Below are positions 1 to 32,000 of a DNA stretch of 32,000 nt, one piece after another. The translations under genes were made by a program, and so were the position numbers. Every line of letters starts with the position of its first letter. The first letter of the stretch is position 1. The DNA is taken from assembly GCA_049606355.1 (NCBI GenBank), contig JBMYVL010000006.1:96514-128513 (forward strand). Reading direction: 5' to 3'. The notes below the pieces were generated by a model that saw only the letters and a list, made by a program, of their open reading frames with translations, was not told where the DNA came from and did not search any database. The DNA is from Opitutales bacterium (GTDB lineage Bacteria > Verrucomicrobiota > Verrucomicrobiia > Opitutales > Coraliomargaritaceae).

Positions 1-576
1 GGGATGCGCTTCTTTAACGATTTTGCCGATTCGCTCGGTCGCGGTGAGTTCGCGTACTATGCCGTCTTCGGCCTGCTGATCTTCGTTTTCAGTTATTTCT
101 GGGTCTCGCTTATGTTCAAGCCGGTGCAAATCGCCGATGACTTGAAGAAAAATGGTGGCTACATTCCCGGCGTGCGCCCTGGTGATCCGACAGCTAAATT
201 CCTGGATCATGTGATGACGCGTCTCACCTTAGCAGGTGCCATCTCCTTGACCCTGATTGCGCTCTTCCCCGACATTCTTTTGTTTACCTACAATGTACCG
301 TTTTCCGTCGCAATTTTCTTCGGCGGCACCGGTATGCTGATTACGGTTGGGGTGCTGCTGGATACCATGCGGCAAATCGAGACCTTCTTGCTCCAGCGCC
401 ACTATGACGGCTTCCTTAAAAAGGGGAAAATCCGTGGTCGCTCTGCCGCACGTAACAAGCAGTTGGTCGACGCCGCTGGCCTACAGGATTTTTGGACGGC
501 TTGGCGTCCGTTGTTGGTTCTCGCGATTGTCCTTTTCGCACTGGGGATTGTTTCCTGGTTTCTAAATTTGGGTTAA
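1..576 (+). CDS. secY: Preprotein translocase subunit SecY, C-terminal part (5' end outside the window), carrying a ~45-aa C-terminal extension
   Basis: The frame is open from nt 1. The translation (KPVQIADDLKKNGGYIPGVRPG ... FGGTGMLITVGVLLDTMRQIE ... HYDGF) matches the conserved C-terminal third of SecY. It sits directly upstream of map-rpsM, as in the spc/alpha ribosomal block. Confidence 0.9.
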   Translation, partial: GMRFFNDFADSLGRGEFAYYAVFGLLIFVFSYFWVSLMFKPVQIADDLKKNGGYIPGVRPGDPTAKFLDHVMTRLTLAGAISLTLIALFPDILLFTYNVPFSVAIFFGGTGMLITVGVLLDTMRQIETFLLQRHYDGFLKKGKIRGRSAARNKQLVDAAGLQDFWTAWRPLLVLAIVLFALGIVSWFLNLG

Positions 577-685
577 TCCACTTCGGGCCGATACGACGGT
601 CGTAGCCGATGCACGCGCTCCTTTTGTGAGACGTGTATCGCCATAACAAACGTTCTTTGATTCGCATTCACTCTTTCGCTGTCTG

Positions 686-1453
686 ATGAAATCCATTCGA
701 TCTGACGAAGATATCCAATCCATCCGCGAAGCGTGCAGCATTGCGGCGACTGTCCTGAAAAAGCTGGTCGATTCTGTGGAAGAGGGAATGACCACCTATG
801 ATCTCGATCAGCTTGGTCGTACCACGATTGAAGCACTTGGCGCCGAAAGCGCATGCTTCAACTATCGTAATGGGCCACATGTCTTCCCCGCGTACACCTG
901 TATTTCGGTCAACGAAGAAATCGTCCATGGGATCGGCAATCTGCGGCGCGTTATCCGCGGCGGTGATGTCGTATCCATCGATGTCGTGATTCGTTACCGT
1001 GGCTTTATTGGTGATAATGCGCGTACGGTATTGATTGCACCCGTGGCTGAAGCAAATCAGCGACTGGTCGACGCAACCGAGCAGGCGCTGGATTATGCCA
1101 TCAGTTTTGCGCGAGCCGGCAATCGTGTCGGAGATATTTCCAATGCGGTGGAACGCTTCATCAAGCGCCATAAATTCGGTATCGTACGCGATTTTGTAGG
1201 GCATGGCGTGGGTGCAACTATGCATGAACCCCCGCAAATCCCAAATTACGGACGCCGTGGGAGTGGCGCGCTGCTCAAGCCGGGCATGGCGCTGGCGATC
1301 GAACCGATGATCAACCTCGGTGGAGCTGCCATTGAAATGCTCGATGATGGCTGGACCGCGGTGACGCGTGACCGCAAACCATCCGCGCATTTCGAACATA
1401 CCGTCCTCGTGACCAACGGGGACCCAGAAATATTAACAATTGCTAAAAAATAA
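686..1453 (+). CDS. map: Type I methionine aminopeptidase
   Basis: 255 aa with the MetAP metal-ligand segments EEIVHGIGN, GDVVSIDVV, FVGHGVGATMHEPP, LAIEPMIN and AHFEHTVLVT. Conserved position after secY. Confidence 0.93.
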   Translation: MKSIRSDEDIQSIREACSIAATVLKKLVDSVEEGMTTYDLDQLGRTTIEALGAESACFNYRNGPHVFPAYTCISVNEEIVHGIGNLRRVIRGGDVVSIDVVIRYRGFIGDNARTVLIAPVAEANQRLVDATEQALDYAISFARAGNRVGDISNAVERFIKRHKFGIVRDFVGHGVGATMHEPPQIPNYGRRGSGALLKPGMALAIEPMINLGGAAIEMLDDGWTAVTRDRKPSAHFEHTVLVTNGDPEILTIAKK

Positions 1454-1525
1454 CTTTCCAAATCAGTTTTAACTGCTATTTTCCACAACTTTTCCCGCTT
1501 TCCAGCGGTTTAACCAACTTTTTTT

Positions 1526-1891
<366 letters not shown>

Positions 1892-1922
1892 CGCACGCTT
1901 GATAATTTAGAGGACTTTTTAC

Positions 1923-2444
1923 ATGAGCGAAGAGCAAGTTAACGAAACTGAAGAAGAGAAGGTAGCCGTCGTGGCCGAAACCGCTGACGCTGCGGATGCA
2001 GCTGAGGAGAAGCCGGTCAAGAAGGAAGAGACTGCAGAAGATCTTCTGAAGAGTGATTTAGAGGGCGTTAAAATCCGCCGTGCAAAGGGCAGTAAGAATA
2101 TCACCGCGGGTGTGGTGAATGTTTTGGCGACCTTTAATAACACTAAGGTGACCTTTAGTGATGCGCGGGGTAACGTTATTTCTTGGTCCAGCGCAGGTAA
2201 GTGCAACTTCCGCGGTTCGCGCAAGTCGACTGCCTATGCGGCTCAAGTGGTCACGCAGGACGCCGGTCGTGTCGCGATGTCCCACGGCATGAAAGAAGTC
2301 GTGGTGAAGCTGAAAGGCCCCGGCATGGGTCGCGACTCCGCGGTGCGTGCGCTCCAATCTTTGGGTATGATTGTTACTGAAATTATCGACGTAACACCGG
2401 TTCCGCACAACGGATGCCGTGCCCCTAAACGCCGTCGTGTCTAA
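1923..2444 (+). CDS. rpsK: 30S ribosomal protein S11 with an acidic ~45-aa N-terminal extension
   Basis: The C-terminal ~125 aa are canonical S11 ([12 protein letters not shown]...[13 protein letters not shown]...[18 protein letters not shown]). An AGAGGA Shine-Dalgarno-like motif lies ~11 nt upstream of ATG 1923. There is no later in-frame ATG/GTG/TTG before the conserved core. Confidence 0.92.
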
Positions 2445-2501
2445 TTGTGATGCTGCCACAGAGACACACTTAACTAGTTAGCAGACAACCGAACATAGAT
2501 T

Positions 2502-3110
2502 ATGGCCCGTTACACAGGACCGACGACTCGTATCAACCGCCGTTTTGGCACTGCAATCTTTGCGCCGACCAAGGCCTTTGAGCGTAAGCCACACCCTCCC
2601 GGTCAGCATGGCCCGCGCCTGCGCCGTAAGCTGAGCGATTACGCGATTGGCTTAAATGAAAAGCAGAAACTGCGCTTCATGTATGGCATGACTGAGAAGC
2701 AGTTCCGTTTGACTTTTGAAAAGGCGAAGAACCAGCGTGGTGTGACCGGTGATATTTTCCTGCAAATGCTGGAAAGCCGTCTCGACAGTGTGATTTACCG
2801 TCTCGGTTTTGCCAAATCGCGTTCGGCGGCCCGCCAATTTGTTGGGCATGGCCACATTTGTGTGAATGGCAAAAAGACCGATATCGCCAGCTTCATGGTG
2901 AAGGAGGGTGACGAAATTGAGGTGCGCGAGCGGACCTCATCGCGCCAACTGGCAACGCGTAGCATGGAAGAAAGCCAAGCGCGCACCGTGCCCGAGTGGT
3001 TGACACTCAATGCCGATGCATTGAAGGCAACGGTGAACCGCCTGCCGAGCTCGGAAGAGACCGAAGCAGGGATCAATGTCCAGCTCATCGTTGAGTACTA
3101 CAGCCGTTAA
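2502..3110 (+). CDS. rpsD: 30S ribosomal protein S4
   Basis: 202 aa, MARYTGP...RLDSVIYRLGFAKSRSAARQFVGHGHICVNGKK (S4 domain). Confidence 0.95.
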   Translation: MARYTGPTTRINRRFGTAIFAPTKAFERKPHPPGQHGPRLRRKLSDYAIGLNEKQKLRFMYGMTEKQFRLTFEKAKNQRGVTGDIFLQMLESRLDSVIYRLGFAKSRSAARQFVGHGHICVNGKKTDIASFMVKEGDEIEVRERTSSRQLATRSMEESQARTVPEWLTLNADALKATVNRLPSSEETEAGINVQLIVEYYSR

Positions 3111-3178
3111 TTCGCTGCTTTTAGTTACGGCACTCGCAGAGGGTCGGATATCTTTAATCAATTAACACAAATTCTATT

Positions 3179-4180
3179 ATGCCAAAGCGCCTAGGAAAAT
3201 TCGAACTGCCGAACCGGTTGGTTAAAATCGAAGAGACGTCGACGGATACGTTCGCGACCTTCCACGCGGAGCCGTTCGAGACCGGCTACGGTCACACCAT
3301 TGGAAACTCGTTGCGTCGCGTCCTCCTGAGTTCCATTGAGGGAGCCGCGATTACATCCATCAAAATCGAGGGTGTGCAACACGAGTTCCAGAGTATTGAC
3401 GGAATCGTCGAAGACGTGACCGACATCGTTCTGAATCTGAAAAAGGTTTTGTTTATTGCCGAGACTCGCGACGCGAAAACGCTCATGATCGATATTGAGC
3501 GCGAAGGTCCGGTCACAGCTGCCGATATTCAGGAAGAAGCCGGTATCCAGGTAACGAATCCGGATCAAATCATTTGCACCTTGGACAAGAAGCAGCGTTT
3601 CCTCGCAGAGCTGGAAGTCCGCGTCGGTCGTGGGTACTGCCCAGGTGATGACAACAAGAAGGCGGATCAGGCGATTGGCGTGATTGCCATCGATTCACTG
3701 TTTAGCCCGGTCAAGCTGGTCAAGTACTCTGTCGAAAATACCCGTGTGGGTCAGGAAATGGACTACGATAAGTTGATTCTTGAAGTGACTACCGATGGTC
3801 GGATCACTCCCGATGACGCCTTGAAGCAAAGTGCCGCCATCCTGAAGCATCATTTGGATGTGTTTGACGAGGTTTCCAAGGAAGACATCGAATTCGAGAG
3901 CGAAAGTAAGGAAATCAGCGAAGAGCAGAATCGCCTGCGCAAGTTGCTCAACATGAGCGTCAATGAAATTGAGCTCTCTGTTCGTGCGGCCAACTGCTTG
4001 AACAACGCCAACATCACCACTGTGGGCGAACTGGCAATGAAGTCCGAACAGGAAATGCTCAAGTACCGCAATTTTGGTAAGAAGTCGCTGAACGAGATTA
4101 AGGACAAGCTCGAGCAACTCGGCCTCTCCCTCGGAATGAAGATCGACGAGCGTCTTCTCGACAAGGGTGCCGAACTTTAA
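3179..4180 (+). CDS. rpoA: DNA-directed RNA polymerase subunit alpha
   Basis: 333 aa. N-terminal domain: GHTIGNSLRRVLLSS, LFSPV. C-terminal domain: ELSVRAANCLNNANITTVGEL...NFGKKSLNEIK. Confidence 0.95.
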   Translation: MPKRLGKFELPNRLVKIEETSTDTFATFHAEPFETGYGHTIGNSLRRVLLSSIEGAAITSIKIEGVQHEFQSIDGIVEDVTDIVLNLKKVLFIAETRDAKTLMIDIEREGPVTAADIQEEAGIQVTNPDQIICTLDKKQRFLAELEVRVGRGYCPGDDNKKADQAIGVIAIDSLFSPVKLVKYSVENTRVGQEMDYDKLILEVTTDGRITPDDALKQSAAILKHHLDVFDEVSKEDIEFESESKEISEEQNRLRKLLNMSVNEIELSVRAANCLNNANITTVGELAMKSEQEMLKYRNFGKKSLNEIKDKLEQLGLSLGMKIDERLLDKGAEL

Positions 4181-4211
4181 TCTGCACGACTACATTTTAC
4201 AGAAAGTATTT

Positions 4212-4759
<548 letters not shown>

Positions 4760-4789
4760 GCCTGCCACCGTCATAAAAACATTTACCAA

Positions 4790-4819
4790 CGCTCCGAGTT
4801 TAACTCGGAGCGTTTTTTT
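4790..4819 (+). terminator. Rho-independent terminator of the rpsM-rplQ operon
   Basis: A 9-bp GC-rich stem, CGCTCCGAG (4790-4798) pairing with CTCGGAGCG (4804-4812), has a 5-nt loop and is followed by T7 (4813-4819). It lies 31 nt after the rplQ stop. Confidence 0.85.
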
Positions 4820-4925
4820 GTCCCGGATATCCTAGCAAGGGTAATGCGGCGAGGCTGCCGAACGTCGATCTAGGCTCGAAAAAGATCGAAATCTGCAAAA
4901 AGCTGGTAAAGCATTCTTCGTTATT

Positions 4926-6050
4926 ATGCCCCGTATCTACCTTTCCCCTCCAGAGATCAGCCCGCAGGATCATGCGGCCTTGGATGCGGTCTTGACGTCC
5001 AACTGGGTGGCGCCGGTTGGCCCGGATTTAGCCGCGTTCGAAAGCGCGCTGTCGCAACGGGTGCAGCGCCAACATGCGGTGGCGTTGAACTCGGGGACCG
5101 CCGCATTGCACATGGCACTACAAGTTCTTGGCATCGGCCCCGGGGATGCCGTAGTTTGCCCGACACTGACTTTTGCCGCCAGTGCCAATCCGATTTGTTA
5201 CTGTGGGGCGGAGCCGATCTTCGTCGATAGTGAGACCTCGACCTGGAATATGGATCCCGAGCTGCTGGAGCAGGTGTTGCTTGAGCGCACGGATGTGAAG
5301 GCGGTCATCGTGGTACACTTGTATGGCCAATGCGCGGCCATGGATGCAATCGCCGCCCTTTGTGAGCAGCACGGTGTGCCCTTGATTGAAGATGCCGCCG
5401 AGGCACTGGGTGCTCGTTATCGAGGGCAGCCTGCTGGGTCTTTTGGTGCGCTCTCCTTTGTTTCGTTTAACGGGAACAAAATAATCACGACGTCGGGTGG
5501 TGGGATGCTGCTGGCCGATACGCCTGAATGGATCGAACAGGCGCGCTATTTAGCGACACAGGCACGCGAACCGGTCCTCCATTATGAGCACAAGGCGATT
5601 GGCTTTAACTATCGTTTGAGTAATGTGCTGGCTGCTTTGGGATGCAGCCAACTGGCGGATCTGGATCGTCGCATAGCTACCCGCAAGGCACATTTTGAAG
5701 CCTATCGAGCCGCGCTATCAGATTTGCCCGGCGTTGAATTCATGCCGATTTGTGCAAGCGGTGAGCCCAACTATTGGTTGACCTGTCTCACCACCCATCA
5801 GGTCTCGCGTGACGTCCTTCTCGATGCCTTGCAGGCGCAGTCGATTGAGGCGCGCCCGTTATGGAAACCCTTACATCAACAACCGGTCTTTGCGGACTGC
5901 ACGGTGGTCGGAGGTGCCGTTGCGGAGCAACTCTTTGAACAGGGACTCTGCCTACCCAGTGGGTCTTCGTTGAGTGACGAAGCGCGCGATCAGGTGATTG
6001 CGACAGTACGCGCTTGTTTTAACTCCGATCGTATCGAATCCTCCTTGTAA
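4926..6050 (+). CDS. DegT/DnrJ/EryC1/StrS-family PLP-dependent sugar aminotransferase (PglE/WecE-like)
   Basis: 374 aa with LNSGTAALHMAL, DAAEALGA, and SFNGNKIITTSGGGML (the Lys is at the PLP Schiff-base position typical of this family). It is adjacent to a 4,6-dehydratase gene. Confidence 0.85.
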   Translation: MPRIYLSPPEISPQDHAALDAVLTSNWVAPVGPDLAAFESALSQRVQRQHAVALNSGTAALHMALQVLGIGPGDAVVCPTLTFAASANPICYCGAEPIFVDSETSTWNMDPELLEQVLLERTDVKAVIVVHLYGQCAAMDAIAALCEQHGVPLIEDAAEALGARYRGQPAGSFGALSFVSFNGNKIITTSGGGMLLADTPEWIEQARYLATQAREPVLHYEHKAIGFNYRLSNVLAALGCSQLADLDRRIATRKAHFEAYRAALSDLPGVEFMPICASGEPNYWLTCLTTHQVSRDVLLDALQAQSIEARPLWKPLHQQPVFADCTVVGGAVAEQLFEQGLCLPSGSSLSDEARDQVIATVRACFNSDRIESSL

Positions 6051-6051
6051 T

Positions 6052-7944
6052 ATGGCGCTCACTTGGATCACCCCGCATCAAAATCTGCGTAGCCTGGGCT
6101 TGCTGCTGACGTACACGCTGGTGGCATCCATCAGCTATTGGCTGGCCTATGAGTTGCGTTTCGATTTCAGCGTAACCGAACAGTATGCCGGTGTGCGCAC
6201 AGCTACGCTGTGGTGGGTGGTGCTGCTCAAGCTTATGTTGTTGTCCGCCTTTGGGCAGCTGAATTGCGTCCTCGCCTATTTTCGTCTGCCCGATGCACTG
6301 CGGCTTTTTACCGCGCTCTTTGTCGTCGCCCTGATTCTGGTCTCCATGTGGTTTGTGTACGGAGGCAGTGGAGTACCGCCGCGCTCGGTGATTCTTTCCG
6401 ATTTTCAAATGAGTTTTTTGATCCTCGCGACGCTGCGGGTCTTCTTTCGGGTGCGGTCGAGCCACAGTCTTGCCGACTGGTTGACTTCGAAAGATGCGGT
6501 GAATGTCGTGATAGTCGGCGCCGGCGAAGTGGGCGCGGGTTTATGTGCGGAATTGTTGTCAAAGGCACGGCTTGGCATGCGGGCAGTGGCCTTTGTGGAT
6601 GATGATGCGCAAAAGGTCGGGCGCTATGTGCATGGCATCCCCGTCGCTGCCGCGGTCGATGAATTGGCTCAGGTGGCGAAGCGTTATGCGGCATCCAAGG
6701 TGGTGATTGCCTTTCCCTCGGCATCCCTACGGCGCACTCGAGAAGTTGCCGAACTGGCCCGCTTGGCTGATTTGTCGGTAGAAATTGTGCCGGCACTCTC
6801 GGACCTCGTCAGTGGTCGGGCGGAAATCACACAACTACGTCCCGTACAATTGGAAGATTTGTTGGGGCGTGAGCCGGTGGATTTGAACTCGACCGAGATC
6901 GAGTCGATGCTTGCGGGCAAGCGCGTGTTGATTACCGGTGCAGGCGGCAGTATTGGTAGCGAACTCACCGCACAGGTATTGGCATACGCACCAGCAGCCC
7001 TGCTTTGTTTGGATCAGGCGGAGATGGCGATCTTTAACTTGCAGCAAGAGGTTCTGCAGGGTCGGGCCAATGCGGTGAGCGTCGAGACTCAAGTCCTGGA
7101 CGTCGGCGATCGCGCGAGCATGCAGGCATTGTTTGCCAGCTATCAACCCGAGGTGGTGTTTCATGCGGCCGCACACAAGCACGTGAATTTAATGGAGCGG
7201 CAACCCGCTGAGGCCTTGAAAAATAATTTTGTCGCCACCGCGCAACTTGCAGCGATCGCCAGTGCCGCGCAGGTCGAACGCTTTATTCTGATTTCAACGG
7301 ATAAGGCGATCAACCCGACGAGTGTCATGGGCGCCAGTAAGCGCCTTGCCGAAGTGGCCGTACAGGAACAGCAAGCTGCCGAGGGGAACCGCACCCAGTT
7401 TCTCGCGGTGCGCTTCGGTAATGTATTGGGCTCGTCGGGTAGTGTGATCCCGATTTTTCGCCGTCAAATTGCCATGGGAGGTCCGTTGACGGTGACCGAC
7501 CCAGAAGTCACGCGTTTCTTTATGACGGTGCAGGAGTCGGTGGGCTTGGTCTTGCAAAGTGCAGCGCAAGGGCAGGGCGGTGAAATCTTTGTCCTCGATA
7601 TGGGCGAATCGATTAAAATTGTGGATGTCGCTCGACAAATGATTGCCCTCAGTGGCTTACAGGAAGGGCGCGATATTGATATCGATTTTGTAGGGCTGCG
7701 CCCGGGGGAGAAGCTTTATGAAGAAGTGCAACATTTGAATGAGGTCTTGCAGCCGACCCATCACCCGCGCATTCGCCGTTTTGTCGGTAGTGCACCCACC
7801 GGCAGCTCCACTCAAGCGATCCTGCAAGAATTAGACCGTGTATTGGCGGAAAATGATGGGCAGCAGATCAAGACGACGATCCAAAAATGGGTGCCGGAAT
7901 ACCAACCTTCGGTCGCAAGCACGCTAGCCGAATCGCTTAGTTGA
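6052..7944 (+). CDS. Membrane-anchored nucleotide-sugar 4,6-dehydratase/epimerase (CapD/PglF/WbpM family)
   Basis: The N terminus has ~4 hydrophobic helices. Two Rossmann signatures follow (VIVGAGEVG; VLITGAGGSIGSEL), then FHAAAHKHV and RFGNVLGSSGSVIP. I prefer ATG 6052, 1 nt after the upstream TAA, over the overlapping 5998 start. Confidence 0.85.
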   Translation: MALTWITPHQNLRSLGLLLTYTLVASISYWLAYELRFDFSVTEQYAGVRTATLWWVVLLKLMLLSAFGQLNCVLAYFRLPDALRLFTALFVVALILVSMWFVYGGSGVPPRSVILSDFQMSFLILATLRVFFRVRSSHSLADWLTSKDAVNVVIVGAGEVGAGLCAELLSKARLGMRAVAFVDDDAQKVGRYVHGIPVAAAVDELAQVAKRYAASKVVIAFPSASLRRTREVAELARLADLSVEIVPALSDLVSGRAEITQLRPVQLEDLLGREPVDLNSTEIESMLAGKRVLITGAGGSIGSELTAQVLAYAPAALLCLDQAEMAIFNLQQEVLQGRANAVSVETQVLDVGDRASMQALFASYQPEVVFHAAAHKHVNLMERQPAEALKNNFVATAQLAAIASAAQVERFILISTDKAINPTSVMGASKRLAEVAVQEQQAAEGNRTQFLAVRFGNVLGSSGSVIPIFRRQIAMGGPLTVTDPEVTRFFMTVQESVGLVLQSAAQGQGGEIFVLDMGESIKIVDVARQMIALSGLQEGRDIDIDFVGLRPGEKLYEEVQHLNEVLQPTHHPRIRRFVGSAPTGSSTQAILQELDRVLAENDGQQIKTTIQKWVPEYQPSVASTLAESLS

Positions 7945-8830
7945 GCTCGACCGAGTCTTTCGGATCAAAAGCATCCCGAAGCCCATCGCCGATAAAATTC
8001 AGCGCCACCAATGTGAGCGAGAAGACGACTGCGGGGAAGATGAGCAACCACGGGTAAATGTCGATTTTACGTGCGCCTTCATTGATCAGGATGCCCCATG
8101 AGCTCATCGGTGGTTGCACGCCCAGTCCCAGAAAGCTCAACACGGATTCGAGCAGAATCACTGCGGGGATCGTTAAGGTCGTGTAGATAATCACCGGCCC
8201 GATTAAATTGGGCAACAGGTGTCGCGTGAGTCGGCGCCAATGGCTGCTCCCCGCCAGTTGTGCGGCCTCGAGGTAGGCCTGTTGGCGCAGTACCCGAGTC
8301 TGGCTGCGTACAATGCGTGCCATGGTCAGCCACTCGACCAAGCCAATCGCCATGAAAATTAAGAAGATACTCTTTTTATCAAAGGTGACGGTCAGGATGA
8401 TCACAATCATGGTGAACGGCAGCGCGTAGACCGCATCGACAAAGCGCATCAGCAGCGCATCGGTGCGCCTGCCGCTATAGCCGGCGAGCAGTCCGTAGCT
8501 CACCCCGATGATTAAGGCCACCGCGGTCGCGGCGAACCCGACACCGATCGAAATACGTCCGCCGATGAGGATACGGACCAATAAATCGCGACCGAGATCG
8601 TCGGTGCCGAGCCAGTGTTGCAGCGTCGGCCCATGGGCACCATCGATGAGATCTTGCTGCTCGTAGCCATAGGGGCTGAACAATGGGCCGATCCAACACA
8701 GCAGCGTGATGCCGATGAAGAGCGCGGCGCCGATACGCGCCATGCGGTTGCGCTTGAAGCGATTCCATGCGTCCCGCTCCAGAGAGTACGTGGCCGCTGG
8801 GTCGAGCTCGTTGCGACGCGGTTTAATCAT
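7937..8830 (-). CDS. ABC transporter permease, peptide/nickel type (OppC/DppC-like)
   Basis: 297 aa, multi-TM, with an EAA-like loop (LEAAQLAGSSHWRRLTRHLLPN). Its start overlaps the upstream permease gene by 8 nt. Confidence 0.85.
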   Translation of the reverse strand: MIKPRRNELDPAATYSLERDAWNRFKRNRMARIGAALFIGITLLCWIGPLFSPYGYEQQDLIDGAHGPTLQHWLGTDDLGRDLLVRILIGGRISIGVGFAATAVALIIGVSYGLLAGYSGRRTDALLMRFVDAVYALPFTMIVIILTVTFDKKSIFLIFMAIGLVEWLTMARIVRSQTRVLRQQAYLEAAQLAGSSHWRRLTRHLLPNLIGPVIIYTTLTIPAVILLESVLSFLGLGVQPPMSSWGILINEGARKIDIYPWLLIFPAVVFSLTLVALNFIGDGLRDAFDPKDSVELN

Positions 8831-9740
8831 GGCGGGTGCGTGGTTGCATCCACAGTTGCAGGAGGTCGACGATGAGATTGAACAGAATAATCAGTACTGC
8901 GTAAAACAGCACGGTACCCATCACCATGGTGTAGTCTCGATTGAGCGCCGCATTCACAAAGAAGGGGCCGAGGCCGGGGAGGAAGAAAATAGTCTCCACC
9001 ACAAACGAGCCACTGATCAGCCCTGCCGCAGCGGGCCCAGTGTAAGTGACTACCGGCAACAGTGCGGTGCGCAGGGCATGCCGGTAAACGACCATGGCGG
9101 CGCTCAAGCCCTTCGCCCGCGCGGTGCGAATATAATCCTGCCGCAATACATCCAGCATGCCGCCGCGCGCCAAGCGGGCGATGTATGCGGCGTAAAGCAA
9201 ACTCAAGGTGAGCACCGGGAGGACGCGATCGCTGGCCGTCGCCCAACCGATGGGGTTGAACCACTCGAGCTGGAGGCTGAAAATAAGCACTAGAATCGGC
9301 CCCAGCACAAACGAGGGCAGGCAGATGCCCACCATCGCAAGCCCCATCAGTGCCGTCTCGGAGCGCTGTTTATGGCGCAGCGCAGCCAGCGTGCCGATGG
9401 GGATGCCAATCAGCAGCGCCACCAGGAGTGCCCATAGCCCCAGTTCCAGTGATACCGGGAAGGATTGCCCGATGATTTCCTGCACATCCCAACCCGCGTA
9501 TTTATAGGAAGGCCCTAAGTCACCCCTGAGTACATTTGCAAAAAACTGGACGTATTGCACGGGGAGCGGCTCGTTGAGGCCGTAGTGCGCTTCAATTTGT
9601 GCTTTGATCTCGGGTGCCACGGGTTTCTCATCGTCAAACGGCCCTCCGGGGGCGACACGGAGCAAGATAAAGGTGGCGGTCGCGACCAGCCACAACGTCG
9701 GGATGGCCTGCAGTAGGCGTCTGGCGATGAAGGCGATCAC
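8823..9740 (-). CDS. ABC transporter permease, peptide/nickel type (OppB/DppB-like)
   Basis: 305 aa, MIAFIARRLLQAIPTLW...; EAA loop RTARAKGLS. It overlaps the binding-protein gene by 4 nt. Confidence 0.85.
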   Translation of the reverse strand: MIAFIARRLLQAIPTLWLVATATFILLRVAPGGPFDDEKPVAPEIKAQIEAHYGLNEPLPVQYVQFFANVLRGDLGPSYKYAGWDVQEIIGQSFPVSLELGLWALLVALLIGIPIGTLAALRHKQRSETALMGLAMVGICLPSFVLGPILVLIFSLQLEWFNPIGWATASDRVLPVLTLSLLYAAYIARLARGGMLDVLRQDYIRTARAKGLSAAMVVYRHALRTALLPVVTYTGPAAAGLISGSFVVETIFFLPGLGPFFVNAALNRDYTMVMGTVLFYAVLIILFNLIVDLLQLWMQPRTRHD

Positions 9741-11359
9741 TGTAGGTCGACTGCTTGGTAAGGGTGAATATCCAGGATGCTGGGGTACCAGCCTTGCACG
9801 GAGGGGTGGATTAAGCGACTGGTGACATAAAAATAAATAGGGATGACCGGCATCGCTTCGATCAAGATCTGTTCGGCACGTTGAAAGAGCAGGTGGCGTG
9901 CTGCGGGGTCTTGGGTGTGCGCGGCTTGCTGTAGTAAGGCATCATATTCGGCGTTGCTCCATTGGGTATGGTTGTTGCCGTTGTCGGATTCCCCGAGACT
10001 CAGGAAGGTATTCGGATCGTCGTAGTCGCCAAACCATGCGGCGCGTAGGAGGTCGAACTCGCCGGCTTCACGTGTGGACAGATACGCCTTCCATTCCTGA
10101 TTGTGTAATTCGATGTCAATCCCGAGCTCGGTCTTCCACATTTGCTGGATGGCCACCGCGATCGTGCGGTGGGATTCACTGGTATTGTAGAGTAACTCAA
10201 AGGTGGGGAAGCCGGCGCCATTCGGGTAGCCGGCTTCGGCAAGTAATTGCCGCGCGCGCTCGGGATCGTAGGCGAAGCGTGCTTGCGCTTGATAGCCGCC
10301 GGTATTTGGCGGCGTGAAATGATAGGCAGGTGTTTGCCCGGCCCGCAGGATGTGCTCGGTGATTTGCTCGCGATGAATCGCATAGGCCAAGGCCTGCCGT
10401 ACCTTTGGATTATCCAAGGGAGGGCGCGCAGTATTGAGCATGTAATAATAGACCCCGAGTGCGGTATCGAAACGCAGGCATTCGGGCCGATGTTTGCGAT
10501 ACCAATCAATCCGATGCACGGGGACTGTACTGGTGAGGTGGAGCTGCCCGCTGCGGAAGGCGCGCTCTTCGGTTTCAGCTTCGATCGGCAAAAAATGAAG
10601 TCCGTTGAGTCGGACCGTCTCTGCCTGCCGGTAGTACGGGTTACGGGTGACGTGGATCTGGCTATTCAATCGCCAGTCTTTCAATTGATAGGGCCCATTG
10701 CCGACGAAATGCCCCGCCTTGGTCCACTTGGAGATGCGGTCGGTCATGGCGCCATACTTCAAGACCGTTGGCGGGTGGACGGGCCACCAGGTATTATGCG
10801 TCATGAGGTTGAGCAAATAAGGCGTCGGCGCTTCCAGATCGATCACCAGCGTCCTTGGGCTGGGCGCTGCGAGCCCGACTTGAGCGAAGTCGCTCAGCTC
10901 ACCACTGTGGAAGGCTTTGGCACCACGGATCGGGTACAGCATATAGGCATAGGGCGCACCCAGTGCCGGTGAGAGGATGCGCTCGAAGGAAAACAGGAAG
11001 TCCTGCGCGGTGACTGGATCGCCATTCGACCAGCGCGCTTGCGGGTCCAAATAGAGGGTATAGCGCAGCCCGTCCGGCGAGATGTCCCACGACTTGGCAA
11101 CGCCGGGCTCGACCGCCATGGTGACCGGATTGAGCGTGGTCAGCCCTTCGAGCATCGAGAGGAGTACCGAATACTCGGTTAGGCCCGTGGTGATGTGTGG
11201 GTCCAGTGCGGCGGGTTCGGCACCGATCCCGATATACAGTTCGCGATCGCGCGCGCCCCGCTCGACATTTGTCTGTTGTGGGCCACATCCGCAGAGCAGG
11301 AGCACGGCGCACAAGGCAGTACTGGGTAGGAGGCAGCTCAAGGATCGATTCGGGCGCAT
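9737..11359 (-). CDS. ABC transporter substrate-binding lipoprotein, family 5 (peptide/nickel)
   Basis: 540 aa with a signal peptide and lipobox-like LLLCGC. The family-5 SBP layout is recognisable (e.g. ...W.NGDPVTAQDF.FS..R). Confidence 0.82.
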   Translation of the reverse strand: MRPNRSLSCLLPSTALCAVLLLCGCGPQQTNVERGARDRELYIGIGAEPAALDPHITTGLTEYSVLLSMLEGLTTLNPVTMAVEPGVAKSWDISPDGLRYTLYLDPQARWSNGDPVTAQDFLFSFERILSPALGAPYAYMLYPIRGAKAFHSGELSDFAQVGLAAPSPRTLVIDLEAPTPYLLNLMTHNTWWPVHPPTVLKYGAMTDRISKWTKAGHFVGNGPYQLKDWRLNSQIHVTRNPYYRQAETVRLNGLHFLPIEAETEERAFRSGQLHLTSTVPVHRIDWYRKHRPECLRFDTALGVYYYMLNTARPPLDNPKVRQALAYAIHREQITEHILRAGQTPAYHFTPPNTGGYQAQARFAYDPERARQLLAEAGYPNGAGFPTFELLYNTSESHRTIAVAIQQMWKTELGIDIELHNQEWKAYLSTREAGEFDLLRAAWFGDYDDPNTFLSLGESDNGNNHTQWSNAEYDALLQQAAHTQDPAARHLLFQRAEQILIEAMPVIPIYFYVTSRLIHPSVQGWYPSILDIHPYQAVDLQ

Positions 11360-11411
11360 TATCGCCCTAAGCGCTACCGTTGCGGCCGCTTGGGTGCAAG
11401 GTGATTTGCCG

Positions 11412-12863
11412 CTAAAGTAGTGGGGAGACCAAGTGCACCAAGCGTTCGATCACTTTATTGGGCTGCAAGGAGGTGCTGCGCTGTGCCTCCTCGTAAGTCA
11501 TACTGTCGGCGCTGATTTGCTCTGCCCAGCGCGCAAGGCTTGCGATGTCATCCGGACTGTAGTGCAGCAAGCCGATCTCAAAATTTACAAACAGCGAGCG
11601 CATGTCGATATTGGCAGAGCCAACCAGCGCCACGCGCTGATCGGCGATAATCAATTTCGCGTGCAGCATACGCGGGTGGTAGAATAAAATTTCGACACCG
11701 GCGGCAGCAAGTTGGCGCAAGTAGGTGTGGCGGGCGATGTCGGTGAGCGGATGGTTCGAGCGCAGCGGCACTACCAGTCGAATGCGCCGGCCGGTATGTG
11801 CTTTTACCAGTAGCGACTGAAAGAGGACTTCGTCGGGCACAAAATAGGGAGTTATAATGGTGAGGCTTTGTTGAAATTCTTGGACGATGCGTATGAGCGC
11901 CTCCCAGAGCGGCTCGTCTTCGACATCCGGACCGCTGGCAATGACTTCGACGCTGCTTTCGCCCACCGGGTCCGGTTGGTAGCAGAGTGCCGAGTGAAAG
12001 GCCTGCACCGGCTGGCGACTGGCAAAGGCCCAGTCGGAGATAAAGGTGCGCGTGAGTGCTGCCACCGCAGGCCCTTGTGTGATCACATTGAAATCAACGA
12101 AGCGTTGCGGGTCGCAGGCGGCACCCATGAAGCGGATATCGATATTTTGCCCGCCGGAAATCGCCAACCGGTGATCGAAAATCGCCAGCTTGCGATGATT
12201 GCGCAGATTTGCCGAGAAGTGCGGTTGGAGCGGCAGTACCGGCATAAACATGGCGACTTCGCCACCGGCCTGACGCAGGCGGCGACGCAGCGTGCGCGTG
12301 CTATTCCAGCATCCCAGAGAGTCGAGCAGTAAGCGCACACGGACCCCTTCGCGGGCGCGGCGGGCGAGGCGCTCCACGATCGCCAGACCGGTGGCATCTT
12401 TGCTTAGGATAAAGGTCGCCATGTGGATGGTGTGCTGCGCGTTTTCGATGCACTCACACAGCCGCGCAAAGCCATGCTCCCCATCCGGCAGTAACTCAAA
12501 GTGATTGCCATGGGTCGGGGCTGCGCTCGTACCCACGCAGTGGTCTGCCTGCGCCAATGCCTCCGGCGCGGTCAGCGCGCGCGCTTCCGCCGTAACCTGC
12601 CGCTTGATTCGTGTGATACGGCTGCTTTTGCGCCCGCCGAATAAAAGGTAGAGCGGGACGCCCAGCAGCGGTGCGAAGACAATCAGTAGCAGCCAAGCGA
12701 AGAAATTACTGGGGGTGCGCTTTTCGCTGAAGATGCGCCGCACGATCACCAATGCCAGTACCAAGATGCCGACCGTGGTTAGGTTCGTCAGCACAAAGCG
12801 ATACGCGGGTTCCCACCACGAGGCACTCGTGGTCAGCAGCAGCTGAAGGGTGCATTCGACCAT
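11412..12863 (-). CDS. cls: Cardiolipin synthase (PLD superfamily)
   Basis: 483 aa with two N-terminal TM helices and two HKD motifs (HRKLAIFDHRLAISGGQNID and HAKLIIADQRVALVGSANID). Confidence 0.88.
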   Translation of the reverse strand: MVECTLQLLLTTSASWWEPAYRFVLTNLTTVGILVLALVIVRRIFSEKRTPSNFFAWLLLIVFAPLLGVPLYLLFGGRKSSRITRIKRQVTAEARALTAPEALAQADHCVGTSAAPTHGNHFELLPDGEHGFARLCECIENAQHTIHMATFILSKDATGLAIVERLARRAREGVRVRLLLDSLGCWNSTRTLRRRLRQAGGEVAMFMPVLPLQPHFSANLRNHRKLAIFDHRLAISGGQNIDIRFMGAACDPQRFVDFNVITQGPAVAALTRTFISDWAFASRQPVQAFHSALCYQPDPVGESSVEVIASGPDVEDEPLWEALIRIVQEFQQSLTIITPYFVPDEVLFQSLLVKAHTGRRIRLVVPLRSNHPLTDIARHTYLRQLAAAGVEILFYHPRMLHAKLIIADQRVALVGSANIDMRSLFVNFEIGLLHYSPDDIASLARWAEQISADSMTYEEAQRSTSLQPNKVIERLVHLVSPLL

Positions 12864-12999
12864 GGAGTCAGATTAATCATCGCAGGCGTTGATATCGAGA
12901 ACTTTAACGCGGGCGGCGGCTTCGCGAATTCCGGATTGCCCCCTGCGTCGTAGCTGCTTGACTGCAGCACGTCGGCACCACGCCGCTCACACATCCATT

Positions 13000-13770
<771 letters not shown>

Positions 13771-13850
13771 TTACACCCGCCGGAGTACCCGCGTAGCGAT
13801 GCGCGCGTCGCCGTGCTTGCCGCCACCCCGGATTCTTGCTAGGCTGTGGC

Positions 13851-14654
13851 ATGTCCGCTCCTCGAAAGCTGCGCCTGATGACCCTTAACATTGCGCATGG
13901 GCGCGGGCTATCCACCTATCAGGGCTTCCACCGGGCCGCGGGTATTGAGCGCAACTTGCGCAAGATCGCCTCCTTGCTCCAGCAGCAGCGCCCGGATGTC
14001 GTGGCACTACAGGAAGTCGATGCCGACTCGCATTGGAACCGGCGGATCCACTTGCTCGATTTTCTCAAAGCGGCGGCGCAGTATCCACACAGTTTTCTGG
14101 GGATTCACAATCGCCGACACGGGCGCTGGCCATTGGCTTACGGCAATGGCGTCCTGTCGCACCATGCGATCGCGCGCGTCGACCAGCGGGCATTCGGAAC
14201 TGCCGTGTTGGGCGAGAAGGGCTTTCTTTATACAGAACTACGGCTGCCAAGTGGCCAGTTGCCAATCATCAATCTCCACCTCGATTTTCGTTCGCGCCAG
14301 CGACGCATCCGGCAAGTAGAGCAGCTCATCGATTACCTGGAGGCGCGCCCGCAAGCAGAGGCCGCGCCGCCCTTTCTGCCACCGATTATCTGCGGTGACT
14401 TTAACAGTCGGCGCACGTGCAGGCGCGATGCGGTTCGCCATCTATGGCACTACCTCTTACAAACGCACGCTTATCAACTGCTGCCCAGCGGTGGTAAAAC
14501 CTTTCCATCGCTGCTGCCCCTGCAGGGTCTCGATTTCATTTTTGTGCCTCCGAGCTATCGGGTGACGCGCTGCGAAGTCTTGCGCTGCTATGTAAGCGAT
14601 CACCGTCCGGTCGTGGTGGATTTACAGCTGGCGGCTTCGGACAGCATGGGCTGA
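13851..14654 (+). CDS. Endonuclease/exonuclease/phosphatase (EEP) family hydrolase
   Basis: LMTLNIAHG, VVALQEVD, ICGDFNS and SDHRPVVVDL are the EEP catalytic motifs in their usual order. I prefer ATG 13851 over TTG 13836. Confidence 0.8.
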   Translation: MSAPRKLRLMTLNIAHGRGLSTYQGFHRAAGIERNLRKIASLLQQQRPDVVALQEVDADSHWNRRIHLLDFLKAAAQYPHSFLGIHNRRHGRWPLAYGNGVLSHHAIARVDQRAFGTAVLGEKGFLYTELRLPSGQLPIINLHLDFRSRQRRIRQVEQLIDYLEARPQAEAAPPFLPPIICGDFNSRRTCRRDAVRHLWHYLLQTHAYQLLPSGGKTFPSLLPLQGLDFIFVPPSYRVTRCEVLRCYVSDHRPVVVDLQLAASDSMG

Positions 14655-14714
14655 CTGCCGCACCCTTCGATTCGAAGGTCGACTTGTGCGGGCGACCGCT
14701 GGATAGTGCCGCGC

Positions 14715-15158
14715 ATGTACCGCTATACCCTGATTGTCGTTGGCAAGATGAAGAACCGTGCCTTGGCGGAGTTGTGTGCGGACTATCTCAAGCGCCTACA
14801 GCGGCAGGGTCATTGTGAGCTGGTCGAATTAAAGGACGGGTCGGTCGAAACCGAAGGGCAGCGCATTCTCGAAGCCATTGCCAAGCGCCGCGATGCGCGG
14901 GTGTACGCCTTGGCGGAGGAAGGGCAGGGCTATACCTCGGCTGCGCTGGCCGCTGAACTGCAGGCGTTGCAGGGGCGCCCGGCAGCGTTTGTCATTGGTG
15001 GTGCCTATGGTCTGAGCGCCGCGGTCAAGGCGCGCGCGGATCGCTGCCTCGCACTCTCAGAGATGACCTTGACGCATGAAATGGCGCGCTTGCTCCTTAG
15101 CGAGCAACTCTACCGTACGGTCGCGATTAACAGCGGCTCGGCCTACCATCACAGTTAA
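14715..15158 (+). CDS. rlmH: 23S rRNA (pseudouridine1915-N3)-methyltransferase RlmH (SPOUT)
   Basis: ~147 aa, YRYTLIVVGKMK...FVIGGAYGLS...LSEMTLTHEMARLLLSEQLYR; typical RlmH length and C-terminal knot motif. I prefer ATG 14715 over GTG 14706. Confidence 0.85.
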   Translation: MYRYTLIVVGKMKNRALAELCADYLKRLQRQGHCELVELKDGSVETEGQRILEAIAKRRDARVYALAEEGQGYTSAALAAELQALQGRPAAFVIGGAYGLSAAVKARADRCLALSEMTLTHEMARLLLSEQLYRTVAINSGSAYHHS

Positions 15159-15162
15159 AGGA

Positions 15163-15238
<76 letters not shown>

Positions 15239-15304
15239 TTAACGGAAGAGGTGAATGTGGAAGGCAACGGGTCTGCGTCAATAGAAAAGCGGTGGCGCAG
15301 CGCC

Positions 15305-15335
15305 AAAAAAAACGCCGCTCCAGAGCGGAGCGGCG
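15305..15335 (-). terminator. Rho-independent terminator downstream of glnII
   Basis: On the minus strand, a 9-bp stem (15335-15327 pairing with 15321-15313, CGCCGCTCC/GGAGCGGCG) with a 5-nt loop is followed by T8 (plus-strand A8 at 15305-15312). It lies ~39 nt after the stop codon. Confidence 0.75.
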
Positions 15336-15373
15336 TGGTTGAAATCGTTGAAGCGAGTTTGGCGCTCGCGCGC

Positions 15374-16408
<1,035 letters not shown>

Positions 16409-16498
16409 TGTACGGGTTGTTGTGTCGATTTGTGACTGTGAAAGGTCTTTGTGACGCCGATGCAGAAATACCGGACGTGTAGGACAAGCAAGCGTTTA

Positions 16499-16513
16499 GC
16501 AAAATGCATGCCA
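16499..16513 (-). promoter_or_regulatory. Candidate sigma-54 (-24/-12) promoter for glnII
   Basis: The minus strand reads TGGCATGCATTTTGC. GG and GC have exactly the spacing of the TGGCAC-N5-TTGC consensus. The -12 element lies 93 nt upstream of the glnII ATG. Confidence 0.55.
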
Positions 16514-16643
16514 TAGATTTCTCGCAAGGATTATTTGTTTTTTTTGACCATTTTCTGCCGAATCCGCCGCGGCGGCTCCAGCTCGGTGCTTTTTCGTGCA
16601 CCTGTCTTGCCTTCGCCGCGGCAATCCTCCAGTGTGCGGAACT

Positions 16644-17102
16644 ATGCAGGAGGCAAAAAATACCGCCCGAGCCCTGGTGCGCATCGGCTTTGATGGTCGG
16701 GTCCACAAGTATTTCAAGGGGCCGCAGGCAGGTGAGCGCTATGCCAACGAACTGCGGGTGCTGCGCTATCTCGAGCAGAAAGGCTGTGCCTTTGTGCCGC
16801 ATTTGATCAGTAGCGACGACGCCAAGCTGTATTTGGTGACCTCCAATGCGGGCCAACGGGTCGAGCATGTCAGCGCGGCGAAATGTGAACAGATGTTTGC
16901 ACAATTAGAGCGCTACGGGGTACGCCATGAGGATGCTGAGCTCCGTAATATTACGTACAACGAACAGCAGGGGCAGTTTAATATCATTGATTTTGAATAC
17001 GCGACGATTCTGGAGCCGGGCTACCCGCCCTCGCCGGAAATGAAATCCGTCGCTGACCGCGGCCAGTGGCAGGAGCCACCGACAAGTACTGAACGACGAT
17101 GA
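16644..17102 (+). CDS. Minimal protein-kinase-like fold protein (~152 aa; Bud32/RIO/choline-kinase-like catalytic core)
   Basis: Core elements appear in order: IGFDGRVHKYF (Gly-rich loop plus Lys), ANELRVLRYLE (helix C Glu), VRHEDAELRNITYN (H-x-D-x4-N catalytic loop) and FNIIDFEYA (DFG-equivalent). The stop overlaps the PP2C start (ATGA at 17099-17102). An alternative GTG start lies at 16596. Confidence 0.6.
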   Translation: MQEAKNTARALVRIGFDGRVHKYFKGPQAGERYANELRVLRYLEQKGCAFVPHLISSDDAKLYLVTSNAGQRVEHVSAAKCEQMFAQLERYGVRHEDAELRNITYNEQQGQFNIIDFEYATILEPGYPPSPEMKSVADRGQWQEPPTSTERR

Positions 17103-17926
17103 TGGCCGATTCCGACCCACCGACCCTACACTGGGCGGGATGTACCGATGTGGGACGTTTTCGCTCAAACAACGAAGACGCCTATCTGGCGCTGGCAGTC
17201 GACGGTGAGGGCGTCCGCCGCTTGGGTAAGTATGGCGACGCGGACCTACAGACCTGCGACTACGTGGTGGCAGTCAGCGATGGCATGGGGGGCGCGAATG
17301 CGGGAGAATTTGCCAGTCAGGTGGCAGTCGATAAAATCACGAGCTTGTTTCCACGTTCGTTTCGCAGCGCTGCAGGGGGCCTGCAGATCGGCTTTCAGGA
17401 TATCCTGACGCAGTTGTTTGCCGAGATCCACGCGGAGCTGCAGCACCTGGGGCAAAGCTATGAGGAGTTGTCCGGTATGGGTGCGACACTGAGTCTGTGC
17501 TGGGTGCGCCCCGGATGGCTCTACTTCTGCCATGTGGGGGATAGTCGCATTTATCACTTCCCCGCGAAGGGGACGCTGCAGCAACTCACCCAGGATCACA
17601 CCCACGTCGGGTGGCAATACGCGCAGGGGCAGCTCAATGAGCGTCAAGCGCGCGAGCATCCGGGGCGTAATGCCCTGCAGCAGGCGCTGGGCGGCAAGAC
17701 TCAAGTCCTCAATCCCTGTCTGGGTGCGGTGGCGTATGAGCCGGGTGATCAGTTTTTGCTGTGCACCGATGGGCTGGTCGAGGGCCTGTGGGACCGCGGT
17801 ATGGCACGTATTTTAAGCACCGCGCCACCAGCGGGCGAGGGCACGGTGGCGGAGCGCTTGGTGCAGGAAGCAGTCGCGACCGACGGTCGGGATAACACGA
17901 CGGCACTGGTCCTGTCCTTTCGCTAG
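17099..17926 (+). CDS. PP2C-family Ser/Thr protein phosphatase
   Basis: 275 aa with RSNNEDAY, VAVSDGMGGANAGEFAS, GATLS, HVGDSRIY, LLCTDGL and DNTTALVL. Confidence 0.88.
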   Translation: MMADSDPPTLHWAGCTDVGRFRSNNEDAYLALAVDGEGVRRLGKYGDADLQTCDYVVAVSDGMGGANAGEFASQVAVDKITSLFPRSFRSAAGGLQIGFQDILTQLFAEIHAELQHLGQSYEELSGMGATLSLCWVRPGWLYFCHVGDSRIYHFPAKGTLQQLTQDHTHVGWQYAQGQLNERQAREHPGRNALQQALGGKTQVLNPCLGAVAYEPGDQFLLCTDGLVEGLWDRGMARILSTAPPAGEGTVAERLVQEAVATDGRDNTTALVLSFR

Positions 17927-17986
17927 CGGTACTCGCCGCCGCAGGCATGCTTTAAGCTGCGTTCGACTTGACTTTTCGCGCGGGTG

Positions 17987-18004
17987 ACTTTGATTAATCA
18001 AAGT
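17987..18004. promoter_or_regulatory. 18-bp perfect palindrome ACTTTGATTAATCAAAGT; candidate metalloregulator operator of the metal ABC operon
   Basis: 9+9 perfect inverted repeat ending 1 nt before ATG 18005. A TTGACT hexamer lies at 17968-17973, and a -10-like ATTAAT (17993-17998) sits at the palindrome centre. Confidence 0.5.
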
Positions 18005-18988
18005 ATGCAGTTTGGTTTATCACGATCCTTCGCCGCGCTCGCCCTCACGGCCCTCGCGCTGCTGTGCAGTTGTGAGCGCGCGCCTGCCCCGCAGCAAACA
18101 GCGACGCGCCCCGCCGATCACTACAAGGTGCTGTGTACCGTCGGGATGATCACGGATGTGGTGCGCAACCTGGCCGGCGATACCGCGGCAGTGGAGGGCC
18201 TCATTGGAGAGGGGATTGATCCGCACCTCTACAAGCCCACCCGCGGGGATGTGGTCAGGCTCGCGGCTGCCGACGTGGTCTTTTACAATGGCCTCTTGTT
18301 GGAAGGGAAGATGACCGATCTTTTTGCCGGGCTCGCGAGGGATGGGAAGCCGGTGCGGGCGGTGACTGAATCTATTTTGCAGGATGCGGCCTATCTGTTG
18401 GCTAAGGACGATGGCTCGGCACAGACCGATCCGCATGTGTGGATGGATGTGCAGGGCTGGATGCAAGCGGTACCGGTTCTGTGTGAGACGCTCAGCGCGT
18501 ATGCGCCGCAGCACGCCGCCAGCTATGCAGCCAACGCAGCGGCGTATCTGCAGGAACTCGCCGCACTCGACGCCTATGCGCGTGCGGCCCTGTCGACCAT
18601 CCCGGTGGCGCAACGGGTGTTGGTCACCGCGCATGACGCCTTTAACTACATGGGCCGTGCCTATGGAATCGAAGTGCGCGGGATTCAGGGGATGAGCACC
18701 GAGTCTGAAGCCGGCGTGCGCGATCTCGAGGCCTTGGTTGAGTGGATCGTCGCCAGGCAGATTCCCGCGGTGTTCGTGGAAAGTTCCGTGGCAGATAAAA
18801 ATGTGCGGGCACTCGTCGAAGGGGCGCGGGCGCGCGGTCACGAGGTTGTGATCGGCGGCGAGCTGTTCTCGGACGCGATGGGGGCCCCGGGCACGTACGA
18901 AGGCACCTATATTGGTATGATCGATCACAATGTAACTACCATTGCGAATGCCTTGGGGGGCAGCGCGGCGGGCTTCCGACAGAAATAG
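18005..18988 (+). CDS. Metal ABC transporter substrate-binding lipoprotein (ZnuA/TroA/MntC/YtgA family)
   Basis: Signal peptide with a Cys-containing lipobox-like LALLCSC. Also DPHLYKPT, DPHVWMD, and VTAHDAFNYMGRAYG...ES, typical of cluster A-I SBPs. An alternative GTG start lies at 17984. Confidence 0.85.
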   Translation: MQFGLSRSFAALALTALALLCSCERAPAPQQTATRPADHYKVLCTVGMITDVVRNLAGDTAAVEGLIGEGIDPHLYKPTRGDVVRLAAADVVFYNGLLLEGKMTDLFAGLARDGKPVRAVTESILQDAAYLLAKDDGSAQTDPHVWMDVQGWMQAVPVLCETLSAYAPQHAASYAANAAAYLQELAALDAYARAALSTIPVAQRVLVTAHDAFNYMGRAYGIEVRGIQGMSTESEAGVRDLEALVEWIVARQIPAVFVESSVADKNVRALVEGARARGHEVVIGGELFSDAMGAPGTYEGTYIGMIDHNVTTIANALGGSAAGFRQK

Positions 18989-19045
18989 GGGGCTTCCGAA
19001 ACTTCACCCACCCAGACAGCGCGATGGTGCACGCTTGAATCACTT

Positions 19046-19855
19046 ATGACTGCAACCGTTGAATCCGTACCGCAGGGCGCGTCACCCGCCGCCGCGGCAG
19101 AGCGCTACCCCTTGTCGGTGCGCGACCTCACCGTGGCTTATCACCGTAAGCCAGTCGTTTGGGATATCGACCTCGCGATACCCGAGGGCAAGTTAGTCGC
19201 GATCGTCGGACCCAACGGAGCCGGCAAAAGCACCTTGCTGAAGGCTTGCTTGGATTTGATACCGCGTACTTCGGGGGAGGTACAGGTCTATGGCCGGCCC
19301 TATGCAAAGGCGCGCCAACAGGTCGGCTATGTGCCACAACGCGAGAGTGTCGATTGGGATTTCCCTGTCAGCGCGCTCGATGTGGTGGCGATGGGTCTGT
19401 ACGGCCAGCTGGGCTGGTTTCGCCGGGTGAACAAGCGTGCGCGCGCCCTGGCGCTACAAGCACTCGATCGTGTCGGCTTGGCGGATTATGCCGATCGGCA
19501 GATTAGCCAGCTCTCCGGCGGCCAGCAGCAACGCACGTTCTTGGCTCGGGCGCTGGTACAGGATGCCGATGTTTATTTAATGGATGAGCCCTTTGCCGCA
19601 GTTGATGCCGCGACGGAACGCGCCATTGTCGAATTGCTCAAAGACTTCCAGCGCCGTGGCAAGACTTGTCTGGTGGTGCACCACGATTTGGCGACGGTGC
19701 CGCAGTATTTTGACTGGTCGGTCCTACTCAATATGCGTGTGGTGGCGCAGGGTCCGACGGATGTCGTGTTCACCGAAGCGAACTTGCGCAAGACCTATGG
19801 GGCGAAGCTCTCGCTGTTGAGCGAGGCCGCGGAGCAATTGATGCAAGCGCAGTAA
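19046..19855 (+). CDS. Metal ABC transporter ATP-binding protein (ZnuC/TroB/YtgB-like)
   Basis: Walker A GPNGAGKST, signature LSGGQQQR, Walker B VYLMDEP, H-loop VVHHD. Confidence 0.9.
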   Translation: MTATVESVPQGASPAAAAERYPLSVRDLTVAYHRKPVVWDIDLAIPEGKLVAIVGPNGAGKSTLLKACLDLIPRTSGEVQVYGRPYAKARQQVGYVPQRESVDWDFPVSALDVVAMGLYGQLGWFRRVNKRARALALQALDRVGLADYADRQISQLSGGQQQRTFLARALVQDADVYLMDEPFAAVDAATERAIVELLKDFQRRGKTCLVVHHDLATVPQYFDWSVLLNMRVVAQGPTDVVFTEANLRKTYGAKLSLLSEAAEQLMQAQ

Positions 19856-19863
19856 GTCATTCG

Positions 19864-21216
19864 ATGGAGGGGTCTGATCTTTCGGCAGTGCTTTTCCTGC
19901 GCGATTACAATACGCGCTTGGTGGTTGTCTGCACGCTTTTGCTCGGTTGCGCCTGCGGCTTGATGGGCAGCTTTCTTCTCCTGCGTAAACGCTCGTTGAT
20001 GGGGGATACGCTTTCGCATGCCACTTTGCCGGGCGTCGGTCTGGCCTACATGCTCGCTAGTTTACTGGGGGGCAATGGCAAGTCCCTGCCGGTGTTGCTT
20101 GCGGGGGCCACGCTTACCGGCTTGTTGGGTTGTTTTTGTGTGCTGTTGATTCGCAATCAGACGCGCATCAAAGACGATGCGGCGATGGGGATCGTCTTGA
20201 GCGTCTTTTTTGGCGCCGGGGTCGCGGTGCTGGGCCTGATACAAACCATGCCCGAGGGCAGTGCGGCAGGCTTGGAAGCCTTTATCTACGGCAAGACTGC
20301 GTCGATGATCATGAGTGATTTTCGCCTATTGCTGCTGGTTACCGGCACCGTACTTGTGCTTTCGGTTGTATTGTTTAAGGAATTGCGCCTGCTGTGTTTC
20401 GATGAGGTCTATGCCGCTGCGCAGGGCTGGCCCGTGAAGCGCTTGGATCTCCTGCTGCTCGCTTTGGTGACCTTGGTCACGGTAGCCGGGCTGCAAGCGG
20501 TCGGCCTGATATTGATCATTGCCTTCCTGATCACGCCTGCCGCGGCCGCACGGTTTTGGACCGATCGTCTGGACGGCATGTTAGTGCTCTCTGCGGTGAT
20601 TGGCGGCTTGAGCGGCTGGCTTGGTGCCAGTCTCAGCGCATTGGCGCCGCGCCTGCCGGCCGGTGCACTGATCGTTCTGGTCGCCGCCGGCTTCTTTATC
20701 GTCAGTCTGCTGTTGGGCACGGAGCGCGGTGTCGCGGTGCGTTGGTTGCGGCAACGCAGCCTCAAGCGCTCGGTGGGGCGGCAGCACTTATTGCGTGCGT
20801 TGTATGAGATTTTGGAAGCCGATGCCTTAAACAGTCGGTCGGTCCAGATTCGGCCCGTAGCGTTTCGGCAAGTGCGTGGCCGGCGGACTTGGTCGGACGC
20901 CCAGCTACGGCGGCATTTGCAGCATGCCTACCAGGACGGACTGCTCGAGGCCATTACCGCAGCGGACGGCATCGTGCTATCCGAAGCCGGTTTAGAAGCG
21001 GCGATCCAAGTCACGCGTAACCACCGCCTGTGGGAGCTCTATTTAATCGAATATGCCGATGTGGCGCCCAGTCGGGTCGACCGCGATGCGGATACGCTCG
21101 AGCACGTGCTGGGGGAGCAAATGGTGGGCGAACTGGAAGCCAAGTTGCAACGCCTGCGCATGGCCGGCACTGCAGTCGTGCCGCCGAGTCCACACCCCAT
21201 TCAACCCGGAGACTGA
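19864..21216 (+). CDS. ABC-3 metal permease fused to a C-terminal DtxR/MntR-like repressor domain (YtgC-YtgR-type architecture)
   Basis: 450 aa. Residues 1-~297 are a multi-TM ABC-3 permease, ending in LLLGTERGVAVRWLRQR at the point where the downstream paralogue terminates. Residues ~300-450 contain a wHTH-like segment and TRNHRLWELYL...DRDADTLEHVLGEQM, which resembles the DtxR-family dimerisation/metal-binding helix region. Confidence 0.78.
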   Translation: MEGSDLSAVLFLRDYNTRLVVVCTLLLGCACGLMGSFLLLRKRSLMGDTLSHATLPGVGLAYMLASLLGGNGKSLPVLLAGATLTGLLGCFCVLLIRNQTRIKDDAAMGIVLSVFFGAGVAVLGLIQTMPEGSAAGLEAFIYGKTASMIMSDFRLLLLVTGTVLVLSVVLFKELRLLCFDEVYAAAQGWPVKRLDLLLLALVTLVTVAGLQAVGLILIIAFLITPAAAARFWTDRLDGMLVLSAVIGGLSGWLGASLSALAPRLPAGALIVLVAAGFFIVSLLLGTERGVAVRWLRQRSLKRSVGRQHLLRALYEILEADALNSRSVQIRPVAFRQVRGRRTWSDAQLRRHLQHAYQDGLLEAITAADGIVLSEAGLEAAIQVTRNHRLWELYLIEYADVAPSRVDRDADTLEHVLGEQMVGELEAKLQRLRMAGTAVVPPSPHPIQPGD

Positions 21217-21225
21217 GGCGCAGCT

Positions 21226-22141
<916 letters not shown>

Positions 22142-22161
<20 letters not shown>

Positions 22162-23299
22162 GGAACTCGTCGTTGTTCTTGGTCTGACTGAAGCGATCGA
22201 TCATCGTCTCTGCGGCATCTTCAATCTTTTGGCCGGCGAGTGCGCGGCGCAGGAATTGCGCGCCGGTGAGGTACTTGCCGGACAGCAACAGTTCTTCCTT
22301 GCGCGTGCCGGATGCATTGAGATTGATCGCAGGCCACAGGCGCAGCTCCGCCGCTTTGCGATCGAGCACCATTTCCATATTACCGGTGCCCTTGAACTCC
22401 TGAAAAATTAGGTCGTCCATCTTGCTGCCAGTTTCAATCAAGGCAGTGGCGATAATGGTCAAGCTGCCACCTTCTTCGCAGTTGCGTGCGGCAGAGAAAA
22501 TTTGCCGTGGCTTTTCCAGGGCACGGACATCCAGGCCACCGGTCATGGTGCGCCCACCTTTACCGGAAGAGGCGTTGTAAGCACGGGCCAGACGCGTGAT
22601 GGAGTCGAGCAGTAAGACGACATCTTTACCCGCTTCGACCATACGCTTGGCGCGCTCGACGGCGATTTCCGCCATACGCAGGTGGTTGGTGAGTTCTTCA
22701 TCGTTGGACGAGGCGTAGATCTCCGCATCCACGCTACGCTTGAAATCGGTGACTTCTTCGGGCCGCTCATCCACGAGCAGTACAATCACATGGCACTCCG
22801 GATGGTTTTGCAGGACGCCAGCAGCAATATCATGCAGCAGGGTGGTCTTACCGGTACGGGGTGGGGCAACAATCAAGCCACGCGTGCCCTTACCAATGGG
22901 GCAAAATAAATCCATGATGCGGGTGGTGACGCGGCCGTCGCTGTGCTCGAGGCGGATTTGTTCATCCGGCGCAATCGAGACCATTTGTTGGAAACTGAAG
23001 CGGCGCTTGCGCTCTTCGACCGTGGCGCCATCGATGGTGTCGATAAAGCGCACCTTGGGGTTGGGGTGGCGTGGGTTGTGTTGCGCTTTCGCAACAATGA
23101 AATTACCCTGCTTGAGTTTGAAGCGTTTGATCAGTTCGCGTGGCACAAAGGGGTCGCTGGGCGTGGTCTTGCCATTGCGTGTTGGGTCAATCAATTGCCC
23201 CGACTTATTCGGCAAGACTTCCAGAATGCCGGAGACCTCGATCTCATTGTCCTGCGTTTGTGCTGCCTTGGGCTCTTCGGTTTCGTTGTGGTCGCTCAT
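22142..23299 (-). CDS. rho: Transcription termination factor Rho (no canonical N-terminal helix-bundle subdomain)
   Basis: OB-fold region [16 protein letters not shown]...[18 protein letters not shown], Walker [35 protein letters not shown], and a C-terminal segment typical of Rho. I prefer ATG 23299 over the upstream TTG at 23374. Confidence 0.9.
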
Positions 23300-23554
23300 A
23301 TGGTCAAGCTGGCTACAGCTTTTGCTGTGATGTGCGCATAGAGTGCGACATGACAGGTGGTGGGGCAGATTCAATCCGCCGCGTGGAAGGGTATCGTTGC
23401 TTTGGATCGGTGAGCCACAGGCTCAATCGCTTGCGAAGGATGTTTCGCACAATCCGTCAACGATGTCCGCATTGAGGGGCACGAGCTGCGTACTGTCAAT
23501 GCTTTAGAAGGGCGAGTCGCTTGCTGCGAAACCGCCAGCCGGAGCGAACCGACA

Positions 23555-24013
23555 CTAAGAAAAGACTTCGACCATCGCCTGCCGACGATAGTCAAAAATG
23601 TACTGAAGTTGTTTTTTTACGTACAGCCAATGCGCGATCGCCCCCAAGGGGCCGAAGGGCAGGGTGTAGTGCACACGATCCACAAAGCGTACCCCATCCG
23701 CATGCTCGCTGATTTCGTGGTAGTGGTACCACAGACGGTAAGGGCCGATGCGCTGCTCATCGACAAAGGAGTGATGGTCGCGCACGTGTTTGATTTCGGA
23801 GAGCCAGGGCTGCTTGCCCAGCAGTGGGATGCCAATCCGATACTCAATCATCAGCCCATTGTACATTTCCTCTGGCACCTCCGAAATGATCTCAAAGCTC
23901 ATATCATCGGGCGTGATACGGTTGAGATTCTGAGGTCGACGAATAAAGTCCCATGCGGTGTTCAGGTCGGTCGCGATAACTTGTTCGCGGTACAATTGCT
24001 TGAGGGCAGGCAT
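23555..24013 (-). CDS. SRPBCC (START/polyketide-cyclase-like) ligand-binding superfamily protein
   Basis: 152 aa. The size and pattern (…NLNRITPDDMSFEI…, …DEQRIGPYRLWYHYHE…) are as in small SRPBCC/cyclase-dehydrase proteins. It is divergent from the desaturase operon. Confidence 0.55.
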   Translation of the reverse strand: MPALKQLYREQVIATDLNTAWDFIRRPQNLNRITPDDMSFEIISEVPEEMYNGLMIEYRIGIPLLGKQPWLSEIKHVRDHHSFVDEQRIGPYRLWYHYHEISEHADGVRFVDRVHYTLPFGPLGAIAHWLYVKKQLQYIFDYRRQAMVEVFS

Positions 24014-24104
24014 GCTGAGAAAACGTCAGCGGGCTGATGACCTTACAAGCGTTGATAAAACCGTAAGTTTGCATTAGCGCTTACGTTTCCTTTGATACCC
24101 GACC

Positions 24105-25016
24105 ATGAACTTACTCAAACTACTCAGGCACTGTGTGATGGAAGAGGACAACCGCCTCCTGCTGACATCATCGCCGTTGATTTTTATGCACCTTGCCTGT
24201 ATCGGCATCTTTTTTACCGGCTTTAGTTGGGTCGCGGTGGCAGCACTGGCGGTGACTTATTTGACACGGGTCTTCGCGCTCACCGCCGGCTTCCACCGCT
24301 ATTTCTCACACCGCGCGTTCAAGACCAGTCGCGCCTTTCAGTTCGTGTTGGCGTGGGTGGGCACGTCGTCCGCACAGCTCGGGCCGATGTGGTGGGCGGC
24401 CAACCACCGCCATCATCATCAACACTCGGATAAAGAAGCGGACATACACTCACCGGTTATTCGCGATGCCTTTTGGGCGCACATTGGTTGGGTGCTGTGC
24501 AAGGCACACAGTGAAATTAAATACGATCGGATCAAAGACCTAACCAAATATCCGGAGCTCAAGTTTATCGATCGGTTTCATGTGTTGCCGGTGCTGAGTC
24601 TAATTGTGGCGCTCTATGCGATTGGTTGGGGCCTGAATGTGGCCTTCCCACAGCTGGGTACGAGTGGCTTACAGTTGGTGATGTGGGGCTTCTTTTTGAG
24701 TACGGTGTTGGTCTACCACGTGACGTTTTGTGTGAATTCGGTGACGCACATCATCGGCAGTAAGCGCTTTGCGACTGATGATGAAAGTCGCAACAACTGG
24801 TGGGTTGCCTTGCTAACCTTTGGCGAAGGTTGGCACAACAATCACCACCGTTACCCTTCTTCGGCACGGCAAGGGATGTATTGGTGGGAGATTGATGTTT
24901 CGTATTACATCCTGCGTTTATTCGAGCTCTGCGGTATTGTTTGGGATGTGCGGGCGTATCCACAAAAGATCTACGCGGAGGCCGCTGCCAATGCGGCTCG
25001 CTCGCACGGCGCATGA
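24105..25016 (+). CDS. Membrane acyl-CoA/acyl-lipid desaturase (Delta9 stearoyl-CoA-desaturase family)
   Basis: Three His boxes in the canonical order: HRYFSHR, HRHHHQHSD, HNNHHRYP. Hydrophobic segments flank them. Confidence 0.85.
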   Translation: MNLLKLLRHCVMEEDNRLLLTSSPLIFMHLACIGIFFTGFSWVAVAALAVTYLTRVFALTAGFHRYFSHRAFKTSRAFQFVLAWVGTSSAQLGPMWWAANHRHHHQHSDKEADIHSPVIRDAFWAHIGWVLCKAHSEIKYDRIKDLTKYPELKFIDRFHVLPVLSLIVALYAIGWGLNVAFPQLGTSGLQLVMWGFFLSTVLVYHVTFCVNSVTHIIGSKRFATDDESRNNWWVALLTFGEGWHNNHHRYPSSARQGMYWWEIDVSYYILRLFELCGIVWDVRAYPQKIYAEAAANAARSHGA

Positions 25017-25795
25017 GTGGCTATTGGGCAGCTTTGTTTGTAGTCGGCTTCGCTGTTGCGGGAAGCATGTATGCCTTGGCCCTGCGTTGGCGCCGGATGG
25101 CCTTGGTGGATCTCATCTGGACGGCGGGCGTCGGGATCGCCGCGGCTGCGTACGTGAGCGCGCATGAGCTCTACCACGCACGCGCGCTCTTGGTACTGGC
25201 GGTGGTGTCGCTCTGGTCGCTGCGCTTGACTGTGCATCTGTTTTGCGACCGGGTACGTAGTGGGGATGAAGATCCGCGCTATGTAAACTTGGCCAAACAT
25301 TGGGGGGCCGCAGCGCGGCGAAATTTCTTCGGTCTGTTTTTGGTGCAAATTGTCTTCGTGGCTTTGTTTATCCTGCCGGTTAGCACCGCGCTGCAGCACC
25401 GTGCGGCAGTTTCATGGCTGGATGGGCTGGCGCTGACGATTGCGCTTGTGGCGTTTCTGGGTGAAAGCATCGCCGATCGCCAGTTGGCTCGTTTTCGTGC
25501 CGACACGCGGCATGCCACGCAAGTCTGCCAAGAGGGGCTATGGCGTTATTCGCGGCACCCGAACTATTTTTTTGAGTGGGTGCACTGGTGGGCTTACGTC
25601 GCGTTTGCTTGGGGCAGTCCACAGTCATGGGTCGCTTGGATCGGGCCGGTCGCCATGTACATTTTTCTACGGTACCTTACCGGTATCCCTTACGCTGAGC
25701 GCTCCTCCTTGCAGCGGCGTGGCGAAGCGTATCGCCAGTATCAATACACCACCCAAGCATTCTTTTTATGGAAACCACGCACACCTCCGTCCTAA
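25013..25795 (+). CDS. DUF1295 family membrane protein (steroid 5-alpha-reductase / ICMT-like fold)
   Basis: Multi-TM with GLWRYSRHPNYFFEWVHWW, the hallmark C-terminal motif of DUF1295. ATG 25013 overlaps the desaturase stop (ATGA). Confidence 0.75.
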   Translation: MSGYWAALFVVGFAVAGSMYALALRWRRMALVDLIWTAGVGIAAAAYVSAHELYHARALLVLAVVSLWSLRLTVHLFCDRVRSGDEDPRYVNLAKHWGAAARRNFFGLFLVQIVFVALFILPVSTALQHRAAVSWLDGLALTIALVAFLGESIADRQLARFRADTRHATQVCQEGLWRYSRHPNYFFEWVHWWAYVAFAWGSPQSWVAWIGPVAMYIFLRYLTGIPYAERSSLQRRGEAYRQYQYTTQAFFLWKPRTPPS

Positions 25796-27000
25796 GGACT
25801 GCAACTGACACGAACACGGTACCCTTGCGTTGGGTGGAGCGTCTCTTTGTGCGTCTACTGCGCCGACTGCACTCAGGTCGTTTGCGCATCGAATTTCCAT
25901 CCGGCGCGCAGTGTGTGGTGGGTGAGCAGGATTTGCCGCAGGTTAATTTGCAGATCCAGCATCCGTCTTTCTTCAAAAAGGTGTTGCGTGGCGGCAGTGT
26001 CGGCTTCGGTGAGGCCTACGTCGAGGGTCTCTGGACGACGAACGATCTTAGCGCCCTGTTGAAATTGCTCGCGCGCAACCAGCAAGATGTCGGCCGTTTA
26101 CGCAAAGGCTTTTCTTATTTGACGCAGCGGCTCAACCGCGTGGGGCATGTGGCGCGGCGCAACACACGGGTCAAAAGCCGGCAAAATATTCAAGAGCACT
26201 ACGATCTCAGTAATGAGTTTTACCAGCTCTTTTTGGATCCAAGCATGACCTACTCGAGCGCACTGTTCGCTCATTACTACGAGAGCTTGGAGCAGGCACA
26301 GCTCAATAAAATCGACCGCATGTTGGATCTGGCTGCCGTGGGTCAGGGCGACCACTTGTTGGAGATCGGCACCGGTTGGGGCGCACTGGCATTACGCGCC
26401 GCACAGCGTGGCTGCCGCGTGACGACCATTACGCTTTCCGAAGCACAGTTTGCGCTGGCACAGCAACGCTTTGCTGCGGCGGGTGTGAGTGAGCAGATCG
26501 ACTTGCGCCTGCAGGACTATCGGGATTTGGACGGGCGCTTCGATGCGGTCGTCTCCTGTGAGATGATAGAAGCAGTCGGTCACGAATACTTGGCGAGCTA
26601 TTTTGAAACGATCCGTGATTGCCTGAAGCCACGCGCGCGCGCGGTGCTCCAAGCGATTACCATACCGGATGATCGCTATGCGGCGTACTGCCGTAGTTGC
26701 GATTGGATTCAAAAATACATTTTCCCGGGCGGCCACTTGCCGTCTCCGGGTGCGATGCAGGCGCAGGTCGATGCCGCGCGCGAGATCAAAGTAATACTCA
26801 GTGAGAGCTTTGGTCGCCACTATGCAGAAACCCTGCGCCGCTGGGCAAAGGCCTTTAACCGTAGTCGGCCTGAACTGAATGCCCTCGGATTTGATTCCGA
26901 GTTTCAGCGCAAGTGGAATTATTATTTCAGCTATTGCGAAGCGGGCTTTGATACCGACTTGATTGATGTGAAGCACATCGTCATCAAGCGCAAAGACTAG
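25768..27000 (+). CDS. Cyclopropane-fatty-acyl-phospholipid synthase family SAM-dependent methyltransferase (long form)
   Basis: 410 aa with IQEHYDLSNEFYQLFLD, the SAM motif LLEIGTGWGALAL, YIFPGGHLPS, and the C-terminal YFSYCEAGF. Confidence 0.85.
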   Translation: METTHTSVLRTATDTNTVPLRWVERLFVRLLRRLHSGRLRIEFPSGAQCVVGEQDLPQVNLQIQHPSFFKKVLRGGSVGFGEAYVEGLWTTNDLSALLKLLARNQQDVGRLRKGFSYLTQRLNRVGHVARRNTRVKSRQNIQEHYDLSNEFYQLFLDPSMTYSSALFAHYYESLEQAQLNKIDRMLDLAAVGQGDHLLEIGTGWGALALRAAQRGCRVTTITLSEAQFALAQQRFAAAGVSEQIDLRLQDYRDLDGRFDAVVSCEMIEAVGHEYLASYFETIRDCLKPRARAVLQAITIPDDRYAAYCRSCDWIQKYIFPGGHLPSPGAMQAQVDAAREIKVILSESFGRHYAETLRRWAKAFNRSRPELNALGFDSEFQRKWNYYFSYCEAGFDTDLIDVKHIVIKRKD

Positions 27001-27046
27001 GGCGAGCGACACTCCTAAGCCGCACACTGCTGCCGAGCTGAAAGCA

Positions 27047-27304
27047 CTACTTGTGTGCGTCGGACAGCAGGTTCTTCAGGGCTTCCTTTTTATCTTCCGG
27101 CATGGCGGGGCGCTTCGTTTGCAGCGTCGCTTCCTGCTCTTTGTAGCAGCGGCACATGTCCTGACTGTCCATCACCTGCTGGTTAAACTTACCGCAGAAA
27201 ATGCAGAGCTTAACGTGCAGCTTGAGGAAAAAACGGCGTAGCGGCGGAAGCTTATCATAATCTTCGCGATGCAGTGCGTTGGAAACTTGTTTACAGGTGA
27301 ACAT
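27047..27304 (-). CDS. Small soluble zinc-finger (ZAS / zf-HC2-type) anti-sigma factor
   Basis: 85 aa, no TM segment, with C4-x25-H30-x3-C34-x2-C37. It lies 11 nt downstream of the ECF sigma gene. Confidence 0.6.
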   Translation of the reverse strand: MFTCKQVSNALHREDYDKLPPLRRFFLKLHVKLCIFCGKFNQQVMDSQDMCRCYKEQEATLQTKRPAMPEDKKEALKNLLSDAHK

Positions 27305-27315
27305 AGCTGAGTGCT

Positions 27316-27964
<649 letters not shown>

Positions 27965-27975
<11 letters not shown>

Positions 27976-28759
27976 GCGGTGTTTCCGGTGTGTCGCGATT
28001 GATCACGGTGTGGGCGGAGTGCGGCGCCGGGCGCGGGTGCACGGCTAGCTGTTTTCGATAGGCCAGCACCGCAGCTTGCCAAACGATACGCGGCAGGCTG
28101 TTGAGCGCGGTATCCCAGGGGTGATACAGGGCATAGCGACGGATGGCGCGATTGTGGATCGCGTGGCCGTTTCCTTGCATCCATGTGCGCAGAACGCATG
28201 CGCCGTCACGATGCAGGTCGACCCCGAGGTACAACTCGCCTGCAGTCACTTTAAAGGTAAAGGCATAGTCTCCGCGCAGATCATTAAAGGGGGAGACGTG
28301 AAAGTCTTTCGGGCAGCTAGCGGTCCAGGTATCGGCTGCGGATTGGTAGAGCTCAGTCAGTGGGTAAATGTGTCGATCACCGAAGGTGTTGTTGACTTCC
28401 GCTATCGCGCACAGCAGCTCCGCGCCGTCGAGCCGCAGGTAGAAATTGACGGGGTTAAAGGCGTAGCCGAAATAGCGCGGCGAGGTGACGAGCATGGTGC
28501 GTTGCCCGGCTTGTAGTGGCGGTAAAAATGCCTCCAACTGCGGTTCAATCGCCTGTGCTTTGCCGTGCAAATAGTCGCAGTCGCGGAGGCTGAGTACGGC
28601 GCGGTCGTTGTGCCGAAAAAGGCGGGTCTGCTCGGCGAGCGCATCCAGCTCGGCGAGATCAAAGGCGAAGAAGGTTATCGGATAGCTGAACGCGTGAGCT
28701 ACGGGTCCACAGCGTTCGTGGACCACGGTGCCACGGTAGATCTCAGAGCGCAGACTCAT
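27965..28759 (-). CDS. DUF1365 family protein
   Basis: 264 aa. The N terminus (IYRGTVVHERCGPVAHAFSYPITFFAFDL) and the later SPRYFGYAFNPVNFY are characteristic of DUF1365. Its position between the FAD oxidoreductase and Cfa-type genes is as in other bacteria. Confidence 0.7.
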
Positions 28760-30033
28760 AGCTCAATGCCGAAGCCACGCGCTACCTCGGTGGCCGATTG
28801 GACCGCATCTTCGTGGAAGCCGTAGCCGAAGTAACTGCCGCAGTACCAGGTGTTGCGCTGACCATTCAGCGTGCGTAGGCCTTGCTGGGTAGCCATCGAT
28901 TCAAACGAGTACAGCGGGTGGGTGAGGGTGGTTTGATTGATAATACTTGTTGGATCGATCGGGCGTGTCGTATTCAGGGTGACGATGTAGTCCCGCTCGG
29001 TCTGCAACTGCTGCAAGCGATTCATGTAGTAACTGACGGAGACCGGCCGATCATCGGCATGCCCGGGCTCGCGGGCAAAATTCCAAGATGCCCACAATTT
29101 GCGATTGGGTGGGAGTTGCGTGGTGTCGGTGTGCAGCGTCACCGTGTTGGCCTGATAGCGCCACGGACTGAGGTTGGCAGTTTCTTCAACGCTGGGATCG
29201 CTCAATAGTTGGTAGGCTTCGTCGGCGTGCGTACCGATCACCACCTGATCAAATTCCTGAGTGGGAGCAGCCGCGAAGTCGAGCTGCACCTTGCCTGCGT
29301 CGCGTCGGATGCGCTGCGGAGCGCAACTCAGCTGCGGCGGGTGTGCAAAGGAGTTGAGCATGGCGCGCACGTAGGTGTGCGAGCCACCCTGTACATAGTT
29401 CCATTGCGGGCGATTGACCAAACGTAGCAGCCCGTGGTTTTCGAGGAAGTGTAGGTAAGGCTGCGCCGGAAATTCGTGCATGCGCTGGATCGGGGACGAC
29501 CAGATCGCTGCACCCATCGGGTAGAGGTAGTGGTTGAGGAAGGCTGCACTGAAGCCACGATCGGCGCAGTAGTCGCCCAGCGCACGATCCTGGAGGTAGC
29601 CGCTGTTGAGATCCGCGTAGCCGATTCGTGCAAAGCGCCACAGCTCTTTGACCAAGCTCAGGTGCTGCGGTTTAAACCAGTAAGCGAGGGATGGAAACAG
29701 GGTAGCCAGGCTAGTGCCCGCATAGCCATAGTTCGTTTGCGGATCGTGAAAGCTGAAGGTCATCGAGCTATCCGCCACTGCGACGCCGAGCTGCTCGAGC
29801 ACTTGGGTGAACTTTGGGTAGTTGCGATGGTTCATCACGATGAAGCCGGTATCCACCGCAGTCCCGGCATCCGGACCGTCTTGAATCGTTAAGGTGCGGG
29901 TATGGCCGCCCGCGTAGGCGTTCTTCTCAAAAAGCTGCACTTCGTGGCGGCGGCTGAGCAGCCATGCGGCAGTCAGGCCGGCGACCCCGCAACCGACCAC
30001 TGCGATGCGTTGTTTGGGCTCCTTTATCTGCAT
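28756..30033 (-). CDS. FAD/NAD(P)-binding amine-oxidase / phytoene-desaturase-like oxidoreductase
   Basis: The N-terminal dinucleotide fold IAVVGCGVAGLTAAWLL...LFEKNAYAGGH is present. It overlaps the DUF1365 start by 4 nt. Confidence 0.8.
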   Translation of the reverse strand: MQIKEPKQRIAVVGCGVAGLTAAWLLSRRHEVQLFEKNAYAGGHTRTLTIQDGPDAGTAVDTGFIVMNHRNYPKFTQVLEQLGVAVADSSMTFSFHDPQTNYGYAGTSLATLFPSLAYWFKPQHLSLVKELWRFARIGYADLNSGYLQDRALGDYCADRGFSAAFLNHYLYPMGAAIWSSPIQRMHEFPAQPYLHFLENHGLLRLVNRPQWNYVQGGSHTYVRAMLNSFAHPPQLSCAPQRIRRDAGKVQLDFAAAPTQEFDQVVIGTHADEAYQLLSDPSVEETANLSPWRYQANTVTLHTDTTQLPPNRKLWASWNFAREPGHADDRPVSVSYYMNRLQQLQTERDYIVTLNTTRPIDPTSIINQTTLTHPLYSFESMATQQGLRTLNGQRNTWYCGSYFGYGFHEDAVQSATEVARGFGIEL

Positions 30034-30036
30034 GGT

Positions 30037-31053
30037 TCAGTGGGTGGGGCTGAAGCGGTAGTGGGTGACGCACCATTCATGGCCGTCGTTGTAGGCGAAG
30101 AGTTCCGCGCAGGCCATGTAAAACATACGCCAGCGCTGCAGCCACAGCTCGGTGTGTTGGCCATAGCAGGGCTGCAGGCAGGAGCGAAGTTCCGCAGCAT
30201 GGCGATCGTGCAGCTTGAGCCACGCCTCCAGCGTCTGGCTGTAGTGACGCCCATTGACCGTCCAGCGCGCGGCTTCGGTAAAGCCGCTGGCTGCAGTCGG
30301 GAGTAGATCGGCGGCAGGCATGATGCCGCCGGTAAAGAAGTGGCGCGCCATCCAGTCTTTCGCGCCACGGTCGTCAAACAAGTACGTGTGCCGACGGTGG
30401 GTGAAGATGTGCACGAAGAGTTGGCCCTGCGGGTGGAGCCAGTTGCGCAGGCGTTGGAACAACTGGCGGTGGTTGCGCACGTGTTCAAACATTTCCACCG
30501 AGACGATCCGATCGAAAGCTTGCTCGGGTTCAAACTCGTTAATGTCGCAGGTAATCACGTGCAGATTGCTGAGTCCGCGCGCCCGTGCTTGGCTTTCAAT
30601 GTAGGCACGCTGTGAGTGGGAGTTACTCACCGCCGTGATCGCGCTTGCCGGATAGTGGGCGGCCATCCACAGGCTGAGGGAGCCCCAGCCACAGCCCAGT
30701 TCGAGGATCGCTTGCCCGTCAGCGAGCTTCGCGCGCTCGCAGCTGAGGCGCAGCATGGCCGCCTCCGCCTGTTCGAGACTCGCGCTCGCATCCGTCCAGT
30801 AGCCACTGCTGTATTTCAAGTGTGGGCCCAATACCTTGCGGAAATAATCTGCAGGAATCTCGTAGTGCTGTGCATTGGCGGCTTCGGTGGCCTCGGCAAG
30901 CGGACGTTGACTCAAGCAGTCGATCCATTCAGCAGCGCTGCGCTGGCACTGCTGCGTTTCACGCAGGCGCTGGGCGAGCAGGCGGCGGATCCCCCAGCGG
31001 AGCATGCGGTCGGGCAGCAACCCGCGTTCGGCAAGAATGATGGGTAAAGACAT
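30037..31053 (-). CDS. Cfa/mycolic-acid-synthase family SAM-dependent methyltransferase (short form)
   Basis: 338 aa with HYEIPADYFRKVLGPHLKYSSGYW, the SAM motif ILELGCGWGSLSLWMA, VEMFEHV and FFTGGIMP. It is the first gene of a five-gene minus-strand operon. Confidence 0.8.
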   Translation of the reverse strand: MSLPIILAERGLLPDRMLRWGIRRLLAQRLRETQQCQRSAAEWIDCLSQRPLAEATEAANAQHYEIPADYFRKVLGPHLKYSSGYWTDASASLEQAEAAMLRLSCERAKLADGQAILELGCGWGSLSLWMAAHYPASAITAVSNSHSQRAYIESQARARGLSNLHVITCDINEFEPEQAFDRIVSVEMFEHVRNHRQLFQRLRNWLHPQGQLFVHIFTHRRHTYLFDDRGAKDWMARHFFTGGIMPAADLLPTAASGFTEAARWTVNGRHYSQTLEAWLKLHDRHAAELRSCLQPCYGQHTELWLQRWRMFYMACAELFAYNDGHEWCVTHYRFSPTH

Positions 31054-31092
31054 AATTTAAATACAGTAGAAGCATTCGTGGTGAGGGCGATG

Positions 31093-31117
31093 AACTTACA
31101 CGAAGACACTGTAAGTT
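31093..31117. promoter_or_regulatory. Inverted repeat AACTTACA-N9-TGTAAGTT in the divergent promoter region
   Basis: 8-bp perfect arms at 31093-31100 and 31110-31117. The same GTAAG/CTTAC core recurs three times in the other divergent promoter region of the cluster (24042-24085). Confidence 0.4.
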
Positions 31118-31143
31118 TTGACTGCCTGTAACGCTTTATTGAG

Positions 31144-31749
31144 ATGTTAATCACTGCTGCCAAACAGCTCCGCTTGCCCGTAATTGCCGCACTGCTGTGC
31201 ACCAGCGGATGCACCGCCTCGAAAACCATGCACACACAAACCGTACCGGACGCCGACTATCACGCCGCCTTGGAGTGGTCCGATCCGGCCAACTACAGCT
31301 TGCCGCCTGCCGGTTCTCCGGCCGAGGCAGCGATGCTGGCACGGGTCGAAGCCCTATTCACGGATTACACCTACGCGAACTTGTCCGCAGCAATTCCACA
31401 GGTGTATGCCGAAACCGTCTATTTTCGCGATGCCTTTAAATTACTGCGTCGTTCCGCAGCGATCCGCGCGTATTTCCTTGAAGGTCTGGAGGTGTTGGAA
31501 GCCGCGGAGTTTAGCTTTAACCAAGTCGTACGCAGTGGCGGCGACTTTTATATCGATTGGACCATGCGCCTCGACTTCAAGAAAACGCCGAGCGGCACTT
31601 GGGAAGAATCGATCGGCATGAGCCGTATGCGCTTCAATAGCGATGGGCAGGTGATCTTCCACCAGGACTATTGGGATCCGACCGATATCGTGTACAAGCG
31701 TATCCCAATCGCCAAGCAGTTGATCGCCTACGTGAAGTCGAAGCTGTAG
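31144..31749 (+). CDS. NTF2/SnoaL-like fold lipoprotein
   Basis: Signal peptide with lipobox LLCTSGC. The mature ~175 aa have an NTF2-like pattern (…VYFRDAF…DFYIDWTM…HQDYWD). This is a recurrent neighbour of Cfa/DUF1365 clusters. Confidence 0.55.
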   Translation: MLITAAKQLRLPVIAALLCTSGCTASKTMHTQTVPDADYHAALEWSDPANYSLPPAGSPAEAAMLARVEALFTDYTYANLSAAIPQVYAETVYFRDAFKLLRRSAAIRAYFLEGLEVLEAAEFSFNQVVRSGGDFYIDWTMRLDFKKTPSGTWEESIGMSRMRFNSDGQVIFHQDYWDPTDIVYKRIPIAKQLIAYVKSKL

Positions 31750-31762
31750 CAGTTATAATTAG

Positions 31763-31780
31763 GCAAAGCTTGCTTTTTTT
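31763..31780 (+). terminator. Weak candidate intrinsic terminator
   Basis: A short GCAA/TTGC stem (31763-31773) is followed by T7 (31774-31780), 14 nt after the stop codon. The stem is only 4 bp. Confidence 0.3.
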
Positions 31781-31810
31781 AACGGGTGCGGTTTTCTCCT
31801 CAGACTTTGG

Positions 31811-31900
31811 GGAGAAGTGACAGAGTGGCCGAATGTGCCTGACTCGAAATCAGGTGTGCCAGAAATGGTACCGGGGGTTCAAATCCCTCCTTCTCCGCCA
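31811..31900 (+). tRNA. tRNA-Ser (anticodon CGA), class II with long variable arm, CCA encoded
   Basis: Acceptor GGAGAAG/CTTCTCC, 3-bp D stem, anticodon stem CCTGA/TCAGG with loop CTCGAAA, 6-bp variable arm (GTGCCA-GAAA-TGGTAC), T arm GGGGG-TTCAAAT-CCCTC, discriminator G plus CCA. Confidence 0.92.
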
Positions 31901-32000
31901 TTTTGAGCAGTTGGGCGTCATCGTTGTCTATGATCCGTCGAATCGGAGGAGGATTTTGAAGGGCTACGGATCTATTACCTTCACCTTAACGGGTTGCTTT

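Follow-up and report, generated by a model that had tools for sequence, protein, structure and literature searches.

Organization of the metal importer locus

The window, i.e. the whole stretch of 32,000 nucleotides that was analysed, contains an operon for a metal ABC importer whose genes occur in the order substrate-binding protein (SBP), ATPase, permease::repressor and second permease, as had been proposed in an earlier note made from the sequence. The location of these genes and of their associated features is given in Table 1. No separate regulator gene is found in the operon, which is followed after the second permease by a convergent rho gene, and the 32-kb window encodes no further metal regulator. 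A generic promoter/terminator scan gave no convincing terminator inside the operon.

Table 1. Features of the importer operon and of its upstream region (positions in the window)
Feature	Position	Strand	Basis or remark
TTGACT, -35-like hexamer	17968..17973	+	read from sequence
Perfect 18-bp palindrome, candidate operator of the fused repressor	17987..18004	.	abuts the SBP ATG
TroA-like cluster A-I metal SBP (ZnuA family)	18005..18988	+	Pfam ZnuA, E 7.7e-77
ABC transporter ATPase, Mn/Fe/Zn type	19046..19855	+	Pfam ABC_tran, E 3.7e-30
Fusion ORF	19864..21216	+	ATG start, 450 aa
Permease domain of the fusion, ABC-3 family, PsaC-like	19864..20748	+	aa 1-295
Basic juxtamembrane segment RQRSLKRSV, between the last transmembrane helix and winged-helix alpha1	20749..20775	+	aa 296-304
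Divergent winged helix-turn-helix (wHTH)	20776..20982	+	aa 305-373; profile and fold matches
Metal-binding/dimerisation domain	20983..21162	+	aa 374-433; PF02742; H387, E391, D406, D410, E413, H414
Conserved C-terminal motif VPPSPHPI	21178..21201	+	P443 and H444 invariant
Second ABC-3 permease, without tail	21226..22161	+	311 aa; Pfam ABC-3, E 6.1e-46

For the SBP, an alternative in-frame start occurs at GTG 17984, yet the ATG at 18005 is the likely start; an ATG immediately follows the palindrome in all of 15 loci. Comparison with the PDB retrieved TroA of Treponema pallidum (1toa/1k0f) with an E value of 4e-79, the next match being at 2e-42. The ligand-bearing motifs DPH, DPH, AHD and FSD align with those of TroA and define a His/His/His/Asp site with no His-rich loop. 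The best NCBIfam matches of the ATPase were a manganese/iron ABC ATP-binding protein and MntA, all under the equivalog cutoffs. The metal specificity is given as Mn, Fe or Zn, because all NCBIfam equivalog scores are far below their cutoffs and because the TroA-type site and the O/N ligands of the fusion protein (see below) fit all three.

The third gene of the operon encodes a protein in which Pfam detected an ABC-3 domain at aa 18-283 (E 2.7e-63) and an Fe_dep_repr_C domain (PF02742) at aa 374-431 (ca. 45-47 bits versus a cutoff of 27). When the full-length model was used as query, its permease domain was found to resemble PsaC (7kyp) with 32-34% identity, an E value of 6e-14 and a TM score of 0.76 on the target. 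The earlier note had described this ORF as having 450 aa, which is correct, and as being ca. 150 aa longer than its paralogue, whereas the difference is 139 aa; the peptide strings that it quoted are all present in the translation. The paralogue, which lies directly 3' of the fusion in essentially all of the 80 related loci compared, has no tail, so that there is one repressor domain per heterodimeric transporter. Database entries call the fusion protein an "iron chelate uptake ABC transporter family permease" and nothing more, a name from which the regulator is missing.

Conservation and distribution of the fusion

The permease runs in frame into a soluble domain, as previously described: the DNA of the junction (20700-20830) has an open frame through GTERGVAVRWLRQRSLKRSVGRQHLL, free of stops, homopolymer runs and slippery sequences, and neither of the two defects envisaged in the earlier note, a stop or a frameshift, was found. 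The same in-frame fusion, with the same gene order, occurs in 77 of 80 related genome loci, the three exceptions corresponding to two contig-end truncations and to one locus (L052) with a shorter ORF of 269 aa. At the protein level, more than 120 full-length clusters of 448-454 aa, which come from several databases, display the fusion architecture. Among 150 tail representatives, at least 99 also align into the permease, while ca. 50 are tail-only sequences, many of which are probably fragments. That the fusion is an assembly or sequencing artefact, with a lost stop or a frameshift joining a permease gene to a troR-like gene, has a probability close to nil. Nothing was found in its favour apart from the shorter ORF of L052, whereas the conservation of the frame in 77 of the 80 loci refutes a frameshift or a two-gene situation, and the independent protein clusters, the clean junction and the collinear alignment with chlamydial YtgCR (see below) further argue against it.

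A genome survey using a tight alignment of seven tail sequences as query showed the fusion to be common among Verrucomicrobiota, Planctomycetota and Lentisphaerales. Carriers include cultured isolates such as Thalassobacterium maritimum strain SDUM461003 and Coraliomargarita sp. SDUM461004. Because Verrucomicrobiota and Chlamydiae both belong to the PVC superphylum, in which the fusion is common, it is best regarded as a shared lineage feature; the idea of a free-living counterpart of YtgCR thus holds for the architecture and its collinearity but not for an isolated counterpart. Fusions of this type outside Chlamydia have already been published, since according to a 2017 review (PMC5599777) Thompson et al. 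2012 found them in 11 phyla. Our literature search retrieved no paper describing the fusion in Verrucomicrobia or Planctomycetes, and the operator boxes reported below, together with the spread across PVC phyla, are incremental additions.

The C-terminal tail is a two-domain DtxR-like module

The tail starts with a juxtamembrane segment that is basic but variable in sequence across relatives. In both AF2 models it forms part of an uninterrupted helix that leaves no flexible linker and spans aa 290-323 in the full-length model and residues 2-25 in that of the tail. The tail model has a pLDDT of 85.8; the full-length model, with a pLDDT of 64, served solely to assess the permease fold and the secondary structure at the junction, the orientation of its tail not being trusted. 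The tail is predicted to be cytoplasmic, because the last transmembrane helix has basic residues next to it, on the same side as the coupling-helix loop (FD..A..G).

That the C-terminal ca. 150 aa are DtxR/MntR-like, as had been suggested, is supported by two types of searches. The tail profile matched SloR, DtxR, ScaR and IdeR in the PDB from residue ca. 5-10 to residue ca. 120, with E values down to 3e-15 and with alignments beginning at residue 10 of DtxR and at residue 5 of SloR. With Foldseek, the best 50 PDB matches of the tail model were all DtxR-family repressors (TM ca. 0.6), the alignments spanning 120-140 columns and including DNA complexes of the family (1ddn, 2it0 and 7b1y), with DNA-bound DtxR and IdeR among the matches. 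Of the two Pfam models that the earlier note had in mind, the dimerisation/metal-binding one (PF02742) was matched, also in 27 out of 27 diverse tails, while the wHTH model (PF01325) gave no match at E<=1 in the fusion protein, in its tail or in 27 diverse relatives. The DNA-binding domain is therefore divergent, and the wHTH was established instead by the profile-PDB and fold searches, its elements being alpha1 (GRQHLLRALYEILE), alpha2, alpha3 (the recognition helix, after a conserved R-x-W) and a beta-wing.

Profile alignment to DtxR (2qq9/2qqb) mapped H79 to H387, E83 to E391, H98 to D406, C102 to D410, E105 to E413 and H106 to H414. This reproduces the H/E/D/D/E/H set that had been proposed for these positions and adds M10, which corresponds to H308, a residue kept in 76% of diverse fusions. 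These positions give the module a complete set of O/N metal ligands. The metal-ligand positions and the helix-1 residues are invariant or nearly so across tails that are only 37-53% identical, a pattern suggestive of selection on function.

As stated in the earlier note, there is no SH3-like third domain: 17 residues remain beyond the final helix, and Pfam detects no additional domain. The tail was thus grouped with the two-domain members of the family, beside chlamydial YtgR tails that end at the same point. MntR and TroR are likewise two-domain members. Residues P443 and H444 of the C-terminal motif are also present in chlamydial YtgCR, which reads D-P-H, and we take this motif to resemble the linker motif S-P-F/H-G-x-P-I-P found after domain 2 of DtxR/IdeR/SloR.

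A conserved palindrome in the promoter region

The region 17960-18010, which had been named as a target for gel-shift assays (EMSA), contains the perfect 18-bp palindrome ACTTTGATT/AATCAAAGT. This palindrome is unique in the window and sits in a promoter gap of ca. 60 bp, with the -35-like hexamer on one side and the start codon of the SBP gene on the other. In shuffled sequences, perfect palindromes with 9-nt arms occur ca. 0.8 times per 32 kb, so that its occurrence alone is weakly significant within the window and the argument for an operator is one of position and conservation. It is kept at the same place in orthologous loci whose flanks are unalignable. The TTGAC of the hexamer is invariant in 15 Opitutales promoters and forms one of only three invariant blocks of an alignment in which the upstream sequence cannot be aligned. 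In a generic scan no sigma-70 promoter was called at the palindrome or in the intergenic region, the hexamer being missed because no good -10 is present.

The core of the palindrome, YTTGA-N4-TCAAR, was counted 40 times in 20.7 kb upstream of SBP genes versus 6 times in 611 kb of background; this ca. 180-fold enrichment does not represent independent events, because the pattern was generalised after the loci had been seen and because the loci are phylogenetically related. Overall, 39 of 68 loci contain the core, 8 others have an iron-box-like palindrome at the corresponding position, and the remaining 21 show neither. The box accompanies the fusion operon in different orders and phyla, the Bdellovibrionales (L078) among them, and a second box type is found at the same position in the Roseibacillus clade, along with a distinct recognition-helix signature. 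The Roseibacillus box, TTAGGTTAACCTAA, is similar to the iron box known from DtxR and IdeR. Variation in the recognition-helix region goes along with the box type but is confounded with clade and, since this co-variation follows clade boundaries, it was not counted as independent evidence. Extra copies of the box were detected before the ATPase gene in one locus (L040) and before a TonB-dependent-receptor-like ORF in another (L074).

Comparison with known metal uptake and regulatory systems

The closest known system is YtgC-YtgR of Chlamydia trachomatis (YtgCR; CT069/CTL0325, in ytgABCD). The two proteins are of nearly equal length (450 aa here versus 451) and, as anticipated in the earlier note, are collinear over the junction, which is crossed by a single BLASTP HSP (aa 32-429 versus 26-430, 27% identity, E 4e-49). 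Identity to the environmental chlamydiae included in a multiple alignment (Simkania, Protochlamydia and Waddlia) is 31-33%. Both proteins consist of an ABC-3 permease followed in frame by a DtxR-like wHTH and dimerisation module with no SH3 domain, are encoded by the third gene of an SBP-ATPase-permease::R-permease operon, and share H387, E391, E413, H414 and the C-terminal P-H motif. An AT-rich palindromic operator in the own promoter is expected in the chlamydial case and is a candidate here. They differ in the ligand set, which is H/E/D/D/E/H here and H/E/H/E/E/H in Chlamydia, in the WWW tryptophan-sensing motif of the C. trachomatis permease, which is replaced by VLF here, and in the host, a free-living marine member of the Verrucomicrobiota (Opitutales) as opposed to an obligate intracellular pathogen. 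The experimental demonstration of cleavage, of a dependence on Fe2+ and of binding to the promoter concerns the chlamydial protein only.

In Chlamydia, the C-terminal 139 aa of YtgC constitute a functional iron-dependent repressor of the ytg promoter (PMC6504234), and YtgR is cleaved from YtgC and binds and represses its own promoter (PMC5599777). The C-terminal fragment derives from the full-length precursor both in Chlamydia and upon heterologous expression in E. coli (PMC5599777). The chlamydial cleavage product has 28-30 kDa and is thus larger than the DtxR-like domain alone (PMC5599777), so that the precedent for release is itself incompletely understood; the protease that frees YtgR and the trigger of the cleavage were still undescribed in the 2017 review (PMC5599777).

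Other known systems share part of these features. Among solved SBPs, TroA of the T. pallidum troABCDR operon is by far the closest to the SBP found here and has the same ligand-bearing motifs; the two systems also have in common two ABC-3 permeases and a two-domain DtxR-family repressor without SH3 (for TroR, by description). TroR autoregulates its own operon (reviewed in PMC5599777). In Treponema, however, troR is a gene of its own that closes the operon behind troD, whereas here the repressor is joined to the first permease and precedes the second. The stand-alone regulators DtxR, IdeR, SloR, ScaR and MntR have the same fold, domain order and metal-ligand positions, and palindromic operators that overlap the promoter, for which a candidate exists here. 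Unlike them, the tail is covalently attached to a membrane permease; it lacks the SH3-like third domain carried by DtxR, IdeR, SloR and ScaR and, compared with DtxR, has an Asp at the C102 position, a His at the M10 position and a wHTH too divergent for PF01325. Finally, the solved structure closest to the permease domain is that of PsaC from PsaBC of Streptococcus pneumoniae (PDB 7KYP), which lacks a regulatory domain at its C-terminus. PsaC assembles as a homodimer and is regulated by a distinct protein, PsaR.

Proposed mechanism and alternative explanations

Taken together, the data are best explained by a YtgCR-type permease-repressor fusion in a Tro-type (TroABCD-like) importer operon, the proposed metal-dependent autorepressor being made as part of the permease; we assign this reading a probability of ca. 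0.75. Imported metal (Mn2+, Fe2+ or Zn2+) would accumulate in the cytoplasm and load the DtxR-like domain, which would then dimerise and bind the palindrome, occluding the promoter and shutting off the synthesis of both the transporter and the repressor itself. From the sequence we infer that the tail would bind and repress its own promoter in a metal-dependent manner. With one tail per heterodimeric transporter and a rigid helix without linker, binding of a dimer to a dyad-symmetric site would most likely need release from the membrane. By analogy with Chlamydia, where release occurs by proteolysis, the repressor domain is probably released from the permease; the pairing of two transporters would be an alternative to release.

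Three explanations depart from this reading. In one of them, the tail stays in the membrane and mainly serves as a cytoplasmic metal sensor with allosteric control over the transporter, which it gates by trans-inhibition, DNA binding being vestigial or secondary. The continuous helix that joins the tail to the last transmembrane helix, the single tail per transporter and the wHTH too divergent for PF01325 speak for it, and full-length YtgC has been noted as possibly acting while anchored, as for a membrane-anchored LacI (PMC5599777). We nevertheless consider it quite unlikely, since the wHTH fold and the helix-1 residues are conserved, a conserved palindrome lies exactly at the position expected for an autoregulatory operator, the recognition-helix region tracks the box type and, in Chlamydia, the homologous domain is a repressor that binds its own promoter. 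Moreover, the trans-inhibition domains of ABC importers sit on the ATPase and not on the permease. Production of the repressor domain by internal translation initiation near the junction, for instance at the GTG of V304 (20773-20775), rather than by proteolysis deserves little credence. GTG or TTG codons do occur at V292, L295 and V304, position 304 is V, I or M in close relatives, and the tail-only sequences mentioned above, though many are probably fragments, could be read in the same way. On the other hand, the junction contains neither a Met nor anything like a Shine-Dalgarno sequence, diverse fusions share no conserved start codon, the frame is kept with the permease in 77 of 80 loci, which would be unnecessary for an independent cistron, and the chlamydial fragment comes from the full-length precursor (PMC5599777).

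Equally improbable is that the palindrome serves a different regulator encoded elsewhere (a Fur/Zur/Mur-type protein or a stand-alone MntR), with the fused domain having other targets or none. In its favour are the 21 of 68 loci without a recognisable box and the AT-rich core of the palindrome, TTGATTAATCAA, which loosely resembles Fur-type inverted repeats. Against it, the box travels with the fusion operon as far as the Bdellovibrionales, another box type with its own recognition-helix signature takes the same position in the Roseibacillus clade, the window encodes no other metal regulator, and autoregulation has been demonstrated for YtgR and described for TroR (PMC5599777).

A variant that is rather unlikely, in which the DtxR-like domain works while still attached, would place the sensor at the cytoplasmic exit, where it samples metal during import and thus senses flux instead of the pool; it would then either gate the transporter or be released or dimerise only once loaded. 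If so, proteolysis itself could be the metal-regulated step. Selection acting on the covalent link as such would be in keeping with the rigid helix, the single tail and a fusion strictly retained over a long time in PVC phyla.

Implications

For the window alone, the main gain of the preferred reading, a permease fused to its autorepressor, is a better annotation of the fusion protein. More generally, clade-specific operator boxes provide concrete DNA targets for experiments and for regulon prediction in poorly studied phyla. Chlamydia is hard to manipulate genetically. The fusion architecture being standard in free-living Verrucomicrobiota, Planctomycetota and Lentisphaerales, these groups, through their cultured isolates, may offer tractable organisms in which the need for release of the repressor, the protease involved and the reason for keeping sensor and transporter linked can be addressed.

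Integrity and distribution of the fusion gene

In silico analyses placed an ABC-3 permease domain at aa 18-283 of the fusion (Pfam, E 2.7e-63). Residues 374-431 match PF02742, the metal-binding/dimerisation domain of iron-dependent repressors (45 bits, gathering score 27), and weak NCBIfam alignments to MntR and DtxR extend back into the helix-turn-helix region. An in-frame extension of ~150 aa relative to the downstream paralogue had been claimed in the earlier note; the extension is present but measures 139 aa. Neighbouring genes encode a ZnuA-family substrate-binding protein (SBP), an ABC ATPase and a second ABC-3 permease, so that ORF layout and Pfam/NCBIfam domains both match the proposed order SBP-ATPase-permease::repressor-permease. 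The gene for the second permease overlaps by 20 nt at its 3' end (22142-22161) with the convergent rho gene, and no terminator-like hairpin was found between the two. Immediately upstream of the operon lies a PP2C-family phosphatase gene whose start overlaps by 4 nt with a 168-aa ORF; the two may form a small signalling pair.

Features of the window and of related loci
Feature	Location	Strand	Remarks
Hairpin-forming palindrome GCTCCGAGTTTAACTCGGAGC	4791-4811		perfect, 21 bp; at end of overlapping ORFs 4190-4789 (minus) and 4217-4759 (plus)
168-aa ORF	16596-17102		no Pfam match
PP2C-family phosphatase gene	17099-17926		
TTGAC hexamer to palindrome end	17968-18004		
Palindrome ACTTTGATTAATCAAAGT	17987-18004		perfect, 18 bp; gap between phosphatase and SBP genes
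SBP ATG	18005		
Fusion ORF	19864-21216	+	450 aa
VPPSPHPI motif	21178-21201		aa 439-446; extreme C-terminus; low-confidence modelling
Second ABC-3 permease (paralogue)	21226-22161		311 aa
rho	22142-23374	-	Rho_RNA_bind and ATPase domains
Lipid-modification gene cluster	24105-31053		
ECF-type sigma factor	27316-27975		within lipid-modification cluster
Tail ORF, Pedosphaerales-type MAG	L052:4656-5489		269 aa
Copy of ACTTTGATTAATCAAAGT, uncultured Puniceicoccaceae MAG	L074:6267-6284		
Roseibacillus-type boxes	L027, L028, L030, L031, L044, L053, L061, L062		57-229 nt upstream of SBP hit

A search of a 5.8-billion-protein collection returned over 120 clusters (448-454 aa, 73-80% identity to the fusion), all with the same Pfam architecture and, where named, labelled Coraliomargarita, Puniceicoccaceae, Opitutales or Verrucomicrobiota. 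These names assign the window to an Opitutales bacterium; Opitutales belong to the PVC superphylum, as do Chlamydiae. With the tail alone as query, an exhaustive HMMER search gave 888 cluster representatives at E<=1e-3, the best 150 of which include 33 full-length fusions and 66 fragments extending into the permease. The survey beyond Chlamydiae that the earlier note had called for found at least 495 loci with a relative in one-genome-per-species contigs, and the best 80 span all major Verrucomicrobiota orders together with Planctomycetota, Lentisphaerales and Bdellovibrionales, the names being those of MAG record titles.

Of these best 80 loci, 77 encode the tail in one frame with an ABC-3 permease and preserve the gene order SBP-ATPase-fusion-permease, and inspection of the junction DNA in the window revealed no stop codon, no homopolymer run and nothing else prone to frameshifting; the single frame read initially thus holds. 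The fusion is genuine, and its creation by faulty assembly is improbable. Among the three exceptions, two are interrupted by contig ends, while L052 has a short tail ORF out of frame with the permease domain, which could be a true split variant or a MAG frameshift. One locus labelled Polaribacter sp. (Bacteroidota; CAXQRK010000111.1) carries an Opitutales-type fusion operon with a tail 68% identical to that of the window and the same operator box; the label is probably a binning error.

The tail is a divergent DtxR-family module

The HMM check of the tail was positive for the dimerisation domain and negative for the winged helix: PF02742 is matched by all 27 diverse tails, and PF01325 (DtxR N-terminal winged helix) by none of them nor by the window protein. 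The winged helix is nevertheless present, though divergent, since a profile of diverse tails aligns with residues ~5-10 to ~120 of SloR, DtxR, ScaR and IdeR, covering both domains (E to 3e-15), and since an AlphaFold2 model of the tail built with the diverse-tail alignment is confident (mean pLDDT 85.8) and orders its elements as alpha1, beta, alpha2, alpha3, a two-stranded wing and then long helices. With Foldseek, the top 50 PDB matches of this model are all DtxR-family repressors (DR2539, DtxR, SloR, IdeR, MntR), DNA-bound forms among them, over 120-140 columns at TM ~0.6, which provides the structural match that had been anticipated.

Alignment to DtxR recovered the predicted H/E/D/D/E/H ligand set, M10/H79/E83/H98/C102/E105/H106 corresponding to H308/H387/E391/D406/D410/E413/H414. 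Among 35 close relatives none of the seven positions varies, and in 34 diverse fusions they are invariant or nearly so (H308 at 76%). As noted earlier, no SH3-like domain follows the dimerisation domain. A C-terminal VPxSPH motif is conserved, with H444 in 91% of diverse fusions and P443 conserved alongside it, and might stand in for the absent SH3 domain by contributing a further metal ligand.

A candidate operator precedes the operon

The palindrome ACTTTGATTAATCAAAGT starts 13 nt past a TTGACT hexamer, abuts an in-frame ATG and is unique in the window with 3 mismatches allowed. Because shuffles yield ~0.8 perfect palindromes of such size per 32 kb, it is not rare by chance, and its conservation was therefore examined. 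At the same position, Opitutales carry the form ACTTTGAnnnnTCAAAGT, Verrucomicrobiales and Akkermansiaceae ATCTTGAnnnnTCAAGAT, and the Roseibacillus clade a different palindrome, TTAGCCnnGGCTAA or TTAGGTTAACCTAA and also TTAGCCAAGGCTAA; palindromes of this last clade, such as TTAGGTTAACCTAA and TTAGCCAAGGCTAA, look like the classical iron box of DtxR and IdeR. The core YTTGA-N4-TCAAR, generalised only after the loci were inspected, was counted 40 times in the 20.7 kb lying upstream of SBP genes and 6 times in a 611-kb background. Either box type is present in 47 of 68 evaluable loci. None of these counts represents independent events, since the loci are mutually related. Several background copies are also promoter-proximal, as at L040, where the copy precedes an ATPase gene that has no SBP hit upstream at the locus. 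At L074, a few kb beyond the downstream end of the fusion operon, an exact copy of ACTTTGATTAATCAAAGT precedes by 25 nt an ORF that at its N-terminus (a signal peptide, then ...EEFTVVSTGTRTERLL) reads as TonB-dependent-receptor-like, which suggests that the regulon may reach outer-membrane uptake.

When 15 Opitutales promoters were aligned, only TTGAC, both palindrome arms and the abutting ATG were invariant, the sequence upstream being unalignable. In these loci ~31 nt separate the TTGAC hexamer from the SBP ATG downstream, and no Shine-Dalgarno is visible before this ATG, so that the mRNA may be leaderless; the spacing from -35 to ATG would suit a -10 inside the palindrome and an mRNA with little or no leader. 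A generic promoter scan called no promoter at the palindrome.

Comparison with YtgCR and proposed mechanism

Using chlamydial sequences from Supplementary Data 5 of PMC7755916, C. trachomatis L2 YtgCR (451 aa, versus 450 aa here) aligned in one HSP over aa 32-429, across the permease-repressor junction (27% identity, E 4e-49), as expected of a counterpart of YtgC; identity to Simkania, Protochlamydia and Waddlia homologues is 31-33%. The C-terminal P-H motif is common to both (D-P-H in chlamydial YtgCR), whereas D406/D410 of the window clade are His/Glu in Chlamydiae. The SBP is far nearest to T. pallidum TroA (E 4e-79; next solved SBP 2e-42) and retains its ligand-bearing motifs, and the system is therefore Tro-like.

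The best-supported reading is that the tail is a metal-dependent autorepressor of YtgR/TroR type. The repressor would be translated as the C-terminal portion of the first permease and, loaded with Mn, Fe or Zn, would bind the palindrome upstream of the SBP gene after release from the membrane. The full-length model reaches moderate confidence only (pLDDT 64), with a membrane part resembling PsaC from the pneumococcal Mn importer (32-34% identity). Judged by where the coupling-helix loop lies and by basic residues beyond the last transmembrane helix, the C-terminus would be cytoplasmic. In both models one continuous helix spans the end of that transmembrane helix and the first helix of the winged-helix domain; since the second permease is tailless, each transporter would carry one rigidly attached repressor domain.

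Such attachment could also suit a tethered allosteric sensor, to which we give a low probability. Members of the DtxR family occupy dyad sites as dimers; this, the single rigid tail per transporter and the cleavage of the chlamydial homologue make release plausible. The last 139 aa of YtgC function in iron-dependent repression of the ytg promoter (PMC6504234), and cleavage of YtgC to YtgR has been seen in infection and in E. coli (PMC5599777; PMC7755916); production of the tail by internal translation initiation appears unlikely. It is likewise doubtful that the palindrome is used by another regulator: the recognition-helix region of the tail varies by box type, Roseibacillus-clade tails having the distinct signature LLRTARxEDHL, a pattern that is supportive but no independent evidence because it tracks clade boundaries. 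From sequence, we infer that the two families of conserved boxes are candidate operators of the fused repressor.

Other features of the window

The lipid-modification cluster encodes a fatty-acid desaturase, DUF1295 and DUF1365 proteins, an amine-oxidase-like flavoprotein and two cyclopropane-fatty-acyl-phospholipid-synthase-like methyltransferases. The palindrome GCTCCGAGTTTAACTCGGAGC is probably a transcription terminator.

Significance

This kind of system is already known: it is characterised in Chlamydia and has been in print for other phyla since 2012, Thompson et al. having found such fusions in 11 phyla, as summarised in a review (PMC5599777). The window fusion is a well-supported further case, to which the present data add a Tro-type SBP, a divergent winged helix missed by Pfam, a D/D ligand variant, a common C-terminal P-H motif, prevalence across PVC phyla and two families of conserved operator boxes. 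The protease that releases YtgR was still unidentified as of that review (PMC5599777), and free-living relatives could render the question of YtgR-type cleavage tractable.

Follow-up and report, generated by a model that had tools for sequence, protein, structure and literature searches.

A candidate furan fatty-acid gene block in a marine Opitutales bacterium and its predicted ECF sigma-factor promoter motif

INTRODUCTION

Methylated furan fatty acids (FuFAs) are membrane antioxidants. In Rhodobacter, three proteins—UfaM, UfaD and UfaO—alone suffice to make them: UfaD (RSP1091) is an NAD-FAD-binding, phytoene-desaturase-like desaturase, and UfaO (RSP1090), a DUF1365 protein, forms the furan ring with O2; a second SAM methylase, FufM, 26% identical to UfaM, makes 9D5-FuFA (PMC7380195). 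FufM also shares 37.9% identity with At4g33110/LIME1, a protein whose annotation is putative coclaurine N-methyltransferase (CNMT). Homologues of RSP1090/1091 adjoin sigma/anti-sigma genes in many genomes (PMC3818230), and in Chlamydomonas singlet oxygen induces the genes for CFA1, the CNMT-like CFA2, a DUF1365 and a DUF1295 protein together.

Here we analyse a block of about 8 kb (23555-31749) in a 32-kb window, the whole stretch of DNA analysed, from a marine Opitutales bacterium (Verrucomicrobiota). The original prediction proposed a system for remodelling membrane lipids, under an ECF sigma/anti-sigma pair and akin to the sigmaE-ChrR regulon of the singlet-oxygen response, and our data support it as a modifier of fatty-acyl chains; we would go a step further and, with a fair measure of reserve, regard the block as probably the Opitutales version of the FuFA system, its parts and regulator brought together. 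The novel element that we describe is a motif in two parts, TGTAAG-N16-CG(T/A/C)(T/A).

RESULTS

Layout of the block

Bordered by a Rho-like gene (22142-23374) and a tRNA-Ser gene (31811-31900), the block comprises ten genes in four back-to-back units:

23555..24013, minus strand: SRPBCC (START/Bet v 1-like) ligand-binding-fold protein, 152 aa (source annotation and AF2 model)
24105..25016, plus strand: membrane fatty-acid desaturase of the stearoyl-CoA/acyl-lipid Delta9 family, 303 aa (Pfam FA_desaturase, 6e-21)
25013..25795, plus strand: DUF1295 polytopic membrane protein of the ICMT/PEMT/steroid-5-alpha-reductase superfamily, 260 aa (Pfam DUF1295, 1e-61)
25768..27000, plus strand: long Cfa-type SAM methyltransferase, proposed UfaM equivalent, 410 aa (Pfam CMAS, 2e-81)
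27047..27304, minus strand: small, cytoplasmic zinc-motif (ZAS) anti-sigma factor, 85 aa (C4...H30xxxC34xxC37)
27316..27909, minus strand: ECF sigma factor, 197 aa from M23 (Sigma70_r2, 1.9e-15; r4_2, 3.9e-9)
27965..28759, minus strand: DUF1365 protein, proposed UfaO equivalent, 264 aa (Pfam DUF1365, 3e-63)
28756..30033, minus strand: FAD/NAD-binding amine-oxidase/phytoene-desaturase-like enzyme, proposed UfaD equivalent, 425 aa (Amino_oxidase, 1e-15; NAD_binding_8, 1e-12)
30037..31053, minus strand: short CMAS-type, CNMT-like SAM methyltransferase, proposed FufM equivalent, 338 aa (Pfam CMAS, 9e-42; PDB CNMT 6gkv)
31144..31749, plus strand: predicted exported NTF2/SnoaL-like lipoprotein, 201 aa (SnoaL_2, 8e-8; signal peptide; lipobox-like TSGC)

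Eleven genes had been counted originally, but the intergenic gaps of 91, 46, 11 and 90 nt are too small to hold a further one. The four units agree with the ORF coordinates and strands, and we verified both the ATGA overlap of the desaturase and DUF1295 genes (at 25013) and the 28-nt overlap of the DUF1295 and long methylase genes (at 25768). Of the spacings of 11 nt or less ascribed to the five-gene minus-strand unit, three stand: the 3-nt gap between the short methylase and FAD genes (30034-30036), the ATGA overlap of the FAD and DUF1365 genes (28756-28759) and the 11-nt gap between the sigma and anti-sigma genes (27305-27315). The fourth, an 11-nt overlap of the DUF1365 and sigma genes, is probably an artefact of choosing the longest ORF, which begins at 27975, because the orthologues (73-99% identical) align from M23 (27909); starting there leaves a 55-nt gap that contains a conserved element, TTGACGCC. 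The identical ten genes recur in identical order in two further loci, L012 (64-93% amino-acid identity) and L061 (sigma factor 99% identical), ruling out a chance arrangement.

The furan fatty-acid core and its two methylases

Families were assigned from Pfam and NCBIfam searches, PDB relatives and, for the 152-aa protein, an AF2 model searched with Foldseek; all of the families originally named are borne out. The amine-oxidase-like enzyme has weak NCBIfam matches to HpnE/CrtD, and its DUF1365 neighbour, a family initially described as being without demonstrated function, belongs with UfaO, for which furan ring formation was shown in 2020 (PMC7380195). Both proteins share only 30–47% identity with proteobacterial homologues. 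Judged by sequence, the FAD enzyme, DUF1365 protein and long methylase match UfaD, UfaO and UfaM; the core thus appears to be the pathway already described, a variant rather than a new one.

The two methylases, 28% identical to each other, fall into separate groups. The long enzyme is Cfa-like: it matches CFAS in the PDB (5z9o, 1.5e-55), is 33% identical to E. coli Cfa, and is 40–43% identical to the CFA-family gene product encoded right after FAD-DUF1365 in Paracoccus and Burkholderia. In it and its orthologues, E. coli C139 is replaced by Ser and H266 by Gln, residues that we take to be two of the four bicarbonate ligands of E. coli Cfa. The short enzyme, closer to plant CNMT (6gkv, 1.8e-63) than to E. 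coli CFAS (6e-32) and sharing 50% identity with the Burkholderia cluster's second methylase, falls in the CNMT/LIME1/FufM-like group. The UfaM and FufM assignments were made through such proxies rather than by direct alignment to the characterised proteins (UniProt Q3J4I7, Q3IYV7, Q3IYV8 and Q6NBA4). Two divergent Cfa paralogues had been counted among the features that exceed the described pathway; since UfaM and FufM are both already part of it, and the paralogues fall into two matching groups, they stay within it.

Accessory genes

The remaining non-regulatory genes (desaturase, DUF1295, SRPBCC and NTF2-like lipoprotein) are pathway accessories, co-conserved in several phyla. The desaturase carries the His boxes HRYFSH, HRHHH and HNNHH, has SCD1 as its closest solved structure (4ymk, 1.5e-27) and shares 47–65% identity with desaturases adjoining UfaD/UfaO homologues in other phyla. 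The DUF1295 protein contains an RHPNY motif and matches Steroid_dh (Pfam, 2.7e-7) and ICMT (PDB 4a2n, E = 0.004). [quoted passage not shown] A Pfam search with the 152-aa protein returned zero matches; P0241, identical to it, is named an SRPBCC family protein by NCBI and JGI, and its AF2 model (pLDDT 87) matches START/PYL/CoxG, i.e. SRPBCC, structures in Foldseek with TM 0.6–0.8, so that the model assigns it an SRPBCC fold, predicted to be cytoplasmic. The lipoprotein scores 33.3 bits against SnoaL_2 (Pfam cutoff 27), and a signal peptide with Cys is seen in 19/34 orthologue N-termini, as extracted.

Gene neighbourhoods in other genomes

The original prediction had suggested a comparison of gene neighbourhoods. 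Among 26 Opitutales genomes with adequate flanks, the FAD and DUF1365 genes are adjacent in every one (26/26), DUF1365 always following the FAD gene; they are accompanied by SnoaL in 23/26, each time divergent from the FAD-DUF1365 operon, and by the short CMAS gene in 21/26. The long CMAS, DUF1295, desaturase and SRPBCC genes always occur as a joint set (7/26), and the sigma gene adjoins the lipid genes in only 5/26. In 10/26 the short methylase is the only one within 10 kb of FAD-DUF1365, and may therefore act first there; in Lentimonas (L003), Coraliomargarita (L001) and Thalassobacterium (L039) the long methylase is the only one close to FAD-DUF1365. Further afield, desaturase, long CMAS, DUF1295 and short CMAS genes accompany FAD-DUF1365 in varying combinations in Rhodanobacter, Aquimonas, a Burkholderiales MAG, Omnitrophota, Acidobacteriota and Pseudomonadales, with all four present in the first three; the Rhodanobacter cluster also includes a photolyase gene.

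The sigma/anti-sigma pair

The call of an ECF sigma with a ZAS anti-sigma holds. The former scores 89 bits against TIGR02937 (sigma70-ECF; NCBIfam cutoff 42.9). Across 68 distinct orthologues of the latter, C4, H30, C34 and C37 never vary, and C51 is kept in 99%; its gene adjoins that of the sigma factor in 78/80 loci. The protein's match to NCBIfam antisigmaE lies below cutoff (4.8e-7); a Pfam search gave no match, the ZAS motif being missed by zf-HC2. With neither a cupin domain nor a transmembrane segment, it is not ChrR. The conserved element between the DUF1365 and sigma genes, also found upstream of many stand-alone sigma genes, is:

[quoted passage not shown]

A shared promoter-like motif

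Copies of TGTAAG-N16-CG(T/A/C)(T/A) stand ahead of each of the four units and within the sigma gene:

24022..24047, minus strand: ECF-type promoter predicted for the SRPBCC gene, TGTAAG-N16-CGTT, its end 9 nt from the ATG; kept in 9/10 orthologous loci
24062..24087, plus strand: ECF-type promoter predicted for the desaturase-DUF1295-long CMAS operon, CGTAAG-N16-CGTT; motif in 8/10 orthologous loci
27401..27426, minus strand: predicted sigma-dependent promoter of the anti-sigma gene, inside the sigma gene, TGTAAG-N16-CGAA, 97 nt upstream of the anti-sigma ATG
31075..31100, minus strand: ECF-type promoter predicted for the short CMAS-FAD-DUF1365(-sigma-anti-sigma) operon, TGTAAG-N16-CGAA; motif in 18/30 orthologous loci
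31110..31135, plus strand: ECF-type promoter predicted for the SnoaL-like lipoprotein gene, TGTAAG-N16-CGCT, its end 9 nt from the ATG; motif in 28/33 orthologous loci

These five are the only matches in the 32-kb window, none being found outside the cluster. In orthologous upstream regions the spacers are unconserved and the motif stands against a background of 0.083 per kb; it is also present at stand-alone SRPBCC copies (L141, with a 17-nt spacer, and L142). It is kept in the 21/26 Opitutales genomes where a linked sigma gene is absent.

The intragenic copy occurs in every sigma gene examined and is under selection at the codon level: TGT is used in 69/70 sequences (background 55%), AAG in 70/70 (35%) and CCG in 61/61 (24%), NCG being retained where the residue is Ala or Ser, whereas adjacent synonymous sites vary freely. 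Upstream of sigma genes the motif is absent (0/74).

Sigma control of the lipid genes, at first guessed from adjacency, is now backed by this motif, which precedes four units and is codon-fixed inside the sigma gene, tying the lipid genes to the ECF sigma. We infer that the sigma factor would recognise it at all four transcription units, and that the intragenic copy would drive the anti-sigma gene, giving negative feedback. The notion of a self-regulated system needs qualifying in this light: the motif is placed to drive the anti-sigma, but stand-alone sigma genes have the sigma70-like element upstream instead. From that element the sigma gene would be expressed, here also by read-through from the operon promoter.

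DISCUSSION

A proposed pathway and the alternatives to it

By homology to the Cereibacter/Rhodopseudomonas pathway, with phospholipid acyl chains as substrate, the Delta9-family desaturase would produce a cis-monoene, to which the long, UfaM-like methylase would add a methyl group, shifting the double bond; the UfaD-like FAD enzyme would then introduce a second, conjugated double bond, the UfaO-like DUF1365 protein close the furan ring with O2-derived oxygen, and the short, FufM-like methylase put a second methyl on the ring. The substrate of the characterised UfaM is cis-vaccenate (Delta11), not a Delta9 product. DUF1295 may contribute ene-reduction or an extra methylation, and the SRPBCC protein and NTF2-like lipoprotein may bind or handle lipid. 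As the anti-sigma factor lacks the cupin domain of ChrR, the signal is probably sensed through its cysteines, plausibly as thiol oxidation or lipid-derived electrophiles under oxidative/photo-oxidative stress.

The same genes could instead form two independent lipid-modification modules merely under a common regulon, which we think rather unlikely. The short methylase, performing the first methylation, would then complete a FuFA (or related) pathway with the FAD and DUF1365 proteins, and the desaturase, long methylase and DUF1295 would give another product, such as a mid-chain methyl-branched or cyclopropane chain, through desaturation, methylenation and reduction. The genomes in which the short methylase alone accompanies FAD-DUF1365 (10/26) and the fixed desaturase/DUF1295/long CMAS/SRPBCC set (7/26) fit such a division, as does the 28-nt DUF1295/long CMAS overlap, suggestive of coupled expression. 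The chemistry has parallels: the DUF1295 superfamily includes C=C reductases (cf. the Steroid_dh match), the fungal ene-reductase UsgR is DUF1295-like, and the synthesis of 10-methyl stearate relies on a CMAS-type methylenase and a reductase working on a Delta9 substrate (PMC5660069). Set against this, only the long methylase lies near FAD-DUF1365 in Lentimonas, Coraliomargarita and Thalassobacterium, Proteobacteria place the long type right after FAD-DUF1365 and pair DUF1295 with the short type, and the short type groups with FufM/LIME1/CNMT. That the product is simply a cyclopropane fatty acid, or the purpose a general adjustment of membrane fluidity, with the FAD and DUF1365 proteins doing chemistry other than that of UfaD/UfaO in this phylum, seems very improbable indeed: the best NCBIfam matches are to CFA synthase models, and identity to the proteobacterial FAD and DUF1365 homologues is low, but every CFA model falls far under its cutoff (e.g. 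245 vs 400), the long methylases have the Ser and Gln replacements at two presumed bicarbonate ligands, and strict FAD-DUF1365 pairing is a UfaD/UfaO signature.

The motif might also be recognised by a different regulator or a different sigma, the sigma/anti-sigma pair adjoining the lipid genes in some genomes only, by chance or otherwise. Its absence upstream of sigma genes and its retention in genomes where sigma does not adjoin the lipid genes would suit this, and the two copies in divergent intergenic regions make up an inverted repeat, a possible operator. Yet single, non-palindromic copies stand at stand-alone SRPBCC genes and within the sigma gene, and the bipartite form, with a fixed, unconserved 16-nt spacer and a CG(T/A) -10-like element, is that of ECF promoters (cf. 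RpoE-ChrR, TGATCC-N16-CGTA); synonymous-site selection on the intragenic copy (70/70 sequences) is hard to explain outside this sigma/anti-sigma circuit. We consider this alternative decidedly unlikely.

Comparison with known systems

Under the FuFA reading that we prefer, the closest regulatory parallel is sigmaE-ChrR of Cereibacter (Rhodobacter) sphaeroides, where the ECF sigma/zinc anti-sigma genes likewise adjoin an operon headed by the FAD enzyme and DUF1365, and a Cfa-type methylase (UfaM, RSP2144) belongs to the same regulon, with phospholipid acyl chains as substrate and a stress-protective role. Our sigma factor is only about 23–27% identical to ChrR- or RskA-partnered cluster sigmas, and about 23% to those of proteobacterial clusters; the anti-sigma is an 85-aa protein without the ChrR cupin, the promoter reads TGTAAG-N16-CGTT rather than TGATCC-N16-CGTA, and the host belongs to a non-phototrophic lineage of another phylum. 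Where the C. sphaeroides operon continues with a GPH symporter, a hypothetical lipoprotein and an SDR, our block has instead the desaturase, DUF1295, second methylase, SRPBCC and NTF2-like lipoprotein.

RsrA-type ZAS anti-sigmas (sigmaR-RsrA, Streptomyces) are soluble proteins no longer than about 100 aa that carry Cys...HxxxCxxC and lack a sensor domain. Ours resembles this type and would presumably sense thiol-reactive stress directly; unlike in sigmaR-RsrA, the candidate targets are lipid enzymes, not thiol homeostasis genes, and actinobacterial SigR/SigH models do not appear among the best 25 of the sigma factor's 78 NCBIfam matches.

The BfaB/BfaA pathway to 10-methyl stearate (tuberculostearic acid) also has a CMAS-type methylase acting on a phospholipid Delta9 monoene followed by a redox step; it differs in having no DUF1365, a saturated product and, in BfaA, an FAD-linked oxidoreductase compared with MurB. 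The same families as in our block are co-regulated in the SAK1-dependent singlet-oxygen response of Chlamydomonas (CFA1, CFA2, DUF1365, DUF1295) and co-localised on Arabidopsis lipid droplets (UFAM/UFAD, UFAO1, LIME1/FUFM), although these eukaryotic genes are dispersed and under other regulators, FuFA synthesis being only hypothesised there.

In gene content, the nearest relatives are the uncharacterised clusters of Rhodanobacter sp. A1T4 (L052) and a Burkholderia anthina plasmid (L009), which share the desaturase, FAD enzyme, DUF1365, long CMAS, DUF1295 and short CMAS as well as an ECF sigma/anti-sigma pair and a small lipid-binding-fold protein. Their anti-sigmas are of the RskA membrane type, lipocalin, chalcone-isomerase-like, DUF2878 and photolyase genes take the place of SRPBCC and SnoaL, and DUF1295 is paired with the short methylase rather than, as here, with the long one. 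Rhodopseudomonas palustris, finally, has ufaD-ufaO-ufaM (RPA2571-2569) and FufM (RPA0924), again a pair of divergent SAM methylases (26% identity, compared with 28% in our block) with an FAD enzyme and DUF1365; in our block the FufM-like gene comes first in the ufaD-ufaO operon, whose counterpart of UfaM is encoded in a separate one, and by analogy with R. palustris the predicted end product is a dimethyl FuFA.

Layout of the gene block

Between a Rho-like gene (22142-23374) and a tRNA-Ser gene (31811-31900) we see a block of ten open reading frames arranged in four units, which as a whole bears out the cluster described in the original prediction, save that eleven genes had been counted there by mistake. 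The region is probably a furan fatty acid (FuFA)-type regulon in Verrucomicrobiota, in which the ECF sigma/anti-sigma pair is of a different type, the promoter motif can be defined and the accessory genes form a conserved set.

Genes of the block, by unit (window positions; within each unit in order of transcription)
Unit 1, minus strand
23555-24013: SRPBCC protein
Unit 2, plus strand
24105-25016: desaturase
25013-25795: DUF1295 protein
25768-27000: long CMAS-type methylase (410 aa)
Unit 3, minus strand
30037-31053: short CMAS-type methylase (338 aa)
28756-30033: FAD enzyme
27965-28759: DUF1365 protein
27316-27975: ECF sigma factor
27047-27304: anti-sigma factor
Unit 4, plus strand
31144-31749: SnoaL-like lipoprotein

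Except for the SRPBCC protein and the anti-sigma factor, the predicted family memberships were upheld by HMM searches, Pfam finding FA_desaturase, DUF1295, CMAS (twice), Sigma70_r2/r4_2, DUF1365, Amino_oxidase with NAD_binding_8 (the FAD enzyme) and SnoaL_2 (the lipoprotein). For every protein tested the nearest homologues are from Opitutales, Puniceicoccaceae and Coraliomargaritaceae of marine and saline metagenomes. A generic scan of the cluster for sigma70 promoters and terminators returned fewer sites than shuffled sequences and was uninformative.

Elsewhere in the window, a gene at 19864-21216 (+) fuses an ABC-3 (Mn/Zn-type) permease to a C-terminal DtxR-type metal-binding/dimerisation domain (Fe_dep_repr_C), and sits in a ZnuA/ABC/ABC-3 transporter operon. 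A 343-aa reading frame at 15374-16405 (-) matches the N- and C-domains of glutamine synthetase, with the catalytic domain partly covered, and may be a truncated or divergent glutamine synthetase-like gene.

The core is probably the known furan fatty acid pathway

In Cereibacter sphaeroides, the Cfa-type methylase UfaM turns cis-vaccenate into 11Me-12t-18:1, UfaD (RSP1091; NAD/FAD-binding, phytoene-desaturase-like) forms a conjugated diene, and the DUF1365 protein UfaO (RSP1090) uses O2 to close the furan ring; these three alone suffice (Lemke et al. 2020, PMC7380195). The earlier statement that no function has been demonstrated for DUF1365 is thus outdated (PMC7380195). In Rhodopseudomonas palustris a further methylase, FufM, which shares no more than 26% identity with UfaM, yields dimethyl FuFA (PMC7380195). 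In many genomes, homologues of RSP1090/1091 adjoin sigma/anti-sigma genes (Nuss et al. 2013, PMC3818230). In our block the FAD enzyme and DUF1365 genes overlap by ATGA with DUF1365 directly downstream, the arrangement of a UfaD-UfaO pair, and this pair is kept in every one of the 26 Opitutales loci compared below. The core of the cluster is probably the known FuFA pathway.

The interpretation in the original prediction holds in outline; its argument for a gene set going beyond the described pathway does not stand on the grounds given. Since UfaM, UfaD and UfaO suffice in Rhodobacter, the desaturase and DUF1295 protein are extras that alter or assist the pathway and are not what defines it. Three parallels that we considered also fell away: RSP1089, taken at first for the Cfa paralogue that would correspond to the long methylase, is a GPH-family symporter, and neither an amine-oxidase-like BfaA nor a mycobacterial ufaA1 neighbourhood with DUF1365 and DUF1295 finds support in PMC5660069. 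In the literature searched, we found no paper after 2020 on extended bacterial FuFA clusters.

Two divergent methylases

The two CMAS-type proteins are 28% identical to each other, and both lie far under the NCBIfam cutoffs of true cyclopropane synthase models. The long methylase (CFA equivalog scores of 245-256 against cutoffs of 400-600) comes nearest, among structures, to those of the Cfa type (5z9o, 1.5e-55), shares 33% identity with E. coli Cfa, and is 40-43% identical to the CFA-family gene product encoded directly 3' of FAD-DUF1365, the ufaM position, in Paracoccus and on a Burkholderia plasmid. At the residues that we take to form the bicarbonate site of E. coli Cfa (C139, E239, H266 and Y317), the long methylase and 9-10 of 10 orthologues carry Ser for C139 and Gln for H266, with E239 and Y317 kept; the full E. 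coli Cfa set of four is not present. The short methylase finds its best solved relative in a plant coclaurine N-methyltransferase (6gkv, 1.8e-63, against 6e-32 for E. coli Cfa). FufM itself is reported to be 37.9% identical to At4g33110/LIME1, by annotation a putative coclaurine N-methyltransferase. From the cluster-gene identities, the changes at C139 and H266, the coclaurine N-methyltransferase match and the link between FufM and LIME1, we provisionally read the long methylase as UfaM-like and the short one as FufM-like, a reading made through these proxy proteins.

When the long methylase is aligned with its orthologues from four phyla (A3), all share Ser at the position of E. coli Cfa C139, Gln at that of H266 and Ala at that of H240. 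It is possible that this combination separates olefin-forming methylases from cyclopropane synthases.

Accessory proteins

The desaturase has the His boxes HRYFSH, HRHHH and HNNHH, matches SCD1 (4ymk, 1.5e-27) and belongs to the Delta9-type family; if it is indeed a Delta9 enzyme, the furan ring would be closer to the carboxyl group, by two carbons, than it is in 9M5-FuFA. The DUF1295 protein scores 208.8 bits against a Pfam cutoff of 20.4, covers profile positions 2-235 of 235, and falls within the ICMT/PEMT/steroid-reductase superfamily; a fungal DUF1295-like protein is an ene-reductase. As candidate roles, it may reduce either an intermediate of the pathway or oxidised FuFA, or carry out a further methylation. 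Its gene is always paired with one for a CMAS-type methylase, but not always the same one: in Proteobacteria (loci L009 from Burkholderia, L051, L052 and L056) it adjoins the short, FufM-like methylase gene, and in Opitutales the overlap is with the gene of the long, UfaM-like enzyme.

A database protein identical to the 152-aa product of unit 1 is named SRPBCC by both NCBI and JGI. By sequence, neither Pfam (at E<=10) nor a 12-sequence profile run against PDB sequences gave a match, and a single-sequence AF2 model reached a pLDDT of only 45. The model built from an alignment of 51 homologues, the only one to succeed, has a pLDDT of 87 and an E-H-H-E6-H order of secondary structure, that of the helix-grip fold, and Foldseek pairs it with START/PYL/CoxG structures (probability 1.0, TM up to 0.77); on the basis of this model, we assign the protein to the SRPBCC superfamily.

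In two Coraliomargarita genomes, stand-alone SRPBCC orthologues (L141, 8001-8459; L142, 10001-10465) lie downstream of htpG. As L141, like the window, also has a Rho-like gene close by, the SRPBCC/Rho neighbourhood may be ancestral, with the desaturase operon inserted alongside.

Distribution and modularity

Scanning genomes with the DUF1365 protein yielded 49 loci, none from Cereibacter or Rhodopseudomonas, which we typed by tblastn with the ten window proteins. Near DUF1365 in the 26 Opitutales species genomes with enough flanking sequence, the FAD enzyme is present in 26/26, the SnoaL-like lipoprotein in 23/26 and the short methylase in 21/26. The long methylase, DUF1295, desaturase and SRPBCC genes, always as one set, are found in 7/26, the sigma/anti-sigma pair in 5/26, and the complete ten-gene block in a single genome (L012). 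From these counts, three modules that mostly lie apart are brought together in the window, which is a rare arrangement. When metagenomes were scanned with the sigma factor, 80 loci came up, of which 74 had sufficient upstream sequence; in 49 of these 74 the sigma/anti-sigma pair has none of the lipid genes beside it, and one JGI metagenome contig (L061) has the same gene order and a sigma factor 99% identical to ours.

Co-clustering of the genes for desaturase, FAD enzyme, DUF1365, long methylase, DUF1295 and short methylase is also seen in other phyla, for example in Rhodanobacter, Aquimonas, a Burkholderiales MAG, Omnitrophota, Acidobacteriota and Pseudomonadales.

One contig labelled as a Polaribacter sp. 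MAG (L027) carries SnoaL, FAD enzyme and DUF1365 genes whose products are 61-69% identical to Opitutales proteins; its Bacteroidota label is probably a binning error rather than a sign of gene transfer.

The sigma/anti-sigma pair

The sigma factor consists only of regions 2 and 4 in about 200 aa (Sigma70_r2, r4_2; TIGR02937 89 bits, cutoff 42.9), as expected of an ECF sigma factor, and an anti-sigma gene adjoins it in 78/80 loci. Its ECF group did not emerge from a full-text literature search, and the ECF re-classification paper does not mention cyclopropane, DUF1365 or fatty-acid contexts. The longest sigma reading frame has a 22-codon N-terminal extension (27909-27975, -) common to no orthologue; the start is probably M23, at 27909. 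In the window a conserved sigma70-like element, TTGACGCC at 27947-27940 (-), precedes that start, and it is also found upstream of many stand-alone sigma genes, often 3' of a ybeY-like gene.

The 85-aa anti-sigma protein has no Pfam match and scores under the NCBIfam cutoff. Its C4...H30xxxC34xxC37 residues are invariant in 68 distinct orthologues (85-108 aa), with C51 at 99%; it thus contains the HxxxCxxC and upstream Cys/His ligand of a ZAS protein and, as judged from these residues, is a small soluble zinc-motif anti-sigma factor in which zinc binding is predicted.

A conserved, predicted promoter motif, including a site within the sigma gene

A predicted ECF-type promoter motif, TGTAAG-N16-CG(T/A/C)(T/A), occurs five times in the window, always within the cluster: once before each of the four units, so that both divergent intergenic regions have it on each strand, and once inside the sigma gene. 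Across Opitutales loci both half-sites are conserved and the spacer is not. Against a background rate of 0.083 per kb, the motif lies upstream of SnoaL in 28/33 orthologous regions, of the short-methylase operon in 18/30, of the desaturase operon in 8/10 and of SRPBCC in 9/10. The stand-alone SRPBCC genes of the two Coraliomargarita genomes keep it directly before the ATG, one with a 17-nt spacer.

Before SRPBCC and SnoaL, the -10-like CG elements end 9 nt before the ATG (24013-24022 and 31135-31144), which suggests leaderless or near-leaderless mRNAs. From the five sites, transcription would be expected to begin near 24094-24097 (+), 24015-24012 (-), 31142-31145 (+), 31068-31065 (-) and 27394-27391 (-).

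The intragenic copy (27401-27426, -) lies 97 nt upstream of the anti-sigma ATG, within region 4 codons (C-K-x-x-D-x-T-P-N), and is present in every sigma gene examined. Among 70 distinct sigma genes, the codons beneath it are all but fixed: TGT for Cys in 69/70 (55% elsewhere), AAG for Lys in 70/70 (35% elsewhere) and CCG for Pro in 61/61 (24% elsewhere). NCG is kept where the residue is Ala or Ser, and adjacent synonymous sites vary freely; the fixation reflects selection on DNA, not protein. Of the evidence at hand, this fixed intragenic copy ties the motif most closely to this sigma factor.

Autoregulation of the sigma gene through an upstream motif can be ruled out in that form, the 220 nt upstream of 74 sigma genes containing the motif in none (0/74) and TTGACGCC being found there instead. 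Read most simply, the sigma factor would be expressed from a promoter of the housekeeping type and, in the window, possibly also by read-through from the operon promoter, and would drive the lipid genes together with its own anti-sigma gene, giving negative feedback.

An extended system and its significance

It is tempting to go further and propose that the conserved extras jointly define an extended, phylum-spanning and undescribed furan-lipid system; taken in all its parts, we consider this unlikely. With its olefin provided by the cluster's own Delta9-family desaturase, the ring would have its position set by that enzyme, giving 7-carboxyalkyl FuFAs such as 7M5/7D5 and not 9M5; DUF1295, as an ene-reductase or methyltransferase of the membrane, would carry out the last step of the pathway or return oxidised (dioxo-ene) FuFA to use; SRPBCC and the exported NTF2-like lipoprotein would carry FuFA lipids to the outer membrane; and the anti-sigma promoter within the codons of the sigma factor's DNA-binding domain would create a feedback-only ECF circuit. 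If true, abundant marine Opitutales would be an unrecognised source of FuFAs in marine food webs.

Furan fatty acids are scavengers of radicals and singlet oxygen, found in fish, plants and bacteria, and their biosynthesis is to our knowledge established only in two alphaproteobacteria. The present analysis extends the pathway genes to Verrucomicrobiota, common in marine metagenomes, and finds UfaD/UfaO accompanied, across several phyla, by DUF1295, a desaturase and a FufM-like methylase. It also offers a concrete, testable regulon, of five predicted promoter sites, one ECF sigma factor and a minimal zinc anti-sigma factor, and a ten-gene test bed for the role of DUF1295, for the substrate and reductant supply of UfaO, and for switching without the ChrR cupin sensor. 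The promoter held within sigma coding sequence by selection on synonymous sites is a neat detail rather than a new principle.

Comparison with known systems

Parallels in gene content come from Proteobacteria. In Rhodanobacter, a single strand carries genes for an ECF sigma factor, an RskA-type anti-sigma factor, photolyase, desaturase, FAD enzyme, DUF1365, long CMAS, DUF2878, DUF1295, short CMAS and a lipocalin, in that order; on a Burkholderia plasmid a comparable set is joined by lipocalins and a chalcone-isomerase-like protein. Given that the same enzymes co-cluster in these and in other phyla, the 'supercluster' of the original prediction is a recurrent architecture, in which only the type of regulator and the lipid-binding partners differ.

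With respect to regulation, the pair described here is not of the RpoE-ChrR type. ChrR joins its ZAS domain to a C-terminal cupin-like domain in about 200-230 aa (228 aa in Azospirillum), whereas the anti-sigma factor here has 85 aa and no second domain; lacking the cupin domain, it cannot sense in the manner of ChrR. The most likely input is oxidative or photo-oxidative stress sensed through thiols, as suggested by the invariant cysteines of the anti-sigma factor, the photolyase of the Rhodanobacter cluster and the co-induction by singlet oxygen, in Chlamydomonas, of CFA1, the CNMT-like CFA2, and DUF1365 and DUF1295 genes. The promoters also differ, TGATCC-N16-CGTA for RpoE(Rsp) compared with TGTAAG-N16-CG(T/A/C)(T/A) here. 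The sigma factor itself gives weak local BLAST matches both to the ChrR-partnered sigma factor of Azospirillum (27% over 59 aa) and to the RskA-type-partnered ones of Burkholderia and Paracoccus (about 23%); a weak similarity which argues that different ECF lineages have been recruited to the same lipid genes.
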